A model generated the notes under the pieces. It was not told the origin of the DNA. It saw only the letters and a program-made list of their open reading frames with translations, and searched no databases. Source: an uncultured Methanosarcinales archaeon (GTDB lineage: Archaea > Nanobdellota > Nanobdellia > Woesearchaeales > GW2011-AR9). Taken from it: 64,000 bases of DNA. The DNA is taken from NCBI GenBank assembly GCA_964344235.1, contig CAYFMJ010000002.1:32001-96000 (forward strand), in the 5' to 3' direction. The position numbers and the translations under genes are program-made. This document shows, in pieces, positions 1 to 64,000 of the stretch (positions are counted from its first letter, which is position 1; each line of letters begins with the position of its first letter).

Positions 1-1
1 C

Positions 2-136
2 GGCTTTGTTTCAATTAAAGGAACACCAGAAAACGAACTCAAAGTTGAGAGTGCTATCCATCTCATTGAAGCTAAATCTCACGAGTCTGGTTTAACCGAG
101 AAAATTGAAGCATTCCTCGCAGGAGGTGCAGCGTAA
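2..136 (+). CDS. rrp4: Exosome RNA-binding subunit Rrp4, C-terminal fragment (gene starts before window)
   Basis: Frame 2 reads GFVSIKGTPENELKVESAIHLIEAKSHESGLTEKIEAFL...; resembles the Rrp4 KH C-terminus (I..EAHxSGLT); stop overlaps rrp41 ATG; conserved operon order. Confidence 0.75.
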   Translation, partial: GFVSIKGTPENELKVESAIHLIEAKSHESGLTEKIEAFLAGGAA

Positions 137-867
137 TGGTATACAAACAACGATTAGACGGCAGAAAAGACGACGAGTTACGTCCAATGGAAGCTAAGGT
201 TGGTGTTATTCCAAACGCTGACGGCTCCGCTTCATTTAAGATTGGGAAAACACACGCTATTGCAGCAGTCTACGGACCAAGGGAACTGTTTCCTAGGTTC
301 TTACAGAATCCTAAAACGGGAATTTTACGATGTCATTACACAATGATGCCGTTCTCAGGTTCAGGAGAGAGAATCCGTCCTGGAAAAAGTAGACGAGCTC
401 AGGAAATTTCCATGGTTATGACGAAAGCGTTATCTCCGGTGTTAGATTTAACAGAATTTCCAAACGCTGTTGTTGATGTCTTTGTACAATTACCACAAAC
501 TGATGCAGGAACACGATGTGCAGCTATTACTGCAGCTTCCATGGCTCTTGCAGATGCAGGAATTCCAATGAAAGACATGATCTCTTCAGTGGCTGTGGGA
601 AATGTTGATGATAAAATCGTCGCAGACCTAACGTACAAAGAGGAGCAGATCGGTCAATTCAATCCGGAATCAAAGGACGCTCCTGTATCCGACATTCCAT
701 TAGCAATGTTGCATAACACCAAAGAGATTTCACTTCTGCAAATGGATGGTGAAATTTCCCGGGATGATTTAGTAAAATCATTAGAACTTGCAAAAATTGC
801 TATGGAAAAGATCTACGAAGTGCAGAAGCAAGCACTGTTAGCAAAATTCACAGGTGACGCACAATGA
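136..867 (+). CDS. rrp41: Exosome complex exonuclease Rrp41
   Basis: RNase PH fold: RLDGRKDDELRP, ADGSA, AAVYGPRE, DAGTRCAAITAASMALADAGIPM. Confidence 0.95.
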   Translation: MVYKQRLDGRKDDELRPMEAKVGVIPNADGSASFKIGKTHAIAAVYGPRELFPRFLQNPKTGILRCHYTMMPFSGSGERIRPGKSRRAQEISMVMTKALSPVLDLTEFPNAVVDVFVQLPQTDAGTRCAAITAASMALADAGIPMKDMISSVAVGNVDDKIVADLTYKEEQIGQFNPESKDAPVSDIPLAMLHNTKEISLLQMDGEISRDDLVKSLELAKIAMEKIYEVQKQALLAKFTGDAQ

Positions 868-1655
868 TTAGCAACAAACGAACAGTAAAACAACTTGCAG
901 CAGAAGGCAAGCGACTAGACATGCGTGGTTTAACCGACTACCGTGAACCAATTGAAATCTCGACAGAAATTTCATGGACCGCAGAAGGCTCAGCGCAAGT
1001 TACAATCGGCAAGACCGTTGTTATGGCTGGTGTGAAACTATCACTAGAGAAACCATACAACGATACTCCCGATGAGGGTGGCATTATGATTAATGCTGAA
1101 CTAACTCCTCTATCAAGTCCAGAGTATGAAGCTGGTCCACCGCCAATTAAAGCTATTGAGTTAGCGAGAGTAACGGACAGAGGAATTCGAGAAGCGAAAG
1201 CAATCGATGTGAAGAAACTCTGTGTAACTCCTGGCGAGAAAGCATGGTTTGTTATTGTTGATATTGTAACGATTAACGATGATGGAAACCTGTTTGACGC
1301 AGCAAGCTTAGCAGCAATCACCGCTTTGAAAGCAGCACGGTTCCCAGTTGTTGATGAAGCAACTGGAGCTATCAACTACAAAGAGAAAACAGATACACCT
1401 GTTCCTCTCGACAAAGAACCTCTTTCAGTAACTGTGTACAAAATCAACGGCGCATTAGTTGTTGACCCAACACGGGAAGAAGAGAACGCCTATGATGCTC
1501 GGTTAACTGTTGCTATTGATAAAAATGGCACAATCTCAGCAATGCAGAAAGGTGGTGAGGGTCTTTTGACTGTTGAAGAAGTTGCACAAGTAGCTGACAT
1601 CGCAATGGAAAAATCAGCATTTCTTCGTGAGAAAGTAAATGCAAAGGTGAACTAA
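864..1655 (+). CDS. rrp42: Exosome complex component Rrp42
   Basis: GKRLDMRGLTDYR, AEGSAQVTIGKT, DDGNLFDAASLA, VDPTREEE; ATGA overlap with rrp41. Confidence 0.95.
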   Translation: MISNKRTVKQLAAEGKRLDMRGLTDYREPIEISTEISWTAEGSAQVTIGKTVVMAGVKLSLEKPYNDTPDEGGIMINAELTPLSSPEYEAGPPPIKAIELARVTDRGIREAKAIDVKKLCVTPGEKAWFVIVDIVTINDDGNLFDAASLAAITALKAARFPVVDEATGAINYKEKTDTPVPLDKEPLSVTVYKINGALVVDPTREEENAYDARLTVAIDKNGTISAMQKGGEGLLTVEEVAQVADIAMEKSAFLREKVNAKVN

Positions 1656-1656
1656 C

Positions 1657-1872
1657 ATGGCACATGACGAAGTAACATACACAAAGTACGAAAAAGCACG
1701 GATGATCGGATCCAGAGCTTTACAGCTTTCAATGGGTGCTCCGTTCTTGCTAAAGTTAAGTGAAGAAGAATTAACCAAAATCAGATATGACGTGATTCAG
1801 TTAGCAATCATGGAATTTGATGAGGGAGTTCTTCCAATCACCGTTAAGAGACCTATTGCGAAGGCCAAATAA
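1657..1872 (+). CDS. rpoK: RNA polymerase subunit K (Rpo6)
   Basis: YTKYEKARMIGSRALQLSMGAP and LPITVKR motifs. Confidence 0.93.
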   Translation: MAHDEVTYTKYEKARMIGSRALQLSMGAPFLLKLSEEELTKIRYDVIQLAIMEFDEGVLPITVKRPIAKAK

Positions 1873-1946
1873 CTTTATTTTATGCTTTTTTGAAACCACT
1901 TGTGGGTGACGAAAGACTTATAAAAGAACCTACCATATTACTAACT

Positions 1947-2576
1947 ATGGCTAGAAAAAAGGAAAAACGTCGTAGGAAGCGTGGTGCAAGGGCAGTTGTT
2001 TACACCCCCAAAGATCGTTCCAGGTCGAAGGAAGGCTTTTTCCACCCTTTATATTTTTACACTCTTGGGGTTCAGTTTGTATACACTATCAGTAGCCTGC
2101 CAGACTCATTTCAAGAACAACTGGCACAAAGCCCAATCACAACAATTACCGGTGCTAGTCTAACGGCTTTGGGAGTTGGGTTGGGGGTAAGAACTCAAGT
2201 TTACATGAAGCAACATTTCTCGCATAATCCAGATGGGAGTTTAGAAAATACACTTGCTACAGATGGTCCCTATGGTCTGGTTAGACACCCTATTTATTCC
2301 TGCTTTAGAGCAGCAAATGTGGGAATGGGATTAATGTTCCCAACTCCAATAAATATAGGATTAACCGTAGCTGCTTTAACCTTTTCTGAAGCACAATCAA
2401 GGGCGGAAGAGAGAAGATGCCTGAAAGATTTTGGTCCTAATTATGCTGAATACAAAGAAAGAACTCCTCGCTGGATTCCCCGAATTAAAACCTTAAAACA
2501 ACGCATTGGGGAATACTCAGTCAGACATCCAAAATTAACTGGTGTAGTAAATACACTGGGCACAATGCTTGGATAA
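1947..2576 (+). CDS. Isoprenylcysteine carboxyl methyltransferase (ICMT/PEMT)-like membrane protein
   Basis: LATDGPYGLVRHPIY and AEERRCLKDFGPNYAEYKERTPRWIP motifs; start moved to ATG 1947, about 24 nt after a TTTATAAAA box. Confidence 0.75.
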   Translation: MARKKEKRRRKRGARAVVYTPKDRSRSKEGFFHPLYFYTLGVQFVYTISSLPDSFQEQLAQSPITTITGASLTALGVGLGVRTQVYMKQHFSHNPDGSLENTLATDGPYGLVRHPIYSCFRAANVGMGLMFPTPINIGLTVAALTFSEAQSRAEERRCLKDFGPNYAEYKERTPRWIPRIKTLKQRIGEYSVRHPKLTGVVNTLGTMLG

Positions 2577-2581
2577 CAATT

Positions 2582-2872
2582 ATGAACTCCACAATAACCC
2601 AACAAAAACTGGACAAATATTTCTCGATCACCAAAGAAGCATTGGATATGGCACGTGATAAATTCAATCCTCAAAGAGAAACGGAAGCAGCAGACTTCTT
2701 CGATATGGCAGAACGCTACTACAACGACGCTCATTTCTTTCTCAATGAAAAGCAAGATGCAGTCCTAGCATTTGCTGCTCTAAACTACGCCCATGGCTGG
2801 CTTGATGCGGGGGCAAGGATTGGTTTATTTGACGTAAAAGACGATAGGTTATTCACAGTTGATGCAGAGTAA
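2582..2872 (+). CDS. DUF357 family protein
   Basis: YYNDAHFFL...AFAALNYAHGWLDAGARIGLF is the archaeal DUF357 signature. Confidence 0.85.
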   Translation: MNSTITQQKLDKYFSITKEALDMARDKFNPQRETEAADFFDMAERYYNDAHFFLNEKQDAVLAFAALNYAHGWLDAGARIGLFDVKDDRLFTVDAE

Positions 2873-2978
2873 CCACTAAACGGTACTAAATAAACCAAAA
2901 GATTTATAAAGCGTTTACAGTTATAGAGTAATTAAGAGGTTCTGAGAGTGGTCGATGTGTTAATGGAGGCAAATAACA

Positions 2979-3764
2979 ATGATCGTCCAAAAAGATTTCC
3001 TGAACAAACTCAAAGACTTCGGTCTCAATTCATATGAAAGTAAACTCTGGATCGCTCTCTTAAGCCGTGGCGTTTCAACCGCAGGAGAATTATCAGATAT
3101 CTCAAACGTACCTCGATCACGAGCGTATGATGTTCTTGAAAGTTTAGAAAAGAAGGGCTTTATTATTGTAAAAGTAGGAAAACCAATCAAATATCTTGCT
3201 GTTCCACCGTCTGAAGTTATTGAAAGAGTAAAGAAAAAAGTACAAGACGAAGCAGAACAGCGGAATAAAATTCTAACAGAATTAAAAGATTCAAATATCC
3301 TTGGAGAATTAAACACACTTCACACAGAAGGTGTTAAATTAGTTGACCCAACCGATAAGAGTGGCGCTTTTCGAGGCCGAGATAAAGTCCATGACCACTT
3401 AGTTTCTATGGTAAAGCGAGCAAAGTCTAACATTACTTTAATGAATTCAAAAGAAGGAGCAGATAGAAAATTAGATTTGCTTGCAAACCATCTCAAAAAA
3501 GCAGCAAAGAATGGTGTTGAAATTAACGTAACAGTTCCTACTGGTACAAGCAAAGAAACTATTACACAATTCGAGACCGTTGCAAAAGTGAAGCAGCTGA
3601 AAAACACCACAGCACGATTCTGTATGGTTGACGGTCAGGAATTACTACTATTCTTAACAGATGATAAGAACGTTCACAAAAGTTACGATTGTGCAGTATG
3701 GTTAGACGCACCGTATTTCGTAAGCTACTTCGAGAACCTCTTCCAGAACGAATGGAGGAAATAA
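2979..3764 (+). CDS. TrmB family transcriptional regulator
   Basis: FGLNSYESKLWIALL...TAGELSDISNVPRSRAYDVLESLEKKG wHTH followed by a PLD-like effector domain; GGAGG SD upstream. Confidence 0.9.
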   Translation: MIVQKDFLNKLKDFGLNSYESKLWIALLSRGVSTAGELSDISNVPRSRAYDVLESLEKKGFIIVKVGKPIKYLAVPPSEVIERVKKKVQDEAEQRNKILTELKDSNILGELNTLHTEGVKLVDPTDKSGAFRGRDKVHDHLVSMVKRAKSNITLMNSKEGADRKLDLLANHLKKAAKNGVEINVTVPTGTSKETITQFETVAKVKQLKNTTARFCMVDGQELLLFLTDDKNVHKSYDCAVWLDAPYFVSYFENLFQNEWRK

Positions 3765-3795
3765 TTTTTTAAATTAGAATAGGTTTTGCTTTAAA

Positions 3796-4160
3796 ATGGG
3801 AACCATCGATACATTTGTTGTGGTGACTCTAGAACCGGTCGTTGGCCACTCCCGCTTTGCTGAAGAATCTGATCACTATATCTGTGTTGGTGTCTATGCC
3901 GAGCCTTTGACAATAGATGGTGATGAGGCTGATTTTTCCACAGTTCTAGCAGAAGGCTTGCGGATCAAAGGAAACGGGGGAAAGTAATCTACGAAGGTGG
4001 ATTACTCTTGGACCCACTAAGCGCGTCGGATTATGGCTTCATGTTAGCTCAGGAATTTGGCGGCCAAGCAGATGAAACGTCGGGCTATGGTGGTCTAACT
4101 ATTCGCTTTCCCGCGAGTAGAGAGGAAGCACTATTAGCTCGCTTACAACCAGATCAGTAA
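3796..4160 (+). other. Hypothetical gene split by a -1 frameshift (programmed shift, pseudogene or sequence error)
   Basis: 63-aa ORF stops at 3985-3987 right after G GGA AAG (3978-3984); the -1 frame stays open from there to TAA 4158-4160. Confidence 0.5.
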
Positions 4161-4190
4161 ATTTTTAAACCCCCTTTCTTTTCTTTCTCT

Positions 4191-4535
4191 ATGTCCTTAA
4201 AACAAGTAATTCTCGTACGACAAGACCTCAAACTACCGAAAGGGAAGGCAGCAGCGCAAGCAGCCCATGCCTCTGTGGAAGCTGTTCTCAAATCCCCTCC
4301 ACAACTCGTCAAAGATTGGCGTGCAACAGGTATGGCTAAGATTGTGTTGAAAGTAAAGAATGAGAAAGAATTGATCAAATACTTTCAAATGGCCAAAGAT
4401 GAGGGCATCACAGCTTCGTTAATCACAGACGCTGGCAGAACTGTCATCGCTCCTGGAACAAAGACCTGCGTGGGAATCGGTCCGGATGAAGAAGAAACCA
4501 TCGACCATCTTACGAGTGAGTTACCTCTTCTCTAA
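4191..4535 (+). CDS. pth2: Peptidyl-tRNA hydrolase Pth2
   Basis: KQVILVRQDLKLPKGKAAAQAAHAS, KIVLKV, DAGRTVIAPGTKTCVGIGP. Confidence 0.95.
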   Translation: MSLKQVILVRQDLKLPKGKAAAQAAHASVEAVLKSPPQLVKDWRATGMAKIVLKVKNEKELIKYFQMAKDEGITASLITDAGRTVIAPGTKTCVGIGPDEEETIDHLTSELPLL

Positions 4536-4572
4536 CCAAAAATTTATAAATAAACTACGTCCCAAACCTGTT

Positions 4573-4881
4573 ATGAAGCTACCAAAGACGATTAAACGGT
4601 ATAATCCGAAATTACGGAAGCATACCGTGCATAAAGTAGTACAAGTGAAGAAACGTCAGGCTAGTTCTCTCAAGCGAGGTTCAAAATATCGAGCGAAGAA
4701 ACGAGGAGAAGCACGTGGTGTTGGCGGTCACGGTAGATATTCTAAACCTGCCGTAACAAAGTTCAAACGGACTGGTGCGAAAGCTACCAAGAAAACCAAT
4801 TTAGTCTTTGAATGTACAGAGAGTAAAATGAAATTCTCTCAGAAAAGCGGGAAGCGAACAAAGAGATTGGAATTAATTTAA
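4573..4881 (+). CDS. rpl44e: 50S ribosomal protein L44e (eL42)
   Basis: MKLPKTIKRY..., GGHGRYSK, KATKKTNL; position upstream of rps27e-aIF2a; start at ATG 4573. Confidence 0.92.
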   Translation: MKLPKTIKRYNPKLRKHTVHKVVQVKKRQASSLKRGSKYRAKKRGEARGVGGHGRYSKPAVTKFKRTGAKATKKTNLVFECTESKMKFSQKSGKRTKRLELI

Positions 4882-4882
4882 A

Positions 4883-5059
4883 ATGGCTGAACCAAAAAGC
4901 AAATTTATCAAAGTACGATGTTCCGATTGTAAGAACGAACAGATTATTTTTGGTAACGCAAGTAATGTTGTAAAGTGCTTAGTATGTAGCAAAGAAATGG
5001 CCTACCCAACTGGCGGTAAATCCAAGATTTCTGCACGTGTTTTAGAAGTGTTTGGGTAA
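4883..5059 (+). CDS. rps27e: 30S ribosomal protein S27e (not in ORF track)
   Basis: MAEPKSKFIKVRCSDCKNEQIIFGNASNVVKCLVCSKEMAYPTGGKSKISARVLEVFG. Confidence 0.95.
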   Translation: MAEPKSKFIKVRCSDCKNEQIIFGNASNVVKCLVCSKEMAYPTGGKSKISARVLEVFG

Positions 5060-5101
5060 ACGACACAATCTTTTTAAAGAGCTCTCTTCCTTACAGATAA
5101 A

Positions 5102-5881
5102 ATGCTCTATAAATTATCTGGCTTACCGGAAGAAGGAGAAATCGTTCTCTGTAAAGTTACCAAGATCTATCCAAACTCCGTTTTCGTTGATCTCTTAGAA
5201 TACCGTGATTCAGGAATGGTCCACATTTCAGAAGTTTCTCCGGGAAGAATCCGGAACTTACGTGATTATGTAAGTGTCGGTAGACAAATTGTCTGTAAAG
5301 TTCTTAGAATTGATAGAGATCGTGGTCATATCGATCTCTCATTACGACGAGTTAACTCTAATCAGCGAAGAGAAAAATTAGATGAGATTAAACAAGAACT
5401 AAAGTCAGAACAACTTGTTAAAACAATCGCAAAAAAATTAGGAAAAAAGACCGAAGAATTATACAAAGAACTCACTGCGAAAGTGTTCAAAGAGTACTCT
5501 CACTTATACCTATGCTTCAAAGATATTGTTGATGGGGAAGTTGATTTAGCAAAACTTGGTGTCCCAACAAAAATTGCCAAAGAATTTACGGATGCCGTTA
5601 TTGAAAAATTCAAACCGAAGAAAATCACCCTCAAAGGAGAGATCACATTACAGACATACGATCCTGCAGGTATTGAGAAAATTAAAGAAACACTTCTTGC
5701 AATTGAAAAAGTTTCTGACACTATTGATTTATTCTACTTAGGAGCTGGAAGGTATAAATTAACGATTGAAGATTTTGACTATAAGCCAGCTGAGAAAACG
5801 TTAGCAAAAGCTAAAGACATTCTTGAGAAGTTTAATGGCAAACAGTCAACTGCAACATTCCAACGGGAGAAAAACGAATGA
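5102..5881 (+). CDS. eif2a: Translation initiation factor aIF2 alpha
   Basis: LPEEGEIVLCKV S1 domain, GMVHISEVSPGRIRNLRD, GHIDLSLRRV, YLGAGRYKL. Confidence 0.95.
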   Translation: MLYKLSGLPEEGEIVLCKVTKIYPNSVFVDLLEYRDSGMVHISEVSPGRIRNLRDYVSVGRQIVCKVLRIDRDRGHIDLSLRRVNSNQRREKLDEIKQELKSEQLVKTIAKKLGKKTEELYKELTAKVFKEYSHLYLCFKDIVDGEVDLAKLGVPTKIAKEFTDAVIEKFKPKKITLKGEITLQTYDPAGIEKIKETLLAIEKVSDTIDLFYLGAGRYKLTIEDFDYKPAEKTLAKAKDILEKFNGKQSTATFQREKNE

Positions 5882-6054
5882 AGCAACAAATCCATAAATG
5901 TCCTTCTTGTTCACAATACACTCTGAATCAAGCTTGTTCTTGCGGCACGAAAACAGAATTACCCTGTCCACCGAAATTCTCATTACAAGATAAATACGCT
6001 TCCTATAGAAGAGAAGCTAAAAAAGAAAGTCTGAAAGAAAAAGGACTTTACTAA
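5878..6054 (+). CDS. nop10: H/ACA RNP protein Nop10 (not in ORF track)
   Basis: IHKCPSCSQYTLNQACSCGTKTELPCPPKFSLQDKYASYRR; ATGA overlap with aIF2a, conserved position. Confidence 0.88.
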   Translation: MKQQIHKCPSCSQYTLNQACSCGTKTELPCPPKFSLQDKYASYRREAKKESLKEKGLY

Positions 6055-6812
6055 CCTAAGTTAACATTCAAATCATCGCCTCTCACACGGATTCCCTGTG
6101 CTAGACCCTGTAATTGTAATGTTTCTTCAGCAGCTTTGTCAACCAAAAATTCTCCGTCAAATGAATCGATGAATACTTTATCCCCATCTAACTGCTGCTG
6201 TAATCTCTCACCAACAACTAACTCGCCGCTACCTCGCTCTAATTGCAGATCTTTCAATTCAATCTCATCAATATAGAGGTAATCATATCCTAAATTACTA
6301 AAGGAAATAGCAATCTCTTTTCCCGCTGAGAGTGCAACATCGTTAACTTCTAATCTCTTTGCGGTTCCTTTAATAGAGAAACCAACCCCCTGAAAGTCAA
6401 CGGTTCCTTTGAAATCTTCAATAACTAACGCAACCTCATTTAAGTTACTTAACTCTAATTTATCATTATTCACTTTAATCTCAGCTGCACTATCATCGAA
6501 GCGCAACTGCATATTCTTCACTTTCGCTTCCTCTTTAAACGTCGGCACTTTATCAAACGCCAGAATCATATCTACTCTCTTTGAAGGAGAAGACGTTTTC
6601 GTTGTACTCGTAGTAGCAGTTGTTTCTGCTGCATCGTCCGCTTTTTCCGTTGTATTCCCAATCGAACTTACGATAGCATTTGTAATACTAAATCCATCCC
6701 CATCATTATTCGCTAAGAGTAGAATAAAGATACCACCAACAACCAACGTTACCATCACTATATAGAACCGTACGTGATGATGTGCTGAATGCCCGCCTGC
6801 TGGATGAACCAT
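6051..6812 (-). CDS. Hypothetical membrane-anchored extracellular protein
   Basis: 253-aa ORF, N-terminal TM helix, Thr-rich linker, beta-rich C-terminus. Confidence 0.7.
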   Translation of the reverse strand: MVHPAGGHSAHHHVRFYIVMVTLVVGGIFILLLANNDGDGFSITNAIVSSIGNTTEKADDAAETTATTSTTKTSSPSKRVDMILAFDKVPTFKEEAKVKNMQLRFDDSAAEIKVNNDKLELSNLNEVALVIEDFKGTVDFQGVGFSIKGTAKRLEVNDVALSAGKEIAISFSNLGYDYLYIDEIELKDLQLERGSGELVVGERLQQQLDGDKVFIDSFDGEFLVDKAAEETLQLQGLAQGIRVRGDDLNVNLG

Positions 6813-6940
6813 AATATGACCTCGTTTTCAGGGAGTATGAAGTTCTCTAGCGTTAATAAGTTTTTTGGTTGTTAAACAATACTGACCTCTCAGAATTGAG
6901 CATAACCTTTATAAAAAACCCTCCTAACTAACACTCTATC

Positions 6941-7011
6941 GAGAGGTACACCGGCTACGGCTTGTGTATACTGGAGAGAAGCATAGACTTATTCTCCAAG
7001 AGGCAAATATA
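6941..7011 (+). promoter_or_regulatory. Structured 5' leader of rps15 (r-protein leader candidate)
   Basis: TTTATAAA at 6908-6915; about 70-nt leader with stems GTACAC/GTGTAT (6946-6969) and TGGAGAG-AAG/CTT-TTCTCCA (6972-6998). Confidence 0.45.
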
Positions 7012-7464
7012 ATGGCACGAATGCATAGTAGAGATAAAGGAAAAAGTCGAAGTTCCAAACCACCAAAGAGTATCCCCTCCTGGGCACCTCACAAAGGTAA
7101 GGAAGTCGAGAAATTAGTGGTAAAATACGCAAAGGCAGATCACAGCTCCAGCGAAATTGGCATGATCTTACGAGATAATTACGGAATTCAAAGTGTAAAA
7201 GCACTTACCGAAAAAACAATTTCCCAAATCATGGAAGAAAATGGTATCACTAAAACCCTTCCAGAAGATTTACTAAACTTAATCCGAAAAATGATTCATG
7301 TAAAAACACACTTCGAGAAGAACCGACAAGATAAAACAGCGAAGCGTGGTTTACTCTTAACCAGTTCCAAAATCAGACGGTTAGTGAAGTATTACAAAGC
7401 TTCAAAGAAACTACCAGCTGATTGGAAATTAGACATGAATCGATTAAAGATTTACTTAGAATAA
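7012..7464 (+). CDS. rps15: 30S ribosomal protein S15 (uS15/S13e)
   Basis: MARMHSRDKGKSRS, SEIGMILRDNYG, LPEDLLNLIRK, KIRRLVKYYK. Confidence 0.95.
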   Translation: MARMHSRDKGKSRSSKPPKSIPSWAPHKGKEVEKLVVKYAKADHSSSEIGMILRDNYGIQSVKALTEKTISQIMEENGITKTLPEDLLNLIRKMIHVKTHFEKNRQDKTAKRGLLLTSSKIRRLVKYYKASKKLPADWKLDMNRLKIYLE

Positions 7465-7495
7465 GTTTTTTATTTTCTTTTTCAATTAAAAAACA

Positions 7496-7837
7496 ATGGG
7501 TGACTTACCAAAAACAAAATTTACCAAATGCAATCCTGGAGACTATATTATGTCTCTTGACACAACAGTGATTTTCGAGATTGTAAGGTCCGGTGATGCC
7601 ATGCCTACTGCATTTCAAGACCGCGATGGTTGGGCGGGTGGAACTTTTGCTCCAGACACTCCTGTTATGAAGTGTTATTGGGTTCATCCCGAATTTAGAG
7701 ACCAACAACCTCTCTCTGAAGGCCAAACAACCATTGATTACTTCAGGCAAGATTTTTATGGGCCTTTCACAAGAGAATTTGTTGATTTTGGAATTGAGAA
7801 AATGATGGAAGAATATAAGTCTCATGAAAAAGTGTAA
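7496..7837 (+). CDS. Hypothetical protein (orphan)
   Basis: 113-aa ORF filling the gap, protein-like composition, no recognised motif. Confidence 0.6.
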   Translation: MGDLPKTKFTKCNPGDYIMSLDTTVIFEIVRSGDAMPTAFQDRDGWAGGTFAPDTPVMKCYWVHPEFRDQQPLSEGQTTIDYFRQDFYGPFTREFVDFGIEKMMEEYKSHEKV

Positions 7838-7860
7838 ACAACAAAAAAATAAACTTATAA

Positions 7861-7916
7861 CATAGTTTTGATACTTGCGCTAGTAAGTTCCAAAACTAGA
7901 GCATAGTTTTGATACT
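7861..7916. repeat. 15-bp direct repeat CATAGTTTTGATACT with an intervening inverted half copy
   Basis: Copies at 7861-7875 and 7902-7916; CAAAACTA at 7891-7898 complements TAGTTTTG in both. Confidence 0.8.
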
Positions 7917-8183
7917 CTCAATCGAAGATGCAATGTCTTGACCTTTCTTCGTTAACTCTAATAACTTCAAGCGGCCTTCTTTCTTAAAATTAATTAACTC
8001 TGCTTTCTGCATCTCTTGTAAAATCTTTACAACATGAGAATATGTGCAATCAATTTGCTTTGCCAAGACAGATGCGTAGACATTGCTGTTTGCATTCTTT
8101 AACTCAACCAACATCATTGCCGGCTTCTCTCTGAAAAAAACGTCGAATATTCCTTTTTCTTTGATCAATGTAAAACCCCCCAA
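7896..8183 (-). CDS. Winged-helix DNA-binding protein (MarR-like)
   Basis: VYASVLAKQIDCTYSHVVKILQEM...KKEGRLKLLELTKKG; AGGTGGA SD upstream. Confidence 0.8.
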   Translation of the reverse strand: MGGFTLIKEKGIFDVFFREKPAMMLVELKNANSNVYASVLAKQIDCTYSHVVKILQEMQKAELINFKKEGRLKLLELTKKGQDIASSIESIKTML

Positions 8184-8313
8184 ACATCCACCTAACCCCG
8201 ATCATTCGGGTTGAATAGGTATATTTAAACATTTATTGACTCTAATGGATATTTTGGAGAACACATTCTTATTTAAACTTTCTGGTTCGTTTTTTCACTA
8301 CATATTACCTAAA

Positions 8314-10167
8314 ATGCTTTCTCCAGATGTCAAAGAATTCTTCCCGTACGACCAGATACGAGATGGTCAAAAAGAACTCATTAACGACGTAGAACGTACC
8401 TGCAAGGAACAGAAAATTCTGCTTGCACATGCTCCTACTGGTTTAGGAAAAACTGTAAGCTCTTTAGCAGCAATTCTTTCCTATGCAATCAAAGAAAAGA
8501 AAGTTGTGTTCTTTCTCACTAACAGACACACACAACACCGCATTGCTGTTGAAACGATCAAACACATCCGTGACAAAACGCATGAACCCCTTTCCTGTGT
8601 TGATTTAATTGGAAAACGATGGATGTGTAATCAAGAAGTTTCCAGCTTGTTTGGTAGTGACTTTAACGAGTTCTGCAAGTCAATCGTTGAGAAAGGCGAA
8701 TGTGAATTCTATAACAACATTAGAACAAAGAAAGGCCTCAGCGTACCAGCACAAGCACTGATTAAAGAACTTGAACGGCAAACGCTCCACAACGAAGAAC
8801 TTGTTGCCAGAGGGAAAGAAGAAAAGATGTGCAGTTATGAAATTGCTATGGCCATGGCCAAGAAAGCAACTGTAATTATTGGCGATTATTATTACCTCTT
8901 CAACCCGTTTATTCAAGCTACTCTCTTCACTAAAATGGAAAAAGAGATGGAGGATGCCATTGTGATTGTTGATGAAGGTCACAACCTCCCTGCAAGAGTT
9001 ACAGACATGGTAAGTAATACCCTCACCAGCCTCATGATCAAAAATGCCATTATGGAAGCAAGGAAATACCATTACCAAGGCCTTATTGAGTGGCTACAAA
9101 AGTTACAAGAAATTCTTACTCAATTGGCAGTATTTGATGATGCTTCCAAAGAAAAGAAAGTGAGTCGAGAACAGTTCTCACAGAAGGTAGCGGCGTTTAT
9201 TGACTATGAAAATCTCATTGAAGAGCTAGATGCCGCAGCTGATGAGGTTCGCAAACGGCAGCGAAAAAGTTATCTTGGTGGAATTGCTTCTTTCTTAGAA
9301 GCATGGAATGGTGCAGATGATGGTTTTACTAGAATCATTAACGAAACAGAAACCAAATTCGGTCCGAGTATTGCACTCAAATATCTCTGTTTAGATCCTT
9401 CTATTATTACTAAACCCGTATTTTCCCGTGTTCATGCTGGTGTTATCATGAGTGGTACACTTACTCCTGTCTCTATGTACAGCGACGTATTGGGCATAGA
9501 TAACCCACTTGAGAGAGAGTACCACTCTCCATTTCCACCGGAGAATAAACTTGCTCTTGTTGTTCCTGAGACAACTACCAAATACACTGCCCGTAATAAT
9601 GGCATGTATAAAGAAATTGCAGAACGTTGCTCTACCATCGCTTCACTTGTTCCGGGAAACGTCGCTCTGTTCTTCCCTTCCTATTACGTTCGTGACTGTG
9701 TTGGTGAGTTTTTCCAATCAGAGAAACAATTATTTTGGGAAAAAAGTTCTATGCAGAAAGAAGAAAAAGAACAATTCCTCAGGGACTTTCGGGCAATAAA
9801 AGAAACGGGTGGCGTTCTGTTGGGTGTAACGGGCGCTAACTTCGCTGAAGGTGTTGATTTCCCTGGTGATTTATTGCATGGCGTCGTTGTTATTGGTATC
9901 CCTTTAGCAAAACCAGACTTGAAAACGAAAGAAGTTATCAACTACTACCAGCAAAAATTCGGCAAGGGGTGGGAGTATGGCTATACATTCCCTGCCATCT
10001 CTAAATGTATTCAGTCGGCTGGCAGGTGTATTAGAAGTGAGTCAGATAAAGGTGCCGTTATTTATTTAGACGAACGCTTTGCCTGGTCACGCTATTATGG
10101 TTGCTTACCACGCGAGGGTTTAATCGTTAGCAAAGAGTATACAAAATACTTAACGGAATTCTGGTAA
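8314..10167 (+). CDS. xpd: ATP-dependent DNA helicase, XPD/Rad3/DinG family with Fe-S cluster
   Basis: Q motif FPYDQIRDGQ, Walker A APTGLGKT, four Fe-S cysteines, DEGHN, SGTL, QSAGRCIRSE; probable start ATG 8314. Confidence 0.9.
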   Translation: MLSPDVKEFFPYDQIRDGQKELINDVERTCKEQKILLAHAPTGLGKTVSSLAAILSYAIKEKKVVFFLTNRHTQHRIAVETIKHIRDKTHEPLSCVDLIGKRWMCNQEVSSLFGSDFNEFCKSIVEKGECEFYNNIRTKKGLSVPAQALIKELERQTLHNEELVARGKEEKMCSYEIAMAMAKKATVIIGDYYYLFNPFIQATLFTKMEKEMEDAIVIVDEGHNLPARVTDMVSNTLTSLMIKNAIMEARKYHYQGLIEWLQKLQEILTQLAVFDDASKEKKVSREQFSQKVAAFIDYENLIEELDAAADEVRKRQRKSYLGGIASFLEAWNGADDGFTRIINETETKFGPSIALKYLCLDPSIITKPVFSRVHAGVIMSGTLTPVSMYSDVLGIDNPLEREYHSPFPPENKLALVVPETTTKYTARNNGMYKEIAERCSTIASLVPGNVALFFPSYYVRDCVGEFFQSEKQLFWEKSSMQKEEKEQFLRDFRAIKETGGVLLGVTGANFAEGVDFPGDLLHGVVVIGIPLAKPDLKTKEVINYYQQKFGKGWEYGYTFPAISKCIQSAGRCIRSESDKGAVIYLDERFAWSRYYGCLPREGLIVSKEYTKYLTEFW

Positions 10168-10539
10168 GTTGTTAAGAATTGGAAAATACGTTTTTGGCTT
10201 GTCCCTTCGCTTTTTTCGATCATGCTGTGCTTCCTGTAGTAGTATGTCTATTGCCCCCGGACTTTCATCTCTACCACAATCATAATGCCTACACCAAAAT
10301 GGCTTTCTCTCTTCAATCCCACACGTATTTGTCGCCTCATCAAGAAAAAGGCAAGCGATCGACTCGGGCTTTGATACAATGGCCCATTTTCCCCTTCTTC
10401 GCTTAACATTTTCCCTACCAATACGATCTAACTCTTCTTCTGCAACAACCCTCCCGGCTTTGTAGCAACAAGCGTTGTGACAGGAAGATGCGTATTTCAT
10501 CCCACAAACAGCTTGCTTTCCTCCACCAAACTCTTCCAT
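10150..10539 (-). CDS. YkgJ family Cys-rich (CxxCxxCC-type) Zn/Fe-S protein
   Basis: C...CHNACC, CLFLDEATNTCGIEERKPFWCRHYDC; a GAAAGTATAAAT box about 23 nt upstream favours start 10539. Confidence 0.75.
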   Translation of the reverse strand: MEEFGGGKQAVCGMKYASSCHNACCYKAGRVVAEEELDRIGRENVKRRRGKWAIVSKPESIACLFLDEATNTCGIEERKPFWCRHYDCGRDESPGAIDILLQEAQHDRKKRRDKPKTYFPILNNLPEFR

Positions 10540-10665
10540 CAAGAAGCGAATATTTCCCTCCATTTATACTTTCTGGCAAATTTATTGCTTTGTATACAAA
10601 ACAACAAAAAAGCAACCAGTATACAAAAACGTAACATTTATATACAAGTACTACTTTGAGACTCA

Positions 10666-10784
10666 ATAAGGGAAAAAGAGGTGATAGTTACCCTAACTAT
10701 CCACAATAACGGGGCTCCTTCGATTCTACCACCCTCACCCCCTCTAGGGGGCCCCACTTCCCTATGATTTCTGAGGCTATTTTT
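10666..10784 (+). ncRNA. Unclassified structured ncRNA candidate (strand not certain)
   Basis: GC-rich stems in a non-coding gap: AGGGAA/TTCCCT closing helix, GATAGTTA/TAACTATC, GGGGC/GCCCC, CCCC/GGGG; BRE-TATA cgtaacaTTTATATA at 10630-10644; T-tract at 10780-10784. Confidence 0.5.
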
Positions 10785-10851
10785 ACGATACTTTTATAAG
10801 CAAACCAAGGGTCCAGCGCTTTCTCAAAACAATTTGGAGTGTGAAATAAAA

Positions 10852-11169
10852 ATGGCAAAAGAATTACCAAGAAAGAGACTGTTTACGATGTTAAGAGAAA
10901 AACCAATTGGTAGTGAAGAGGTTCCAGAGATCTCAGAAATCTTTAAAGATCATGGAATCAACATAGATCCAGATACCGAAGGGTTAGTCGCTGAATATGG
11001 TGGTAGACAAGTTGTGATTTATGGTGAGAAAGGCAACCCTGGCGATTGGGTCCAAGCATTAACAGCAACCTACGATCTTAGTCAAATGGGTTTTGCAAAA
11101 GCACCATTTAGAAATTTTGTTGCAGCTGAAGTAGGTGACCGGTTACCTGGTCGTGGTTACCGCGCTTAA
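10852..11169 (+). CDS. Hypothetical protein (orphan)
   Basis: ORF with GGAGTGTGA SD before ATG 10852 and a TATA box at 10792-10799. Confidence 0.7.
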   Translation: MAKELPRKRLFTMLREKPIGSEEVPEISEIFKDHGINIDPDTEGLVAEYGGRQVVIYGEKGNPGDWVQALTATYDLSQMGFAKAPFRNFVAAEVGDRLPGRGYRA

Positions 11170-11170
11170 T

Positions 11171-11797
11171 TCACTCAACATATTTCTTATTTTTACTTGC
11201 ATAACTGTAATGTACTTCTCCAAAACCACAACCAACACACGTTGCATCCATATCTACCCAATTCTCTGCATCTTTATACCGCGGTGTCGCTTCTGGCAAG
11301 TACACTTGCACATACACATGCCCCGGCACAAACACAAATCGCGTCCTAAAACCCACAGATTGTAATAAAGAAGATAATAGAATAGAAGAATCATCACAAT
11401 CCCCAACAGAAGAATGAAACGCTTCCTGTGGTGTTTTGTAATACTCATACACTAATGGATCATTAACATACTTAAAATTCTGCTGCACAAAATAAAACAT
11501 CGCTTTGGCAATACACACTCGATGTGTTTCCTTACATGATAACGCAATAATTTTGTCAGCTACTTTCTTAATCTCTGACGTTGTTTGCACATATGAAGTA
11601 ATCCCTCCACTTACCACTGGAATACTCATCTGCGGCACTCCTACCTCTTCTATGCTAGGAATCATAACTGGTTCGGGATTTTGTTTCACTCCATAATACG
11701 GCACAGCCCATAAAACAATGATAAAAATCAGAAACAACCCTAGGAAAATCTTCCACACACCTTTCTTCTCCTCTTCGAAATGTTCTTCTTCCATCAT
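11171..11797 (-). CDS. Transglutaminase-like domain protein with N-terminal TM helix
   Basis: Catalytic triad motifs GDCDDSSILL, GHVYVQV, WVDMDAT. Confidence 0.85.
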   Translation of the reverse strand: MMEEEHFEEEKKGVWKIFLGLFLIFIIVLWAVPYYGVKQNPEPVMIPSIEEVGVPQMSIPVVSGGITSYVQTTSEIKKVADKIIALSCKETHRVCIAKAMFYFVQQNFKYVNDPLVYEYYKTPQEAFHSSVGDCDDSSILLSSLLQSVGFRTRFVFVPGHVYVQVYLPEATPRYKDAENWVDMDATCVGCGFGEVHYSYASKNKKYVE

Positions 11798-12261
11798 AGC
11801 AACCGATAATACTGAACAAACTCTTCTTCAGAAATAACAAAACCGGCGTCAATAAAATGTTTTGCTAGTATTGGTGCATCTTTCGCAACGTCATCACTCT
11901 TTTTAAAATTCAAAATACGTTTTACCGTAAAATCACACAAATACCCTTCATTTATCTTTAACACAATTGACTTCCCATTTTTTTGTTTTAAACTTTTATC
12001 AAACACAACATTCTCACAACAAAAACTACTTTTATTCTTCACAAACCCATGTGACAATAATTCTTTCTCGATTAAACAACGCACCAATTCTTTCTTCGTA
12101 TTATATTCTCCACTTCTTACAATCTCATCTCTTTCAGAAAATTCATGCACTTTCCCTAAATACTTCTTCACCTTCTGCCGCGGCCCTTGGGGTGTTGTTG
12201 TACTTTCTACTAAATACGCATACTGACTTCCGTTAATTCTTTTACAACGAATATAGGCCAT
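11794..12261 (-). CDS. Hypothetical protein with IS1634-transposase-like N-terminal motif
   Basis: MAYIRCKRINGSQYAYLVES...RQKVKKYLGK; no DDE domain follows. Confidence 0.65.
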   Translation of the reverse strand: MAYIRCKRINGSQYAYLVESTTTPQGPRQKVKKYLGKVHEFSERDEIVRSGEYNTKKELVRCLIEKELLSHGFVKNKSSFCCENVVFDKSLKQKNGKSIVLKINEGYLCDFTVKRILNFKKSDDVAKDAPILAKHFIDAGFVISEEEFVQYYRLL

Positions 12262-12525
12262 GCAACGAACAACTCATACACTAATATAAATCTTTAGAAA
12301 TCAACGAAAAGAAACAAGTGGGAAAAGAAGTAATTCACGCAACTATTTATTCCTGCCGTTACCACCGCTTTTAGTACGCATATATGCCATATGGGGTAGA
12401 TGTGGAATACATATATATTTCAACGTTTCTCTTCCAACTGTGCTCAACAACAATATTTGGCGTCAGTATTAACAGAGTTTCTTATTATTTTGCCAACTGC
12501 ACAAACACAAAGTTTGGAGGTGGAT

Positions 12526-12843
12526 ATGATAACAATGAAAACGGCACCATTTAATAGGTGTATTGAATGTACCGATGTGATTACTAACCCAGTTTGTCCC
12601 GGCTGTCTAGCAAAAGAGATGCAAGTTATGGTTTCTGAGCACAACGAAGCTCTAGCCATGCAAATCACTGCCCCTCACATCCCGGGAGGAGAGACCATGT
12701 GTATCTCCTGTGGTGATTCCATGAACCTGTGTGCGCACTGTTTCAGTAAGGATGTCTACCTCTTCCTTGAACACCATAACGAACAAATTGCTGAAGAGTT
12801 CATGCGCCGTTTCGACTTTGAATTACGACAAGAATTTTATTAA
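12526..12843 (+). CDS. Cys-rich putative zinc-binding protein
   Basis: CIEC, CPGC, CISC, CAHC motifs; GGAGGTGGAT SD before ATG 12526. Confidence 0.75.
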   Translation: MITMKTAPFNRCIECTDVITNPVCPGCLAKEMQVMVSEHNEALAMQITAPHIPGGETMCISCGDSMNLCAHCFSKDVYLFLEHHNEQIAEEFMRRFDFELRQEFY

Positions 12844-14282
12844 CAATTAATACCAATCACGCTGCTAATCTCCTCAGAGGTAAAACACTGCTGCAGCACT
12901 TTACAATATTGCGAATATTCTTTCTCAGGATTCTTAATGAAACCACTCAACACATATTCTGATGGTAACACATACATTCTTTTACTTTTATGTGTTTTCT
13001 CAATGGAACCACACGTTAAACTCTGCACAGTCTTCTGGAATGCCTGCCAACTGTTGAACTTCACACTATAATCAGCTTCAACACCTGTTTCACACTGCTG
13101 CTTTGACCGTAAGATCAAATCGCTCTTGCCGGGAGTTTTCACAACATGATATGATGCACTATTTGGTCCATCCACCGTTTGCACACAGATATGGAACGCA
13201 TCAACTTTGTCATAAAACGCGTTCTTCGTGAGATACGTCCCCAATTCCGCTTTCATAGAACTATGTAATTGCGCTTCTGACTGGAAATACACTGCATGTC
13301 CTGTTGCTCCTTTCAAGATAAAGAACACGCCAACCAACACTAAAATACTGAACCCAGCAATAAACGCTACTTTGTGGATATCTACATCAACCTCAGCACT
13401 ACCGTCAGCCCGAGGGGAACCAGCTTTCTTATATTTCTTATAATTATGCCGCATCGTCTCCTTATACGCCCATTGAACATCATTTGGATGCCAACCTGCT
13501 TTCACTAAATTCGATTTAATATGGGGAAACTTCTTTCCCGCAGCAATGTGTTTTGTAATGTAATTCTTTACCTCTGGATGAACTTTCGGTGAACCTTTAG
13601 ACTTCATTACATACTTAATACCAAAGAACGCTACCATAAACACTAATAGTGCAAACAAACCGACTGTTAAAAATTTTGTAAATGCTCTTTCTTTATCAAC
13701 ATCCTGTTCCACATTCTTCAACTCTGCCTGTGCAGCTTCCACATCTTCTTGCAACCCTGCTAACCCCACTGTGTTCTCTTGTACATCTCCTTCAATCGAA
13801 CCTTGCATTGAGTTTAGTAATTGAATATTGTCGTTAAGATCATTGATTTGCTGCTGCAATACCAAAATGTTACTTTCTGTCTGCATGACTCTACTCTCCA
13901 AATCAGCAGAACTTGCTTCCAGGATACTTACCTCCTCTTGTAATTCATCAATTACTTGTTGATCAACACTTGGTGTTACTTCTGTTACATTTGTGTCATT
14001 AATCTCTTCTCCTCCACCAAAGAAATTTTCAAAAAATAACTCCTCTTCCGTCCCCCCAACAGATTCATCATCAATATCATTAGGATTCTGCCACATACAT
14101 GTCAACGTCTCAACGCCACAATAACAGATTTCATCACTACTTCCCGTAAACACTTCACATGGCAAAGAACAGTCAGCATTACTTGTACACATCTCCTCCA
14201 AATTAATATCTGCACCCAAGACAAACGAACCGCCACCTATAGTAAACAGCAATACAAACAGCACATACACACTTTTTTTCAT
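12840..14282 (-). CDS. Hypothetical multi-TM protein with extracellular Cys-rich and coiled-coil regions
   Basis: Signal peptide, Cys-rich N-terminus, heptad coiled coil, two further TM helices. Confidence 0.8.
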   Translation of the reverse strand: MKKSVYVLFVLLFTIGGGSFVLGADINLEEMCTSNADCSLPCEVFTGSSDEICYCGVETLTCMWQNPNDIDDESVGGTEEELFFENFFGGGEEINDTNVTEVTPSVDQQVIDELQEEVSILEASSADLESRVMQTESNILVLQQQINDLNDNIQLLNSMQGSIEGDVQENTVGLAGLQEDVEAAQAELKNVEQDVDKERAFTKFLTVGLFALLVFMVAFFGIKYVMKSKGSPKVHPEVKNYITKHIAAGKKFPHIKSNLVKAGWHPNDVQWAYKETMRHNYKKYKKAGSPRADGSAEVDVDIHKVAFIAGFSILVLVGVFFILKGATGHAVYFQSEAQLHSSMKAELGTYLTKNAFYDKVDAFHICVQTVDGPNSASYHVVKTPGKSDLILRSKQQCETGVEADYSVKFNSWQAFQKTVQSLTCGSIEKTHKSKRMYVLPSEYVLSGFIKNPEKEYSQYCKVLQQCFTSEEISSVIGINC

Positions 14283-14334
14283 AGTCCTCTTTTTCCTACA
14301 TTAAAGAAGTCCTTTTTTGATTTATATACTTTCC

Positions 14335-14343
14335 TATAATTCC
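14335..14343. repeat. 9-bp target site duplication, left copy (TATAATTCC)
   Basis: Identical to 20187-20195 and abuts the left TIR. Confidence 0.93.
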
Positions 14344-14394
14344 GGCTTTGCACAAACGCTTAGTTCTGCACAAAGAGATTGCATTTTGCACAAA
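14344..14394 (+). repeat. Left TIR plus subterminal TGCACAAA repeats
   Basis: TGCACAAA at 14349-14356, 14367-14374 and 14387-14394. Confidence 0.9.
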
Positions 14395-14488
14395 CAATAT
14401 CTCCCCAAATTAGGGGTTTTTTGGGTGTTTAGTTAACTATGTGTTCCACACAAGAAGTTTTTAAATAATATCAGCCGTAAGATACGTC

Positions 14489-14902
14489 ATGGTTAAAATT
14501 AGGGGGTCAGAGGCTATTAGGAGAATCCGCCAAATACAAAAGAACATTGAAGAGCAGAATAGAAAAGACATAGATGATGAATTAGAACTGCTTGGTCTGA
14601 ACAGAAATGATCCTGACCTAAAAAAAATCGTAGAGAAAATCATTGAGAAAACAGAATCAGAAAGGGCCCTTTTGAAAATACTTAACAAACGTTTTGAGAC
14701 GAATAAAGCAGTCAATATCAAAAGAACATTTGAGATCATAGATCGGATTAGATCTAAGAAAAATTTCTACGTCAATTTAGCATATATCAGGAAACAAGAA
14801 AAAATAAACGGGAGGCTATTACGCCTGAACCGAGATACAATCCGCTTGACTATTTTGGTTTTGTTGTTGATGGCAGTTCAGATATTCTTAATGGTTCGTT
14901 GA
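14489..14902 (+). CDS. Transposon cargo: basic orphan protein with C-terminal TM helix
   Basis: 137 aa, ends TIRLTILVLLLMAVQIFLMVR; TTTTTAAATA box about 22 nt upstream. Confidence 0.7.
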   Translation: MVKIRGSEAIRRIRQIQKNIEEQNRKDIDDELELLGLNRNDPDLKKIVEKIIEKTESERALLKILNKRFETNKAVNIKRTFEIIDRIRSKKNFYVNLAYIRKQEKINGRLLRLNRDTIRLTILVLLLMAVQIFLMVR

Positions 14903-15551
14903 CTCTTACCCATTTACAAAACCCGCACTCTTCAGAGCTCTCTGGCAAACTGCCTTCAAGAACCGCTATCGCCTCTTTGAAGATTTTCTTAGCGTTGTTA
15001 ACATTAACTTTCATTTTTATTAGTTCTGCGTGAAAGTCAACATCGCCATTCTCGTGAACTTTATTTGGATGGTAGAAGAGCAGGTAAGCGTAATCTTCGG
15101 TTTTGTAATCATTTAACTGCAGTAGGTGGTTGTAAATGTCTAACTGATTCTGGTAATGGTCTGCTGTATCCTCTTTTAATGGGTATCCTCTAGTTTTGTA
15201 ATCTAAAACGATGAGTTTGTTGCCTTTCTTTAGAATGTTGTCTACGGCTCCACGAAAGAGGTTTCCTTCTTTGTCCGTCCACTGAATACCTTTGAAATTG
15301 TTTCTCCAAATTGTAAGTAACTCTTCATCATCAAAGAGTTTTACTTCACCATTGAGTTTCTCTAATTCTGGAGGGAGTGTTTCCAACTTCATAAACTTAT
15401 CAAAGTGGTTTTTTAAGATTCTATCTATTCCAGAAGGTAAACTTGGAAAGATTCCGTTAGGCCTACGCAACTTTTTATTATGGTGTAGCCAGAAACAACG
15501 TGGACATTCTTTTAGAAGGCTTAGTGCTGAAGGGGAGAGTTTGTATGCCAT
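14850..15551 (-). CDS. Transposon cargo: PD-(D/E)XK nuclease, Cas4/RecB-like
   Basis: LSPSAL..CPRCFW, GAVDNIL...VLDYKT, QLDIY, C-terminal CGFC. Confidence 0.85.
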   Translation of the reverse strand: MAYKLSPSALSLLKECPRCFWLHHNKKLRRPNGIFPSLPSGIDRILKNHFDKFMKLETLPPELEKLNGEVKLFDDEELLTIWRNNFKGIQWTDKEGNLFRGAVDNILKKGNKLIVLDYKTRGYPLKEDTADHYQNQLDIYNHLLQLNDYKTEDYAYLLFYHPNKVHENGDVDFHAELIKMKVNVNNAKKIFKEAIAVLEGSLPESSEECGFCKWVRVNEPLRISELPSTTKPK

Positions 15552-15552
15552 T

Positions 15553-16497
15553 TTAGTTTAGGGATTTTGAATAAGGTAATGATTTAATATAATTCCTCAT
15601 AAAAATCCAATCTGGCCTGCCATCTTTATCGACAGGCAACATTATTTTACTCTTTGACATCCTATCAAATCTCCATTTACGGCCGTAATTAAACCGATAT
15701 TTTTCTTTACCAATTAAAGGGATTAAGAACATCGAGATATATACATCTAGATGCCCATCTTTGATTCTTAAAATGTTTACATCATGAGAACAAGTAAATT
15801 CTTCTGGTTGATAGAATGCAGCACCAGCATGGCCATTGTTAACTACTGTTAAACAATTCCCCTTGAAGACTTTTTCTACAATCGATTTGTCAAGATAATC
15901 TGTAACGCCATTGTTATAAACGGATGCTGAGATGAATTTCAATTCCCCCTCCTTAGTTGGCCTTTTATTATAAAATCCTCTTTCAATTGCGAATACCTCA
16001 CCATACAAGAAATACTTCCACTTTCTACTTGATAAATTTGTTTTTTCGTTTAATAACCTTGCATTAAGATTCCTTCGGACAAATTTTTTCTTTTTATAGA
16101 CCCACGAGGGCATATTAATCTCAACCAATGTTCTCCCAAGCCTACTAGGTGTAACCTTTCTACCATAGCTATATCTAAAAACTTCCCTTCTTATTAAAAG
16201 GACAAAATACATCATCTCCTCCCTTGAAAATTTCCTTTTTGGTGAAAGAACAATGCTATCACTATTTATACAACAACCCCTCTCTTGTAAGAATGCATAA
16301 CAAACCGTTCCAGTCCTGGGTACATTAATGACATTTCTATAGGTTGGTTCAATATCTACATAACCCACAACTCCATTATCGGTTCCTTTTGATGAGATAA
16401 GTGGAGTTTTCCCTCTATCAACAGTATCTCTTACTAAGAGGTTGTCTTTTCCATACTCCATATCAAACAATTCACGTAGTTCAATCAACTTCCTCAC
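15553..16497 (-). CDS. Transposon cargo: R-M specificity subunit (BcgI B-like, two TRDs)
   Basis: Two HsdS-like repeats (PLISSKGTDNGV / FISASVYNNGV; FRYSYGRK / YRFNYGRK; KIMLPVDKDGRPDWIFMRNYIK). Confidence 0.88.
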   Translation of the reverse strand: MRKLIELRELFDMEYGKDNLLVRDTVDRGKTPLISSKGTDNGVVGYVDIEPTYRNVINVPRTGTVCYAFLQERGCCINSDSIVLSPKRKFSREEMMYFVLLIRREVFRYSYGRKVTPSRLGRTLVEINMPSWVYKKKKFVRRNLNARLLNEKTNLSSRKWKYFLYGEVFAIERGFYNKRPTKEGELKFISASVYNNGVTDYLDKSIVEKVFKGNCLTVVNNGHAGAAFYQPEEFTCSHDVNILRIKDGHLDVYISMFLIPLIGKEKYRFNYGRKWRFDRMSKSKIMLPVDKDGRPDWIFMRNYIKSLPYSKSLN

Positions 16498-18364
16498 CCA
16501 ATTCTTTGAATAACAAATATTTTTTCATCTCTCTCTCAAAATCACTTATCTTAATTGATGAGAAATCTGATTCTAAATACGCTTCTGGAACTAATTCCAA
16601 TAACTCGTCATCTGGGTCTAATTCTGTGGAAATTTTAAATTCTGGGACTGCCTTAACTTGATGATTATTGTTGGACATAAAGGCTTTTAATTCATCTTTA
16701 ATCTCAAGAAGCCTATTACTTTCTTGTTTGTCAAAAATTCTTTTCCCCTTTCTTTTTATGAAACCATCTGTATTAGCCTTTGCAAAATAAACCTTCTGGT
16801 TTATAAAATCATGAGGTACACCTTTTTTTATAAACATCCCAACAGTATGGACACCAACAGGGTAAAATAACTCCTCTGGGAGAGTCAATACACTTACAAG
16901 GGAGTTTTTTCTTAATAATTCTCTCCTCCATTGCTTACCACCAGACTCAATAAGGACGGATATTGGAACAATTGCAAAAAGATGCCCACCGTCTTGCATT
17001 TGCTCAAGCGCATAGTCTATGAAATGACTCTCTTTTTCATCAGATTTTTTTAATGCAAACGGGGGATTCATAAGAACTTTAGTTATGATGGGACTTTCAT
17101 TTTTATTTCCCTCCCTTCTTTTAAATTCTCCTGTTGGAAAACCTTTCTTTTGAGTGTATACTATATTCTTCTGAAAGCAATTCCCTTCACTGATATTGTT
17201 TTTTCCATCCCCTCGAAAAATCATATTAACTAGCGATAGTGAAACCACTTCATCATCTTGTTCTATTCCAAAAACATTATAATTTTTGAATTTGTCTAGC
17301 TGTTTATCATTGCTAGAGTTTTTCACATAATCAAAAGCAGACACTAAAAAACCACCTGTTCCACAGGTTGGGTCAAAAACATAATCATTGTGTTTTATAT
17401 CAAGGACATCCACCGCAAATTTGGTTATATGTCTTGGGGTAAGGACTATGCCAATCTCTTTTGCACCATTACCATATTTTAAAAATTTTTCATAAAACTT
17501 TCCGAGGACATCATTACCAGATGCCATAGCATTCTTTATATCCAAGGTCTGGAGTTCTTTTAGTGTGTTTATTATTGCTCTTCTATACTTAATATGGTTC
17601 TCTTTGCTTGGAGGCACTTCTAGTTTTATAAAATCAAAAAAACTTTCTTTATTTACTTCCTCTAACTTTGTTTTAATGAGATTATTGATATTATCAACAA
17701 GAAGTTTTGTTTTAGATGTCCTTAAACTTATCTCTTCATTTAGAGACAAAGATAAAACAAGCCCAGCTATAAACCTCGCTCTTTTATTTTTGTTTATCCC
17801 TGCGTTGTGTAATATCTCATTTATTCTCTCAGCTGATGCCAAGTATTTTTCTTCAGGAAAATCAGGAAATTCTTTCCAATTAGGTGTTTTATTTGATAGT
17901 AAGTATTCTGCTTGCTCCCTTGATAATAATGTATCTTTTGGTTTTCCATTGAATAACACTGTTTCCCATTTGCCATCGTGAAGGAATTGGTTGATTATTG
18001 TATAACCATCAGTGTCATTTCCAGCTAACCCTGTTATTATCAGGCATTTAATTTTCTTACTTTTATTTATCTTCTTGGCATATTGGTTTTTTGCTTCATC
18101 CAATGCTTCATTAATATCCTTTTTGTCCCTTTTGCTCTCTATTACCCAATATTCAGAATCATTCAAACACACAACGGCTTCAGGCATATCTCTACCTAGA
18201 ACTTGTTTAATATTTTCATTGTACAAACATTCGTTCTGTTTGTAAACCTCTCCCTCTGGGACCCTGGCAGGATTTTTTACTACCCAACCTAATTCTTCTA
18301 ACTCCTCTTTAATATAAGCATATGCATCAACCTCTGAATTTTTAGGTTTTTTTGAATGAACCAT
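16481..18364 (-). CDS. Transposon cargo: fused endonuclease / N6-adenine methyltransferase (Type IIB, BcgI A-like)
   Basis: N-terminal PE...IESK nuclease motif, GIVLTPRHI, motif I VFDPTCGTGGFL, motif IV NPPF; 627 aa next to a 314-aa S subunit. Confidence 0.88.
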   Translation of the reverse strand: MVHSKKPKNSEVDAYAYIKEELEELGWVVKNPARVPEGEVYKQNECLYNENIKQVLGRDMPEAVVCLNDSEYWVIESKRDKKDINEALDEAKNQYAKKINKSKKIKCLIITGLAGNDTDGYTIINQFLHDGKWETVLFNGKPKDTLLSREQAEYLLSNKTPNWKEFPDFPEEKYLASAERINEILHNAGINKNKRARFIAGLVLSLSLNEEISLRTSKTKLLVDNINNLIKTKLEEVNKESFFDFIKLEVPPSKENHIKYRRAIINTLKELQTLDIKNAMASGNDVLGKFYEKFLKYGNGAKEIGIVLTPRHITKFAVDVLDIKHNDYVFDPTCGTGGFLVSAFDYVKNSSNDKQLDKFKNYNVFGIEQDDEVVSLSLVNMIFRGDGKNNISEGNCFQKNIVYTQKKGFPTGEFKRREGNKNESPIITKVLMNPPFALKKSDEKESHFIDYALEQMQDGGHLFAIVPISVLIESGGKQWRRELLRKNSLVSVLTLPEELFYPVGVHTVGMFIKKGVPHDFINQKVYFAKANTDGFIKRKGKRIFDKQESNRLLEIKDELKAFMSNNNHQVKAVPEFKISTELDPDDELLELVPEAYLESDFSSIKISDFEREMKKYLLFKELGEEVD

Positions 18365-18452
18365 CTATCTTTTCCTCTTTTTTGTTTTCTTTTTTGGAGC
18401 AGAGAATATTTTGGCATAGTTAAGGCTCCACTTAACTGATTTGCCTCTAGGC

Positions 18453-18656
18453 TTACTTCTTGTTTTTGTAGCTTTCTTCTTCACCATGTTTAATCAAAAT
18501 CTCTTCTTTGTATAATTTATCAAGATACTTTTTAACTGTTACATAACTTATTCCAGTATACTTAGATATTTCATGAGCAGTCATAAAACCGCCGTGTTTA
18601 TGAATCGCCCTGATTATTTCTCTCTCTTTATCTTTAAGTATCGGTTTGCTCGTCAT
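18453..18656 (-). CDS. Transposon cargo: small winged HTH regulator
   Basis: MTAHEISKYTGISYVTVKKYLDKL. Confidence 0.82.
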   Translation of the reverse strand: MTSKPILKDKEREIIRAIHKHGGFMTAHEISKYTGISYVTVKKYLDKLYKEEILIKHGEEESYKNKK

Positions 18657-18885
18657 CTACCACCTCAGCGAAAAGACGAGGAACCATCTCGCCATGCTCA
18701 CTTTTGTCTAACTCAACTCTAAATCGCATTATTTCATCGCCAGTTAGTCTTGCTCGTTCGGCGATCCTTTTTGGGATTTTAACCGAGAACTGCCCCGTGT
18801 TTTTGTGAAGCGTAACTTTTGCAGTCAACTCAGAACCTTGTTCTCCTTCGATTATTTCTCTAACTTCTTCGATTACCTTTCTCAT
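18634..18885 (-). CDS. Transposon cargo: AbrB/SpoVT-like DNA-binding protein
   Basis: AKVTLHKNTGQFSVKIPKRIAERARLTGDEIMRF. Confidence 0.75.
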   Translation of the reverse strand: MRKVIEEVREIIEGEQGSELTAKVTLHKNTGQFSVKIPKRIAERARLTGDEIMRFRVELDKSEHGEMVPRLFAEVVDDEQTDT

Positions 18886-18919
18886 TGGAACTAAATATTA
18901 ATCTTTATTTCATAATAAA

Positions 18920-19020
18920 TAGTCTATTGATTTATATAATTATCGTTATTTTCATCATAATTAGACTAATTATTGGTAATTTTTAGAAAGTTTTAAATAA
19001 AAGTGACAATAAATAGACTA
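18920..19020. promoter_or_regulatory. Three palindromic TAGWCTA operator candidates in the divergent promoter region
   Basis: TAGTCTA 18920-18926, TAGACTA 18962-18968 (inside AATTAGACTAATT), TAGACTA 19014-19020; spacing 42 and 52 bp. Confidence 0.6.
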
Positions 19021-19103
19021 AATATTGTAAAATGAAACTTGCGAGGTTGATATTATGGATGTTGTTACTGCTACTGCACGCACGGTTAGCTGGAGGATGA
19101 TGT

Positions 19104-20165
19104 GTGTTACAAAAGAGAAAAACCGAGATGTGGAAAAGAGGTCGTTTAGGAGAACGACAAATGGAACTACGGGAATTCAACAAGAAAGTCAAACAGCTCA
19201 CCTACCCTCAAAATTGGGAAGCATACAATCGAGCCAAAACGCAGGAGAAAATCCTCGCTGAACGATTACTCTCAGAATTGCTAGAAGCGACAGCTAACAT
19301 CAAGCCAGCAAGAAAAGGCGACCAGTACGCTTCTGTGAAAGATAAAATATTCTGTATGTTCGTTTACAACTTTTCTGGACTTAGCTCAAGACGTTGTATG
19401 TCTGATGTTAAGATCGCCCACCAGAGGGGTTTAATCGCAAGGACACCACACTTTAACTCAATCTTGAACTATTTTGCCGATCCCAACACAACTCCCATTA
19501 TCAAGAAGTTAATCACTCTCACGGCGTTGCCATTACGAAACGTGGAGAAAGACTTCGCTGTTGACTCTTCGGGTTTCTCAACATCTCTCTTCGACAGATG
19601 GGTAGATTACAGGACGCAGAAAGTAACAAGAAGAAGACATTGGAAGAAATGCCACATCACAGTCGGAGTTAAGAGTAATGTGATCACTGCTGTAAAAATA
19701 ACATCTGGCAGTTCCCCTGACTGTTCAGAATTCATAGAACTGGTAAGGGAAACGAGGGGGTTCTTTGACGTTGAAGAAGTTTCGGCGGACAAAGCATATT
19801 CAAGTAAATCAAATCTCGAAGCGGTCTCCCAACTTGGAGCGATTCCGTATGTGCCTTTCAAGAAAAACACAACAGGAAAAGCAAGAGGTTCTTACACATG
19901 GAGTCGAATGTATGATTACTTCCTTAACAACAGAGAACGATTCGATCAATCATATCACAAACGGTCAAACGTTGAAACAGCTTTCCACATGATCAAGCGG
20001 AAGTTTGGAAATAATCTCAGAACAAAGAAAGATATTTCTCATGTCAATGAAATTTTGATGAAGTGCTTGTGCCACAATCTTTCGGTTTTGGTTCAGGAGT
20101 CGTTTGAACTTGGGCTAGAAATTGATTTTTCTCATTGTGCAGAAATCTATGCTGCACAGACGTAG
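19104..20165 (+). CDS. IS5 family DDE transposase (IS903-like)
   Basis: FAVDSSGFS, WKKCHITVG, SADKAYSS, YHKRSNVETAFHMIKRKFG; GTG start with GGAGGATGA SD. Confidence 0.93.
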   Translation: MLQKRKTEMWKRGRLGERQMELREFNKKVKQLTYPQNWEAYNRAKTQEKILAERLLSELLEATANIKPARKGDQYASVKDKIFCMFVYNFSGLSSRRCMSDVKIAHQRGLIARTPHFNSILNYFADPNTTPIIKKLITLTALPLRNVEKDFAVDSSGFSTSLFDRWVDYRTQKVTRRRHWKKCHITVGVKSNVITAVKITSGSSPDCSEFIELVRETRGFFDVEEVSADKAYSSKSNLEAVSQLGAIPYVPFKKNTTGKARGSYTWSRMYDYFLNNRERFDQSYHKRSNVETAFHMIKRKFGNNLRTKKDISHVNEILMKCLCHNLSVLVQESFELGLEIDFSHCAEIYAAQT

Positions 20166-20186
20166 GGTTATCATTTGTGCAAAGCC
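20134..20186 (-). repeat. Right TIR plus subterminal TGCACA copies
   Basis: TTTGTGCAAAGCC at 20174-20186; ATTGTGCA at 20134-20141; TGCACAGA at 20153-20160. Confidence 0.88.
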
Positions 20187-20195
20187 TATAATTCC
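20187..20195. repeat. 9-bp target site duplication, right copy (TATAATTCC)
   Basis: Identical to 14335-14343 and abuts the right TIR. Confidence 0.93.
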
Positions 20196-20247
20196 CTTTC
20201 CTCATGTAGTCGTAATCTTTATATAACTCTCTGCAATCCTGCCTTCC

Positions 20248-21543
20248 ATGCTAGCGATCCAATTTATTCGTGATAATCCTAAAATTGTAAAAGCCTCCGA
20301 GAAGAAAAGGGGTCGTGATCCTAAGCGAATTGACCAACTTCTCACATTAGACGAGGAATGGCGTTCTCTTAAACAGAAGGTAGAAAAACTTCGCCACACA
20401 CGTAACACTGTTTCCGAACAAATCAACAAAGCGAAAAAAGCGAAGAAAGAGAAAGAAGCGCAACAAAAAATTACTAAGATGCGCTCTGTAATCGCTGATA
20501 TGAAGAAACAGGAAGAAAAATTTGCGAAAGTAGAACTGGAACGTAACACTCTGCTGGCGAGCATTGGTAACATTCTTCAAAAAACAGTTCCCAAAGGCAA
20601 AGATGATTCTGACAATGTTGAATTAAAAAAGGTTGGTAAGAAACCGAAATTTACGTTTCCCCTTAAAGACCACATTGAGTTAGGAGAATCACTTGATTTA
20701 ATTGATTTAGAAACAGCAGCGAAAAATTCTGGTTCCCGTTTCTACTATCTCAAGAACGAAGCAGTGCTTCTAAGCCAAGCTCTCCAGAGATTTGCAATCG
20801 ACCTTCTTCTCAAGAAAGGCTTTACCCTCATCAAAACACCATTCATGCTCAACCGTGCAGCTCTTGCGGGCGGAGTAAACTTAACCGACTTTGAAGATAC
20901 TATTTACAAAATTGAGGGGGAAGATCTTTACCTCATTGCAACCTCTGAACATTCCCTTGTTGCATTAAAGCGTAACCAAGTTCTTGAAGCCTCAGAACTA
21001 CCAATGAAAATCGTTGGTGTCAGTACTTGCTTTAGAAAAGAATTAGGTGCACACGGTCGAGATGACAAAGGAATCTTTCGTGTCCACGAATTCAACAAAG
21101 TAGAAGAAATCATTTATTGTAAACCAGAGAATTCAGAGAAATACTTCAACGAATTGCAAAAACTCTCTGAAGATATTTTCAAAAAGCTTGGTCTTCCGTA
21201 TCGGGTAGTTAACATCTGTACGGGGGATTTAGGAAATAAACAATCATTACAGTATGATATTGAAGTGTGGTTCCCAGGACAGAATGAAAAGAAAGGAGCG
21301 TATCGAGAAGTAACCTCTTGCAGCAACTGCTTAGACTATCAGTCAGTTTCTCTTAACACAAAATACACAACCAAAGACGGCAAGCGAGAGTATGTTCATC
21401 TTCTTAACAATACCGCTTTAACTGACACCAGGCCAATTGCTGCTATTCTCGAAAATTACCAGCAGAAAGATGGTTCCGTGAAAATTCCGAAAGCCCTCTG
21501 GCCGTATATGAATGGGATTAAAGTAATCAAACCAACAAAATGA
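20248..21543 (+). CDS. serS: Serine--tRNA ligase (bacterial/eukaryal type)
   Basis: N-terminal coiled coil, LIATSEH, FRKELGAHGRDDKGIFRVHEFNKVE, EVTSCSNC, HLLNNT, ENYQQKDG. Confidence 0.97.
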   Translation: MLAIQFIRDNPKIVKASEKKRGRDPKRIDQLLTLDEEWRSLKQKVEKLRHTRNTVSEQINKAKKAKKEKEAQQKITKMRSVIADMKKQEEKFAKVELERNTLLASIGNILQKTVPKGKDDSDNVELKKVGKKPKFTFPLKDHIELGESLDLIDLETAAKNSGSRFYYLKNEAVLLSQALQRFAIDLLLKKGFTLIKTPFMLNRAALAGGVNLTDFEDTIYKIEGEDLYLIATSEHSLVALKRNQVLEASELPMKIVGVSTCFRKELGAHGRDDKGIFRVHEFNKVEEIIYCKPENSEKYFNELQKLSEDIFKKLGLPYRVVNICTGDLGNKQSLQYDIEVWFPGQNEKKGAYREVTSCSNCLDYQSVSLNTKYTTKDGKREYVHLLNNTALTDTRPIAAILENYQQKDGSVKIPKALWPYMNGIKVIKPTK

Positions 21544-21605
21544 GTGTCACTTTGTAGTGATTCATTTTCGCAACATTTATATATTTCATATACATTCCTC
21601 TCGTA

Positions 21606-22718
21606 ATGTTTAAGAGCCTCCTCGCAACATTACTCGCTGGGGGGATAGCAGCAACAACATTTCTGAGTGATGGAGCACCACTACAACTGGCAGCAGCGTA
21701 TCATCAACCGTATACTGCAAGTATTCTCAGTCCACTTTCTGTTGAATCGGTCCCACCTCCTGCCGCACTTACAACCTCCTCTATAACCACCACTCCACCT
21801 CCAACCCTGCCTCGGAAAGCTCTCTCATACTGCACAACCACTCGGAGAATTCATCACTATCCTTCTGAAAGTGTCATTGACAGTACGGGATGTCCCCAAT
21901 GGTGGAACCTTTTAGCGGAAGAATCTGAAATTCGTGAGCTTGACCGTGGTTGTGGTAGAATGGAAGACCTACGGGAAGATCTTTATCATCGTCTCGGCAG
22001 GTCGTGTGACTCTCCTGTCCTACGAGAACTAAGAACAAAAGCTCCTTCACCTGACTTTGTTATTTACTTTTTACAAAACATGTATGATGATAACCACCGT
22101 GATGGTGCAAAACCAAGTCCATTTGCTCCACCTGCTGCAGTTATAGAGATTCACAACGCTCTTGATGATCAACCAACATTCCGCCGGCGAGATATCCTGA
22201 ATATACTCTGTGATGATTACGCTGCCACTTCAAAACCTCCAGAAGGCAAAGAAGATGTTTGTCTTTCATTACAACAAGCATATCCTGATGATTTTGAGGT
22301 AATAGTAGAAGATCCCTCAGAAAGTCTTTTCTGCTCTATGCTTGAACCCGTCTTCAATTTTCTTGATTGGCGGCCCCCGTTTTTACATCCAATGCCCTCC
22401 GTAGACCTCTCGGAAGAATTTCCAGGCATCTTTCCTCCTGGTGAAGCGGGTGTTAGTTTAAGGACCTATAAAATAATTACTACTCCCCTAAATGTGACTT
22501 ACCACAAAGATGACATTGAAATGGTTGCTGAGGATTTAGTTCATGTTATTCGCTCAACTGTTCCTGCTGGTAAAGATGTTCTTGCTTATGGTCTAGAATT
22601 GAAATCTCAGTTTGGTGAACTTTTCACTCTTCCACCAGGCACAGTAGAACTTGTTACCAATAAGCTAGTTGGCTATGACCCTTTGTCCAGGACATTTGCT
22701 ATTGATAATATTGATTAA
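21606..22718 (+). CDS. Hypothetical secreted protein (orphan)
   Basis: Signal peptide, Pro/Thr-rich linker, own TATA box at about 21576-21583. Confidence 0.75.
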   Translation: MFKSLLATLLAGGIAATTFLSDGAPLQLAAAYHQPYTASILSPLSVESVPPPAALTTSSITTTPPPTLPRKALSYCTTTRRIHHYPSESVIDSTGCPQWWNLLAEESEIRELDRGCGRMEDLREDLYHRLGRSCDSPVLRELRTKAPSPDFVIYFLQNMYDDNHRDGAKPSPFAPPAAVIEIHNALDDQPTFRRRDILNILCDDYAATSKPPEGKEDVCLSLQQAYPDDFEVIVEDPSESLFCSMLEPVFNFLDWRPPFLHPMPSVDLSEEFPGIFPPGEAGVSLRTYKIITTPLNVTYHKDDIEMVAEDLVHVIRSTVPAGKDVLAYGLELKSQFGELFTLPPGTVELVTNKLVGYDPLSRTFAIDNID

Positions 22719-22770
22719 CTGCCCTTTTACCCCCAAAATCCTTATAAACACCTTTCTCTCTCATCATGAG

Positions 22771-23838
22771 ATGTCCTTATTCAAAGATATGCTCCATGCC
22801 AACGAATCGTTGTTCAGAGACACCATCTTTCTCAGCTACGATTTTCAACCAAAAATCCTCCATGGCCGGGAAAATGAACAACAACGCTTTGCTGTAGCTA
22901 TCCGCCCTTTATTACAAGGCCACAATGGCAGAAATGTCTTCGTCTATGGAGCCCCAGGTATTGGAAAAACTACTGCCTGTAAACATGTCCTCCGGGAATT
23001 GGAAGATGAAACTGATGACGTCATTCCTTTATACATCAACTGTTGGAAAGAAAATACAACCTATAAAATCTTCTACAAAATCTGTGAACAACTTGGTTAC
23101 AAATTTATTCAGAGTAAAAAAACCACAGAACTCTTTGCGTTAATCGCACAGAAACTGAACAAAGTAAGTGCCGTCTTCGTTTTTGATGAAATCGACAAAT
23201 TAGAAGATACAGACTTCCTCTACACGATCTTGGAAGACATTTACAGAAAATCAATTATTCTTATTACAAATTACAGAGACAGCTATTCCGAAATGGATGA
23301 ACGCATTCGTAGTAGATTAAATCCAGAATTCCTTTGCTTTCGAGCGTATAACGAATCAGAAGTTGCAGAAATTCTCAAGCAACGAAAAGAATATGCTTTC
23401 GTACCTACTGCCTGGGATGATGCCGCGTTTAAAGAAATTGTTGAGAAATGTACGGAAACAAACGACGTGCGTGTTGGTTTGTATATGATGCGGGAAGCAG
23501 GGAACGTAGCTGAGGATAAAAGTTCTAGAACCATCAACGCAGAGCACGTTGCGGAAGCTGTCAAGAAAGTGCAAAATTTTCATATCAAACCGAAGGATGG
23601 ATTGGATGAGGAGTTACAATCAATTCTTGACCTTGTTAAAGCCCACACTGGTAAGAAAATTGGTGATATGTATAGTGAGTATCAACAAACTGGCGGTCAG
23701 TTAAGTTACAAAAGTTTCCATAGAAGAGTTATGAAATTACAAGATGGCCGCTTCGTTTCGTCAGAAAAAGTTACGGGAAAAGACGGCAATACAACACTTG
23801 TCCATTACGCAAGTACAAAAAAATTAACAGATTTCTAA
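22771..23838 (+). CDS. cdc6: Orc1/Cdc6 family replication initiator
   Basis: HGRENEQ, Walker A GAPGIGKT, YINCW, Walker B VFDEIDKL; start ATG 22771. Confidence 0.93.
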   Translation: MSLFKDMLHANESLFRDTIFLSYDFQPKILHGRENEQQRFAVAIRPLLQGHNGRNVFVYGAPGIGKTTACKHVLRELEDETDDVIPLYINCWKENTTYKIFYKICEQLGYKFIQSKKTTELFALIAQKLNKVSAVFVFDEIDKLEDTDFLYTILEDIYRKSIILITNYRDSYSEMDERIRSRLNPEFLCFRAYNESEVAEILKQRKEYAFVPTAWDDAAFKEIVEKCTETNDVRVGLYMMREAGNVAEDKSSRTINAEHVAEAVKKVQNFHIKPKDGLDEELQSILDLVKAHTGKKIGDMYSEYQQTGGQLSYKSFHRRVMKLQDGRFVSSEKVTGKDGNTTLVHYASTKKLTDF

Positions 23839-24446
23839 AGCCCAATATCCACAACTACACATTTCTCCTGCATCGATTCTAAACCAACTTTCACGTCATG
23901 TAACGCTACAATTAAATCAGCATTCCCTACTAACGTTCCTTCTCCTGTATCTGGGTGCATCCCCGATGGTACATCAACCGCTACTTTATAGCCCAACAAC
24001 GAATTATAATAATTAATACCTAATGAAACTGGTCCTCTTACCTCTCCTTTCACACCCGTGCCAAGAAGCGCATCCACCAAAATAATGTTATCTCTCTGCT
24101 GGATTCTAAATTTCTCTAAATCCTCTTGACTTTGCACTTCAATCACTGGAACGCTGTCTTTAATTTTTCGATAATTCTGCAGTGCAGCATCCCCTAACTT
24201 TTCTTCTTGTCCAAAAAATAACACAATCACATTACACACTTCAGCAAAATATCGTGCTGCAACAAACCCGTCACCACCATTACTTCCATGTCCTGCGAAA
24301 ATCACAACATGTTGGTCTGCTAAATCCATCTTCTTCTTCACAGCTAAGAATACCCTTTTACCTGCAGTCTCCATCAATCGCTCTTCTGAAATTCCTCTAT
24401 CTGCAGCGGCTTTCTCCAACGCTTTCATTTCAGCTGTGGTTATCAT
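23835..24446 (-). CDS. nnrE: NAD(P)HX epimerase (YjeF N-terminal domain)
   Basis: LMETAG, GHGSNGGDGFVAARY, VDALLGTG, AVDVPSG. Confidence 0.92.
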   Translation of the reverse strand: MITTAEMKALEKAAADRGISEERLMETAGKRVFLAVKKKMDLADQHVVIFAGHGSNGGDGFVAARYFAEVCNVIVLFFGQEEKLGDAALQNYRKIKDSVPVIEVQSQEDLEKFRIQQRDNIILVDALLGTGVKGEVRGPVSLGINYYNSLLGYKVAVDVPSGMHPDTGEGTLVGNADLIVALHDVKVGLESMQEKCVVVDIGL

Positions 24447-24497
24447 TACCTGAACTCTAAAAGAAATGTATTTAAAGTTTCTCCTTTTCTCACCCTC

Positions 24498-26312
24498 GTG
24501 GTAGACGACAATTCTCGCGGTTGGGACAAACCAATCAATTTAAAGTACAATCTCAAGACATTTTGGCGATTTATTTCGCAATCAAAGCTATTGGTCTATG
24601 GTACAATCATTCTCTCGTTTATTGGTGAAGCTATTACCTTCTTTGACAATTTCGTATTCAAATACTTAGTAGATAAAGCGACCCTTTTCTCACAGGATAA
24701 AATCACTGCTGCTGTCTTCGCCCAAATTATCTTGTATTCAGTACTTGTGTACTTAGCAGTACGCTTTCTTGGAGCAGTTGTTTGGTTTATCCGGATAAAG
24801 TTGATTAACAGACTTGACGCGCGTACCATGAGCGCCGTGGAACAGGAAGCATTCTGGCATATTACCAATCTTTCGTACAAATTCCACGCAGATAAAAAAA
24901 CAGGATCAATTATCTCTAAATTCACAAGGGGAGTGAACAAGGTAGAATCATTTATTGGGGCGTTTGTGTTTCATGTATTTCCCGTGTTCTTCCGTTTACT
25001 GCTATCAGTGGGTGTGATTTTTTACTTTGATATCATTACTGCATTAATTCTCATTGCTATGACTGTCGTTTTCATTACAGTGGGAGTTATTGTCACAAAT
25101 ATGCAGAAACATCCGCAAGGTATCGCTAACTACAAAGAAGACATCCTGAAACAGAACCTCAGCGATGTATTCATGAATATTGACACTGTAAAGTATTTTG
25201 CAAAGGAAAAACCAACCTTTCGCTTTTTCCGTAAACTCTCAAAGAGCTTGAAAGAAGCACGGCTTACGTTTTGGCACTACTATAGTTGGCATGCCGGTAT
25301 TCAAACGTTTGTCATTGGCGTTGGTGTCGCTGCAATTTTCTACACAACCTTTACTGGTTTCCTGGAAGGACGTATCACGTTAGGAAGCATCACTCTTATC
25401 TACGCAGCCGTCTGGCGGTTAATCCCCCTACTCTTTGGTCTGATTCACGGCTACCGGGAGTTTATTCGAAGTACTGTTGATGTTGATGCACTCTTCGCGA
25501 TGTTCAAAGAACGGAATGAAGTTGAAGACAGACCACGTGCACCCTCACTGAAAGTTAAGGCAGGGAAGATCGACTTCAATCACGTTTCCTTTGCCTACCC
25601 TGCTTCCGAAAAGAAAAATGAGAAAACCGTGCTTAAAGACTTTCACCTTGACATTCAACCGAACACTAAAGTAGCACTTGTTGGTCCTTCTGGCAGCGGT
25701 AAAACGACAGTGGTTAAAGTCCTTTACAGATTGTTTGATATAAACGAAGGGACAATCACCGTTGATGGCCAAGATATCAGTAAAGTCAAACAACACTCTC
25801 TCCGTGAAAGCATGAGCATTGTCCCTCAAGAACCGTTATTATTTGATAACACCATTTACTACAACGTTGCCTACGCCAATCCTACGGCTTCACGACGCGA
25901 TGTTTGGAAAGCAATCCGCTTTGCGCAACTTGACAAATTCATTGAAGAATTGCCATTCAAAGAAAACACTATTGTCGGTGAACGTGGAGTAAAACTTTCC
26001 GGGGGGGAGAAGCAGCGTGTATCCATTGCCCGAGCCATCTTAGCAAATAAAAAAATTCTCGTACTTGATGAAGCGACCTCCGCTCTCGATTCAGAGACAG
26101 AAAAAGAAATTCAAAGAGACTTGGACAAACTAATGCAAGGCCGCACGAGCATTATCATAGCTCATAGACTCTCAACCATTATGAAAGCAGATACTATTGT
26201 TGTGATGGGTAAAGGCCAAATTCTAGAGATTGGCACGCATGAAGAATTGAAAAACAAACGTGGCGGCTTGTACAAGAAATTATGGGAATTACAACAGGGT
26301 GGAAGATTATAA
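24498..26312 (+). CDS. ABC exporter, fused permease/ATPase (ABCB, MsbA/Atm1-like)
   Basis: TM domain, GPSGSGKT, VPQE, LSGGEKQR, LVLDEATSALD, IAHRLST. Confidence 0.93.
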   Translation: MVDDNSRGWDKPINLKYNLKTFWRFISQSKLLVYGTIILSFIGEAITFFDNFVFKYLVDKATLFSQDKITAAVFAQIILYSVLVYLAVRFLGAVVWFIRIKLINRLDARTMSAVEQEAFWHITNLSYKFHADKKTGSIISKFTRGVNKVESFIGAFVFHVFPVFFRLLLSVGVIFYFDIITALILIAMTVVFITVGVIVTNMQKHPQGIANYKEDILKQNLSDVFMNIDTVKYFAKEKPTFRFFRKLSKSLKEARLTFWHYYSWHAGIQTFVIGVGVAAIFYTTFTGFLEGRITLGSITLIYAAVWRLIPLLFGLIHGYREFIRSTVDVDALFAMFKERNEVEDRPRAPSLKVKAGKIDFNHVSFAYPASEKKNEKTVLKDFHLDIQPNTKVALVGPSGSGKTTVVKVLYRLFDINEGTITVDGQDISKVKQHSLRESMSIVPQEPLLFDNTIYYNVAYANPTASRRDVWKAIRFAQLDKFIEELPFKENTIVGERGVKLSGGEKQRVSIARAILANKKILVLDEATSALDSETEKEIQRDLDKLMQGRTSIIIAHRLSTIMKADTIVVMGKGQILEIGTHEELKNKRGGLYKKLWELQQGGRL

Positions 26313-26720
26313 TCATAACAGAAACACAATAACAGCAACCACAAAACCAACCGCCGCTCCCACCACTACTTGTAACGGCGTATGGCCAAGAGAATAATGA
26401 AATTTCGATTTAATTTTATGTTCTCGAAATAACTTCTCAATTGCTTTCCCTTCATTCCCCACACTTCTCCGTACACCAAAGGCATCTCGAATAACAATAA
26501 ATGCCAACACTAAACTAATTGCAAATGCCGTGGAAGCCCCTTCCATCAAAAAGATAATCGTAGCTAATGATACCACAAACGCTGAATGAGAACTCGGCAT
26601 CCCTCCCGTCACAATCAAATCATTCCAATTCAACGTTTTATGCCGAAACCATAACGCAATTAACTTCACCAATTGTGCACCAAACCCTGCAAACAATACA
26701 GCTAAAATAATTTTATTCAT
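26313..26720 (-). CDS. Divergent PAP2 family protein (DUF212)
   Basis: TGGMPSSHSA, VIRDAFGVRR, LGHTPLQV. Confidence 0.9.
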   Translation of the reverse strand: MNKIILAVLFAGFGAQLVKLIALWFRHKTLNWNDLIVTGGMPSSHSAFVVSLATIIFLMEGASTAFAISLVLAFIVIRDAFGVRRSVGNEGKAIEKLFREHKIKSKFHYSLGHTPLQVVVGAAVGFVVAVIVFLL

Positions 26721-26799
26721 ATTATTACCTTTTTTTTAGGCTATATATATTTTACTTCCATTCACAAATTTTTTTAATGAAACCCCTAATTTACTCCAT

Positions 26800-27495
26800 A
26801 TGAACTCAGTTTCCCACATTGGCATTATTCTTGATGGTAATCGTAGATTTGCTAAAAAGCTCATGAAACAACCCTGGAAAGGTCATGAGTGGGGCGCACA
26901 GAAAGTTGAAAAACTCTTTGATTGGTGTACCGAACTTGGGGTTAAAGAACTTACCCTCTACGCTTTCTCTATGCAAAATTTCAACAGACCAAAACAAGAA
27001 TTTGATTATTTGATGCAACTCTTTCAGAAATTCTTCACTAAATTAGAAAATGACGGCCGGTTAGAAAAGCAAAATATCCGTGTTAATTTCATTGGGCGTA
27101 TCCACCTCTTCCCACAAGAACTCTACCAAAAAATGCTTTCTGTTATGAAAAAAACAAAGGATAACAAAACATACACTGTTAATTTTGCTCTAGCATATGG
27201 TGGCCAGGAAGAGATTGTTGACGCTGTAAAGCAAATTGGGAGAGACTTAGAAGCAGGCAAAATAACTGCAGATACCATCAATAAAGAAATAATTGAAAAA
27301 AATCTTTACATCTCAAGCCAGCCGGATCTTATTATTCGAACAGGAGGAGAACAAAGAACCTCTAACTTCCTCGTCTGGCAATCCTGGTACTCAGAATGGT
27401 TCTTTTTGGAGAAAACCTGGCCGGAATTTGAGAGAGAAGACCTGGTTACAATCATAACTCAATTTAAGGGTAGGGAACGCCGTTTTGGGAAATAA
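26800..27495 (+). CDS. uppS: cis-polyprenyl (undecaprenyl/dolichyl) diphosphate synthase
   Basis: HIGIILDGNRR, TLYAFSMQNFNR, AYGGQEEI, DLIIRTGGEQRTSNFLVWQ. Confidence 0.96.
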   Translation: MNSVSHIGIILDGNRRFAKKLMKQPWKGHEWGAQKVEKLFDWCTELGVKELTLYAFSMQNFNRPKQEFDYLMQLFQKFFTKLENDGRLEKQNIRVNFIGRIHLFPQELYQKMLSVMKKTKDNKTYTVNFALAYGGQEEIVDAVKQIGRDLEAGKITADTINKEIIEKNLYISSQPDLIIRTGGEQRTSNFLVWQSWYSEWFFLEKTWPEFEREDLVTIITQFKGRERRFGK

Positions 27496-27544
27496 CCCTC
27501 TTATCACAATAATTATTATAAATTCCCCAACCCCCTAATATTCT

Positions 27545-29368
27545 ATGGCCAGTATTAACATTCTATCAGAAGACCTCATCAATAAAATCGCTGCCGGAGA
27601 AGTTATTGAAAGACCTGCATCTGTGGTGAAAGAGCTAATAGAAAATTCACTGGATGCAAACGCTACCACCATCACCATCGACATCAAAGATTCCGGTAAA
27701 AAATTAATCAAAATCACCGATAACGGGTCTGGTATGGATAAAGACGATGCGAAAAAGTCAATCATCCGCCACGCCACCAGCAAACTTAACACCACAGATG
27801 ATCTATTCGCGATTCAAACACTTGGTTTTCGAGGTGAAGCATTAGCGAGCATTGCTGCTGTTTCTTTACTTTCATTAACAACAAAACAACAAGATACATT
27901 AGAAGGCTTCTCCCTCGTCATTGAGGGGGGCAATATAGTTAATGAAACCATTGCCGCTGCTGATCCGGGAACAACAATTGAAGTGCATAATTTATTCTTC
28001 AACACTCCCGCAAGAAAAAAATTTCTCAAAACGGACGGGGTTGAATTACGTCACATTATCGACGTTGTAACCAATTACGCCTTACTCCATCCGGGCGTTT
28101 CATTCCGCTTAAACCATGAAGGCAGAGAATTACTTTCCTCGCCAGCAGTGCAGGACCAACGCAGTAACATTTCTGCTATTTACGGTACTTCCACTGCTAA
28201 AGACTTATTGGAAGTTGCGTATAAAGATGATCTTTGTACTCTTACTGGCTTTATCTCAAAACCAATTAACTGTCGGAATGACAAAACACAGCAAATTTTC
28301 TTTGTTAATAATCGTTGGGTGAAAAATAGTGGTCTAAGCAATGCTGTCTACGATGGTTTCCATTCAATGTTATTTGTCAATAAACATCCAATCTTTGTAC
28401 TTCATCTCACGCTCGATCCGGAAAAAGTTGACGTGAACGTCCATCCGCAAAAATCTGAAATTAAAATCGATCAAAAGGAACAGATTGCAGCAGCTGTTAC
28501 GGCTGCAGTCAAAGAAACACTGCGAGCAAACAATCTCATTCCAGTTGTGGATGTTGAGTTTGAACAACAAGCAACACTTGCTCCACCCACTCCTAAACCG
28601 AAAGTGGAGAAACCAGGCGTAAAATATAACTTTGAACCATCGGAACAAACAATCTTACAAGAACCTTCTTTAGTTACGTCACATGAGCAACTTCATTCCA
28701 TTATCTCAGAAACTGTAGAGGCCGAGCAGTCTGCAGAGCCAGAACTCGCGCCCTTAGAAGAAGATGTCAAAGCACAACTTAGTGAAACTGAAAAATTCCC
28801 ACCACTCAAATTATTTGGTCAAATTCATAAAACATTTTTTGTAGCGGAAACACCAGGTGGCGTGTTCTTCATTGATCAACACGCTGCGCATGAAAGAGTG
28901 TTGTACGAACGGTTCATGAAACAATACGCTGACAAAGCAGTGGAAGTACAGACATTATTGCAAGGGGAAGTAGTCGAATTCACTGCTGCTGAGGTAGCGT
29001 TGTTAAATGAACACCATGCGGCATTGGAACAATTTGGTTTTGTGATTGACCATTTTGGGGAGAATTCCTTTGCTATTAAATCCGTGCCACTTATTTTTAA
29101 CAGATTACAACCAAAAGAGCAAGTCAAAGAATTTCTCCATAGCCTTTCTAATGGAAAAAACACTCTACAAAAACTGCATGAAACGATTGTAACCAGAATG
29201 GCCTGCCGTTCTGCCTACATGGCCGGTGATGACCTCACAACGCAACAAGTGCAGGGAATTCTCAAGGACTTATCTAATTGCGAACATCCTTATACCTGTC
29301 CCCATGGCCGTCCCACGATGATTAAGACAGGTGTGTTTGAGCTAGAGAAGAAGTTTAAGCGGTGCTAA
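27545..29368 (+). CDS. mutL: DNA mismatch repair endonuclease MutL
   Basis: IAAGEVIERPASVVKELIENSLDA, LGFRGEAL, DVNVHPQK, IDQHAAHERVLYE, ACR, CPHGRP. Confidence 0.97.
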   Translation: MASINILSEDLINKIAAGEVIERPASVVKELIENSLDANATTITIDIKDSGKKLIKITDNGSGMDKDDAKKSIIRHATSKLNTTDDLFAIQTLGFRGEALASIAAVSLLSLTTKQQDTLEGFSLVIEGGNIVNETIAAADPGTTIEVHNLFFNTPARKKFLKTDGVELRHIIDVVTNYALLHPGVSFRLNHEGRELLSSPAVQDQRSNISAIYGTSTAKDLLEVAYKDDLCTLTGFISKPINCRNDKTQQIFFVNNRWVKNSGLSNAVYDGFHSMLFVNKHPIFVLHLTLDPEKVDVNVHPQKSEIKIDQKEQIAAAVTAAVKETLRANNLIPVVDVEFEQQATLAPPTPKPKVEKPGVKYNFEPSEQTILQEPSLVTSHEQLHSIISETVEAEQSAEPELAPLEEDVKAQLSETEKFPPLKLFGQIHKTFFVAETPGGVFFIDQHAAHERVLYERFMKQYADKAVEVQTLLQGEVVEFTAAEVALLNEHHAALEQFGFVIDHFGENSFAIKSVPLIFNRLQPKEQVKEFLHSLSNGKNTLQKLHETIVTRMACRSAYMAGDDLTTQQVQGILKDLSNCEHPYTCPHGRPTMIKTGVFELEKKFKRC

Positions 29369-29440
29369 CCTTCTTCCAAAAAACTTATAAATAACTCTCT
29401 CTTTTCCCTACCTGATAGATATGAGTTCTCGAGGTTTACA

Positions 29441-30073
29441 ATGAATGAACAGTTAAAAACAGGAACAACAACAGTTGGCATTGTCTGCAAAGATGGTGTT
29501 GTCTTAGCGGCTGACACTCGTGCAACAGCAGGCACAATGATCGTGGATAAAAGAGCAGAAAAAGTCCACGAAATCACGGATGATTTTGCGTTAACAATCG
29601 CCGGGGGCGTTTCAGATGCTCAATTATTAATCAAATTAATTCGTGCGGAATTAAAATTGAAAGAAGTTCGCACAACCAAGAAACCAACAGCGAAAGAAGC
29701 TGCAAATCTTTTAGGTGGCTTATTATATTCAAACATCAGAAGACCAAGTATGCTTCCAGGCGTAGTTCACTTCCTCTTAGCAGGAAAAGATGTTCATGGT
29801 AAACATTTATACGATCTCTTCCCAGATGGAAGTATCACTAAAGTTCCGAAGTTTATTTCCTCTGGTTCTGGTAGTGTCTTTGCATACGGTGTCTTAGAAA
29901 CACACTACAATCCGGGCATGTCAACAGAAGAAGGCGTAAAACTAGCACAAAAAGCAATTGATACCGCAATGCAACGTGATAGTGCTTCCGGAAATGGAAT
30001 TGACATCGTAATCGTCACGAATGAGGGTATCAAAAGGGTAATGCACAAAGAAGTAACAATGACACTCTATTAA
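29441..30073 (+). CDS. psmB: Proteasome beta subunit
   Basis: Propeptide then TGTTTVG, SGSGS, RDSASG. Confidence 0.96.
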   Translation: MNEQLKTGTTTVGIVCKDGVVLAADTRATAGTMIVDKRAEKVHEITDDFALTIAGGVSDAQLLIKLIRAELKLKEVRTTKKPTAKEAANLLGGLLYSNIRRPSMLPGVVHFLLAGKDVHGKHLYDLFPDGSITKVPKFISSGSGSVFAYGVLETHYNPGMSTEEGVKLAQKAIDTAMQRDSASGNGIDIVIVTNEGIKRVMHKEVTMTLY

Positions 30074-30107
30074 TTTTTTTAACATTTAATTATTCACAAT
30101 TTTAAAA

Positions 30108-31985
30108 ATGGCAGATATCTTAAAAGAAATAATAAAAGTACTTCCTGCAAACAAAATTTCTGACGCAACATTTGAAGCAGCAAATATTGTGCTCTATACT
30201 AAAGATAGAGATTACTTCATCGATAATAAAGGAACGATCATTAAAGCAGTGAAGGAATTCAAAAAACGGATTGAACTCCGTCCAGACCCTTCTCTCTGTA
30301 TTGATCAGGAAGAAACGAAACGCCTCATTAAAGAGATGGTGCCGGAAGAAGCAGGGGTCCAAGAATTTATTTTTGACCCTCCTCGTTCCCAGGTCATCAT
30401 TCATGCAGATAAACCGGGCTTGGTAATTGGCAAACAAGGGGAGCAGCTACGAAAAATTAGTGCAAAAACCTGTTGGGTTCCTTTAGTAAAACGTGTACCG
30501 CCAATCCGTTCAAAATTAATTGAAAGTATCCGCTCCGTTCTCTACGAACACGCAGAAGAACGGAAAAAATTCTTAGATAAAACCGGTCATCGGATTTACG
30601 ATGGTTGGATTCGTCAGAAAAAACATGAATGGGTGCGGTTATCCTGTTTAGGGGCATCCCGGCAAGTTGGCCGAACCTGCTTCTTACTCCAGACACCTGA
30701 GTCTCGTGTCCTCATTGATTGCGGGATCGACCCTGGGCAAGACGGCACGGAAACATACCCTTATCTTGATGCTCCGGAATTTAACGTAACAGAGATTGAT
30801 GCAGTTGTTATTACACATTCTCATCTTGATCATTGCGGTCTTGTTCCCTACCTCTTCAAATTTGGCTATACTGGACCAGTTTACTGTACCTATCCTACAA
30901 GAGACGTCATGTCTTTACTGCAACTAGATATGATCAAAATTCAAAGAAATCAGGGAAAGGAACCCATTTATACCAGTGAGGAAGTCAAGAAAACCGTTCT
31001 TCACACTGTTTGCCTAAATTACGATGAAGTCGCCGACATCACTCCTGACATCCGGTTGACGTTCTACAACGCCGGCCATATTCTTGGTAGTGCCATTGTT
31101 CACTTTAACATCGGCAACGGCCTACACAACTTTGCCTATACGGGGGATCTAAAATATGGAAGAACAAATGTCCTAGAAGCAGCAAACACACAGTTTCCTC
31201 GTATTGAAACATTAATGATGGAATCAACATATGGGGGAAAGGATTGCGTTATGCAAGAAGAATCCGCTGATGAGTACATGGTCCGCGTCATTAAACAAAC
31301 ATTTGAACGTGGCGGTAAGGTACTAATTCCTGTTCTTGGTTCAGGTAGAGCACAGGAAGTAATGATTATCGTTGAGAGATTAATGCGTGAAGGTAAAATC
31401 CCTTCAGCAAAAGTCTACGTTGATGGAATGCTATGGGATATCTCTGCAATTCATACGGCATATCCCGAGTATCTTAACAGAAATTTACGGCAACAAATAT
31501 TCCACAAAGAGAATAACCCCTTTTTATCATCGATTTTCAAACAAGTTGGTTCTCGCAAAGAACGCCAGCAAGTTATTGAGGAAGAGGGGCCAAGTTTAAT
31601 TCTTGCAACATCTGGAATGCTTACAGGGGGCCCATCTGTTGAGTATCTTAAACACTTGGCAGAGGGCAAGAAAAATTCCATTATCTTTAGTTGTTATCAA
31701 CCTCGTGGCAGTCTTGGACAAAGAATTAGAGATGGTGAGAAAGACATTATGATGGAAGGGAAAATGGTCACTATGAATCTTGACGTTCATAAAGTTGAAA
31801 TCACAAACCATTCTGATAGACGCCAGTTAATGAATTATGTTAAACGATGTAACCCACAACCCCGTAAAGTGTTAGTTGTTCATGGTGAAGCCTCAAGATG
31901 TTTAGACTTAGCATCTTCTTTACATAAAGCCTATCGGATTGAAACGAGTGCACCGAAGAATTTGGAAGTTATTCGATTGAAATAG
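30108..31985 (+). CDS. beta-CASP ribonuclease aCPSF1 (KH-KH-MBL)
   Basis: KH domains, HSHLDHCG, AGHILGS, MESTYG, GRAQE, HSDRRQL, HGE; follows psmB as usual. Confidence 0.95.
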   Translation: MADILKEIIKVLPANKISDATFEAANIVLYTKDRDYFIDNKGTIIKAVKEFKKRIELRPDPSLCIDQEETKRLIKEMVPEEAGVQEFIFDPPRSQVIIHADKPGLVIGKQGEQLRKISAKTCWVPLVKRVPPIRSKLIESIRSVLYEHAEERKKFLDKTGHRIYDGWIRQKKHEWVRLSCLGASRQVGRTCFLLQTPESRVLIDCGIDPGQDGTETYPYLDAPEFNVTEIDAVVITHSHLDHCGLVPYLFKFGYTGPVYCTYPTRDVMSLLQLDMIKIQRNQGKEPIYTSEEVKKTVLHTVCLNYDEVADITPDIRLTFYNAGHILGSAIVHFNIGNGLHNFAYTGDLKYGRTNVLEAANTQFPRIETLMMESTYGGKDCVMQEESADEYMVRVIKQTFERGGKVLIPVLGSGRAQEVMIIVERLMREGKIPSAKVYVDGMLWDISAIHTAYPEYLNRNLRQQIFHKENNPFLSSIFKQVGSRKERQQVIEEEGPSLILATSGMLTGGPSVEYLKHLAEGKKNSIIFSCYQPRGSLGQRIRDGEKDIMMEGKMVTMNLDVHKVEITNHSDRRQLMNYVKRCNPQPRKVLVVHGEASRCLDLASSLHKAYRIETSAPKNLEVIRLK

Positions 31986-31987
31986 AA

Positions 31988-32344
31988 TTACAAATTATAA
32001 ATCGTATACGTTCCACTAATTACTCTGGCACAGTCGTCCTCAGAATTTTCTTCGTTAACCAACAAACTATCAACGGTTGTTCCTTTCATTAATGTAAACC
32101 GATCCCTATCATAGCATATCTTCTGGTCATACCCCTGAACACGAACCCAGGGGACTTCGCAAAATGGAAAAGGGAGCCCATCAAAATTATCCGATTGCTT
32201 CATGCAGCCTTCTGTAGTTATACTCACATCTTCAAGCTCCATGTAGTGCTGAGTCCTCCAATGATACGATCCTAAAGCCGCAGAACCAAGAATAGCCATA
32301 GCAATTGCAGACCCGAGTAAAACTTTCCTGATGGTATAAATCAT
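31988..32344 (-). CDS. Hypothetical membrane-anchored protein (orphan)
   Basis: N-terminal hydrophobic helix, four Cys, TATA box upstream. Confidence 0.65.
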   Translation of the reverse strand: MIYTIRKVLLGSAIAMAILGSAALGSYHWRTQHYMELEDVSITTEGCMKQSDNFDGLPFPFCEVPWVRVQGYDQKICYDRDRFTLMKGTTVDSLLVNEENSEDDCARVISGTYTIYNL

Positions 32345-32459
32345 GGGCCCATCATTTCACTTTTTTATATAAAACTTAGTGACGAAGTGTGCTATATTGA
32401 TTTGGGTGGTTGTATTTACCTAAAATTTTATAAACAGCTTTCTTACTTGTAAAACTTAT

Positions 32460-32590
32460 GCCACTGTCGCATAATCTGGTACTGTGCGTGAGCACCGGTT
32501 TACGCATGGCGGAAAATTGCGCTGGTCTTGAAGCAACTGCATGAGAACCAGTTCCTTCGGGAATTGCCGGTTCAAATCCGGCCGGTGGCG
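32460..32590 (+). tRNA. tRNA-Ser(TGA) with two introns (D-loop 32481-32515; 37/38 position 32533-32545)
   Basis: Acceptor GCCACTG/CGGTGGC+G, T arm GCCGG-TTCAAAT-CCGGC, anticodon stem CTGGT/ACCAG, variable arm TTCC-TTCG-GGAA; BHB motifs at both introns. Confidence 0.88.
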
Positions 32591-32915
32591 CTTCAAATCT
32601 TTAAGTCTCTCAGGAGAGATGTAAGAGCTAACCATAAACTAAGATTAGTTCAGTCCATTAAGTATTTTTTCATTTTTAATTACTCGTTCACCAGTTTGAC
32701 AAAAAATGTCGGAAATCTATCGAACTAAAAAATTCAGCAATTTTCTACTGTTTGGATGTTCCCACTAAATAATAAACTATATTTGAAGGATCATTTATCC
32801 CTCGAAAACAAGATCCGATAAAAATCTCCAATTTTGATTTACTCAGCTAAGCTAGTGTTAGTTCAACTACCATTTTTTCGCACATTTTAAAAACAAATAT
32901 TCTTTTCTAGATGGT

Positions 32916-33323
32916 ATGAATCATAACAAATTTATGCAAACCGCTATTGATGACGCTAGAAAATATAAGCACCATTTTGGCGCGGTTATTGTGAAGAATA
33001 ACAAAATAATCGCATCAGGTAATGATAGGCCCCCTGGGGATCCTCGTTTCCATGCCGAAACAACTGCAATCTTAGCAACAAAAAAGAGGTCGTTGGAGGG
33101 CTGTATTTTATACTCAACCAGTGAACCTTGTCCTATGTGTTTTTACATGGCATGGATTACGGGAATTAAAAACATTGTTTACGGTTCAACGATTAAAGAT
33201 GCTGCTAAAGCCGGTCATCCTCAGATTATTACTACCAATAAATATCTTAACAAAAAATCAGGCAAAAAAATTAAACTCACACAAATTATGAGAAAAGAGT
33301 GCAAAGAATTGCTTAATGAATAA
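32916..33323 (+). CDS. Nucleoside/nucleotide deaminase (TadA/guanine deaminase-like)
   Basis: FGAVIV, HAE, EPCPMC zinc motifs. Confidence 0.9.
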   Translation: MNHNKFMQTAIDDARKYKHHFGAVIVKNNKIIASGNDRPPGDPRFHAETTAILATKKRSLEGCILYSTSEPCPMCFYMAWITGIKNIVYGSTIKDAAKAGHPQIITTNKYLNKKSGKKIKLTQIMRKECKELLNE

Positions 33324-34263
33324 TCTGCTCAACTTCGATTCTAAATTCCTTTAAAGTTAAGTCACCTAATCTCTTATGAATCTCTGCTCGTATTTGTTTA
33401 AACTGCTGATCATTTTCTGTTTGAAAAGCATAGTAAAGGTTTACCCATCCTACTGCTTTGATAATAATGACAAAATGTGGATTCGCCCTCGCCCACCTGA
33501 TAAATGTCTCTATTTTCTTCTCAGAATCCTTTACTGCTAGATTTAATCTAGTAATGAAAGTCCATTCACGTACTCCAACTTGTTGAAAATCAATTAATGG
33601 GTAAAAACGAAGTATGACGTTCTTATCTTGCAATTTCTTTATTTTACGTTTAACGGTGTCAGTATGAACGTTTAACTTCTGCGCTAGCTCCAATAATGGA
33701 ATCCTTGCATCTTTGTGAAGAATCTTCAATAATTTGTTTTCAATAGGATCTAACTTAATATCCTTAACCTCTTCCTTTACATCACATTTCGCAATTTTTG
33801 TAGGATTTAACAAACGCGATAAATATGTATAACTACGCACACTCTGAAAACTCACATAGTTAATAACGGTTGAACCAAATATGCTTAATACTTTTGATTG
33901 TATGTTGTCATACTCTCCAATGGTACGTGTCCACACACTTATGTATGGCTTCCATCTACTTACCTCATGGAGAAAATAGCAACAACTAACATCTTTAATT
34001 TTCAATACTTTTTTCACGAGTTCCTTTTCTTTTTGTTGGTCGTGAATTTTTAAGTCTAAATATAACGAATGTCTACTCATTCCTAAATTTTGGTAGTTAA
34101 TTATAGTAGAAAATCTTTGAATCGCTTTACTATCGAGCATTTTTTGCACTCTATTTGTAACTGTTTTCTCTGGTATTTTCAATTCACGAGAAATTTTAGA
34201 GAATGATTGCCGTGCATCCTGGAACAATTCAAATAGGATATGCTTGTCTTTTTCATCAATCAT
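33313..34263 (-). CDS. Tandem Lrp/AsnC family regulator
   Basis: Two repeats: DARQSFSKISREL...VTNRVQKM and DARIPLLELAQKL...VKRKIKKL, each followed by a RAM domain. Confidence 0.88.
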   Translation of the reverse strand: MIDEKDKHILFELFQDARQSFSKISRELKIPEKTVTNRVQKMLDSKAIQRFSTIINYQNLGMSRHSLYLDLKIHDQQKEKELVKKVLKIKDVSCCYFLHEVSRWKPYISVWTRTIGEYDNIQSKVLSIFGSTVINYVSFQSVRSYTYLSRLLNPTKIAKCDVKEEVKDIKLDPIENKLLKILHKDARIPLLELAQKLNVHTDTVKRKIKKLQDKNVILRFYPLIDFQQVGVREWTFITRLNLAVKDSEKKIETFIRWARANPHFVIIIKAVGWVNLYYAFQTENDQQFKQIRAEIHKRLGDLTLKEFRIEVEQIIH

Positions 34264-34368
34264 CTTTCTAGTAGAATGCAGGTTCTTTTAAAATTTGCGT
34301 GTTTTCCGCCATTTTTTAGTAGAAATAGATAAAAGACACCTAACATATAGAAAGATGAGGAATGTGGG

Positions 34369-34554
34369 GTGGTGGATGTTATGAGGGTGGAAGTTTTGTG
34401 TTGGAAAAGAATAATTCAAAGTAAGAGGGGGATTCCTTACATTTATCTCTCCCAAAACTTATCTCCAGAAAGCGGATTCTATAAAGGAAGAGAAGTTGAT
34501 TGTAAAATAGTTGTGGAAAAAGGAAAAGTGCGTTTAATTATTGACCTTATTTGA
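34369..34554 (+). CDS. Small protein, possibly AbrB-like
   Basis: IPYIYLSQNL...GFYKGREVDCKIV; GATGAGG upstream. Confidence 0.45.
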   Translation: MVDVMRVEVLCWKRIIQSKRGIPYIYLSQNLSPESGFYKGREVDCKIVVEKGKVRLIIDLI

Positions 34555-34674
34555 GATCTCTTTTTGACTGAAATTAAGCTTATTTTGGAATGTTTTGTGA
34601 CGTTTCGTACCCCCTACAGCACCCCTCACAGGGCTTAGGTTACAAATAAATAATATCTTAACTCTATCTCTCTC

Positions 34675-34881
34675 ATGCCAAAAAATGTTAAAGTGCAGTT
34701 TCGTGTAACAAAGAACCAACATCAACGATTACATAATAATGCTCAAGCAAAAGGTTTTCAGTCAGCTTCATCATACTTGCGTTCTTTGGCTCTTGGAAAT
34801 GATCTTTTTACAGAAAAAACAATACGGGAAACAAATGATAATGTTAGAAAAATCTTACAAATTCTTCAAGAAAAGCTCTAG
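34675..34881 (+). CDS. Ribbon-helix-helix protein (MobC/CopG-like)
   Basis: VKVQFRVTKNQHQRLHNNAQAKGFQSASSYLRSLAL. Confidence 0.72.
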   Translation: MPKNVKVQFRVTKNQHQRLHNNAQAKGFQSASSYLRSLALGNDLFTEKTIRETNDNVRKILQILQEKL

Positions 34882-35058
34882 GGCGAATAAATTCATAGGT
34901 GGTGTGCCGGGGGTGCATCTTACCGTCGAAAAATATATAAATAACTATTGCTTTTATACATAAATAACAGACACTAAGGGGTTAAAGAAATAATCGTCTT
35001 AGGTGTTTTGTAATATCGGGTAAATCTTTATCTGATATGGCATTGTCAAGCTCTCAAA

Positions 35059-36267
35059 GTGGCATTTTTAGAGATTTTAGTGGCTATGGTGCTTGGCGTG
35101 CATTCCGGGATCATTACGGGGTTAGTGCCGGGAATTCATGTTAATCTTATTTCGGTGTTAATGCTATCTTTCTCTTCAGTGCTATTGGGTTTTGTTGAAC
35201 CAGCAGTCTTAGGGGTGTTTATTATTAGTTTAGCGATAACCCATTCGTTTTTGGATTCACTTCCTGGAATTTATCTTGGAGCCCCGGATGCGGGAACAGA
35301 ATTGAATGTTCTTCCGGGGCATCGCTTATTACAGCAAGGACTTGGTCATAATGCGGTTGTGTATACTGTTCTTGGTTCTTTGGGCAGTTTAGTGGTTTGT
35401 GTTCTACTTCTCCCTGTTTTTATCGCGAGTATGGCAGTTATCTTTCCAGTGGTACGTGGGATGATCGGGTATATTCTCATTGCCATTATGGTGTTTATGA
35501 TTGTAAAAGATAGGGGGAAATGGTTACGGAGCTTGGTAGTCTTTCTGTTTGCAGGCGTTCTGGGATTGGTTGTATTTAATATTCCTCAACTGTCGCAGCC
35601 ACTCTTTCCCCTATTATCCGGTTTGTTCGGATTTTCAATTCTCTTAGTAAGCCTGTTTGAATCTTCAGTTATCCCAAAACAAGATTTCTCAAAGCCGTTA
35701 GCAATTTCAAAGAAAAATGTTGGGAAGACTGTGTCGGCAGCTTCAAGCATGGGTTTTATTGCTGCGTTTCTCCCAGGATTTGGGAGTAGCCAAGCGGCGA
35801 TAATGGCAACTATGGTCGTGGGGGACGTTGGAGATGAGGGTTTCTTAACATTAGTTGGGGGGATCAATACAGCCAACATGCTTATTTCAATAGGGACGGC
35901 GTATGTGTTAGATAAAGCCAGGAATGGAGCAATTGTTGCAGTAAAAGAGTTGATTGGGAGTGTTCAGTTACAAGAATTATTGTTGTTTGTATTTGTTGCG
36001 TTGATTGTTGGAGGGGTTGCAACAGTTCTTGCAGTAAGGATTTCGAAAATATTTGCTAAAGTTGTTGTTAAAGTAAAATATTCCTCTATTGTGTTTGTGA
36101 TTATTGGGTTTATTATATTACTTACAGCGTATTTTGATGGGCTTGTTGGTTTGTTAGTTTTAATAACGGCAACAGCAGTTGGTTTACTTGCATCTGCATG
36201 GACTGTGGGAAAAAACCATTTGATGGGCTGTTTAATTCTGCCAGTTATATTATATTTTGTCTTGTGA
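35059..36267 (+). CDS. TctA-like tripartite tricarboxylate transporter permease (archaeal type)
   Basis: GIITGLVPGIHVN, HSFLDSLPGIYLGAP, VLPGHRL, FLPGFGSSQAA; about 10 TM helices. Confidence 0.88.
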   Translation: MAFLEILVAMVLGVHSGIITGLVPGIHVNLISVLMLSFSSVLLGFVEPAVLGVFIISLAITHSFLDSLPGIYLGAPDAGTELNVLPGHRLLQQGLGHNAVVYTVLGSLGSLVVCVLLLPVFIASMAVIFPVVRGMIGYILIAIMVFMIVKDRGKWLRSLVVFLFAGVLGLVVFNIPQLSQPLFPLLSGLFGFSILLVSLFESSVIPKQDFSKPLAISKKNVGKTVSAASSMGFIAAFLPGFGSSQAAIMATMVVGDVGDEGFLTLVGGINTANMLISIGTAYVLDKARNGAIVAVKELIGSVQLQELLLFVFVALIVGGVATVLAVRISKIFAKVVVKVKYSSIVFVIIGFIILLTAYFDGLVGLLVLITATAVGLLASAWTVGKNHLMGCLILPVILYFVL

Positions 36268-36414
36268 ATCTTTTGGTAAACCCGGTATATATCCGGTTAG
36301 TTCTGTTTTACTATTTTCAAGTGGAGCTAAATTTTTATAAGGGGTATGACTATAATTCTAGAACAAAGTTCGCATTTCATTTGCTGATGAAAGTTTTGGA
36401 ATAATAAAAAGGAG

Positions 36415-38469
36415 TTGGTGACGGTGAGGAAAAATTCATATTTGATTGTTTTTGTGATTTTATTAGTGGCAGTTTTTGCATATTTGGTGGTTGCATTGGC
36501 AGTAGATACTGGAACAAGTAACGTAGCTCTTATTTCACCTGCTACTTATAATAACCTCAGTGGAAATCATCTATTGAATGTGACCGCTCCACATATCTCC
36601 GCGGGTGATGGTAATATTACTAACGCTACACTTTTCTTCTGGAACTTCTCAAATTCCTCGGACCCTTTTGTTTATAACGTAACGATTTATCCTAATGATG
36701 CAAGTGATAACCTTTCGCTTAATCTTACGCTTAACACATCAACTTTCTTACCCGATGGTGTTTACAATGTTTCGATAAATGCTACGAACGCTTCTGATGA
36801 TGCAGTTTTGGAGAACAGTTCAGTTTTTACAGTTGTTGAGTTCTTTGTGGTTGATAATACTCCTCCGCATGTATTATCAGTAACTGATGGGTTTGAAGAT
36901 CGCAAGAATTTTACCTCTACAGCCGGGTTAGATGTTATCCCTTTTAATGTTACGGTAGAAAATGCATCTGCTGTCGATGATGACAATGTTTCAGGGATTC
37001 ATGTTGTTCAGTTTAATGTATCAAATGGAACGGGTATCTGGTTGAACTTTACAGCTAATGCCGAGAATGGTACAAGTTTTAACTATACTATAAATCTCAC
37101 TACCCTTGGGTTAGTAGATGGGAACCATACGATGGTTGTTTATGCTAATGATACTGCAGGGAATACTAACTGGACCCAGAATATAACTTACTTAATTGAT
37201 AGGGAAGCTCCAGGAAATGTTTCTTTAGTATCTCCAGATAATGCTGCTACAGTCGAAACAACCCCAACTCTTAGGTGGGAGGTTAATGATTCAGTTGCTA
37301 CTACTTTACTCTGTGAAATTATCATAGACGATAATGTTAATGTCACTGGTTTGGCGGCAGTTAATGGAACAAGAGTGGAGTATAACATTACCAGCGCTTT
37401 AGCAGATGGGGCACATAACTGGAGTGTGAGTTGTAATGATACGGTGGAGTTAAATAATGTCTCTTTGAGTCGTAACTTTACGGCGGATGGTGCTGCACCT
37501 TCTATCTCTGAATCTGGGTCTTCAGGAATAACGTCAAGTGGTGCTACTATTTCGGTTACTACAAATGAGGCAGCAACATGTAAGTTTGATACGTCCTCTT
37601 CAGCTTCCTATGACAACATGGCTAATGGAATGGACGGTGCTGAAAGTACAACTCACTCTAAAGGAATTGGGGGTTTGTCTTCAAGCACGAAATACACTTA
37701 CTATGTTAAGTGTCTTGATGCGTACAATAACGCTATGACTACGGGGACTTCAATCAGTTTCACAACTTCTTCTAGTGGAAGTAGTGGTGGTTCTGGTGGA
37801 GGAAGTAGTTCTGGTAGTGCTGGTCAGTTTGAGAAAAAGACCTGGACTTCTGTCTTTGCTGGTGAAACTGCTACTGTTGAGGTTGACAATGGGGCAATTG
37901 GAGTTACGGAAGTAAGTTTCTCCGTGGATGAAGATGCTTACGGACTCTGGGTTAAAATTGATAAAGAGGAGAGTTTCCCAAGCACTGTCCCCGCGTTTAG
38001 TGGCGAGGTCTATAGGAAACTAGAGATTACTAAGAATTCAGGAACAAAAGTTGATTTACAGGATATCGTTGTTGAGTTTAAAGTGGCTGAAGAATGGTTG
38101 AGTAGTAAGGGTTTCGGTAATGGTGATGTCGCTTTATTCCGCCATGTTGACGGAGAGTGGGTTGAACTCGAAACAGAACAGACGGGGGAGAAAGATGGTT
38201 ACGTGCATTACGCTTCGTCAACTCCAGGATTTAGTTACTTTGTGATTGGGGAAAAGACTGGTGCTAGTGAAGCTGGCTTGGTTGATGGCGGCTTTACTGA
38301 AGACTCTCCTGCTGTTGAGAGTGGTGAATCTGAAAGTGCAGACGTTGAGTCAGATGACGAATCCCTTGCAGCTGATAGCGCTGGGGGGGTTCCTACCTGG
38401 CTTTGGGTAGTTCTTGTCGTTGTGATCCTTGCAGGGGTTGCTTTTTGGTTCACTAGCAAAAAGAAGTAA
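36415..38469 (+). CDS. Surface glycoprotein with Ig/FN3-like domains and a PGF-pre-PGF domain
   Basis: Signal peptide, many N-x-S/T sequons, Gly/Ser linker, TPGFSYFVIG, C-terminal TM plus KKK. Confidence 0.88.
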   Translation: MVTVRKNSYLIVFVILLVAVFAYLVVALAVDTGTSNVALISPATYNNLSGNHLLNVTAPHISAGDGNITNATLFFWNFSNSSDPFVYNVTIYPNDASDNLSLNLTLNTSTFLPDGVYNVSINATNASDDAVLENSSVFTVVEFFVVDNTPPHVLSVTDGFEDRKNFTSTAGLDVIPFNVTVENASAVDDDNVSGIHVVQFNVSNGTGIWLNFTANAENGTSFNYTINLTTLGLVDGNHTMVVYANDTAGNTNWTQNITYLIDREAPGNVSLVSPDNAATVETTPTLRWEVNDSVATTLLCEIIIDDNVNVTGLAAVNGTRVEYNITSALADGAHNWSVSCNDTVELNNVSLSRNFTADGAAPSISESGSSGITSSGATISVTTNEAATCKFDTSSSASYDNMANGMDGAESTTHSKGIGGLSSSTKYTYYVKCLDAYNNAMTTGTSISFTTSSSGSSGGSGGGSSSGSAGQFEKKTWTSVFAGETATVEVDNGAIGVTEVSFSVDEDAYGLWVKIDKEESFPSTVPAFSGEVYRKLEITKNSGTKVDLQDIVVEFKVAEEWLSSKGFGNGDVALFRHVDGEWVELETEQTGEKDGYVHYASSTPGFSYFVIGEKTGASEAGLVDGGFTEDSPAVESGESESADVESDDESLAADSAGGVPTWLWVVLVVVILAGVAFWFTSKKK
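37853..38243 (+). repeat. 391-bp exact direct repeat, copy 1
   Basis: Base-by-base comparison with 41443-41833 (offset 3,590) showed no differences. Confidence 0.9.
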
Positions 38470-38552
38470 TCTTCTTTCTTTTTGTTTTTTATGAAATCGG
38501 AATATTTATAAATGAAGAAAATGTTCTACTTTTTGAAAAAGAGGTGGGTTGA

Positions 38553-41500
38553 TTGAAAAAGGTATTAATATTAGTGTTTCTCTTGGCGGTTCTGGCTGCT
38601 TTTGCTATGCTTGTTGGTGCGGCGGAGATTGGAACGTGTCAAACCATTTCAAGTTCAGGTGTGTATACTCTTAATACAAGTATTAATTATACCAGTGGCA
38701 ATTGTTTTAATGTTACGACAAGTCATGTTCTGTTGGAAGGAGGGAACTCAACTGTTATTAGTGGCGGTGGAACCGGTACGGGGATTAATGTAACGGGAGC
38801 AACTAACATTACTATTAGAAATTTTGCTGGCTTGAATAATTGGACTGAGGCAGTTAATTTTACAGATGTTAATGATTCATTTATTTTTAACGTTACTATC
38901 GACTCCGATAATGCTAGTGCAGCAACTGGTTTTTTTCTTGTTGACAGTTTTAATAATCTGATAAACTACAGCACTGTTTGGGCTAGTAATAATTCGGTTG
39001 TTCTGTTAAGAGCAAATAGCACAAATCTTACACATAATTTCTTTAACACAACTCTTTTTGATGGGGTAGTGGTTGGTTTAACTGATACCTCTCTTACTTT
39101 AATTTATAATAATACGGTAGACGCAGCTAATGGCACTAGCTCCAGTGGGATTGGAATTGTAAATGGGGGATTTAACAACGTCACCCTTAACAATGTCACA
39201 ACAAGAGGAACGCAGAGTTCGGGAGTTGCTTTGCAGACTTCTACAGACAATGTCGTTGATTCAAATACAGTTATTACTGATGGAGACACTCTGGGAGCAA
39301 TTTACCTCCTTACGGGTGCTTCTCGGAATAATATCTCTTCAAATACCATATTAACTGCAAGCGAATCGACGTTTGCTGTTTGGTTGGTTGGTGCTTCAGA
39401 TTTCAACCGGATTGAAGGTAACAATATTGATGCTGCAGACGCGGGATTCAAAGTAGATAACGCGTTGCATTCGGTTATTCAGAACAATGTAATGAATACT
39501 AGTAAAACGACGGCAGGGGCAAACGCAGTTGACATTGATGAGTCAAATAGTACAACCCTTTATGGGAACTCTATGTACGTTTCAGACAATGTCACTGACA
39601 CTTCAAATGGTGTTTTAGTGAGAGTTAGTTCTGGAGGGAACAATATCTCCTCTAATTTAATCATGCTTTGGGGCACAGAGGGAACTGGTATTATAGTTAC
39701 TAGTGCTAGCAATAATACGGTTGAATTGAATAATGTCACAACATTTGGTAATGATTCAAATGTGTTATCAGTTACCTCCTCTGCAAGCAATAATTACTTC
39801 TTTTCAAACATCCTCAATACTTCGGGGAATGATACGTATGCTATATACATCGCCGCGTCGGATAATAATTTTACTGGTAACACTGTTGAAGCAAGTGGAA
39901 ATAACAGTTGGGGGATCACATTGGATTCTGGCTCTTCGCCAAGTTTGTTGCTCAACAATGTTGTTGACACAGTAAATGATACCGGTCATGGCATCTACTT
40001 TAATTCGAATACTAATAATGTTACAAACAACACAGTGAAAACTACCGGTCAAGGATCTCACGGTATGTATCTTTCTCACTATAACACTATTGTGAGTAAC
40101 ACTGTAAAAACTACTGGTGGGGCCTCACCGTATCCGATAGTTTCTTCTGGAGGAGATGGGAATATTATTGAAAGGAACACAGCCGTTGCTGAACAGACAA
40201 GAGGTATCTACTTAACAGGCGGTGCGAATGATAACAATATTTCATACAATTTTGTAGATACAAACACTAGTGCGGCTTTAACTGCTGAAGCGTCTCACAA
40301 TAACACATTTATTTCGAACCATGCTAACTCTGGTGATGATTATGGTTTGCAGATATCTTCTTCTGCGGGGAATAATACTTTCTTGAATAATAATCTTAGT
40401 GGGTCTTATGGGCTTTTTGACGGAGTGGATGATAATAACACATTACTTTATAACAACACGTATGGTTATATGAACTGGTCGAAGTCTAATCTTACCGCTC
40501 GACTTAACCTTTCAATTGGAACTACAATTATCTTGCAGCAGAATTTGGTTGGTTTAGAATCCCATACGGAGGACAATGAAAGTATAAATGCAAGTGCAGC
40601 TATTGAAATCCGCAATTTAACGTATTCCGGTTTACCGATCCTTCTTAGGGATGGCGTTCGATGTGATAATGAAACGAACCGTCTGCAGTGTAATATTACG
40701 TATGATTCGTCTACTGGAGTTTTAGACGCGAATGTAACAAGTTTCAGTAATTACAGTACGCAAGAAGTTTCAGTATTGGTGAGTTTCAATACGCCTCCTG
40801 CTGATGAGGCTTTAAGTGACCTTAATACCTCTATTGTTATTAATGTGACTGTGGCGAATGAAACTGGTGTGGCTGATATTGATGCTGTGTTGTTCCAATT
40901 ATCAAATGGCAGCTCTGCTGATTTTAACATCACTGCTTCGAACACTAATGGTACGGAGTGGAATGCAACATTGACGCTTGCGTCTTTAGAGGACGGATCC
41001 CATAATATTACTGTCTTTGCAAATGATACAAGAGGTAATATTAATCGAACGGAAATTCGGACGATCTCCTATGATTCTGCTGCTCCGACAATAAGTGCTA
41101 TAAGTGCCTCAGAAGTAACCTCCAGCTCTGCCAAGATTTCAGTTACTAGCAGTGAAGCAGCCACCTGCAAACTAGATACTGAAGATGTTGGTTATGGAAA
41201 TATGGGAACCGAGATGACTGGTTCAGGTACGGCCACACACACTAAGTCTGTTTCCAGTCTTAGTTCTAGTACCACTTACGTTTATTATGTGAGGTGCCAG
41301 GATATCTATAATCACGCTGCAACTTCCTCTTCCTCAGTTTCATTTACCACTGCCTCATCAGGTGGAGGGGGATCTGGTGGTTCCAGCGGAGGAAGTAGTT
41401 CTGGCAGTGCAGGTGAGTTTGAAAAGAAGACCTGGACTTCTATCTTTGCTGGTGAAACTGCTACTGTTGAGGTTGACAATGGGGCAATTGGAGTTACGGA

Positions 41501-42059
41501 AGTAAGTTTCTCCGTGGATGAAGATGCTTACGGACTCTGGGTTAAAATTGATAAAGAGGAGAGTTTCCCAAGCACTGTCCCCGCGTTTAGTGGCGAGGTC
41601 TATAGGAAACTAGAGATTACTAAGAATTCAGGAACAAAAGTTGATTTACAGGATATCGTTGTTGAGTTTAAAGTGGCTGAAGAATGGTTGAGTAGTAAGG
41701 GTTTCGGTAATGGTGATGTCGCTTTATTCCGCCATGTTGACGGAGAGTGGGTTGAACTCGAAACAGAACAGACGGGGGAGAAAGATGGTTACGTGCATTA
41801 CGCTTCGTCAACTCCAGGATTTAGTTACTTTGTCATTGGTGAGAAAACGAGTGCAGCAGTTGCTGATACCCCCGAAACTAGTGATAGTGCTGCGGAGCAA
41901 CCTGACAAGGATTCTGAGGAGGTAGAAGGTGTCCAGGAAGGCTTGGCTGATGCTTTGGCTTCAACAAGTGGCGGAGCTCCTAATTGGGTATGGATAGTTG
42001 TTGCAGTTATTGTTGTAGCAGGTATCATAATCTGGTTCTTTAATAACCGGAAGAAGTAA
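38553..42059 (+). CDS. Large surface glycoprotein: parallel beta-helix (NosD/CASH-like) repeats plus PGF-pre-PGF domain
   Basis: Signal peptide, repeated GI.L..S.NN.I..N.I motifs, FN3-like domain, TPGFSYFVIG, C-terminal TM plus RKK. Confidence 0.9.
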   Translation: MKKVLILVFLLAVLAAFAMLVGAAEIGTCQTISSSGVYTLNTSINYTSGNCFNVTTSHVLLEGGNSTVISGGGTGTGINVTGATNITIRNFAGLNNWTEAVNFTDVNDSFIFNVTIDSDNASAATGFFLVDSFNNLINYSTVWASNNSVVLLRANSTNLTHNFFNTTLFDGVVVGLTDTSLTLIYNNTVDAANGTSSSGIGIVNGGFNNVTLNNVTTRGTQSSGVALQTSTDNVVDSNTVITDGDTLGAIYLLTGASRNNISSNTILTASESTFAVWLVGASDFNRIEGNNIDAADAGFKVDNALHSVIQNNVMNTSKTTAGANAVDIDESNSTTLYGNSMYVSDNVTDTSNGVLVRVSSGGNNISSNLIMLWGTEGTGIIVTSASNNTVELNNVTTFGNDSNVLSVTSSASNNYFFSNILNTSGNDTYAIYIAASDNNFTGNTVEASGNNSWGITLDSGSSPSLLLNNVVDTVNDTGHGIYFNSNTNNVTNNTVKTTGQGSHGMYLSHYNTIVSNTVKTTGGASPYPIVSSGGDGNIIERNTAVAEQTRGIYLTGGANDNNISYNFVDTNTSAALTAEASHNNTFISNHANSGDDYGLQISSSAGNNTFLNNNLSGSYGLFDGVDDNNTLLYNNTYGYMNWSKSNLTARLNLSIGTTIILQQNLVGLESHTEDNESINASAAIEIRNLTYSGLPILLRDGVRCDNETNRLQCNITYDSSTGVLDANVTSFSNYSTQEVSVLVSFNTPPADEALSDLNTSIVINVTVANETGVADIDAVLFQLSNGSSADFNITASNTNGTEWNATLTLASLEDGSHNITVFANDTRGNINRTEIRTISYDSAAPTISAISASEVTSSSAKISVTSSEAATCKLDTEDVGYGNMGTEMTGSGTATHTKSVSSLSSSTTYVYYVRCQDIYNHAATSSSSVSFTTASSGGGGSGGSSGGSSSGSAGEFEKKTWTSIFAGETATVEVDNGAIGVTEVSFSVDEDAYGLWVKIDKEESFPSTVPAFSGEVYRKLEITKNSGTKVDLQDIVVEFKVAEEWLSSKGFGNGDVALFRHVDGEWVELETEQTGEKDGYVHYASSTPGFSYFVIGEKTSAAVADTPETSDSAAEQPDKDSEEVEGVQEGLADALASTSGGAPNWVWIVVAVIVVAGIIIWFFNNRKK
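41443..41833 (+). repeat. 391-bp exact direct repeat, copy 2
   Basis: Identical to 37853-38243. Confidence 0.9.
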
Positions 42060-42091
42060 ATTAAACTCAATTTATTATTCTTTTAATTTCT

Positions 42092-43630
42092 TTAAAATTT
42101 TTGAATGCTTAGCTGACCAGTGCGTTTTGTTGGCTTGATCCGTTTTACTTCTTCACCAACTTGTTTCTTGAGGTTTATGGCGACTGCTTTCCCAACGATT
42201 TGGGTGAGGCTGGTTATATCTGTCTTCTTTATGTCACCGACGTTTTTGATGTTTTGTGTGAATAGTTTTCTAGCTCGTACGCGGCCAATGCCTTTAAACT
42301 TTAATAGGGCAAGAAGTTCTTCCCTAACGCCGTGCTTGACTCGTGTTCGTAGTTTATGGAGTTCTCTGGTTAATTCGTTTTTGTTCATTATTTTGGAAAG
42401 TTCTTCACATGCATATAACAGCCAGTCAGCGTTTTCTATTTTGTATCGAATCTCTCCTGGCCGGATGTTGAATTTCTCAAGTAGAAAGTCCTCATTTTTC
42501 TCGCTGATCCATGCTTCGAAGAACAGGGTGGTTTTAATAGAATTGATGAAATCAGGATAGTCAATATCAAACGAGGATGGTTCTTCCATGAGGAGGAGAT
42601 CGTATTGTTTTGTGAGTTCTTCTTCAATGTATTCTTGTTCCTTTGCTTTCGTTCTGAGAAGAGGACGCATCTCTAGCGTGTAGGAAATCATCTGTAGGAG
42701 TGAGAAAGAAGTGTGGTTTTGGTTGAAATTTTGTAAGCATTGCAGAAGATGGTTTGCGGTAAGCGGATCGAGGTAGAGCTCAGAGATTCTTTTTCCCAAC
42801 GGTGTGGCACGCATGGTTTTTTGTGTTTCTTTTGGTTTATGAATTTCTGTTGCGGGCGTAAAGTCATCTTCTGTGCTTTTGCCGTGAATGGTGATGAATT
42901 CCCATTCATCTAAGAAAGAAAGCATCTTTTGCATAATGGATTCGAGTTTGTCCATGTCTTTGAACTGATGTGCCCAAAAGGTTTTGGCAAAAAATTCTTT
43001 CATTGATGTTTCATTACGAATAATACCTGAAGAAATGAGCGAGAGAAGATATGTTCTTAACACTGGTTCTACAGCGAGTTTTGAGTAAATGTCTTCTGGG
43101 TCTCCACAGATGTAGCGTTCGTGGATTTCATCTCGCTCAGCGTCACTTTTCGCAACGACAATTGATTCGCCAAACGCTTCATACTCCGGCCGGCCAGCTC
43201 TCCCTGCCATTTGAAGATATTCTAATACCGGAATCCAATCCATACCCCATCTGCCAGAGTAGCGTTTAAGTGATTTGATAATAACACGGAACACTGGTAG
43301 TGAGAGGCCAGCTGCCAATGTTGGTGTGGCACAGATGATTTTGACATGTCCTGTTTTGAATTGTTCTTCAATGAGCTCTTTTTGTTTTTGTAATAATCCT
43401 GCATGGTGAAAAGCGATACCTTTACGAATTGAGTGCGAGAGACGACGGCATTGTTTTGTTGGAGTAGAGGCTGCTTTAAGAATTTCTTGCTCAAGTTCTG
43501 GGAGCTGCATGGTGGTGAGTTTTGCAATTTCTTCGGCTGTTTTTTCAGCACTAGCTCTGCTCGGAGTGAAGATGATCGCTTGTTTGCTTTTCTCAATTGT
43601 TTGTACAGCAAGCTTGAGAATGGGGTCCAT
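42092..43630 (-). CDS. Hel308/Ski2-like helicase lacking the N-terminal DEAD/RecA1 domain
   Basis: QAIIFTPSR, GIAFHHAGL, ATPTLAAG, QMAGRAGRP, GIGRVRARKL; no Walker A or DExH in or upstream of the ORF. Confidence 0.88.
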   Translation of the reverse strand: MDPILKLAVQTIEKSKQAIIFTPSRASAEKTAEEIAKLTTMQLPELEQEILKAASTPTKQCRRLSHSIRKGIAFHHAGLLQKQKELIEEQFKTGHVKIICATPTLAAGLSLPVFRVIIKSLKRYSGRWGMDWIPVLEYLQMAGRAGRPEYEAFGESIVVAKSDAERDEIHERYICGDPEDIYSKLAVEPVLRTYLLSLISSGIIRNETSMKEFFAKTFWAHQFKDMDKLESIMQKMLSFLDEWEFITIHGKSTEDDFTPATEIHKPKETQKTMRATPLGKRISELYLDPLTANHLLQCLQNFNQNHTSFSLLQMISYTLEMRPLLRTKAKEQEYIEEELTKQYDLLLMEEPSSFDIDYPDFINSIKTTLFFEAWISEKNEDFLLEKFNIRPGEIRYKIENADWLLYACEELSKIMNKNELTRELHKLRTRVKHGVREELLALLKFKGIGRVRARKLFTQNIKNVGDIKKTDITSLTQIVGKAVAINLKKQVGEEVKRIKPTKRTGQLSIQKF

Positions 43631-43689
43631 GGTAGTTCGGAGAATGAAGGTTTTATTAAAGTTTGGATAGAAAATTTTGGTAGTATGGA

Positions 43690-46014
43690 TTAGCGCGTAA
43701 TCACATAGATATTGAACATATCATTCTCTATTTGTGGGGCCGGAGGAATGTATTCTTCTGGTGTTACTGTAACGTGCCATTCTTTAACGATTGTATCTCT
43801 GCCATCGCTGACTGAGAGGCGAACTTTCTTCTTACCGGGTGTTGTAAATGTTCGTTCAACAGTGTCTGTGCCTTTTACCCTTCCTTCACGCGCACTGAAA
43901 GTCCACGTGTATTTGAGTGGATCGTTGTCGGGGTCTTTAGCAGTTGCATGGAAGATTGTTGGCTCATTTTGCTTTACCGTAATTTCTGTTTGGGGTAAAT
44001 AATCGAGGATTGTTGGCGGCTGGTTAGTATTTTTAATCGTGACTTTTACAGGATAATTTACTGTTGTTGTTCCATCAGAGGCAACGAAACTTAACCAGAC
44101 AACCGCTTTCTCTTTACTTAGTTTTCTGTTGAGATAGGATGAAGAACTAATGAAATTGTGCCAGGCGCTATCTGTTTTTCCAATAGCGCTATTGAATTGA
44201 GGTACCCATGTAAATGTGCCATCAACAAATGAAGCACCGGGTGGGATGTTCTCTAAGACAATGTTGAGGTTATCGTTATCTGGGTCGGTTGCAGTTACGT
44301 CTATTGAAAATTCTTGCCCTTCATTTACTGTGATTGTATCGTCTTTTATTTTTATTGAGGGCTCTCTATTTTTTTGGTGGACTGTTAATGTTATTGTTGA
44401 GCTGTCTGAAAATTCTCCATCAGACGCTGTTACATTTACCTGATACACTCCTGCAGCCTCGTAGTGAGTTTCCCACTTGCCTGTTTTCTTGTGTACTGGA
44501 TCTGAGAATGTATAACGGATGAAATCACCATCGGGATCCACTGCAGTTGGTTGGATGGATACGGTTTCTGTTTCCGTTACGTTGATTGGGGATGTTGATT
44601 GCAGAATTGGTGGGCGATTAGTGTTGTGAACAATAACATTTACGGTGCCAACGGAGCATAATGATTTATCGCACACTTCAACGTGAAGTGGTACGGTTTT
44701 CTTTTTCAGTAAGAATTTTTCTAACCCAAATGCGCTGAGGAATGTTGTAAAAGCGTTGTCTTTTCGTTGAATTGTAGTGTAATCGGGTTTCCAAGTAAAT
44801 GTTTTCTTTTTTTGGTTCAATTTTGCGTTAAGTGGCGTGTTGGTGATAGAAATTTCAATGTCTTCTTCGTCTGGGTCGTAGGTTTCGATTATCCAGGAAA
44901 GTTCTTCGTTTTCATATGCACTAAGTAAGGATGGTAAAATTAATGTTGGGGCTCTGTTCACGTTAAGTACAGTGATTGGAATAGTGATGGTGTCTGTAAA
45001 CTCTCCATCAGATGCAGTTACTATGACCGTGTACTCGCCTGCATCTTCGTAGTTGGTCTGCCATTCACCATCTTCGTTTAGCAGGTCTTTGTATGTATAG
45101 GTTAGCGCGTCTCCATCAATGTCAGTTGCTGGAAGATTAAGTGTAACTTTCTCATTTTCGTGTACAATAATTGGAACATGGGAGACTTCTGGTTTGCGGT
45201 TTTCATTTTCAATTGTGATTACCCATTCTCTAGTCTCAGTATTTATGCCATCACCTACGACAAGTTTCAATGTGTACTCCCCGGCACTACTGTGGTCAAA
45301 GTAATGAGCGCCACTTAGTTTTGTTGTTATTTCTTTTTCGTTTAATAACCAAGAATATGTAATTGGGTCGTCGTCGTTGTCCTGTGCTTGTACTGAAAAT
45401 TCAACCGTGCTATCTTCAACGAAGGATAATGCTGTTTTAGTAGAGAACATTTGGGTTATCGTTGGGGGTTGATTTTTATCAAGAACTTTTATTTCAACCT
45501 GAAACCTCTCATTGAACTCGCCGTCGTTTGCATGAAATACAACTGTTTGTGAACCGGCGTCATTGTATCCTGGTTGCCATTCCCCCTCTTTATTAAACGG
45601 CGGTGTGAAAGAATAAATAAGGGCGTCATCATCAGGATCTTGTACTAATTCTTTAAGATTGATTGTTTCTTTTTCTTGTGCAGAGAGTTTGTTTTTGACT
45701 AAAAATGGTGGCTGGTTGGTATTCTTTACAATGATTGTGACGTCTTCTGTTGTCTCTGATGTGCTGTCAGAGGCAGTAATGGTTACGTCATACGTTCCAG
45801 CGTCATCATAGTCTGTTTGCCATTCGCCCTCAGCGTCGAGGGGTGGTGTGTATGTGAATGTAATCTTGTCGTTGTCCACATCCACAGCTTCCGGCTTGAT
45901 CTTGACAAAGTCACCTTCAGAAACTTCAAATGTTCTTGTGGCAGCAAATACTGTTTGAACAATAATGAGGATAGAAATGAGTGCGAGAATAATGGTTATG
46001 GTCTTTCTATTCAT
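43690..46014 (-). CDS. Secreted protein with about 8 Ig/cadherin/PKD-like repeats
   Basis: Signal peptide; repeated DPD.D..TY and W.T.Y.DAG.Y.V..TASDG...N.N..P motifs. Confidence 0.88.
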   Translation of the reverse strand: MNRKTITIILALISILIIVQTVFAATRTFEVSEGDFVKIKPEAVDVDNDKITFTYTPPLDAEGEWQTDYDDAGTYDVTITASDSTSETTEDVTIIVKNTNQPPFLVKNKLSAQEKETINLKELVQDPDDDALIYSFTPPFNKEGEWQPGYNDAGSQTVVFHANDGEFNERFQVEIKVLDKNQPPTITQMFSTKTALSFVEDSTVEFSVQAQDNDDDPITYSWLLNEKEITTKLSGAHYFDHSSAGEYTLKLVVGDGINTETREWVITIENENRKPEVSHVPIIVHENEKVTLNLPATDIDGDALTYTYKDLLNEDGEWQTNYEDAGEYTVIVTASDGEFTDTITIPITVLNVNRAPTLILPSLLSAYENEELSWIIETYDPDEEDIEISITNTPLNAKLNQKKKTFTWKPDYTTIQRKDNAFTTFLSAFGLEKFLLKKKTVPLHVEVCDKSLCSVGTVNVIVHNTNRPPILQSTSPINVTETETVSIQPTAVDPDGDFIRYTFSDPVHKKTGKWETHYEAAGVYQVNVTASDGEFSDSSTITLTVHQKNREPSIKIKDDTITVNEGQEFSIDVTATDPDNDNLNIVLENIPPGASFVDGTFTWVPQFNSAIGKTDSAWHNFISSSSYLNRKLSKEKAVVWLSFVASDGTTTVNYPVKVTIKNTNQPPTILDYLPQTEITVKQNEPTIFHATAKDPDNDPLKYTWTFSAREGRVKGTDTVERTFTTPGKKKVRLSVSDGRDTIVKEWHVTVTPEEYIPPAPQIENDMFNIYVITR

Positions 46015-46063
46015 TGTAATTCCTCATGTAGTTTTGTTGGTGTTATTTGAAAAAGAAAAAAAT

Positions 46064-47044
46064 TTATTGTAGAGAAACGCTTACAATTTCTGGTGGCATG
46101 TTTACATCGCTTACTGTAAGCTTAACATGCTTTGTAACGGTGTCTTTACCATCGTCTGCTGTTACAGTTATGGTATATTCTCCGTGGTCGGTGAAACCCG
46201 TTTCCCAAACACCATCATCACCAACTGGTTGACTGATTGTTAACGATACGTCATCGCCATCCAAGTCAGAGATTGTTGGTTTAATTGTGATAGTTTCCCC
46301 TTCCTGAACACTGATTGTTGATTCGATGTTTTCCAGAACAGGAAGTTCATTCACATCATTGATTGTTAAAGTGAATGTTTCCTCAGAGCTGAGTTCACCA
46401 TCGTCTGCAGTGACTGTGATACTATACTCTCCGGCACTGGTGTGGTCAGTGGCAAAGGTCCCACTTTTTAATGGTTCAGAGATAGAGACTGTTACAGCGT
46501 CGTTGTTTGGATCATTAACTGTTGGTTCGAAGTTGATTACTTCCCCTTCTTGTACCGAGAGATCTCTAATTCCTGTTAATACCGGTGGAACGTTTACTCG
46601 CTCTACGATAATGCGGATTTGTTTCGTTGTTGTTAATTGTCCGTCAGTAGCGGTGAGAGTAACCATGTACTCCCCTGCATCGCCATAGTGGGTTTGCCAT
46701 TCCCCTCGGTCGTTTACTGGAGGGGTGAAAGTATATGTTACCGGATCTTGGTCGGGGTCAGTTACATCAACATTTAATCTAACTAAACTATTTTCTTTTA
46801 CAAAAATTTCTTGCGCCTCTGTTGATTGTGTTTCTTCTAGTTCTGGTAGGATCACATCTTCTTCAACAACAAGGTCTTCCTCTTCTTGCTCCTCTAAACC
46901 TAATTCCGCTTCAATTTGCGCAATCTCATCAATGAGATCAGTATTTTCTGTTTCCTGCGGAACATCGTATGCTTTGTAGTCAAGACACCCCACTAGAAAT
47001 ATGAACATTAATATTACAGAGATAGTAATCACACTTTTTTTCAT
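46064..47044 (-). CDS. Lipoprotein with three Ig/cadherin-like repeats
   Basis: FLVGC lipobox-like motif, acidic linker, WQTHYGDAGEY / FATDHTSAGEY / WETGFTDHGEY repeats. Confidence 0.85.
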   Translation of the reverse strand: MKKSVITISVILMFIFLVGCLDYKAYDVPQETENTDLIDEIAQIEAELGLEEQEEEDLVVEEDVILPELEETQSTEAQEIFVKENSLVRLNVDVTDPDQDPVTYTFTPPVNDRGEWQTHYGDAGEYMVTLTATDGQLTTTKQIRIIVERVNVPPVLTGIRDLSVQEGEVINFEPTVNDPNNDAVTVSISEPLKSGTFATDHTSAGEYSITVTADDGELSSEETFTLTINDVNELPVLENIESTISVQEGETITIKPTISDLDGDDVSLTISQPVGDDGVWETGFTDHGEYTITVTADDGKDTVTKHVKLTVSDVNMPPEIVSVSLQ

Positions 47045-47192
47045 TCAAATACACCCCACTATTACCTATTTGTAAGTATTCTCGAATGACAACTCGTATT
47101 TAAAGATTTAGTGGGGAGAGAATATATAGTGTAGTGGTTGAGTGTGGCTCCACGATTTGTTGGGGAATATAGCGGGAAACTTTAGAAAAGTA

Positions 47193-47320
47193 TGGCCCCG
47201 CCGTGATTTGAACACGGGACCTTTATCGGAATCAATTGATTCTCACGATAGCTGACTTAAGTTGATATCAGTGTCGCATCCTTGCGGATCGTGCGCTCTA
47301 CCAAGCTAAGCCACGGGGCC
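47193..47320 (-). tRNA. tRNA-Ile(GAT) with three introns (30/31: 47289-47273; 37/38: 47265-47250; 43/44: 47243-47223)
   Basis: Acceptor GGCCCCG/CGGGGCC+A, D arm, T arm CCGTG-TTCAAAT-CACGG; removing three BHB introns gives a 74-nt tRNA with CACGA-CTGATAA-TCGTG. Confidence 0.9.
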
Positions 47321-47354
47321 GTGACTTCGAAGAATTGAGGCCTATTTTTAAACG

Positions 47355-48011
47355 TTACGCTGTTCTTAGTTGCTCTAGTGTGTCAGTGAGCCTCGCTGCA
47401 ATCTCGTCAAAATATGCTGTTGTTGCTTCTTGATTGGCATCAACATGAACAACTGGGCAGGGAGGATCGCTGATAAACCGTTCGTAGTGTGATCGTAATG
47501 CGTCTAAGTACTCTGGCTTGATACTATTTTCTCCTGTTCTGCCTCTTTGTCCGATTCTTTCAAGAAGAGTATCCGTTGTAGCATCTAAGTATACGAGAAT
47601 ATCGGGTGAAGGAATTTTTGGTTTAAATGTGTTGTAAACTGTTTGATATAATGCAAATTCATCTTCACTCATTCGCTCCAAATCTCTTTGAGTTGCGGCG
47701 AAAATATAGTCTCCTGCCATAACTCTGTCAATGATGGCGATCCCCCTTTTTCCTGCCAATACTCTTTCTCGTTCAAAATGTGATGTTAGGAACCAGATTT
47801 GCAATTTAAAAGCATGATCTTTTGGATTCTCGTAGAAGTTTCTTAATAATTTTTCATGAACATCCTCTGGAGAACCATAAACCCCACTGCCGTTTCTATA
47901 CCCCGCAGCTGCAAGAAGTCGTGCGTCGTACGGTGCTTCAGTTAATTTCTGCACGAGAGTTGACTTACCTGCACCCATAATTCCAACAACACCTATCCTC
48001 ACGTTTTTCAT
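47355..48011 (-). CDS. Deoxynucleoside kinase family protein
   Basis: GIMGAGKST, FKLQIWFL, IIDR...DYIF, PDILVYL, RIGQRGRTGE. Confidence 0.9.
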   Translation of the reverse strand: MKNVRIGVVGIMGAGKSTLVQKLTEAPYDARLLAAAGYRNGSGVYGSPEDVHEKLLRNFYENPKDHAFKLQIWFLTSHFERERVLAGKRGIAIIDRVMAGDYIFAATQRDLERMSEDEFALYQTVYNTFKPKIPSPDILVYLDATTDTLLERIGQRGRTGENSIKPEYLDALRSHYERFISDPPCPVVHVDANQEATTAYFDEIAARLTDTLEQLRTA

Positions 48012-48091
48012 ATTTTTTGGAATTACTGGTTTCTTAAAAAGTATTTGGTTATGTAGAATATTTTATAAAACACTTCTCTAAAATAACTGTT

Positions 48092-49546
48092 ATGCACTAT
48101 ACTATCTTAGATTGTTACACGGATGAAGCATCGGGGTTAGGTGTACCTCCATATCTTGGAACATATCCTCGTTATATTTTTGGGCAATTGCGAGAGGAAG
48201 GACATTCTGTCACGTACTTAACGATTGATGATTTGCGTCTGTGGAAAAGGTATGGTGGTGTAAAGAAAGAACCCAACGAGAAGCAGAAGACGAATATTTT
48301 AGTGTATAACCTAACTAAAAATAATGCAGAAGAGGTGTTGCGAAAGACTGATAGGTTGATTATTGTCTTGGGCGTTCATGTCCCTGGAAAATATTTAACT
48401 GCATTACCTGGAACATTGAAAGAAGTTGTGCCTTTAGTCAAAGGGTTCAAAAATGAAATTATTTTGACGGGTCCAGCAGTATTTGGAACACAATTGGAGG
48501 GGGGCAAGTTCTTTGAGAAAGTGAAACACGATTTTGAGATAAAAGATTATTCTATGAGTTTTGAGAAGCTAGAGAAGAACGCATTAGCTGGTGTAGAGAT
48601 TATTGAACAGATTCCAGATAGAAGAGTCATTGAAATCGAAACAGGTAGGGGATGTGCTGTTGGGAAGTGTAGTTTCTGTACGGAACCGTTGAAGAGTAAT
48701 TTTGCTAATAGAAAAATGGAAGATGTGGTTAAAGAGGTAGTTGCATTTTACAAGAAAGGGGCTCGTTATTTTCGATTAGGAAAACAAGCAGATTTCTATG
48801 CTTCTGATCGGCCGATTGAGATGTTGAAACAGATTCGGAAAAAATGTCCCCAAATAGAAGTGTTGCATATTGATAATGTCAATCCCAATTCTGTGGTGAA
48901 GAAAGGAGGAGAAGAAATAACAAAAGCGATTGTGAAATATTGCACCTCTGGAAATATCGCAGCGTTTGGAGTTGAATCGTTTGATAAAGATGTTGTGAAA
49001 GGAAATTTATTGAACACAGCGCCATTAGTAGCGATGAAAGCAATCCGGTTGATCAATAAATATGGCGCGGTAAGGGGAGAAAATGGTATGCATGCGTTTT
49101 TGCCAGGGATCAATATTATTTTTGGGTTGTTGCAGGAAACAAAGCAAACGCATGTAAAGAACATGGAGGCATTGCAAGCAGTGATGGATGAAGAGTTGTT
49201 GCTACGGCGAATTAATATTCGACAGGTAGCAGTGTTACCTGATACGTTTTTAGAGAAGCATGGAGGAAATAAGTATTTACGGAAGAATAAACATCTATAC
49301 TGGAAATGGCGGAATGATATCCGTCAGAAGATTGATTTTGAGATGTTGAAACGGTTAGTTCCAGTGGGAACGGTGTTAACAGATGTATTTACAGAGATGT
49401 ATGATGGGAAAACAACGTTTTGTAGGCAGATGGGAACGTATCCCTTAGTGATTGGAGTGAAAGGAAGATTGCCGCTAGAGGAGAGAATTTCTGTTAAAGT
49501 TGTTGGGCATATGTTACGGAGTATTGTAGCAGAAGTTGTGGAGTAA
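48092..49546 (+). CDS. Radical SAM protein, conserved archaeal family (C-terminal TRAM-like)
   Basis: ILDCYTDEASGLGVPPYLGTYPRY, ETGRGCAVGKCSFCTEP, HIDNVNP, RQMGTYP. Confidence 0.88.
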   Translation: MHYTILDCYTDEASGLGVPPYLGTYPRYIFGQLREEGHSVTYLTIDDLRLWKRYGGVKKEPNEKQKTNILVYNLTKNNAEEVLRKTDRLIIVLGVHVPGKYLTALPGTLKEVVPLVKGFKNEIILTGPAVFGTQLEGGKFFEKVKHDFEIKDYSMSFEKLEKNALAGVEIIEQIPDRRVIEIETGRGCAVGKCSFCTEPLKSNFANRKMEDVVKEVVAFYKKGARYFRLGKQADFYASDRPIEMLKQIRKKCPQIEVLHIDNVNPNSVVKKGGEEITKAIVKYCTSGNIAAFGVESFDKDVVKGNLLNTAPLVAMKAIRLINKYGAVRGENGMHAFLPGINIIFGLLQETKQTHVKNMEALQAVMDEELLLRRINIRQVAVLPDTFLEKHGGNKYLRKNKHLYWKWRNDIRQKIDFEMLKRLVPVGTVLTDVFTEMYDGKTTFCRQMGTYPLVIGVKGRLPLEERISVKVVGHMLRSIVAEVVE

Positions 49547-49607
49547 AAGAAACTAGATACGTGTGTTTTCAAGAAATTTTTAAAAAAAGCTTATTTTTAG
49601 ATTAACT

Positions 49608-50069
49608 ATGAGGCTTCATATCTTAAGTGCTAGGGAAGCCAAGGGATTTGTGCCGGAAGACCCAACACTGGTGATTCGATGTCGATCCCCTGGTGAACGT
49701 GAGATTTATCCATTACGAGACTCTGACCTATTCAAAGTTAGGGTGTACTACTTTGCTGATATTGATATAACTTTCGGTGGTAGAGCTGATGCAGACAACG
49801 TCTTCAATGATGAAATAGCACGGGAATTACTTCGTAATTTCTATGAGGATCGTACGCTTCCCCATAAATCTGGTGATCATTATGGGGCCCTTCTTGTGCA
49901 TTGTCGAGAGGGATTTCATAGGAGTCCAGCTGTGGCTATTGCATTAAATACTTGCTTTGATCTTGGTTATAATTTTAGGAGTTTGATGAGAGAATATCCC
50001 CAATATAATAGGCATGTGTACGAAACCCTTCTAAGATGTTTTCAAGGGGGGGGGTTGGTGAATGATTGA
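49608..50069 (+). CDS. Protein-tyrosine/dual-specificity phosphatase-like protein
   Basis: CX5R(S) P-loop LVHCREGFHRSPAVAIAL; upstream FADID and FNDEIA. Confidence 0.78.
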   Translation: MRLHILSAREAKGFVPEDPTLVIRCRSPGEREIYPLRDSDLFKVRVYYFADIDITFGGRADADNVFNDEIARELLRNFYEDRTLPHKSGDHYGALLVHCREGFHRSPAVAIALNTCFDLGYNFRSLMREYPQYNRHVYETLLRCFQGGGLVND

Positions 50070-50122
50070 AATGCCAAGATATCGTCAAAGAATTTAAAAA
50101 AGCCGTTCATTTTGAGTACTCT

Positions 50123-50239
50123 ATGGTGGATTATAACATTGTGAAGTATTGTCGCTTGTGTAAAGCTCGATTTGTTGTTAATAAGAAAGAATCGCGGAAG
50201 AGCTGTTGTATGGGTTGTTTAGCGAAGAGTGGGAAGTGA
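50123..50239 (+). CDS. 38-aa zinc-finger microprotein (not in ORF track)
   Basis: MVDYNIVKYCRLCKARFVVNKKESRKSCCMGCLAKSGK; TTTAAAAA box about 22 nt upstream. Confidence 0.65.
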   Translation: MVDYNIVKYCRLCKARFVVNKKESRKSCCMGCLAKSGK

Positions 50240-50241
50240 GG

Positions 50242-50916
50242 TTATCTGAAGTTCTTGAATGAATGTGTAATATATTGTGTGTAGCTTTCACCCTCTTTAA
50301 TCAGATCACTTACGGCAATGCTAAAACCAGGTGTCTGGATGATTTTTAGCGTTTGTATTATATGGGGGAGGGGTTTCGTTGCTCCAAATGGTTCTATTGG
50401 AATCCATTCTCCGTTTGTTGCAGTGTCCTTAGGGTTCTCCGAGAGAAAGACATGTAAATGATGGTGCATAATTAATTCGTTATCCTCTTTTGTTTGAATA
50501 AATTGGATGCCTTTGTATGTTACACTTCCTGTTAACCCTAATTTGCTCTTAAGCCTGTCTTGTGCTGCTTCTTCAAGTGTTTCGTGAAGATATATTTTAG
50601 AACTGCAAAATTCTTGGTAGCTTTTGTAGGGTTCTTTTTCTCTCGTCATAATCAGAACTTTGTCGCTTTGCTTTGCGACAACAAGAACAACAACTAAAGG
50701 TTGTGGTGACTTAAGATGTAGATAGTCAATTGTTTTGATTCCCTGTAGGCTCAGTTTGTAACCCTGCTGTTTTTTCTCTACTAATCCCTTTTTCTCTAAT
50801 TCTCTAAGATGATAGGCAAATTTAGAAGAGTCTCCTTGTTTATTCCAGAGTTGGTTGTATGAGAGAAATGCTTGGTAGCGTAATTTGTACAGAATTTCAC
50901 GTTGTATTTGATTCAT
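50242..50916 (-). CDS. wHTH plus NUDIX-like domain protein
   Basis: N-terminal FAYHLRELEKKGLVEK wHTH; degenerate Nudix box ETLEEAAQDRL. Confidence 0.75.
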   Translation of the reverse strand: MNQIQREILYKLRYQAFLSYNQLWNKQGDSSKFAYHLRELEKKGLVEKKQQGYKLSLQGIKTIDYLHLKSPQPLVVVLVVAKQSDKVLIMTREKEPYKSYQEFCSSKIYLHETLEEAAQDRLKSKLGLTGSVTYKGIQFIQTKEDNELIMHHHLHVFLSENPKDTATNGEWIPIEPFGATKPLPHIIQTLKIIQTPGFSIAVSDLIKEGESYTQYITHSFKNFR

Positions 50917-50959
50917 GTAAAATTGGTTGGATTACCTGTATATAAAGAAGTATGTAAAA

Positions 50960-51208
50960 TTAAATTGACAAATCGTTACTGATGAGATCAATTTCGTAGG
51001 CTCGTGGTGGCTTTCCTCTATTATCGTATCTCTTGGTGGATTCGTATGGTACACCTAACTCTTGCAAACCCTCTTCTAGAGGTTTAGGTATTTCGCCATC
51101 ACATAGAATAATCACCCTCTCTTGACGATCGTCTTCAACAACGTGTAGCCTAACCTCTGTAAGTAAGTCCCTAAGATTGTAGCTTACTCTTTTGTAGGGC
51201 GTAGCCAT
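50960..51208 (-). CDS. Hypothetical protein (orphan)
   Basis: Probable start ATG 51208 (MATPYKRV...) about 25 nt after a TTTAAA box; the ORF-track extension overlaps the divergent promoter and gene. Confidence 0.55.
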   Translation of the reverse strand: MATPYKRVSYNLRDLLTEVRLHVVEDDRQERVIILCDGEIPKPLEEGLQELGVPYESTKRYDNRGKPPRAYEIDLISNDLSI

Positions 51209-51293
51209 TAAAGCTTTTGGAATACTTTTTTTGTTTAAATGTAAATCGGTACTGGAGAAAATGTTTATTAATTGTATTGTTTTTCTTTGTGGC

Positions 51294-51764
51294 ATGGATC
51301 CGCATACACATTTCTTATTTCCGTTTGTTATTGGTGTTATTTTTGTTGAACTTGGTGTGTTCACATGGCCATTAGCAATTCTTGCAGGGGTAGTTGGAAT
51401 GTTGATAGATGTTGATCATTATGTTGAAAATATTGTGCATAGTAAAAAGAATCGCTTTTCTCTGAGAGCTGCGTGGAATAATGCTGTAAAATATCATCGG
51501 TTTAATCAGAGGAGCTTTATCCATTATGGAATTGGTGTTTTAATTTTGACAGGGATTTTTATGGTTGTTGCAGTATTTTCTTGGAAAATTGCGTTGGCTG
51601 TAGCGATTGGGTATTATTCTCACATAATTTTAGATTACTCGCATTTGAAGAACGAGGAACATTTTCGCTGGAAACTGGGGTCGTTGTATATGAAAGAGCA
51701 AGTTGGGGAAGCTATCTTGGATGTTTTTCTCGTTGCTTTGTTAGTTTTAGTTCTTTTTTTTTAG
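51294..51764 (+). CDS. Membrane-bound metal-dependent hydrolase (YdjM-like)
   Basis: HTH(F), LIDVDH, RSFIH, GYYSHIILD; several TM helices. Confidence 0.82.
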   Translation: MDPHTHFLFPFVIGVIFVELGVFTWPLAILAGVVGMLIDVDHYVENIVHSKKNRFSLRAAWNNAVKYHRFNQRSFIHYGIGVLILTGIFMVVAVFSWKIALAVAIGYYSHIILDYSHLKNEEHFRWKLGSLYMKEQVGEAILDVFLVALLVLVLFF

Positions 51765-51822
51765 TTGCTTATCCTCTATTTACATCAAAAAACTTAAAAG
51801 CGAAGAAACAATGCTTGTATAT

Positions 51823-52383
51823 ATGAAAGAGGTGATGTTAAAGGAGATTCTGAAGAATCTCTCTCGCACGATTGAAATTCTGGAAAAAAGAGATGCGAAG
51901 GACTCTGAAGAGTTGCGAGAGTTAAGCGATAAAGCGATTGAAGGCGTTGCGCTGTATAAAGATTTGGATATGATCTCGGTGACAGTATTAATTTATTCTA
52001 TTTACAAAGTATTGTTTTGTTTAGATGCAGAGAATTATGAGAAAATTTTGAAGGAGTTACAATTTGCACGTAAACATTTACAGAGTAGGCGATTTGGGAT
52101 GTATAATCGTTCGATTAAGAGGTTATACCGAGTAATCCAACATTGTAATGCGTCTGTGAAAGAACATTTACAGGACGTGATGCAAGCAGCGCGTGTGAAG
52201 AAGGGAATGGTGTTGTTGCAGAAAGGGTTGTCAATAGGTCAAGCAGCGGGGTTAATGGGTTTATCGAACTGGGATTTACAGAAATATGCAGCAGGAACAC
52301 CGGCACTTACGGGACATTCTGAGAAAATTCATGCTCATAAGCGGTTAGAGAAAGCAATGAAGTTATTTGGGGTGCAAGGATGA
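51823..52383 (+). CDS. Helical protein with C-terminal UPF0175-like HTH (putative antitoxin)
   Basis: GLSIGQAAGLMGLSNWDL resembles the UPF0175 motif; coupled by ATGA overlap to the PIN gene. Confidence 0.7.
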   Translation: MKEVMLKEILKNLSRTIEILEKRDAKDSEELRELSDKAIEGVALYKDLDMISVTVLIYSIYKVLFCLDAENYEKILKELQFARKHLQSRRFGMYNRSIKRLYRVIQHCNASVKEHLQDVMQAARVKKGMVLLQKGLSIGQAAGLMGLSNWDLQKYAAGTPALTGHSEKIHAHKRLEKAMKLFGVQG

Positions 52384-53063
52384 AAGCACTTTTCTTTGAT
52401 GCTGGTCCCGTGATTACGCTTGTTATGTCGCGGTTAGGATGGATTTTGCCTAAATTAAAAGAACAATTTGGTGGGAAGTTCTACATCACACCTGCGGTTA
52501 AGTTTGAATTAATTGATCGACCATTACAAACGAAACGGTTTGCGTTAGAAGCAATGGAAGTAATGAAGTTAATTCGTGAAGGAGTGTTTGAAGTGTATGA
52601 AAACGTGCCACAGCAGAAAGGTATGGCTTTGAAAAAATTGGCGAATAGTGCATTTTCTGTTGGCAGAAAAACAATGGATATTATGCAAGCTGGGGAAGTA
52701 GAATCAGTAACAACAGCGTTACAAGTTGGGGGAGCTGTGGTAATGGATGAGAGAACGTTACGGTTATTTATTGAGAATTATAAACAAATGGAGAGGTTGC
52801 TTGAACGACGATTTAGAAGAAATGTTGTGGCGAATGAAGCAAGGATGAAACGGTTTAGTGATCAGTTGAAAGGTATTACAATTATTCGTTCGATTGAACT
52901 TATTGGTGTTGCGTATAAGTTAAGGATGCTAGAAGATTATGTTCCTACACAGAAGTATGGTAGGCGGGTGTTAGTTGATGCGTTATTGTGGGCTGCGAAA
53001 ACGAATGGGTGTGCGGTTACAGAACATGAGATTGAAGAATTGAAGAGTTATTTGTTGAAGTGA
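52380..53063 (+). CDS. PIN-domain protein (DUF3368-like, putative ribonuclease toxin)
   Basis: FFDAGPVI, ITPAVKFEL, GEVES, VMDERT acidic PIN residues. Confidence 0.78.
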   Translation: MKALFFDAGPVITLVMSRLGWILPKLKEQFGGKFYITPAVKFELIDRPLQTKRFALEAMEVMKLIREGVFEVYENVPQQKGMALKKLANSAFSVGRKTMDIMQAGEVESVTTALQVGGAVVMDERTLRLFIENYKQMERLLERRFRRNVVANEARMKRFSDQLKGITIIRSIELIGVAYKLRMLEDYVPTQKYGRRVLVDALLWAAKTNGCAVTEHEIEELKSYLLK

Positions 53064-53112
53064 TTGTTTGGTACGTGTTGTTGGCACTAATGTTTAAATA
53101 GAAGTCAACTTT

Positions 53113-54015
53113 ATGTTGTTTATGATTAACATTGATGAAGAGGTCTCGAAGAAAATAGGTACGTTAATTTCAAGAATAGATATTAAAAGATCTCAAGATA
53201 CTCCTAAAGATGACAACTTAGAATATGAGAGACTATTGTGGATTATTCACACAGTAATTGCTCATCAGATGAATTCATTCTTTCTAGAAAAAGCTTTGAG
53301 AAAAATTCCTAAAGAAAACTTTAATTCTCATTATTTGGAAAAAATTGGTGTTGATGAGGTAAGAAAATTATTGAAAGGTTATCACAAACCCGAGAGAATT
53401 CTTTCTGAAGAGAGGACTAAAATGATTAATGATTTTTGTAAAGTTTTGAACAATAATTTTGATGGAGAAATAAGTGTTCTTCTTGGCAAATCAAATTTCA
53501 AAGTAGTTGATTTTAGGAGGAATTTAGATCACTTCAAAGCTTTTTCAGAAGATCCATTGAGAAAGAAGTCAAATATTCTAATTCAGTTACTTTCTCGGTT
53601 TAATCTTGTTGATTTTAAAGATCCTAAAAACATTAATCCAGCAATTGATTATCATTTGATTCGATTATCATTGAGAAATGGAAGGATAAAAATTAAGGAT
53701 AAAGAGTTGAAATCTAAGATTATTCAGCAAAAACCAATAACTAAAAAAGAAGATAAACTAATTCGTGAAAAAGTAATTGAAGCATTTAGGATAACTCAAA
53801 AAGCAAGTAGTAGGACAATACCGGAGTTAAACTGGATTGAATGGCATATTGCTAGAAGTATTTGTATTCGTGATGAACCACTGTGTAATTTGGACGAAAA
53901 TAATGTTAGTGAATTCTTGGATTTTGAGTCTGAAAAGAAATGTCCATTGTTTGAGTTTTGTGAAAAGAATAAGGAATATCTTAGAGAACCATTTTTTGAG
54001 ACTTCATTTTATTAG
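53113..54015 (+). CDS. Helical DNA glycosylase-superfamily (HhH-GPD/EndoIII-like) protein with Fe-S loop
   Basis: DPLRKKSNI, PAIDYHLIRL, WHIARSICIRDEPLC...CPLFEFC; visibly AT-rich. Confidence 0.65.
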   Translation: MLFMINIDEEVSKKIGTLISRIDIKRSQDTPKDDNLEYERLLWIIHTVIAHQMNSFFLEKALRKIPKENFNSHYLEKIGVDEVRKLLKGYHKPERILSEERTKMINDFCKVLNNNFDGEISVLLGKSNFKVVDFRRNLDHFKAFSEDPLRKKSNILIQLLSRFNLVDFKDPKNINPAIDYHLIRLSLRNGRIKIKDKELKSKIIQQKPITKKEDKLIREKVIEAFRITQKASSRTIPELNWIEWHIARSICIRDEPLCNLDENNVSEFLDFESEKKCPLFEFCEKNKEYLREPFFETSFY

Positions 54016-54086
54016 GATAGGAGTTCTTATTCTTCTACCTGTTTTTCCGCTATCTTTTTAAATTAGAATTGGTTTAACGAGGAATA

Positions 54087-54293
54087 ATGGTGAAACGATG
54101 TATTGTCTGCAGTATTGAAGCGTCGTACAAAATTAAAGATACGTCTGATTACTATTGCAAAGAATGTGCTGAAGAAAATTTTGCAGATCTTTCGATGTTA
54201 ATAACAGTGCAAGAGGAAGCACAACGGTTAAAGGAATTTATTAAAGAGAGAATTGAGAATGAATTTGAAACAATTGAGCCTCGGCAAGGTTAA
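54087..54293 (+). CDS. Small zinc-finger protein
   Basis: CIVC...YCKEC followed by a coiled coil. Confidence 0.7.
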   Translation: MVKRCIVCSIEASYKIKDTSDYYCKECAEENFADLSMLITVQEEAQRLKEFIKERIENEFETIEPRQG

Positions 54294-54891
54294 GACTTCT
54301 ACGATTGAGTTAGTGGACATTAGCAAGGCATGGATTGCAATCTCTGTAGCGTTTGCGTTTGTGTTTTCAGGTGTTACGTTATTTCGTGGTAATGTCGGAA
54401 GTGTTTTTTCATTGCAGTTTTTGATAGTGTTTTTAATTTCTTTATTTACAGCTGGTTTAGGTTTTTTATTGCACGAGTTGGGACATAAATTTGTTGCGCA
54501 ACGGTATGGTTGTGCTGCAGAGTTTAGAGCGTTTGATCAAATGTTGTATTTAGCAGTTGGTTTAGCGTTATTTGTAGGATTTATTTTTGCAGCTCCTGGT
54601 GCAGTAATGATTTCTGGTCGTGTAACATTACGAGAGAATGGAGTCATCAGTATGGCGGGACCGATTGTTAATTATGTTTTAGCGATGACTTTCCTCGGTT
54701 TATTGTTTGTCTTTCCTGCATGGGCGTTAGTGTTTTCATTAGGTTTTCAAATTAATATGTGGTTAGGATTGTTTAACATGATACCGTTCGGAAACTTTGA
54801 TGGGATTAAGATTTTCCGTTGGAATCCGTATGTTTGGAGCGCAATGGTTGCGTTTGGGATTTATTTTACGTTTTTCTTTCGAGGGTTTTAG
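54259..54891 (+). CDS. Site-2 protease (peptidase M50) family membrane protein
   Basis: HELGHK, FAAPGAV, AGPIVN, FNMIPFGNFDG. Confidence 0.92.
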   Translation: MNLKQLSLGKVKTSTIELVDISKAWIAISVAFAFVFSGVTLFRGNVGSVFSLQFLIVFLISLFTAGLGFLLHELGHKFVAQRYGCAAEFRAFDQMLYLAVGLALFVGFIFAAPGAVMISGRVTLRENGVISMAGPIVNYVLAMTFLGLLFVFPAWALVFSLGFQINMWLGLFNMIPFGNFDGIKIFRWNPYVWSAMVAFGIYFTFFFRGF

Positions 54892-54980
54892 ACGTATTTA
54901 TCCTCGATAAATGACGAAACGTTTATATACATGTTCTTCTTTTAGCGAGGAATAGGTGTTTTTCTTTCAAAAAAAAGAAG

Positions 54981-55115
54981 GTGATACAATTGAAACAACA
55001 CATATTTCAGGAAGTTAAGAAGTTTAAAATTCAGCGGTGTTGTAAAGGATGCGGCAATAGAATCGTCGTTGAAAATGCAAATCGTTATTATTGCACGGGT
55101 TGCCGTGGTTACTAA
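54981..55115 (+). CDS. 44-aa zinc-finger microprotein (not in ORF track)
   Basis: ...RCCKGCGNRIVVENANRYYCTGCRGY; AGAAGGTGA SD/GTG start; BRE-TATA at about 54913-54927. Confidence 0.65.
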   Translation: MIQLKQHIFQEVKKFKIQRCCKGCGNRIVVENANRYYCTGCRGY

Positions 55116-55125
55116 GTTCTTTTTT

Positions 55126-56217
55126 TTATTTTTTTTTATTTAATTTTCGTCCTTTCCAGACAATCTTTTTGTTTAGTGAAATGTAAATGGAATAAATACC
55201 AATAACAATTGCAAACATACTGTGAATTGGAAGTAAAAGAACGTTGATGATAGCATTTTGTCCTGCAGTGATTGATGTAAGAATTCGTTGAATAATCCAT
55301 GGGATGAGCATAAAATAATATTGCATAGCGACAAGCGATGTGATTAATGGGAAGAAGAGAATTACAAGAAGTCCGACAAGCCCAAGCACATATGCAACAG
55401 GTTTCATGTGAGACCCTTCGTAAAATGAACGGGATAACCCTCTAAATGAATCGAGAAAGTTACCATACATCCTACAACGGACTAAACCAGTACTTCGAGC
55501 AGCGAGTAGTTTTGCCCCTATTTTTTTCACATTACGAGCCAGAGCAGTATCTTCTGTTTTGAATGATTTCACTCCTTCGTGGCCGTTGATTTTTTTGTAT
55601 GTTGGTTTGTCAATTAAAATAAATTGCCCAATAGCGATGCTAAGTTTCTTTGTTGTATACACTAAGTATAGAGGGATAAATGTTAAGACCATCCAATCCA
55701 TAACTGGAACAAGAAGAAGTTCTCCTCGTGATTGCATTTGTTGTTTTGGAAAACAACTTAACATGTTAACGTTCTTTTGTTGGAATAAAGCAACTGCTGA
55801 AGAAATAGTTTCTGGTTCTATTGTTACGTCGGCATCAATGAATAAGTATAGGTCTCCTTTTGCGTGCTTTGAAAGATTGTGGCAACCCCATGGTTTGCCT
55901 AACCAACCAGCAGGAAGAGGTTTGCCGTGAATGAGTGTTACCTTGTCTGATTTTTTTTCATACTCTTTTACAATTTGAGCAGTGTTGTCTTCCGAAAGGT
56001 CATCGTATATGAGAACTTCAAAGTGAGGGTAGCTTTGTTGTAGTGCTGATTCTATACAGTTTGCAATATTTCTTTCTTCGTTCCGTGCAGGGATGAGGAT
56101 AGAAACGAGAGGATATGCTTTTGGTTTTCTTTTTCGTAATCTTGGAGCTGTGAAGAAGTTGTATACACCAATAAGACTTAAACCACTGATGATGCTGACG
56201 ATGATAATATCGAACAT
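55126..56217 (-). CDS. Glycosyltransferase family 2 (membrane, CrtQ-like)
   Basis: VSILIPARNEE, YDDLSED, GWLGKPW, FIDAD, EDTALAR. Confidence 0.9.
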   Translation of the reverse strand: MFDIIIVSIISGLSLIGVYNFFTAPRLRKRKPKAYPLVSILIPARNEERNIANCIESALQQSYPHFEVLIYDDLSEDNTAQIVKEYEKKSDKVTLIHGKPLPAGWLGKPWGCHNLSKHAKGDLYLFIDADVTIEPETISSAVALFQQKNVNMLSCFPKQQMQSRGELLLVPVMDWMVLTFIPLYLVYTTKKLSIAIGQFILIDKPTYKKINGHEGVKSFKTEDTALARNVKKIGAKLLAARSTGLVRCRMYGNFLDSFRGLSRSFYEGSHMKPVAYVLGLVGLLVILFFPLITSLVAMQYYFMLIPWIIQRILTSITAGQNAIINVLLLPIHSMFAIVIGIYSIYISLNKKIVWKGRKLNKKK

Positions 56218-56255
56218 GTTATAGTGGTTTTGTAAGTAGTTAAATTACTTTTGGT

Positions 56256-56948
56256 TTATCCTAAAAAGTTACGAAAGAAGTCACCTATTTTTTGGAAGAA
56301 ACCTCGTTTCTCAGGTTCCTGAATTGGTTCGGGAGTTGGTTGTTGAATCGTTTTCCCAACTGGTGGCTGAGCTGGTTTTTCTTCAGGTTGAGGTGTGGGT
56401 TCTTCAACCACTTTTTCTCTACCAATGATAAACTCACCAATCTCTTGACTCGTTACCGTGTATGTAGCATGCGTACTGTCTCTTTTTGTGAGCGTTGTTT
56501 GCAAAGCTTTCCCATTGTTGAAAAGTGTGACATCAAACGGTGAGATACCTTTATCGTATAGTTCTGATTCTCTTATTTTTAATACTAATTCAACAGAATC
56601 AATAGCAGCTTCTTCTGGTGACTCAATTGTGAACATTGAATATACCTCTCCATCAAAATCCCACGAAACTTTGTCGATAGTTTCTGTAAGGACTTTGCCA
56701 TTCTTGATGGTATCTGCGAATGTAATGCGCGCAGTTTTGAGGCCTTCAACGTTGCGGATTTCAAAGTATAGCTCTTCTCCAGCTTCAAAGTAACCAATGG
56801 TTTGAACTGCTGCGTTTCCTGTTAAATTTGGAGTTTCATGCACATTCGAAATAATTGTGATTGTAGAAGCGATAAAAACAATAGCTAGTGCGAGCCAGAA
56901 TGTTTTATTTTGCACTTGTGACCGTGGTTGCGTCCTCTTTTTTGGCAT
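56256..56948 (-). CDS. Membrane-anchored protein with a PGF-pre-PGF-like domain
   Basis: N-terminal TM, VYSMFTI, VELVLKI, HATYTVTSQEIGEFIIG, Pro/Glu-rich tail. Confidence 0.65.
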   Translation of the reverse strand: MPKKRTQPRSQVQNKTFWLALAIVFIASTITIISNVHETPNLTGNAAVQTIGYFEAGEELYFEIRNVEGLKTARITFADTIKNGKVLTETIDKVSWDFDGEVYSMFTIESPEEAAIDSVELVLKIRESELYDKGISPFDVTLFNNGKALQTTLTKRDSTHATYTVTSQEIGEFIIGREKVVEEPTPQPEEKPAQPPVGKTIQQPTPEPIQEPEKRGFFQKIGDFFRNFLG

Positions 56949-56996
56949 GGTAGAAGTAAAGAGATTTAGTATATAAAGTTAACTTAAAGAGAAAGG

Positions 56997-57069
56997 TGGG
57001 TTCGGTGGGACTTGAACCCACGACTTCCAGATCTTCAGTCTGGCGCTCTCCCAACTGAGCTACGAACCC
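56997..57069 (-). tRNA. tRNA-Phe(GAA), no intron
   Basis: GGGTTCG TA GCTC AGTTGGGA GAGC G CCAGA CTGAAGA TCTGG AAGTC GTGGG TTCAAGT CCCAC CGAACCC A. Confidence 0.97.
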
Positions 57070-57115
57070 GTATCTGCTTGTTTTCTATGGTTATTTATAA
57101 GGATTTCGAGTGTGC

Positions 57116-59305
57116 CTACAGTGTCCCAGCTAAAATACTATTTGCGAAGAAGTTGAACAATAGCATGACAACACCAGCGATAATACAGTATAATAAAGTA
57201 CTACTAATAAGATTCTTCCCTAGAGCGTAGCGTTCTCCTAATTTATCAGCACCATTTTCGATACCATTACTGAGAACTGTGAGAATGAACACGATTTGGA
57301 CAATGTAAATACCAACAACAACTTGGAAGTGGAAGGTTGGAATGCCAATACCGAAAATGTCTAACATTCCAGAGAAACCACCTGCGGCTTCCGCATTTGA
57401 TGAAAATTCTCCCAATCTAGCGGTAAGTTTCGTTAAAATAGTTGAGATCATCGACGTAATTCCGATAACAATACCTGCGATTGCTGGTGTTAAGAATTTA
57501 ATCTGTGATTTCATGGAACTAATGACGTCTGCCATCAGATCTCTAAGACGTTCTTCAACTCGGTGAATTTCTTTGATGTAACGGGACATGGAGAGAAGTG
57601 CTTGAGCAGCAATTCTTGGCCCTTTATGGATACTTTCAATAAGAACTTTCATTGATGATTCAATAACTTTTGAGGGGAATGATGCAATTGCTCCCACTTT
57701 CGGATCGAAAATAGCTTGCTCTAACCCCATACCAAGTTTAGTGATGTTCTTTTCTGTCAGATTGAAGAATTCTCCTGAGGTCGTTCCTTGCATTGTTTGG
57801 GCAACCCTAGCAAAGGCAATCTCTGCCGGTAAACCGTCGCCTAGTCTATTTCCTAATTGGAAGATGGCGGATGAGAACTCATCTTCCAACTCTTGCGTGC
57901 GTTTACGGATTTTAATAACGTTTTTAGAACGGAGAGCGTAGTAGACCCCTATCGAGAGACCTAAACCGAGAATGACAACGAGTGAGAGAAGGGAAGCACC
58001 TAAACCGTATGGTCCTATTTTTTCACTTCCCTCACAATTTAACCCGACATCTGGTGGACAAACATAATCAAGCATCTTAAGGTTTCCTCCGCTATCCAGC
58101 GAGAAATCTTCTGTTCCTAATGAATGCAGGATGATGGGGCTGAAACCAATGAGCATGGCAACAATAAAAATCATAACGCTGAAGTATAACGGGTTAATGC
58201 CAATAGAGAGTTTTTTTCCGAGAGGGATATTAACGTTTCTGAATTTCTTGACACCCGGCTGCTCCCCTATATCTGCACTCCCGTAACCAACGGGGCGTTT
58301 GGAGAGGATAAGTTTTCCTAAATAAAATACTCCAATTGGTAAACTGAGGTTATACAGGACAGCAATGTAGATCGCCATCACAAACGGACTATTTTCACTG
58401 CCAAGAAAGCTTACTACTAATGGAAGGACAACTAATCCCAGAATTGGAAGAATAATACCAAGCATGTGAAGCATAGTCATTGGTGATTTTAAGTTGTGAG
58501 CATAATGTAACATATTTTCATACGTTCCTGTCAGAATGACGTCAAGTGATTTGTCGAGGAGTGCTAATCTTCTTTCTTCGGAGCCTTCAAACAGTGATGA
58601 TTCTATCAAATGGAATGCTTCGACAAATTCTTTGTCATATTCTTTCCATTGTTCTAAATAGGCGTTCGCAGCATCGCGAATGGAGCTGTACCGTTGCGTT
58701 TCAACATCCCATAAAATTTTTCGGAAATCTAATGATAATGGAGGGGAGAGGTGGTCGGCCGCGAATTCAATTGCTCTCTCTAAGTTGGAAGTGTGACGCA
58801 TGAATGTGACCATATAGAAAATACTCTGGACCATTTGATTGGAAGATTTCATTCGCCAGGAATTTGCCATGAAGTTGGGGGTGTTTTGCAATGCGGGGAT
58901 CATTAACAGGCCACCAATTAACGCGATGATTACGAGGAAAAGCATTGGTTGTAAACCAAGGATGAGTGGGAGAAGGAAAAGGAAGAGTGAACCAAAGACA
59001 ATGATGATGAGTGCAGCGAGGATTGCGAAGGAAGTTACACCGTTAGGAGTTATGTTGAGATGGCAGGTTTGAATACTTTTTTGTAATTTTATTGCTTTCT
59101 TTTTGTCTGCTTTGATTTTGAGAAGTCTTTCCGAGGCGTTACAGGCTTTTTCATATAATGTGTATCTCGTAGGGTAGAGTTCACGCTTAAATTCAGAATA
59201 TTCACGTGATGTTACTTTTACTTGTTGTTTTGCTGGTTCACCGAACTCTTTACGCACACGTTCTTTGTATTTCTGTACTAAATCTTGATACTCATCCTGT
59301 TCCAT
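57116..59305 (-). CDS. Type IV pilus / T2SS F-family membrane platform protein (fused TadB-TadC/ArlJ-like)
   Basis: Two cytoplasmic T2SSF-like domains (NLERAIEFAA; GNRLGDGLPAEIAF) separated by TM bundles; near the ATPase gene. Confidence 0.82.
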   Translation of the reverse strand: MEQDEYQDLVQKYKERVRKEFGEPAKQQVKVTSREYSEFKRELYPTRYTLYEKACNASERLLKIKADKKKAIKLQKSIQTCHLNITPNGVTSFAILAALIIIVFGSLFLFLLPLILGLQPMLFLVIIALIGGLLMIPALQNTPNFMANSWRMKSSNQMVQSIFYMVTFMRHTSNLERAIEFAADHLSPPLSLDFRKILWDVETQRYSSIRDAANAYLEQWKEYDKEFVEAFHLIESSLFEGSEERRLALLDKSLDVILTGTYENMLHYAHNLKSPMTMLHMLGIILPILGLVVLPLVVSFLGSENSPFVMAIYIAVLYNLSLPIGVFYLGKLILSKRPVGYGSADIGEQPGVKKFRNVNIPLGKKLSIGINPLYFSVMIFIVAMLIGFSPIILHSLGTEDFSLDSGGNLKMLDYVCPPDVGLNCEGSEKIGPYGLGASLLSLVVILGLGLSIGVYYALRSKNVIKIRKRTQELEDEFSSAIFQLGNRLGDGLPAEIAFARVAQTMQGTTSGEFFNLTEKNITKLGMGLEQAIFDPKVGAIASFPSKVIESSMKVLIESIHKGPRIAAQALLSMSRYIKEIHRVEERLRDLMADVISSMKSQIKFLTPAIAGIVIGITSMISTILTKLTARLGEFSSNAEAAGGFSGMLDIFGIGIPTFHFQVVVGIYIVQIVFILTVLSNGIENGADKLGERYALGKNLISSTLLYCIIAGVVMLLFNFFANSILAGTL

Positions 59306-59407
59306 GGAAAATCTATCGCCTCTTCCTCTGAATAAAGCGAGAATTGTTTAAAAATGTAGCGATGGGGAATAGAAATGGTTATAAGGAAGTTTGGTGGTAT
59401 TTGAAGT

Positions 59408-59869
59408 ATGGAGGAAAGATTTTATGCTTGTGCTATTCGTTACTTAGCCTCTGGGAGTGATGAGTGTTTTTATGACTGGGCTCTCGATCATTTTTCTCAA
59501 GATGATGAATTGCTTGAAGAGATGCGGAAGGAAGGCTTCGTATTGAATTTAGAACCGGTTACTAGTTCTGGTATTAGTGGCCTTTCTGACCGAGGGAGTG
59601 TTATTGTGTGCCCTGAAACGGATACTGGCTACATGGAGTCTTGGGGTGACTTTGATTATACTGTCTTTGGGCTAGAGAGGTCTACGGCTGATGGTTCAGG
59701 TGTTTCTACAGAAAGATGGATTAACATAGGGTATTCACTCCAGGGAAGCGCTCTAAGGGTTACTACACGATCTCCAGTAAATAATGTTGTTGGTCATCCT
59801 CTTTCTACTCTTAATGGTAAGGTGTCAAGGGGTTTGGTCTATTTAATTGAGGTTGCGTTTGTTGAATGA
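59408..59869 (+). CDS. Hypothetical protein (orphan)
   Basis: 153-aa ORF with GGTTATAAGG box about 23 nt upstream. Confidence 0.65.
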   Translation: MEERFYACAIRYLASGSDECFYDWALDHFSQDDELLEEMRKEGFVLNLEPVTSSGISGLSDRGSVIVCPETDTGYMESWGDFDYTVFGLERSTADGSGVSTERWINIGYSLQGSALRVTTRSPVNNVVGHPLSTLNGKVSRGLVYLIEVAFVE

Positions 59870-59909
59870 CGGCTAAACTTTTATAAAAAACCTATATTCT
59901 GGAGTATAA

Positions 59910-59967
59910 CAAAAGTGAATTACTCACTTTTGGAATATCCCGAAAATGCCATAGAGGGGCATTTTCG
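59910..59967. promoter_or_regulatory. Two perfect inverted repeats upstream of the cysteine desulfurase gene
   Basis: CAAAAGTGA-N5-TCACTTTTG (59910-59932) and CGAAAATGCC-N7-GGCATTTTCG (59941-59967), downstream of TTTTATAAAA. Confidence 0.7.
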
Positions 59968-59975
59968 TTATATCT

Positions 59976-61085
59976 ATGTATTTCGATCATGCAGCAGCAA
60001 CGCCAGTACGACAGGAAGTGTTAGATACTATGCTGCCATTTTTCTCTGAGAAGTTTGCGAATCCAAGTGCGATTCATGATGCTGGAAGAGAAGTTAAAGA
60101 AGCGATTGATGCTGCTTGTGCTTCTGTTTCTAGGATGTTGGGTTGTGATACTGTTATTTTCACGTCGTCTGGTACGGAGAGTATTAATTTAGCATTACGT
60201 AGTGTGTTGAATGAAGGAGATCACGTCATTACAACGAAGATTGAACATAAAGCAATATTAGAAACGTGTAGGAGTTTGGATGGCGTGAGGGTTACGTATG
60301 TAGATGTTGACAGTGAAGGGTTAGTTGATTTGAATGCTATTGAAAATGCTATTACTGAGAAAACAAAGTTAATTTCTATACATTATGTAAATAACGAGAT
60401 TGGAACGATTCAAGATATTGTGGAAATTGGGAGAATTGCTAAAGAGAAAGGAGTCTTGTTCCATGTCGATGCGTGTCAAGCAGGGTTTTTGGAATTAGAT
60501 ATGAAGAAGTTAGGTGTTGATTTGATGACGGTAAATGGTTCCAAGATTTATGGGCCAAAAGGAGTTGGTGCATTGGCTGTTCGGGGAGATGTTTCTTTGA
60601 AACCGTTATTATATGGCGGTGGGCAGGAAGATGGTTTGCGAGCTGGGACGGAGAATGTTCCTGGAATAATCGGTTTTGCAAAGGCGTTAGCGTTAGCACA
60701 GCAAGAGAAGGATACATATAATGCTCATGTAAAAAAGTTGCGGGATTTGTTTGTTGATTTGGTTCTGGAGAATGTTAAAGATGTAGTGGTGAATGGTTCA
60801 ATTGAGAAACGAGTGGTGAATAATGCAAATCTACAATTTGTTGGGGTTGAAGGAGAAACATTGTTGTTATATTTGAATCAACATGCGATTTACGCGTCTT
60901 CAGGAAGTGCATGTACCGCAAATGAAATTGGTGTAAGCCATGTATTGTTGAGAATCGGTTTAACTGAAGAAGAAGCGAGAAGTTCTTTGCGATTTACGCT
61001 TGGAAGAGGGAATACTGAGAAAGACGTTCATGAAGTTGTTCGAGTTCTGGGGGAAGTAGTTGCAAGTCTGAGAAGTGTGGTGTAA
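59976..61085 (+). CDS. iscS: Cysteine desulfurase, group I (IscS/NifS)
   Basis: YFDHAAATP, SGTESIN, NNEIG, HVDACQA, SKIYGPKG, SSGSACT. Confidence 0.95.
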   Translation: MYFDHAAATPVRQEVLDTMLPFFSEKFANPSAIHDAGREVKEAIDAACASVSRMLGCDTVIFTSSGTESINLALRSVLNEGDHVITTKIEHKAILETCRSLDGVRVTYVDVDSEGLVDLNAIENAITEKTKLISIHYVNNEIGTIQDIVEIGRIAKEKGVLFHVDACQAGFLELDMKKLGVDLMTVNGSKIYGPKGVGALAVRGDVSLKPLLYGGGQEDGLRAGTENVPGIIGFAKALALAQQEKDTYNAHVKKLRDLFVDLVLENVKDVVVNGSIEKRVVNNANLQFVGVEGETLLLYLNQHAIYASSGSACTANEIGVSHVLLRIGLTEEEARSSLRFTLGRGNTEKDVHEVVRVLGEVVASLRSVV

Positions 61086-61431
61086 AGTTTTCCTCTAAAT
61101 ATGCATGGTAAGCAGCTTCAAATTTTCGGATGCCATTGAGCACAGTCGAATGATCTCTATGGGCAAGTCTGCCAATATCAGAGAGGGATAAGCGCGTGTT
61201 TTTTCTTAAGACGAACCAGGTGCCGTGGCGTGCTGCAATGATGGGGTTTGATTTTCTTACACCAAGAACATCCCCTATTTGAACGTATGCTGCGCTTGCA
61301 AGGTTCATTGTGATTAAATCAGGATCTTGAACTTCAGTTTCTAAGAGTAAAGTCGTTATATCATAAACTCTTTCTAGATAATCAGGTTGAATTTCTCTTA
61401 TCTGCCATGATGGTGTTGTGTCTTGTTTCAT
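60994..61431 (-). CDS. Protein with bacterial DnaA C-terminal (domain IV) HTH-like domain
   Basis: RKSNPIIAARHGTWFVLRKNTRLSLSDIGRLAHRDHSTVLNGIRK resembles DnaA RQ..MYL.R..T..SL..IG..FGGRDHTTVLH..RK. Confidence 0.75.
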   Translation of the reverse strand: MKQDTTPSWQIREIQPDYLERVYDITTLLLETEVQDPDLITMNLASAAYVQIGDVLGVRKSNPIIAARHGTWFVLRKNTRLSLSDIGRLAHRDHSTVLNGIRKFEAAYHAYLEENFTPHFSDLQLLPPELEQLHERLSQYSLFQA

Positions 61432-61472
61432 TAAAGTTCATTTTACTAATTTCTTTAAAAAATTTACAGAAA

Positions 61473-62423
61473 TTAATTGAGTTCTACGAAAGATGACAAA
61501 CCAGCACTATCAGTTAAACCGTCGATACTACCACCTATGAAACGACCTTCTTCTGTACTTGTGTCACATTCTAACGGGTTGGCGTCACGTTCCTCACGTG
61601 AGATCTTGATTTTATCTAGATCTAAACCCCGATCAGTGTATTCCCGTAGAACACCTTCTGACATCAAATCGAATGCAGAATAAATTTCAAAACCGTTGAC
61701 TTGTACGGCTATTTCTGCATGTGTATCTTCATGACCTACTGTTCCTAAGAGTTCACCCTCTTGAACAACACTTCCTTCTCCCAAACCGTCAGCTAATTTT
61801 ATATGGAAGAAGCCAAAATAAATGTTCTTTTGTTCAGATGGGAAGAAACGAAACTGCGCTTCTTCGCCGTACTCATGTGTTGTTGTAAGAATATTCTTTA
61901 TGGTTCCAGTTGTTGGAGCATAGTATTTACGATCCATCCAAGAGGGATTGTGGGGTTTCCCTGGCTCCCCCTGGGCCCAGAAATAATGTTTCATGCTTCT
62001 ACATTCTTCATCTGTTCCGAAAGAGTAGTCATGTCCATAACCTCCACGAAATCGTGAGACTCTTTGGATACCACCAAGTTCAATGAAGTTTGTTGTAATT
62101 ATTTTAGGAAGATCTTCTGCTGATTCGTATTTCTCAGAATTCATCATTTGTTTCATCATTTCAATCATCATTGCGTTGCCAAGTTCTTTATCTTGCTTAA
62201 TCATATCACCTGGTTGCATGTTTTCCATCATCTGTTCCATGTCCGTTTCTTCTGGATTTGGTATTGTTACTTCTTCAGATTCTGTATCAGGTTGTGCTGA
62301 TGTTTCCTCCGTAGGAGTTTCTTCTATTGGTTCTGTTGTAGTCTCTTCTACAATCGGTTCTGGTGTACAGGCAATAAGAAATGTTAATGCTATAAGCAAA
62401 CACAACAAAATCACTCTTTTCAT
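61473..62423 (-). CDS. Lipoprotein with acidic/Met-rich linker and degenerate M23-like domain
   Basis: FLIAC lipobox-like motif, YYAPTTGTI, GSVVQEGELLGTVG. Confidence 0.6.
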   Translation of the reverse strand: MKRVILLCLLIALTFLIACTPEPIVEETTTEPIEETPTEETSAQPDTESEEVTIPNPEETDMEQMMENMQPGDMIKQDKELGNAMMIEMMKQMMNSEKYESAEDLPKIITTNFIELGGIQRVSRFRGGYGHDYSFGTDEECRSMKHYFWAQGEPGKPHNPSWMDRKYYAPTTGTIKNILTTTHEYGEEAQFRFFPSEQKNIYFGFFHIKLADGLGEGSVVQEGELLGTVGHEDTHAEIAVQVNGFEIYSAFDLMSEGVLREYTDRGLDLDKIKISREERDANPLECDTSTEEGRFIGGSIDGLTDSAGLSSFVELN

Positions 62424-62476
62424 ACTTAAGGAAAACTAGTAGTGGTATTTAAAATTTTTTACGGTATGGTGTTGGT

Positions 62477-64000
62477 TTATTGCATTTGTCGGCGTTTAAT
62501 TTCTTTCTGTAACCAATCGTTGTATTCAAAGAAAATTTCTTCGTTGTCAAAACTTCCTGTTCGCTCTTTGACTTTGTCAGAGATTAAATGAAACATGTCG
62601 TTTGCTTTAATCACGAACTCTGCTTCTAGTAAAGAAGGGTCTTGTTGTTGTAGTGAAACATCAACAATCGCTTTTTTACACTTCGCACGCAGTTCAATAT
62701 TTCGCCACACGGCATCCCAGTCACCCGCAAATTCTTTGATTTTTCCTGCCATTCTTTTGAGGATGTCAGAATTACCGTTAATTAATTCGTCAGTCACTTC
62801 TAATTGGTCGGTTTTTGGATTGTAGACCATTAAATCAACAAATGCTCCTTCTTGTAGTGGGTCGTTTTCCCACTCTTTTCGCACTTCTGTAACACGTAGA
62901 ACCCGTTTGAATTTTTTTAGGCCAGAAATAACGGGATTAGTGGTAACGATAATGTCAATTGCTTTGAAACTGGTTTTTGGTACGCCGATATCATTCACGA
63001 CACGGTCATATACCCCATACGGAGAATCGGCGTGAATCGTTCCCGCTACGACGTTAGCAGCGGCACCTACACGCATTGCTTCGAAGAGAGCAATTGCTTC
63101 CTTACTTCGAACTTCACCGACAAAGATAGCGGAATCTCCTAAACGCAATGTGGAACGGATACCAATGGAAGGATCAACTTCTGAACCTTCAGAAGAAAGT
63201 GCGGAAGCAACTTTGAGTGATTCAATATTATAGCCTAGTTCTCGGAGGGATTCTTGTGGGAGTTCAAACGTATCCTCTATCGTTACAATTCTCGACCTTC
63301 GGGTGATTTCTACAAGGAAGCTTCCTAACAGGGAGGATTTCCCACTTGATCGTGTTCCGGCAACAAGAATTGTTGCGTTGTTGTTGATTAAGAAACTAAT
63401 TAAACCGGCAGCAATATCGTTGATGTATCGAATTTTAGGTTGTGTGTATAGTGGAAACGTCCAGGGGAAGTCTCGGTGACGCCTGAATGAGAACGCTAAA
63501 CCAGATGGGTTAAGGGGGGCAGAGATGGCAGACACTCTTGAGGTGAACCCTTCAACTTTTAGTTCTGTGTCGAGGATTGGATTTGCTTCATCTAATGGTC
63601 TGCCAGAAATTAGTCTCAGTTTCGTTGCCCAACTTTCTACTTCTAATCGTGTTGGGTAGACGTTGGTGTAACAGTCACCGTAATCTTGGTGGACGATGAA
63701 GATTGGTAGTTCTCCATTGGGAGAGTTAATGTTAACGTCCTGTACTTTTGGATCTGCTAACAGGAGTTCAATCAAACCGAAGCCAACGGTGTAGCGGAGC
63801 AGTGCTTGTGCTAACTGATTAACTTGCTGTTCAGAAAGTTGGAGGTTTTTGTGTTGTAATAAATCGTTGAGAAGATCTCTCCCTATGTTAAGGAAGACTT
63901 CTCGCATTCTTTCGGGGTTCACAAATTCTTCCTGTGTTGGTTTGTGTTCAGACATAATCCTTTTTGCATCGTCAAGTAACTGGTATTCTTCCTCTGTGAA
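62477..64000 (-). CDS. Type IV pilus/secretion ATPase (TadA/VirB11/ArlI-like), 5' end outside window
   Basis: Walker A GTRSSGKS, TIEDTFEL, GEVRSKEA, GTIHADS; frame stays open to the window edge. Confidence 0.92.
   Translation of the reverse strand, partial: FTEEEYQLLDDAKRIMSEHKPTQEEFVNPERMREVFLNIGRDLLNDLLQHKNLQLSEQQVNQLAQALLRYTVGFGLIELLLADPKVQDVNINSPNGELPIFIVHQDYGDCYTNVYPTRLEVESWATKLRLISGRPLDEANPILDTELKVEGFTSRVSAISAPLNPSGLAFSFRRHRDFPWTFPLYTQPKIRYINDIAAGLISFLINNNATILVAGTRSSGKSSLLGSFLVEITRRSRIVTIEDTFELPQESLRELGYNIESLKVASALSSEGSEVDPSIGIRSTLRLGDSAIFVGEVRSKEAIALFEAMRVGAAANVVAGTIHADSPYGVYDRVVNDIGVPKTSFKAIDIIVTTNPVISGLKKFKRVLRVTEVRKEWENDPLQEGAFVDLMVYNPKTDQLEVTDELINGNSDILKRMAGKIKEFAGDWDAVWRNIELRAKCKKAIVDVSLQQQDPSLLEAEFVIKANDMFHLISDKVKERTGSFDNEEIFFEYNDWLQKEIKRRQMQ

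What the first reader, a model, noticed from the sequence alone, without database searches (positions are those of the whole stretch)
14335..20195. Intact IS903-like unit transposon that carries a complete defence cassette
One IS5-family transposase sits against the right end, while the matching left TIR lies about 4.7 kb upstream of it. The TIRs are 13-bp perfect repeats starting GGCTTTG and the TSD is 9 bp, both hallmarks of the IS903 group. There is no second IS copy, so this is not a composite transposon. The cargo is a Type IIB R-M pair, a Cas4-like nuclease, two regulators and an orphan membrane protein. The perfect TIRs and TSD and intact ORFs suggest recent activity. It landed between two divergent promoters (14282 gene and serS) and left both TATA boxes intact. 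Passenger-carrying IS are known mainly from other families (IS1595, IS481, IS66, ISL3). An IS5 element mobilising a whole R-M system in a DPANN archaeon is, to my knowledge, undescribed. R-M could act as an addiction module that stabilises the element.
Basis: partly seen in the sequence, partly recalled or inferred. Interest (0 to 1): 0.92.

Follow-up and report, generated by a model that had tools for sequence, protein, structure and literature searches.

The report
IS903-like transposon carrying restriction-modification genes
A 5.8-kb jumping gene in a tiny (DPANN-type) archaeon uses one IS903-like transposase to carry a whole DNA-restriction defence system, and it belongs to a large family of such cargo-carrying transposons in archaea and bacteria for which I found no published description.

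Summary
Window 14344-20186 (5,843 bp) is bounded by perfect 13-bp inverted repeats (GGCTTTGCACAAA) and a perfect 9-bp duplication (TATAATTCC). It holds one intact IS5-family DDE transposase and six cargo ORFs. Five of them form an operon on the opposite strand: small ORF, wHTH, fused nuclease-methylase, specificity subunit, Cas4-like nuclease.

The element is an insertion. In eight related genera the two flanking genes (a 480-aa gene and serS) are adjacent and divergent, 70-300 bp apart. Removing the element restores 113 bp. Two separately assembled samples give identical junctions.

The design is common. Of 79 loci with related transposases (39-52% identity), 47 plus two same-order genomes show GGCTTTG-type ends with a perfect 9-bp duplication and lengths of 1.4-10 kb. 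Only one lacks cargo. Cargo is rich in R-M genes, mainly in archaeal elements. Nine of 48 abut another family member at exactly 9 bp.

The transposase is a distant relative of IS903: 22% identity, same best HMM (below cut-off), same end tip and duplication length.

Transposition activity, restriction activity and an addiction role are all untested. I found no published description. Verdict: a real unit transposon, a new variant of a known kind.

The parts
14335..14343 (.). Left copy of the 9-bp target-site duplication, TATAATTCC
   Evidence: Read. Identical to 20187-20195 and found as a pair by script.
14344..14356 (+). Left terminal inverted repeat, GGCTTTGCACAAA (13/13 with the right end)
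   Evidence: The tip GGCTTTG is shared with IS903 and is 89-100% conserved over 96 ends of related elements.
14349..14393 (+). Three direct subterminal TGCACAA repeats (14349, 14367, 14387), likely extra transposase-binding sites
   Evidence: 3 of the 8 plus-strand copies in 64 kb lie in the first 50 bp of the element. The binding function is inferred.
14489..14902 (+). orf137: charged, probably coiled-coil protein with a hydrophobic C-terminal tail; no known family
   Evidence: Searches gave no family. Translation. No homolog among the cargo of 47 related elements.
14850..15551 (-). Cas4-like PD-(D/E)XK (RecB-type) nuclease, 233 aa; last gene of the cargo operon
   Evidence: PDDEXK_1 1.2e-12. 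PADLOC Cas4 6e-10. TIGR00372 27.6 bits, below the cut-off of 65. D104, D117-x-K119, a QxxxY motif and four Cys (C16, C19, C208, C211) are read.
15553..16497 (-). Specificity (S/B) subunit of the type IIB R-M system, 314 aa
   Evidence: Methylase_S 5e-19. PADLOC Specificity_II 2.9e-26 over residues 8-305.
16481..18364 (-). Fused restriction endonuclease-methyltransferase (A subunit), 627 aa
   Evidence: N6_Mtase 2.6e-33. PADLOC REase_MTase_IIG 5e-49. Motifs P61-E62...E76-x-K78, DPTCGTGGF at 331 and NPPF at 433. Foldseek matches type IIB BsaXI 8w2p_A at E 1.6e-15 over 631 columns, plus BpuSI and DrdV. N-terminal pLDDT is only 50-62.
18453..18656 (-). Winged-helix DNA-binding protein, 67 aa; candidate controller of the R-M operon
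   Evidence: HTH_24 6e-5 and many wHTH families. Homologs occur in two other elements. The control role is inferred.
18634..18885 (-). orf83, first gene of the cargo operon; family unknown
Evidence: No Pfam, NCBIfam, PADLOC or PDB match.
18886..19103 (.). Divergent control region between the cargo operon and the transposase gene, with three TAGWCTA-centred repeats (18920, 18962, 19014)
   Evidence: 3 of the 7 sites in 64 kb lie in this 218-bp spacer. Inverted and direct repeats I2 and D17. An operator function is inferred.
19104..20165 (+). IS5-family (IS903-related) DDE transposase, 353 aa (345 aa from the ATG at 19128)
   Evidence: DDE_Tnp_1 6e-21. NF033579 126.6 bits, cut-off 140. D154, D229, E291 and Y284-R287-E291-K298 are invariant in alignment A1. 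22% identity to an IS903-type transposase, E 1e-8.
20135..20186 (-). Right end: terminal inverted repeat 20174-20186 plus an inner TTGTGCA copy at 20135
20187..20195 (.). Right copy of the 9-bp target-site duplication, TATAATTCC
12840..14282 (-). Left flanking host gene (480 aa, unknown function); adjacent to serS in relatives
   Evidence: homologs sit 70-300 bp from serS, divergently oriented, in 8 related genera.
20248..21543 (+). Right flanking host gene, seryl-tRNA synthetase

Best explanation
Window 14344-20186 is a non-composite (unit) transposon, a 'transporter IS'. Its single DDE transposase is a distant relative of IS903.

Proposed mechanism: the transposase binds the GGCTTTG-tipped ends, and probably the TGCACAA subterminal repeats. 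It then inserts the whole 5.8-kb unit with a 9-bp staggered cut of the target.

The element landed in the 113-bp spacer between a 480-aa gene and serS. Between its left end and the transposase promoter it carries a divergently transcribed five-gene operon:
- orf83
- a wHTH protein
- a type IIB restriction-methylase
- its specificity subunit
- a Cas4-like nuclease

It also carries a small tail-anchored ORF. The cargo most likely gives the host restriction-based defence, and the wHTH protein and the TAGWCTA repeats probably control its expression.

Shown: the ends, the duplication, the insertion relative to relatives, the gene families and intact catalytic motifs, and the family-wide design. Inferred: present mobility, cut-and-paste chemistry, restriction activity, regulation and any stabilising effect.
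For: Ends and insertion:
- Perfect 13-bp TIR plus perfect 9-bp TSD.
- A single transposase copy in the genome.
- DDE and YREK residues intact.
- A synteny-level empty site in 8 related genera.
- Identical junctions in contigs assembled separately from runs ERR2281800 and ERR2281804.

Family evidence:
- The two same-order genomes whose ends could be resolved hold homologous transposases inside 8,208-bp and 7,270-bp elements. Both have GGCTTTG/GGCGTTG ends, perfect 9-bp TSDs and R-M cargo.
- 47 of 79 further loci show the same TIR/TSD signature, with lengths of 1.4-10 kb.
- Among 131 cargo ORFs there are 22 DNA methyltransferase hits, 7 S subunits and several REases.
- A Micrarchaeota element carries a 46%-identical RM/S pair in the same layout.

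IS903 kinship:
- Same best HMM.
- Same end tip.
- 9-bp duplication (PMC12670165).

R-M cargo.
Against: - No second copy of this element exists in the genome, and none was found at another site in the collections searched. No near-identical pair was found among relatives. Movement of a whole unit has not been seen directly.
- No true empty site at nucleotide level was found.
- Read-level evidence could not be obtained.
- The transposase scores below the curated cut-off of the IS903-type model (126.6 against 140 bits).
- The nuclease domain of the RM protein rests on a motif and a low-confidence fold (pLDDT 50-62).
Confidence: 0.9

Rival explanations
1. Origin by fusion. The unit arose when an IS-like member and a second, cargo-bearing family member sat in tandem at the same 9-bp target. 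The outer ends were then used together and the inner ends decayed. This concerns how the cargo was acquired and is compatible with the best explanation.
For: 9 of 48 resolved relatives abut another family end at exactly 9 bp. Arrays of two or three elements share one spacer, and each element has its own transposase. One array contains the only cargo-less 1,423-bp form (L100).
Against: No relic of inner ends was found in the window element: no further match to the TIR with up to 2 mismatches, and no GGCTTTG in 18886-19103. In archaeal relatives the cargo always lies between the left end and the transposase, which a simple capture upstream of the transposase gene would also give.
Confidence: 0.3
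2. Immobile relic. The element inserted once and is now fixed, kept by the host for its R-M system. The transposase is no longer active on ends 5.8 kb apart.
For: It is single copy. It has the same site and 100% identical sequence in four sequencing runs of one project. No other insertion site was found.
Against: The TIR and TSD are perfect, all seven ORFs are open and the catalytic residues are intact. About 48 relatives keep perfect 9-bp TSDs at lengths up to 10 kb, so length as such does not prevent insertion.
Confidence: 0.3
3. Coincidence. An ordinary ~1.1-kb IS inserted beside a pre-existing R-M island, and the distant 'left end' is a chance match.
For: None beyond the fact that canonical IS903-group elements are about 1.05 kb.
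Against: The 13-bp inverted match with a directly abutting 9-bp direct repeat has a chance expectation of about 4e-9. No end-like sequence lies upstream of the transposase gene. Relatives lack any R-M genes between the two flanking genes. The same long-range architecture recurs in about 48 loci.
Confidence: 0.01
4. Assembly chimera. The junctions are artefacts of metagenome binning or assembly.
For: The genome is a 37-contig metagenome-assembled genome. One short contig (L110) stops 17 bp before the right end.
Against: A 70-kb contig and an 8.7-kb contig from two different runs span both junctions with 100% identity over 6,901 bp. The TSD logic would not arise from a chimera.
Confidence: 0.01

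Closest known systems
IS903 / IS102 / IS602 (IS903 group, IS5 family)
   Same: DDE_Tnp_1 transposase with DDE and Y-2-R-3-E-6-K residues. Same best NCBIfam model, NF033579 (IS903-type 350 bits, this clade 105-143 bits). The end tip is GGCTTTG; some relatives even have GGCTTTGTTGAAT against IS903's GGCTTTGTTGAATAAATCG. The target duplication is 9 bp (PMC12670165).
   Different: Only 22% identity over the catalytic core, and the N-terminal third does not align by BLASTP. The element is 5,843 bp with six passenger ORFs, against 1,057 bp with one ORF. It has subterminal repeats. IS903-group elements are known to move genes as composite transposons with two IS copies (Tn903, Tn602, TnaphA1; PMC12670165), not as single-transposase units.
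Transporter IS (tIS) / unit transposons with passenger genes, described for families such as IS1595, IS66, ISL3, IS481 (own knowledge of the ISfinder literature)
   Same: One transposase gene and passenger genes inside a single pair of TIRs, flanked by a TSD.
   Different: The transposase family is different. Here cargo is the rule across a clade of hundreds of sequence clusters (47 of the 48 distinct resolved elements; 703 clusters at E<=1e-30), and in archaea the cargo is mostly R-M genes. I found no paper describing an IS5/IS903-type tIS with R-M cargo.
Transposon-like R-M units of Furuta, Abe and Kobayashi 2010 (PMC2853133)
   Same: R-M genes, including a type IIG RM plus S-homolog pair likened there to BcgI, are flanked by inverted repeats and a short target duplication. 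An empty site in a relative shows insertion.
   Different: Those units have 26-65-bp IRs, 8-bp duplications and no transposase gene. The authors could not say what moves them. The present element encodes its own transposase.
Tn7-like transposons with defence cargo (own knowledge: Benler et al. 2021, mBio; not read here)
   Same: Transposons that act as vehicles for defence systems. Their repeated use of one target site gives stacked elements.
   Different: Tn7-like elements use TnsA/B/C plus target selectors, have 5-bp duplications and are tens of kilobases long. Here there is a single small DDE transposase, a 9-bp duplication and a length of 2.4-10 kb.
BcgI / BsaXI type IIB restriction-modification enzymes
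   Same: The A subunit has an N-terminal PD-ExK nuclease motif and a gamma-class N6-adenine methylase (NPPF), and there is a separate S-like subunit. The fold matches BsaXI.
   Different: Sequence identity is low (18% to BsaXI in the fold alignment). The A subunit is shorter (627 against about 915 aa in BsaXI). The recognition site and two-sided cleavage are untested.

Membership tests
IS5 family, IS903 group | DDE_Tnp_1 transposase with the DDE triad and the Y-2-R-3-E-6-K signature | tested here: met
   Pfam 6.3e-21. D154, D229, E291, Y284, R287 and K298 are invariant in A1.
IS5 family, IS903 group | Transposase passes the curated model that IS903 itself matches (NF033579, cut-off 140 bits) | tested here: not met
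   It is the best model for both, but the window protein scores 126.6 bits against 350 for an IS903-type protein. Relatives score 105-143. BLASTP gives 22% identity, E 1e-8. It is a sister or divergent branch, not a close member.
IS5 family, IS903 group | Terminal inverted repeats beginning GGC(TTTG) | tested here: met
   The IS903-type copy in pLVPK begins GGCTTTGTTGAATAAATCG.
IS5 family, IS903 group | 9-bp target-site duplication | tested here: met
   TATAATTCC on both sides. The 9 bp for IS903 is taken from PMC12670165. The pLVPK copy I fetched has no intact TSD.
IS5 family, IS903 group | About 1.05 kb, transposase as the only ORF | tested here: not met
   5,843 bp with six passenger ORFs.
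Unit (non-composite) transposon / transporter IS | One transposase gene and passenger genes within one TIR pair, flanked by a TSD | tested here: met
Composite transposon | Two IS copies bracketing the cargo | tested here: not met
   One transposase match in the genome. Only two TIR copies in the window.
Type IIB R-M (BcgI/BsaXI-like) | A subunit fusing a PD-(D/E)XK nuclease to a gamma-class N6A methyltransferase | tested here: met
   Methylase motifs DPTCGTGGF and NPPF. The P-E...E-x-K motif is conserved in 7 of 8 homologs. PADLOC REase_MTase_IIG 5e-49. Foldseek BsaXI E 1.6e-15. The nuclease part is modelled at low confidence.
Type IIB R-M (BcgI/BsaXI-like) | Separate type-I-like specificity subunit encoded next to it | tested here: met
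   Overlapping downstream gene. Specificity_II 2.9e-26 and Methylase_S 5e-19.
Type IIB R-M (BcgI/BsaXI-like) | Cleaves on both sides of a bipartite recognition site | not testable with these tools
   Needs enzyme assay or methylome data.
Cas4 (CRISPR adaptation nuclease) | Passes the Cas4 equivalog model; RecB motifs plus Fe-S cysteines | tested here: not met
   TIGR00372 scores 27.6 bits against a cut-off of 65. RecB-type motifs and four Cys are present, but arranged CxxC...CxxC. It is filed as Cas4-like only.
Cas4 (CRISPR adaptation nuclease) | Encoded with cas1/cas2 or a CRISPR array | tested here: not met
   Its neighbours are R-M genes within the transposon. In 7 relatives it stands in varied non-CRISPR contexts. 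Genome-wide cas genes were not searched.

The most novel reading that the evidence does not exclude
The element is one member of a very large clade of IS903-related transposases (about 700 clusters at 50% identity at E<=1e-30) that I could not find described anywhere. The normal form in this clade is a 2.4-10 kb cargo-carrying unit transposon, not a bare IS. In DPANN and other archaea (and one candidate-phylum bacterium) these transposons act as a main vehicle for complete R-M systems. New copies insert into the very 9 bp next to a resident copy, which builds tandem arrays that can fuse into larger cargo units and seed defence islands.
Probability: 0.5. Interest if true: 0.8.

Novelty: new variant of a known kind. 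Interest (0 to 1): 0.72.

Why it matters
**Mobility of R-M systems.** R-M systems are known to be mobile, but the vehicle is usually unclear. Here a small, single-protein transposase with clean ends and a clean duplication carries whole R-M systems. It does so repeatedly, in lineages (DPANN archaea) whose mobile elements are barely charted.

**How IS903-type transposases are viewed.** The result extends the IS903-type transposase, a textbook bare IS, to a clade where cargo is the rule.

**Practical use.** The sharply defined ends (GGCTTTG plus a 9-bp TSD) give a simple computational handle to delimit accessory and defence cargo in metagenome-assembled genomes.

**Growth of cargo regions.** The tandem same-target arrays suggest a mechanism for the stepwise growth of cargo regions.

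**Possible tools.** A compact transposase that moves up to 10 kb might also be of use as a genetic tool for archaea.

Tried and rejected
- **Sequencing runs.** No read-level test for empty sites, circles or chimeras could be made, and read laying was not used.
- **Metagenome scans.** Exact-match scans for the reconstructed empty site (27-mer) and for the 32-nt left end both found nothing.
- **Exact-protein look-ups.** The 353-aa transposase (GTG start) is not on record. The 345-aa form is, but only at this same site. The best representative relative, P0004, sits on a 1.8-kb contig with no DNA available.
- **Multi-copy evidence.** All-against-all blastn of 48 elements, and of same-genome pairs including the two Limnoglobus roseus loci, found no near-identical copies at different sites.
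No support from Pfam at E<=1 or from PDB sequences.
- **Cas4-like gene as a host gene captured from a fixed ancestral locus.** Its neighbourhoods in 7 relatives share no synteny, so no ancestral site can be named.
- **IS903 control copy.** The copy from pLVPK has no intact TSD, so the 9-bp rule for IS903 is cited from a paper and was not re-observed.
- **Literature.** Eight searches found no description of IS5/IS903-type unit transposons with R-M cargo. The project accession PRJEB17505 is not mentioned in the library.
- **Tree.** Only the quick IQ-TREE result was obtained; the careful search did not finish.

Full report
**1. Observation**

Reading the sequence confirms the finding to the base. 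GGCTTTGCACAAA lies at 14344-14356 and its exact reverse complement at 20174-20186. These are the only two exact copies in the window. TATAATTCC abuts both ends on the outside (14335-14343 and 20187-20195). Beyond base 13 the two ends diverge. This 22-base configuration is far beyond chance, and a script that searches for a 9-bp repeat plus at least 10/13 inverted ends around the transposase gene returns only this pair. The element is 5,843 bp long.

**2. Gene content**

ORFs are; families are.

Plus strand:
- orf137 (14489-14902). It has no known family, is charged, and has a hydrophobic C-terminal tail.
- The transposase (19104-20165). It ends 21 bp from the right end.

Minus strand, tightly packed or overlapping, so probably one operon:
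- orf83 (18885-18634).
- A 67-aa winged-helix protein (18656-18453).
- A 627-aa protein with an N6-adenine methylase domain (18364-16481).
- A 314-aa specificity subunit (16497-15553).
- A 233-aa PD-(D/E)XK nuclease that is Cas4-like (15551-14850).

The 218-bp divergent spacer (18886-19103) holds three of the window's seven TAGWCTA sites. The left end holds three of the eight plus-strand TGCACAA copies within 50 bp, and the right end has two copies of the complement.

**3. Transposase**

The protein matches DDE_Tnp_1. Its best NCBIfam model is NF033579 at 126.6 bits, below the cut-off of 140. D154, D229 and E291, and the Y284-R287-E291-K298 signature, are invariant in an alignment with two relatives.

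As a control I fetched an IS903-type copy from plasmid pLVPK. It is 1,057 bp with ends GGCTTTGTTGAATAAATCG. Its transposase hits the same model at 350 bits. It is 22% identical to the window protein over the catalytic core (E 1e-8). IS903 is 1,057 bp, makes a 9-bp duplication, and its group is known to form composite transposons (PMC12670165).

The window element therefore shares the end tip, the duplication length and the catalytic core with the IS903 group. It is a distant branch, and it fails the 'one ORF, about 1 kb' criterion.

**4. It is an insertion, not an artefact**

In eight related genera of the same family, the homolog of the 480-aa left-flank gene and serS lie next to each other. 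They are divergently oriented and 70-300 bp apart, with nothing between them. In the window genome they are 5,965 bp apart. Removing the element and one TSD copy leaves 113 bp.

This was read from the sequence only.

Contigs assembled separately from runs ERR2281800 (70 kb) and ERR2281804 (8.7 kb) span both junctions and are 100% identical over 6,901 bp. The genome holds only one copy of the transposase and one of the Cas4-like gene.

**5. The same design elsewhere**

Three same-order genomes have transposases 41-43% identical to this one. In two of them the ends could be resolved:
- G030: an 8,208-bp element with ends GGCTTTGTGTAA and TSD GGTGAGATA. It carries a 664-aa N6 methylase fusion plus an S subunit.
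- G032: a 7,270-bp element with TSD TGCGTAACC. It carries an Eco57I-like type IIG enzyme and, directly downstream of the transposase, a homolog of the Cas4-like nuclease.

The third (G028) lies on a cut contig.

A scan of one genome per species found 195 relatives, of which 79 loci were fetched. The automated end search found a GGCTTTG-type TIR pair with a perfect 9-bp TSD in 47 of them. One of these (L083) is the G032 element again. Most of the remaining loci are cut by contig ends.

Counting the window and G030, there are 48 distinct resolved elements:
- Lengths run from 1,423 to 10,154 bp. The median is about 5.5 kb in archaeal-labelled loci and 4.0 kb in bacterial-labelled ones.
- Only one element lacks cargo.
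- Positions 1-7 of the ends are 89-100% conserved over 96 ends.

Hosts include Woesearchaeota, Micrarchaeota, Aenigmatarchaeota, Iainarchaeota, Hadarchaeota, Acidobacteriota, Dehalococcoidia, Myxococcota and the cultured planctomycete Limnoglobus roseus.

An exhaustive profile-free search gives 703 sequence clusters (50% identity) at E<=1e-30.

**6. Cargo census**

I scanned 131 cargo ORFs of at least 110 aa from 47 elements against Pfam:

| Family | Hits |
|---|---|
| N6_Mtase | 11 |
| C5 DNA_methylase | 7 |
| Methylase_S | 7 |
| Eco57I | 5 |
| N6_N4_Mtase | 3 |
| HSDR_N | 2 |
| D12 methylase | 1 |
| RE_NgoPII | 1 |
| RE_HindVP | 1 |
| Vsr | 1 |

Items typical of defence islands also appear (Peptidase_M78 with HTH_3, DUF3800, Nmad2).

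PADLOC adds restriction enzymes that Pfam misses. One Woesearchaeota element with perfect 13/13 ends carries HindVP REase, a C5 methylase, a Dam-type methylase and a ParB-like protein.

A motif scan puts methylases in 14 of 24 archaeal-labelled elements against 2 of 24 bacterial-labelled ones. Pfam and phmmer add at least three more archaeal ones.

In a quick tree, the window transposase sits in a supported 12-member clade (SH-aLRT 97) of DPANN archaea plus one candidate-phylum bacterium. Ten of those 12 members carry R-M genes. The IS903-type protein is a very long outgroup branch (quick search only).

**7. The R-M pair**

Evidence for the 627-aa protein:
- It carries methylase motifs DPTCGTGGF (331) and NPPF (433).
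- Its N-terminal P61-E62...E76-x-K78 motif is conserved in 7 of 8 homologs from other elements.
- PADLOC calls it REase_MTase_IIG (5e-49) and calls the neighbour Specificity_II (2.9e-26).
- An AlphaFold model (mean pLDDT 69; N-terminal domain only 50-62) has the alpha-beta-beta-beta-alpha-beta order expected of PD-(D/E)XK nucleases.
- The model matches the type IIB enzyme BsaXI over 631 columns (E 1.6e-15), as well as BpuSI, DrdV and type I M subunits.

This supports 'BcgI/BsaXI-like type IIB'. Cleavage itself is untested.

The closest homolog among cargo is in a Micrarchaeota element (46% identity, same gene order), although the two transposases are only about 42% identical.

**8. The Cas4-like nuclease**

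The nuclease has RecB-type motifs and four cysteines arranged CxxC...CxxC. It fails the Cas4 equivalog cut-off.

Homologs of 67-70% identity occur in at least seven related genomes. Each sits in a different, non-syntenic neighbourhood without a transposase or R-M genes, and in one case it lies just downstream of serS. That identity is about the same as for serS itself (63-71%).

Its role in the element is open. It may be a further defence or repair nuclease co-transcribed with the R-M genes.

**9. Mechanism**

Most likely the transposase binds the ends, makes 9-bp staggered cuts and inserts the entire unit.

Cargo always lies between the left end and the transposase promoter in archaeal members. 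The passengers are therefore transcribed away from the transposase gene, from a shared control region.

The idea that the R-M system stabilises the element by post-segregational killing is not tested. From general knowledge it is less straightforward when R and M sit on one polypeptide.

**10. Novelty**

Cargo-carrying IS elements and mobile R-M systems are both known. Furuta et al. 2010 (PMC2853133) described R-M units with inverted repeats and 8-bp duplications but no transposase.

I found no paper describing IS5/IS903-type unit transposons with R-M cargo, in archaea or in bacteria. The library does not cover ISfinder entries or subscription journals, so prior naming of single members cannot be excluded.

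Earlier notes of this scan on this same stretch read it the same way. I did not find it noted on other DNA.

**11. Limits**

- No direct evidence of present mobility was obtained.
- The taxonomic label (Woesearchaeota-like DPANN) rests on earlier AI notes and on the labels of the nearest transposase hosts. It was not tested here.
- MAG labels and binning of the related loci are taken as deposited.

Noticed in passing
L057, L065, L100, L080, L035, L040, L064, L096, L074 (loci): Tandem arrays. In 9 of 48 resolved relatives an element abuts another family end at exactly 9 bp. In L057, L065 and L100, two or three elements, each with its own transposase in either orientation, are separated by the same 9-mer. 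This implies repeated insertion into the same 9-bp target next to a resident copy.
   Followed up: partly
L057, L065 (left flanks); L061, L062, L076, L084 (right flanks): Acidobacteriota members sit in a shared palindromic context, TACATATTAT-N9-ATAATATGTA. This suggests a strong site preference or a landing-pad sequence in that branch. The window element's target shows no such palindrome.
   Followed up: no
L100:9705-11127: This is the only cargo-less form found (1,423 bp, transposase only). It lies in the middle of a three-element array.
   Followed up: no
L035 (Candidatus Dojkabacteria, CPR bacterium) and L036 (Woesearchaeota): The transposase regions are 81% identical at DNA level over 975 bp, and the two are sisters in the tree inside the DPANN clade. 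This is either bacterium-archaeon transfer between ultra-small cells or a binning error.
   Followed up: no
window 14850-15551; L022, L120-L125: The Cas4-like nuclease gene is about as conserved among related genera as serS (67-70% aa identity). Yet it sits in a different neighbourhood in each genome. The only copy in this genome is inside the transposon.
   Followed up: partly
L023:8616-9851 (G032 transposase): It carries an extra N-terminal insertion with a CxC...CxH pattern (SWIM-like zinc finger) that the window protein lacks. Many family members are 400-460 aa, against 345-353 aa here.
   Followed up: no
window 22669-23838: Two genes downstream of serS lies a 387-389-aa AAA/Cdc6_lid (Orc1/Cdc6-like) gene that also has NB-ARC/NACHT-type Pfam hits on record.
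   Followed up: no
window 20166-20247: The transposase gene reads toward serS on the same strand, with only 82 bp and no obvious T-rich terminator between them. IS903-group elements are reported to carry outward promoters (PMC3281130). Read-through into serS is possible.
   Followed up: no

Follow-up and report, generated by a model that had tools for sequence, protein, structure and literature searches.

Disrupted and multi-intron tRNA genes form a field that has been reviewed previously (PMC4090602). In Thermoproteales, tRNA genes with several introns (up to three) have been described, including 'nested' introns (Sugahara et al. 2007/2008, as cited in PMC4090602 and PMC3728597), and in some archaea, according to the account of Sugahara et al. 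2008 given in PMC3728597, the BHB motif of the last intron forms only once the others have been processed. The nuclear tRNA-Ile(UAU) gene of Cyanidioschyzon merolae also carries three BHB introns, located in the D-stem (12/13), at 37/38 and in the T-arm (53/54); RT-PCR revealed that the 37/38 intron is the last to leave, after introns 1 and 3, whose own sequence of removal may be either way round, and the order as a whole follows BHB free energy (PMC3728597, PMC9602550).

Among DPANN archaea, disrupted tRNA gene sets occur together with EndA enzymes of the alpha4 or epsilon2 type (Kaneta et al. 2018, PMC5829648; Fujishima et al. 2011, PMC3239211). For DPANN lineages, a Woesearchaeota genome among them, many non-canonical and multiple introns and incomplete tRNA predictions are reported (PMC5829648, PMC3239211), and Woesearchaeota are among the lineages that combine an alpha4-type EndA with many disrupted tRNA genes (PMC5829648). 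Broad EndA specificity has been linked to the inserted loops L1-L3 (PMC5829648, PMC3239211).

Identity and organization of the gene

The locus analysed here lies in a window of 64,000 nucleotides (positions 32001-96000 of contig C2) from assembly G000, which comprises 1.19 Mb in 37 contigs with 39.4% G+C and is 96% complete. The Rfam tRNA model RF00005 matches positions 47193-47320 of the window (minus strand) with 41.5 bits, against a gathering score of 29. Removal of three BHB introns from this 128-nt gene, which has no encoded CCA, leaves a 74-mer that ARAGORN reads as a perfect tRNA-Ile(gat) cloverleaf, with a 7-nt anticodon loop, CUGAUAA, containing the GAU anticodon, U33 and A37.

The gene consists of four exons and three introns, all on the minus strand. 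Exon 1 (47290-47320), delimited by alignment to the intronless ortholog L022, comprises tRNA positions 1-30, i.e. the 5' strand of the acceptor stem, the D-arm, G26 and C27-G30. Intron 1 (47273-47289, 17 nt) is located at site 30/31, between G30 and A31; it was defined by the BHB parse and is conserved with compensatory changes in 15 orthologs. It is followed by the 7-nt exon 2 (47266-47272), which spans A31-A37 and contains the anticodon, by intron 2 (47250-47265, 16 nt) at the canonical site 37/38, as placed by the BHB parse, and by the 6-nt exon 3 (47244-47249), which spans A38-G43. Intron 3 (47223-47243, 21 nt), at site 43/44, was delimited by the BHB parse and the orthologs, and exon 4 (47193-47222) comprises A44-A73, i.e. 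the variable loop, the T-arm, the 3' strand of the acceptor stem and the discriminator A. Exons 2, 3 and 4 were assigned from the parse and the spliced product.

The intronless ortholog reads exactly CACGA-CUGAUAA-UCGUG-AGGUC, the predicted spliced anticodon arm and variable region, and differs elsewhere from the spliced G000 product only by compensatory changes in the acceptor and T-stems and by one D-loop base. Because L022 defines the same junctions, the exon boundaries are independent of the BHB model. The locus is in all likelihood a functional tRNA-Ile(GAU) gene, and the original prediction of a three-intron gene was confirmed. Its isoleucine identity was borne out by the Rfam match, the perfect spliced cloverleaf and the orthologs, its intron lengths and sites by the BHB parse and L022, its two micro-exons by the parse, and its mature sequence by the identical stretch in L022.

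The default ARAGORN run missed the gene at 47193-47320. With introns allowed, the program called a tRNA-Ala(cgc) with a single 33-nt intron; this call was rejected, as removal of the three BHB introns yields a perfect tRNA-Ile that matches the orthologs. Read from the sequence, a TATA-box-like element, TTTAAAAATA (47343-47352, minus strand), whose centre lies about 28 nt before tRNA position 1, is a putative archaeal promoter, and a TTTT run (47186-47189, minus strand) located 4 nt past the discriminator base is a putative terminator. The upstream neighbour of the gene is a minus-strand deoxynucleoside kinase ORF. Directly downstream, at 43690-47044 (minus strand), two adjoining ORFs of 774 and 326 aa contain PKD, bacterial Ig and cadherin-like repeats, and probably encode surface or adhesion proteins.

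tRNA complement and splicing enzymes of the host

No second tRNA-Ile(GAU) gene was found in the 96%-complete assembly; a 13-nt stretch at C1:213955 that matches the anticodon arm proved to lie in ordinary coding-like sequence and is not a second gene. Because no other copy is detectable in the assembly, the copy at 47193-47320 must decode both AUU and AUC. For the whole genome, only 9 tRNAs were called at Rfam significance and 15 by ARAGORN, which at this level of completeness implies that introns or other disruptions conceal most of the tRNA genes. An uninterrupted tRNA-Phe(GAA) scoring 75 bits, at 56995-57069 (minus strand) of the window, is among the few tRNA genes of the genome that lack introns, and a second, interrupted Phe(GAA)-like call was made by ARAGORN at C6:12973-13080.

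An EndA of 200 aa with N-terminal and catalytic domains (PF02778 and PF01974) is encoded on contig C13 (L039:1474-2076, minus strand). It provides the only PF01974 match in the genome; no second EndA subunit was detected there, and a divergent beta subunit is possible. The best PDB match is 1a79, the M. jannaschii homotetramer (E 1.5e-37), and the alignment is gap-free across the catalytic domain. The enzyme thus matched appears closest to the M. jannaschii type, from which we infer its probable subunit composition and substrate range. An RtcB ligase is encoded on contig C6 (578 bits). The presence of a single M. jannaschii-like EndA beside many non-canonical introns is unlike the usual association of broad specificity with inserted loops or extra subunits.

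It had also been suggested that the same introns be sought in other tRNAs or genomes as a sign of intron transposition. A blastn-short search of the whole assembly with the three introns returned only the introns themselves and short chance matches, i.e. no copies elsewhere in the genome, at the low power that queries of 16-21 nt afford.

Structure and conservation of the BHB motifs

Each strand of a BHB motif was laid out as outer helix, 4-bp central helix, 3-nt bulge and inner helix. The central helices of introns 1, 2 and 3 (CGCA/UGCG, CUGA/UCAG and AUCG/CGAU) are all formed by four of four Watson-Crick pairs and flanked by 3-nt bulges, and the three motifs share nucleotides, so that the perfect pairing and the overlap proposed from the sequence were both reproduced by the parse. 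In intron shuffles, the chance of a perfect central helix together with an inner helix at least as long as that observed was 3e-5, 1.7e-3 and 1e-5 for introns 1, 2 and 3, respectively. Cleavage was placed after the second bulge nucleotide (marked below by a hyphen), in the register set by orthologs with unambiguous junctions, such as L012.

In BHB 1, the central helix is formed by C25-A28 and intron nt 12-15, the bulges are CG-A and AC-A, the inner helix is UCC/GGA with a GCAA loop, and the outer helix pairs A23 and G24 with C32 and U33. The central helix of BHB 2 joins C32-A35 to intron nt 11-14; its inner helix is reduced to 1 bp, and its outer helix is the anticodon stem. In BHB 3, A38-G41 pair with intron nt 16-19, the bulges are UG-A and AA-A, the inner helix is GAAUC/GAUUC, and a weak outer helix is formed by GCU, from the tail of intron 2, and G45, G46 and U47. 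The use of C32-U33 in the outer helix of intron 1 and of A38-G41 in the central helix of intron 3 had been anticipated correctly. The further proposal that the tail of intron 2 serves as the outer helix of intron 3 holds, with 3 bp, in genes of the G000 and G004 types only; it was rejected as a conserved feature, the helix being limited to 1 bp in the other orthologs.

The central helix of BHB 1 was retained in all 15 orthologs first examined, being perfect in 12 and containing one A-G mismatch in 3. Its inner helix, of 3-6 bp, exhibits compensatory changes (UCC/GGA, UCCA/UGGA, UUCA/UGAA, UCUC/GAGA, GUUC/GAAC and others), and one compensatory change was identified in the central helix itself, as in L105 exon G26 is replaced by A and the pairing intron C by U. 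For BHB 3, the central helix AUCG/CGAU is present in seven of seven orthologs, and the inner helix covaries (GAAUC/GAUUC, GGA/UCC, GAACU/AGUUC, GGC/GCC). The central helix of BHB 2 is perfect in the G000 and G004 types only, with 2-3 pairs in most orthologs, and the motif of most orthologs is, as judged from these sequences, one that would lean on the 5-bp anticodon stem as its outer helix.

Distribution of the introns in the family

BLAST of the gene against 40 related genomes retrieved orthologs of very different lengths. The gene was collected from the whole GTDB family (114 genomes), and each copy was aligned to the intronless reference by an intron-tolerant dynamic programme. A parsed gene was obtained for 72 family genomes, whose orthologs share the same anticodon arm; six are intronless, 26 have one intron, 24 have two and 16 have three. 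The expectation that triple-intron tRNAs would be rare outside Thermoproteales is therefore wrong for this lineage. Five intron sites are recurrent in the family (the D-loop, 30/31, 37/38, 43/44 and 59/60), and the exact layout 30/31 + 37/38 + 43/44 was identified in 7 of the 72 genomes. A pattern search with the exons and two introns, run on one genome per prokaryote species, returned 16 records, 10 of them titled Candidatus Woesearchaeota, five being third-party MAGs labelled 'uncultured Methanosarcinales' and one an archaeon MAG; this assigns the host to the DPANN archaea of that group, in line with its match to same-family genomes.

The orthologous tRNA-Ile(GAU) gene of Candidatus Woesearchaeota archaeon ETNP3_MAG_14 (JASMCJ010000028.1; L051:5033-5201, minus strand) contains four BHB introns, of 25, 13, 17 and 40 nt, at 30/31, 37/38, 43/44 and 59/60, respectively. 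To our knowledge, three introns are the usual maximum given in reviews for archaeal tRNAs, and a limited literature search found no case of a four-intron archaeal tRNA. The T-loop intron at 59/60 recurs in other genomes (e.g. L032, L066, L095, L097, L114 and L115) with a conserved BHB, UUCA/UGAA, for which the T-stem is the outer helix; the copies range between 18 and 90 nt in length, and some are thus long enough for a structured RNA.

In the genera g6, g56, g57, g60 and g67, congeneric species differ in their tRNA-Ile intron sets, and the sequences of their 37/38 introns are unrelated. These within-genus differences point away from gradual drift and suggest that whole alleles were replaced or that gain and loss were rapid and coupled. 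In one pair of congeners, the 37/38 intron of L073 (G115) is 52 nt long, and its last 16 nt are identical to the 16-nt 37/38 intron of L089 (G116). This end segment resembles the G000 37/38 intron and is preceded by a hairpin-forming stretch, as if a second module had been inserted.

Geometry and energetics of the splicing order

The nucleotides used by BHB 1 (23-33) and BHB 3 (38-47) make these two motifs mutually compatible, because each takes one strand of the anticodon stem. BHB 2 requires an outer helix between 27-31 and 39-43, in addition to 32-35 for its central helix, and it excludes both BHB 1 and BHB 3. Intron 1 interrupts the 5' strand of the anticodon stem, while intron 3 does not interrupt the stem and competes for its 3' strand only.

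For every splicing state, the cost of a BHB core was computed as the free energy of forcing the central helix to be paired and the bulges to be open (ViennaRNA, 37 C); these energies are nearest-neighbour predictions that disregard the actual growth temperature as well as proteins and modifications. The predicted cost in the primary transcript was 0.7 kcal/mol for BHB 1, 1.2 for BHB 3 and 6.6 for BHB 2. The cost of BHB 2 decreased to 5.2 kcal/mol after loss of intron 3, to 3.4 after loss of intron 1 and to 2.2 after loss of both, and that of BHB 1 would rise to 4.1 kcal/mol if intron 2 left first. In the primary transcripts of 15 multi-intron orthologs, BHB 1 and BHB 3 were predicted to cost 0.3-3.6 kcal/mol and BHB 2 5.8-14.4 kcal/mol. 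BHB 3 is cheap in every splicing state, and the place of intron 3 in the order is for this reason not fixed.

The order originally proposed, with introns 1 and 3 removed before intron 2, was therefore upheld in part. Removal of intron 1 before intron 2 is supported, at the level of prediction, by the geometry, by the folding energies of this gene and the 15 orthologs, and by the covarying intron-2/D-arm helix described below. Removal of intron 3 before intron 2 would be only the more probable route and not a necessity: the claim that intron 3 must leave first is not supported as a general rule, since this intron leaves the stem uninterrupted and its removal is predicted to lower the cost of BHB 2 by only ~1.3 kcal/mol. 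In one metagenome scan, no match was obtained to precursors retaining intron 2, whether introns 1 and 3 were still present or already gone.

Predicted pairing of intron 2 with the D-arm

When the 128-mer is folded without constraints, the minimum-energy structure contains BHB 1 together with a helix specific to the precursor (z = -3.7 versus shuffles). The 5' strand of this helix (47299-47313, minus strand) is formed by tRNA positions 8-21, i.e. 15 nt with 17a counted, corresponding to the 5' strand of the D-stem and the D-loop; the 3' strand (47253-47267, minus strand), termed here the 'anti-D-arm', comprises U36, A37 and intron-2 nt 1-13. In the predicted fold, intron-2 nt 6-13 are the partners of positions 8-15, and U36, A37 and intron-2 nt 1-4 those of positions 17-21 (six nt with 17a), giving a helix of 14 bp stacked on the 2-bp outer helix of BHB 1. 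When RNAalifold was applied to seven three-intron orthologs, BHB 1 and BHB 3 were recovered; the D-arm/intron-2 helix was not recovered from the same seven sequences, whose divergent intron 2 cannot be aligned by MAFFT. Because of this divergence, the helix was assessed gene by gene, by duplex, shuffle and swap tests.

In the gene studied here, the duplex has a predicted energy of -12.8 kcal/mol (shuffle p 0.002-0.007). Among the distinct genes with a 30/31 intron (n = 21), the best duplex of the D-arm 5' half with U36, A37 and intron 2 has a median of -14.7 kcal/mol (z -3.2 versus shuffled introns, with p<0.05 in 86%), whereas genes with a 37/38 intron and neither a 30/31 nor a D-loop intron (n = 36) have a median of -7.3 kcal/mol (z -0.3, p<0.05 in 17%). 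The difference between the two groups is significant in a Mann-Whitney test that was not corrected for relatedness (p 2e-8), and the comparison is only partly controlled for phylogeny; within genera, the 30/31-bearing gene had the stronger duplex in all five genera that hold both gene types. In each of the 21 genes with a 30/31 intron, the cognate D-arm outperformed other D-arm variants, by a mean of -3.9 kcal/mol, even though the 37/38 introns of these genes are only ~50% identical to one another. The 30/31 intron is always accompanied by a 37/38 intron (17 versus 0, compared with 42 versus 13 among the remaining genes; Fisher p 0.03).

By these sequence comparisons, the 37/38 intron of 30/31-bearing genes is complementary to the 5' half of the D-arm and covaries with it, which argues for selection on the pairing itself, and the pairing is predicted to extend the outer helix of the intron-1 BHB. 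With native instead of shuffled intron 2, the cost of BHB 1 was lower in 20 of 21 genes. The effect was modest (median 1.4 versus 2.8 kcal/mol), and BHB 1 may thus form without the helper helix. Complementarity to the D-arm was also observed in some genes without a 30/31 intron (L113, L014, L067 and L074). It is present in two of the three genes in which the 43/44 intron is the only flanking intron, and two of these three have a minimum-energy fold in which the D-arm is paired to intron 2 and BHB 3 is displayed.

Proposed splicing pathway and alternative explanations

The explanation that best accounts for these data, and that we consider probable, is that of a functional gene whose precursor adopts a non-cloverleaf fold with intron 2 paired to the D-arm, and from which introns 1 and 3 are removed first and intron 2 last. 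Starting from the observed gene, introns, motifs, conservation and intron-2/D-arm covariation, we infer how the precursor folds, in which order it is spliced and by which enzymes, as follows. The primary transcript would most likely be an open, rod-like structure in which the 5' half of the D-arm, positions 8-21, is base-paired to U36, A37 and nt 1-13 of intron 2. Such pairing would free the 3' strand of the D-stem and the 5' strand of the anticodon stem for BHB 1, and the 3' strand of the anticodon stem for BHB 3. BHB 2 would be blocked at this stage: the anticodon stem, which serves as its outer helix, is interrupted by intron 1 and sequestered by both neighbours. Introns 1 and 3 would then be cut in either order by the single alpha-type EndA, and the exons joined by RtcB. 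The anticodon stem and the D-stem could subsequently zip up and displace intron 2 from the D-arm, whereupon BHB 2 would appear and intron 2 would be removed last. With this order, the 7-nt and 6-nt exons would never be released with both ends free at the same time. The association of the pairing with the 30/31 intron is cited for this mechanism, together with the precedent of the C. merolae tRNA-Ile(UAU), from which the non-canonical introns are removed before the 37/38 intron (PMC3728597).

A more specific reading, to which we give even weight for and against, is that the 37/38 intron acts as a cis-acting 'anti-D-arm' splint, which coevolves with the D-arm, holds the precursor open, extends the outer helix of BHB 1 from 2 bp to ~16 bp and keeps the anticodon stem unzipped for the 43/44 intron. 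If so, the flanking introns would depend on the 37/38 intron for their excision, the splicing order would be built in, and loss of the canonical intron would be barred for as long as its neighbours remained. An archaeal tRNA intron would in that case have a concrete function and a reason to be retained. Both the splint role and the removal of intron 1 before intron 2 are backed by the comparative data.

It is conceivable, if rather unlikely, that the gene and its three introns are real but have no built-in order, with EndA cutting any BHB that forms transiently and the tRNA body holding the pieces together. The D-arm complementarity would then have no purpose, serve to delay cloverleaf folding or modification, or be a relic of introns that arose or travelled as one allele. 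This explanation is consistent with the perfect central helices of all three motifs in this gene, with the low cost of BHB 1 even when intron 2 is shuffled (only ~2.3 kcal/mol), with the accessibility of BHB 3 in every state, and with the difference in whole intron sets between species of one genus, which fits an exchange of whole alleles. However, the predicted population of BHB 2 in the primary transcript is ~1000-fold below that reached once introns 1 and 3 are lost, and likewise in the 15 orthologs; most orthologs have an intron-2 central helix of just 2-3 pairs, so that the motif relies on an intact anticodon stem, and the complementarity to the D-arm is maintained by covariation. It is far less plausible that the locus is a decaying or non-functional tRNA gene whose introns are insertions that are never removed. 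The failure of default ARAGORN, the Ala(cgc) miscall in its intron mode and the modest Rfam score of 41.5 bits might be read in this way, but no other tRNA-Ile(GAU) gene was found in a genome of this completeness, exact BHB motifs are found at all three junctions, which are set independently by the intronless ortholog, the layout is kept in seven family genomes with compensatory changes, and splicing yields a perfect cloverleaf. The ordered pathway with intron 2 removed last is therefore preferred over both alternatives.

Significance and comparison with known systems

The distribution of the tRNA-Ile introns indicates that a multi-intron tRNA architecture is common in a DPANN family, beyond Thermoproteales, and the gene illustrates how, in such genomes, essential tRNAs come to be overlooked or wrongly assigned by standard finders. 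The intron-D-arm covariation tied to the 30/31 intron suggests that introns within one tRNA can be interdependent, and such interdependence would give a tRNA intron a function and account for the ordering of splicing and the protection of micro-exons. It may also explain how an apparently M. jannaschii-like EndA could handle introns at odd positions, with the RNA rather than the enzyme supplying the strict motif. A three-intron gene with ordered removal of nested archaeal tRNA introns is of a kind that is already known (PMC3728597). The covarying intron-2/D-arm helix tied to the 30/31 intron is provisionally regarded as new, as no helper intron or covarying intron-D-arm helix was found in a limited literature search, in which the Thermoproteales work was covered through citing papers.

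Like the Thermoproteales genes, the gene described here contains, at canonical as well as non-canonical sites, several short BHB introns that lack ORFs, and as in their nested introns the overlapping motifs imply an order, with splicing by EndA and a ligase, as predicted here. Unlike those genes, it resides in a DPANN (Woesearchaeota-type) host with one alpha-type EndA instead of the crenarchaeal (alpha-beta)2 enzyme, and its canonical intron carries a covarying segment complementary to the D-arm, a feature that sets it apart from the Thermoproteales introns as these are described in the citing papers. The C. merolae tRNA is likewise a three-intron isoleucine tRNA, with the order of removal established there by RT-PCR and proposed here from sequence and models alone. 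It is eukaryotic, however, with introns at other positions and motifs that fold independently ('not nested'), whereas the three motifs here share nucleotides, and no helper pairing between an intron and the D-arm has been reported for it (PMC3728597, PMC9602550). As in other DPANN archaea, tRNA predictions for the host are incomplete (9 Rfam and 15 ARAGORN calls in a 96%-complete genome). In contrast to the loop-inserted EndAs of that group, the EndA here is gap-free relative to 1a79 in the catalytic domain, and no such insert was seen in this alignment, in which the L3 site is only loosely mapped. The two DPANN studies (PMC5829648, PMC3239211) cover the disrupted tRNA gene sets of such lineages and do not describe this gene, its family-wide variation or the helper helix.
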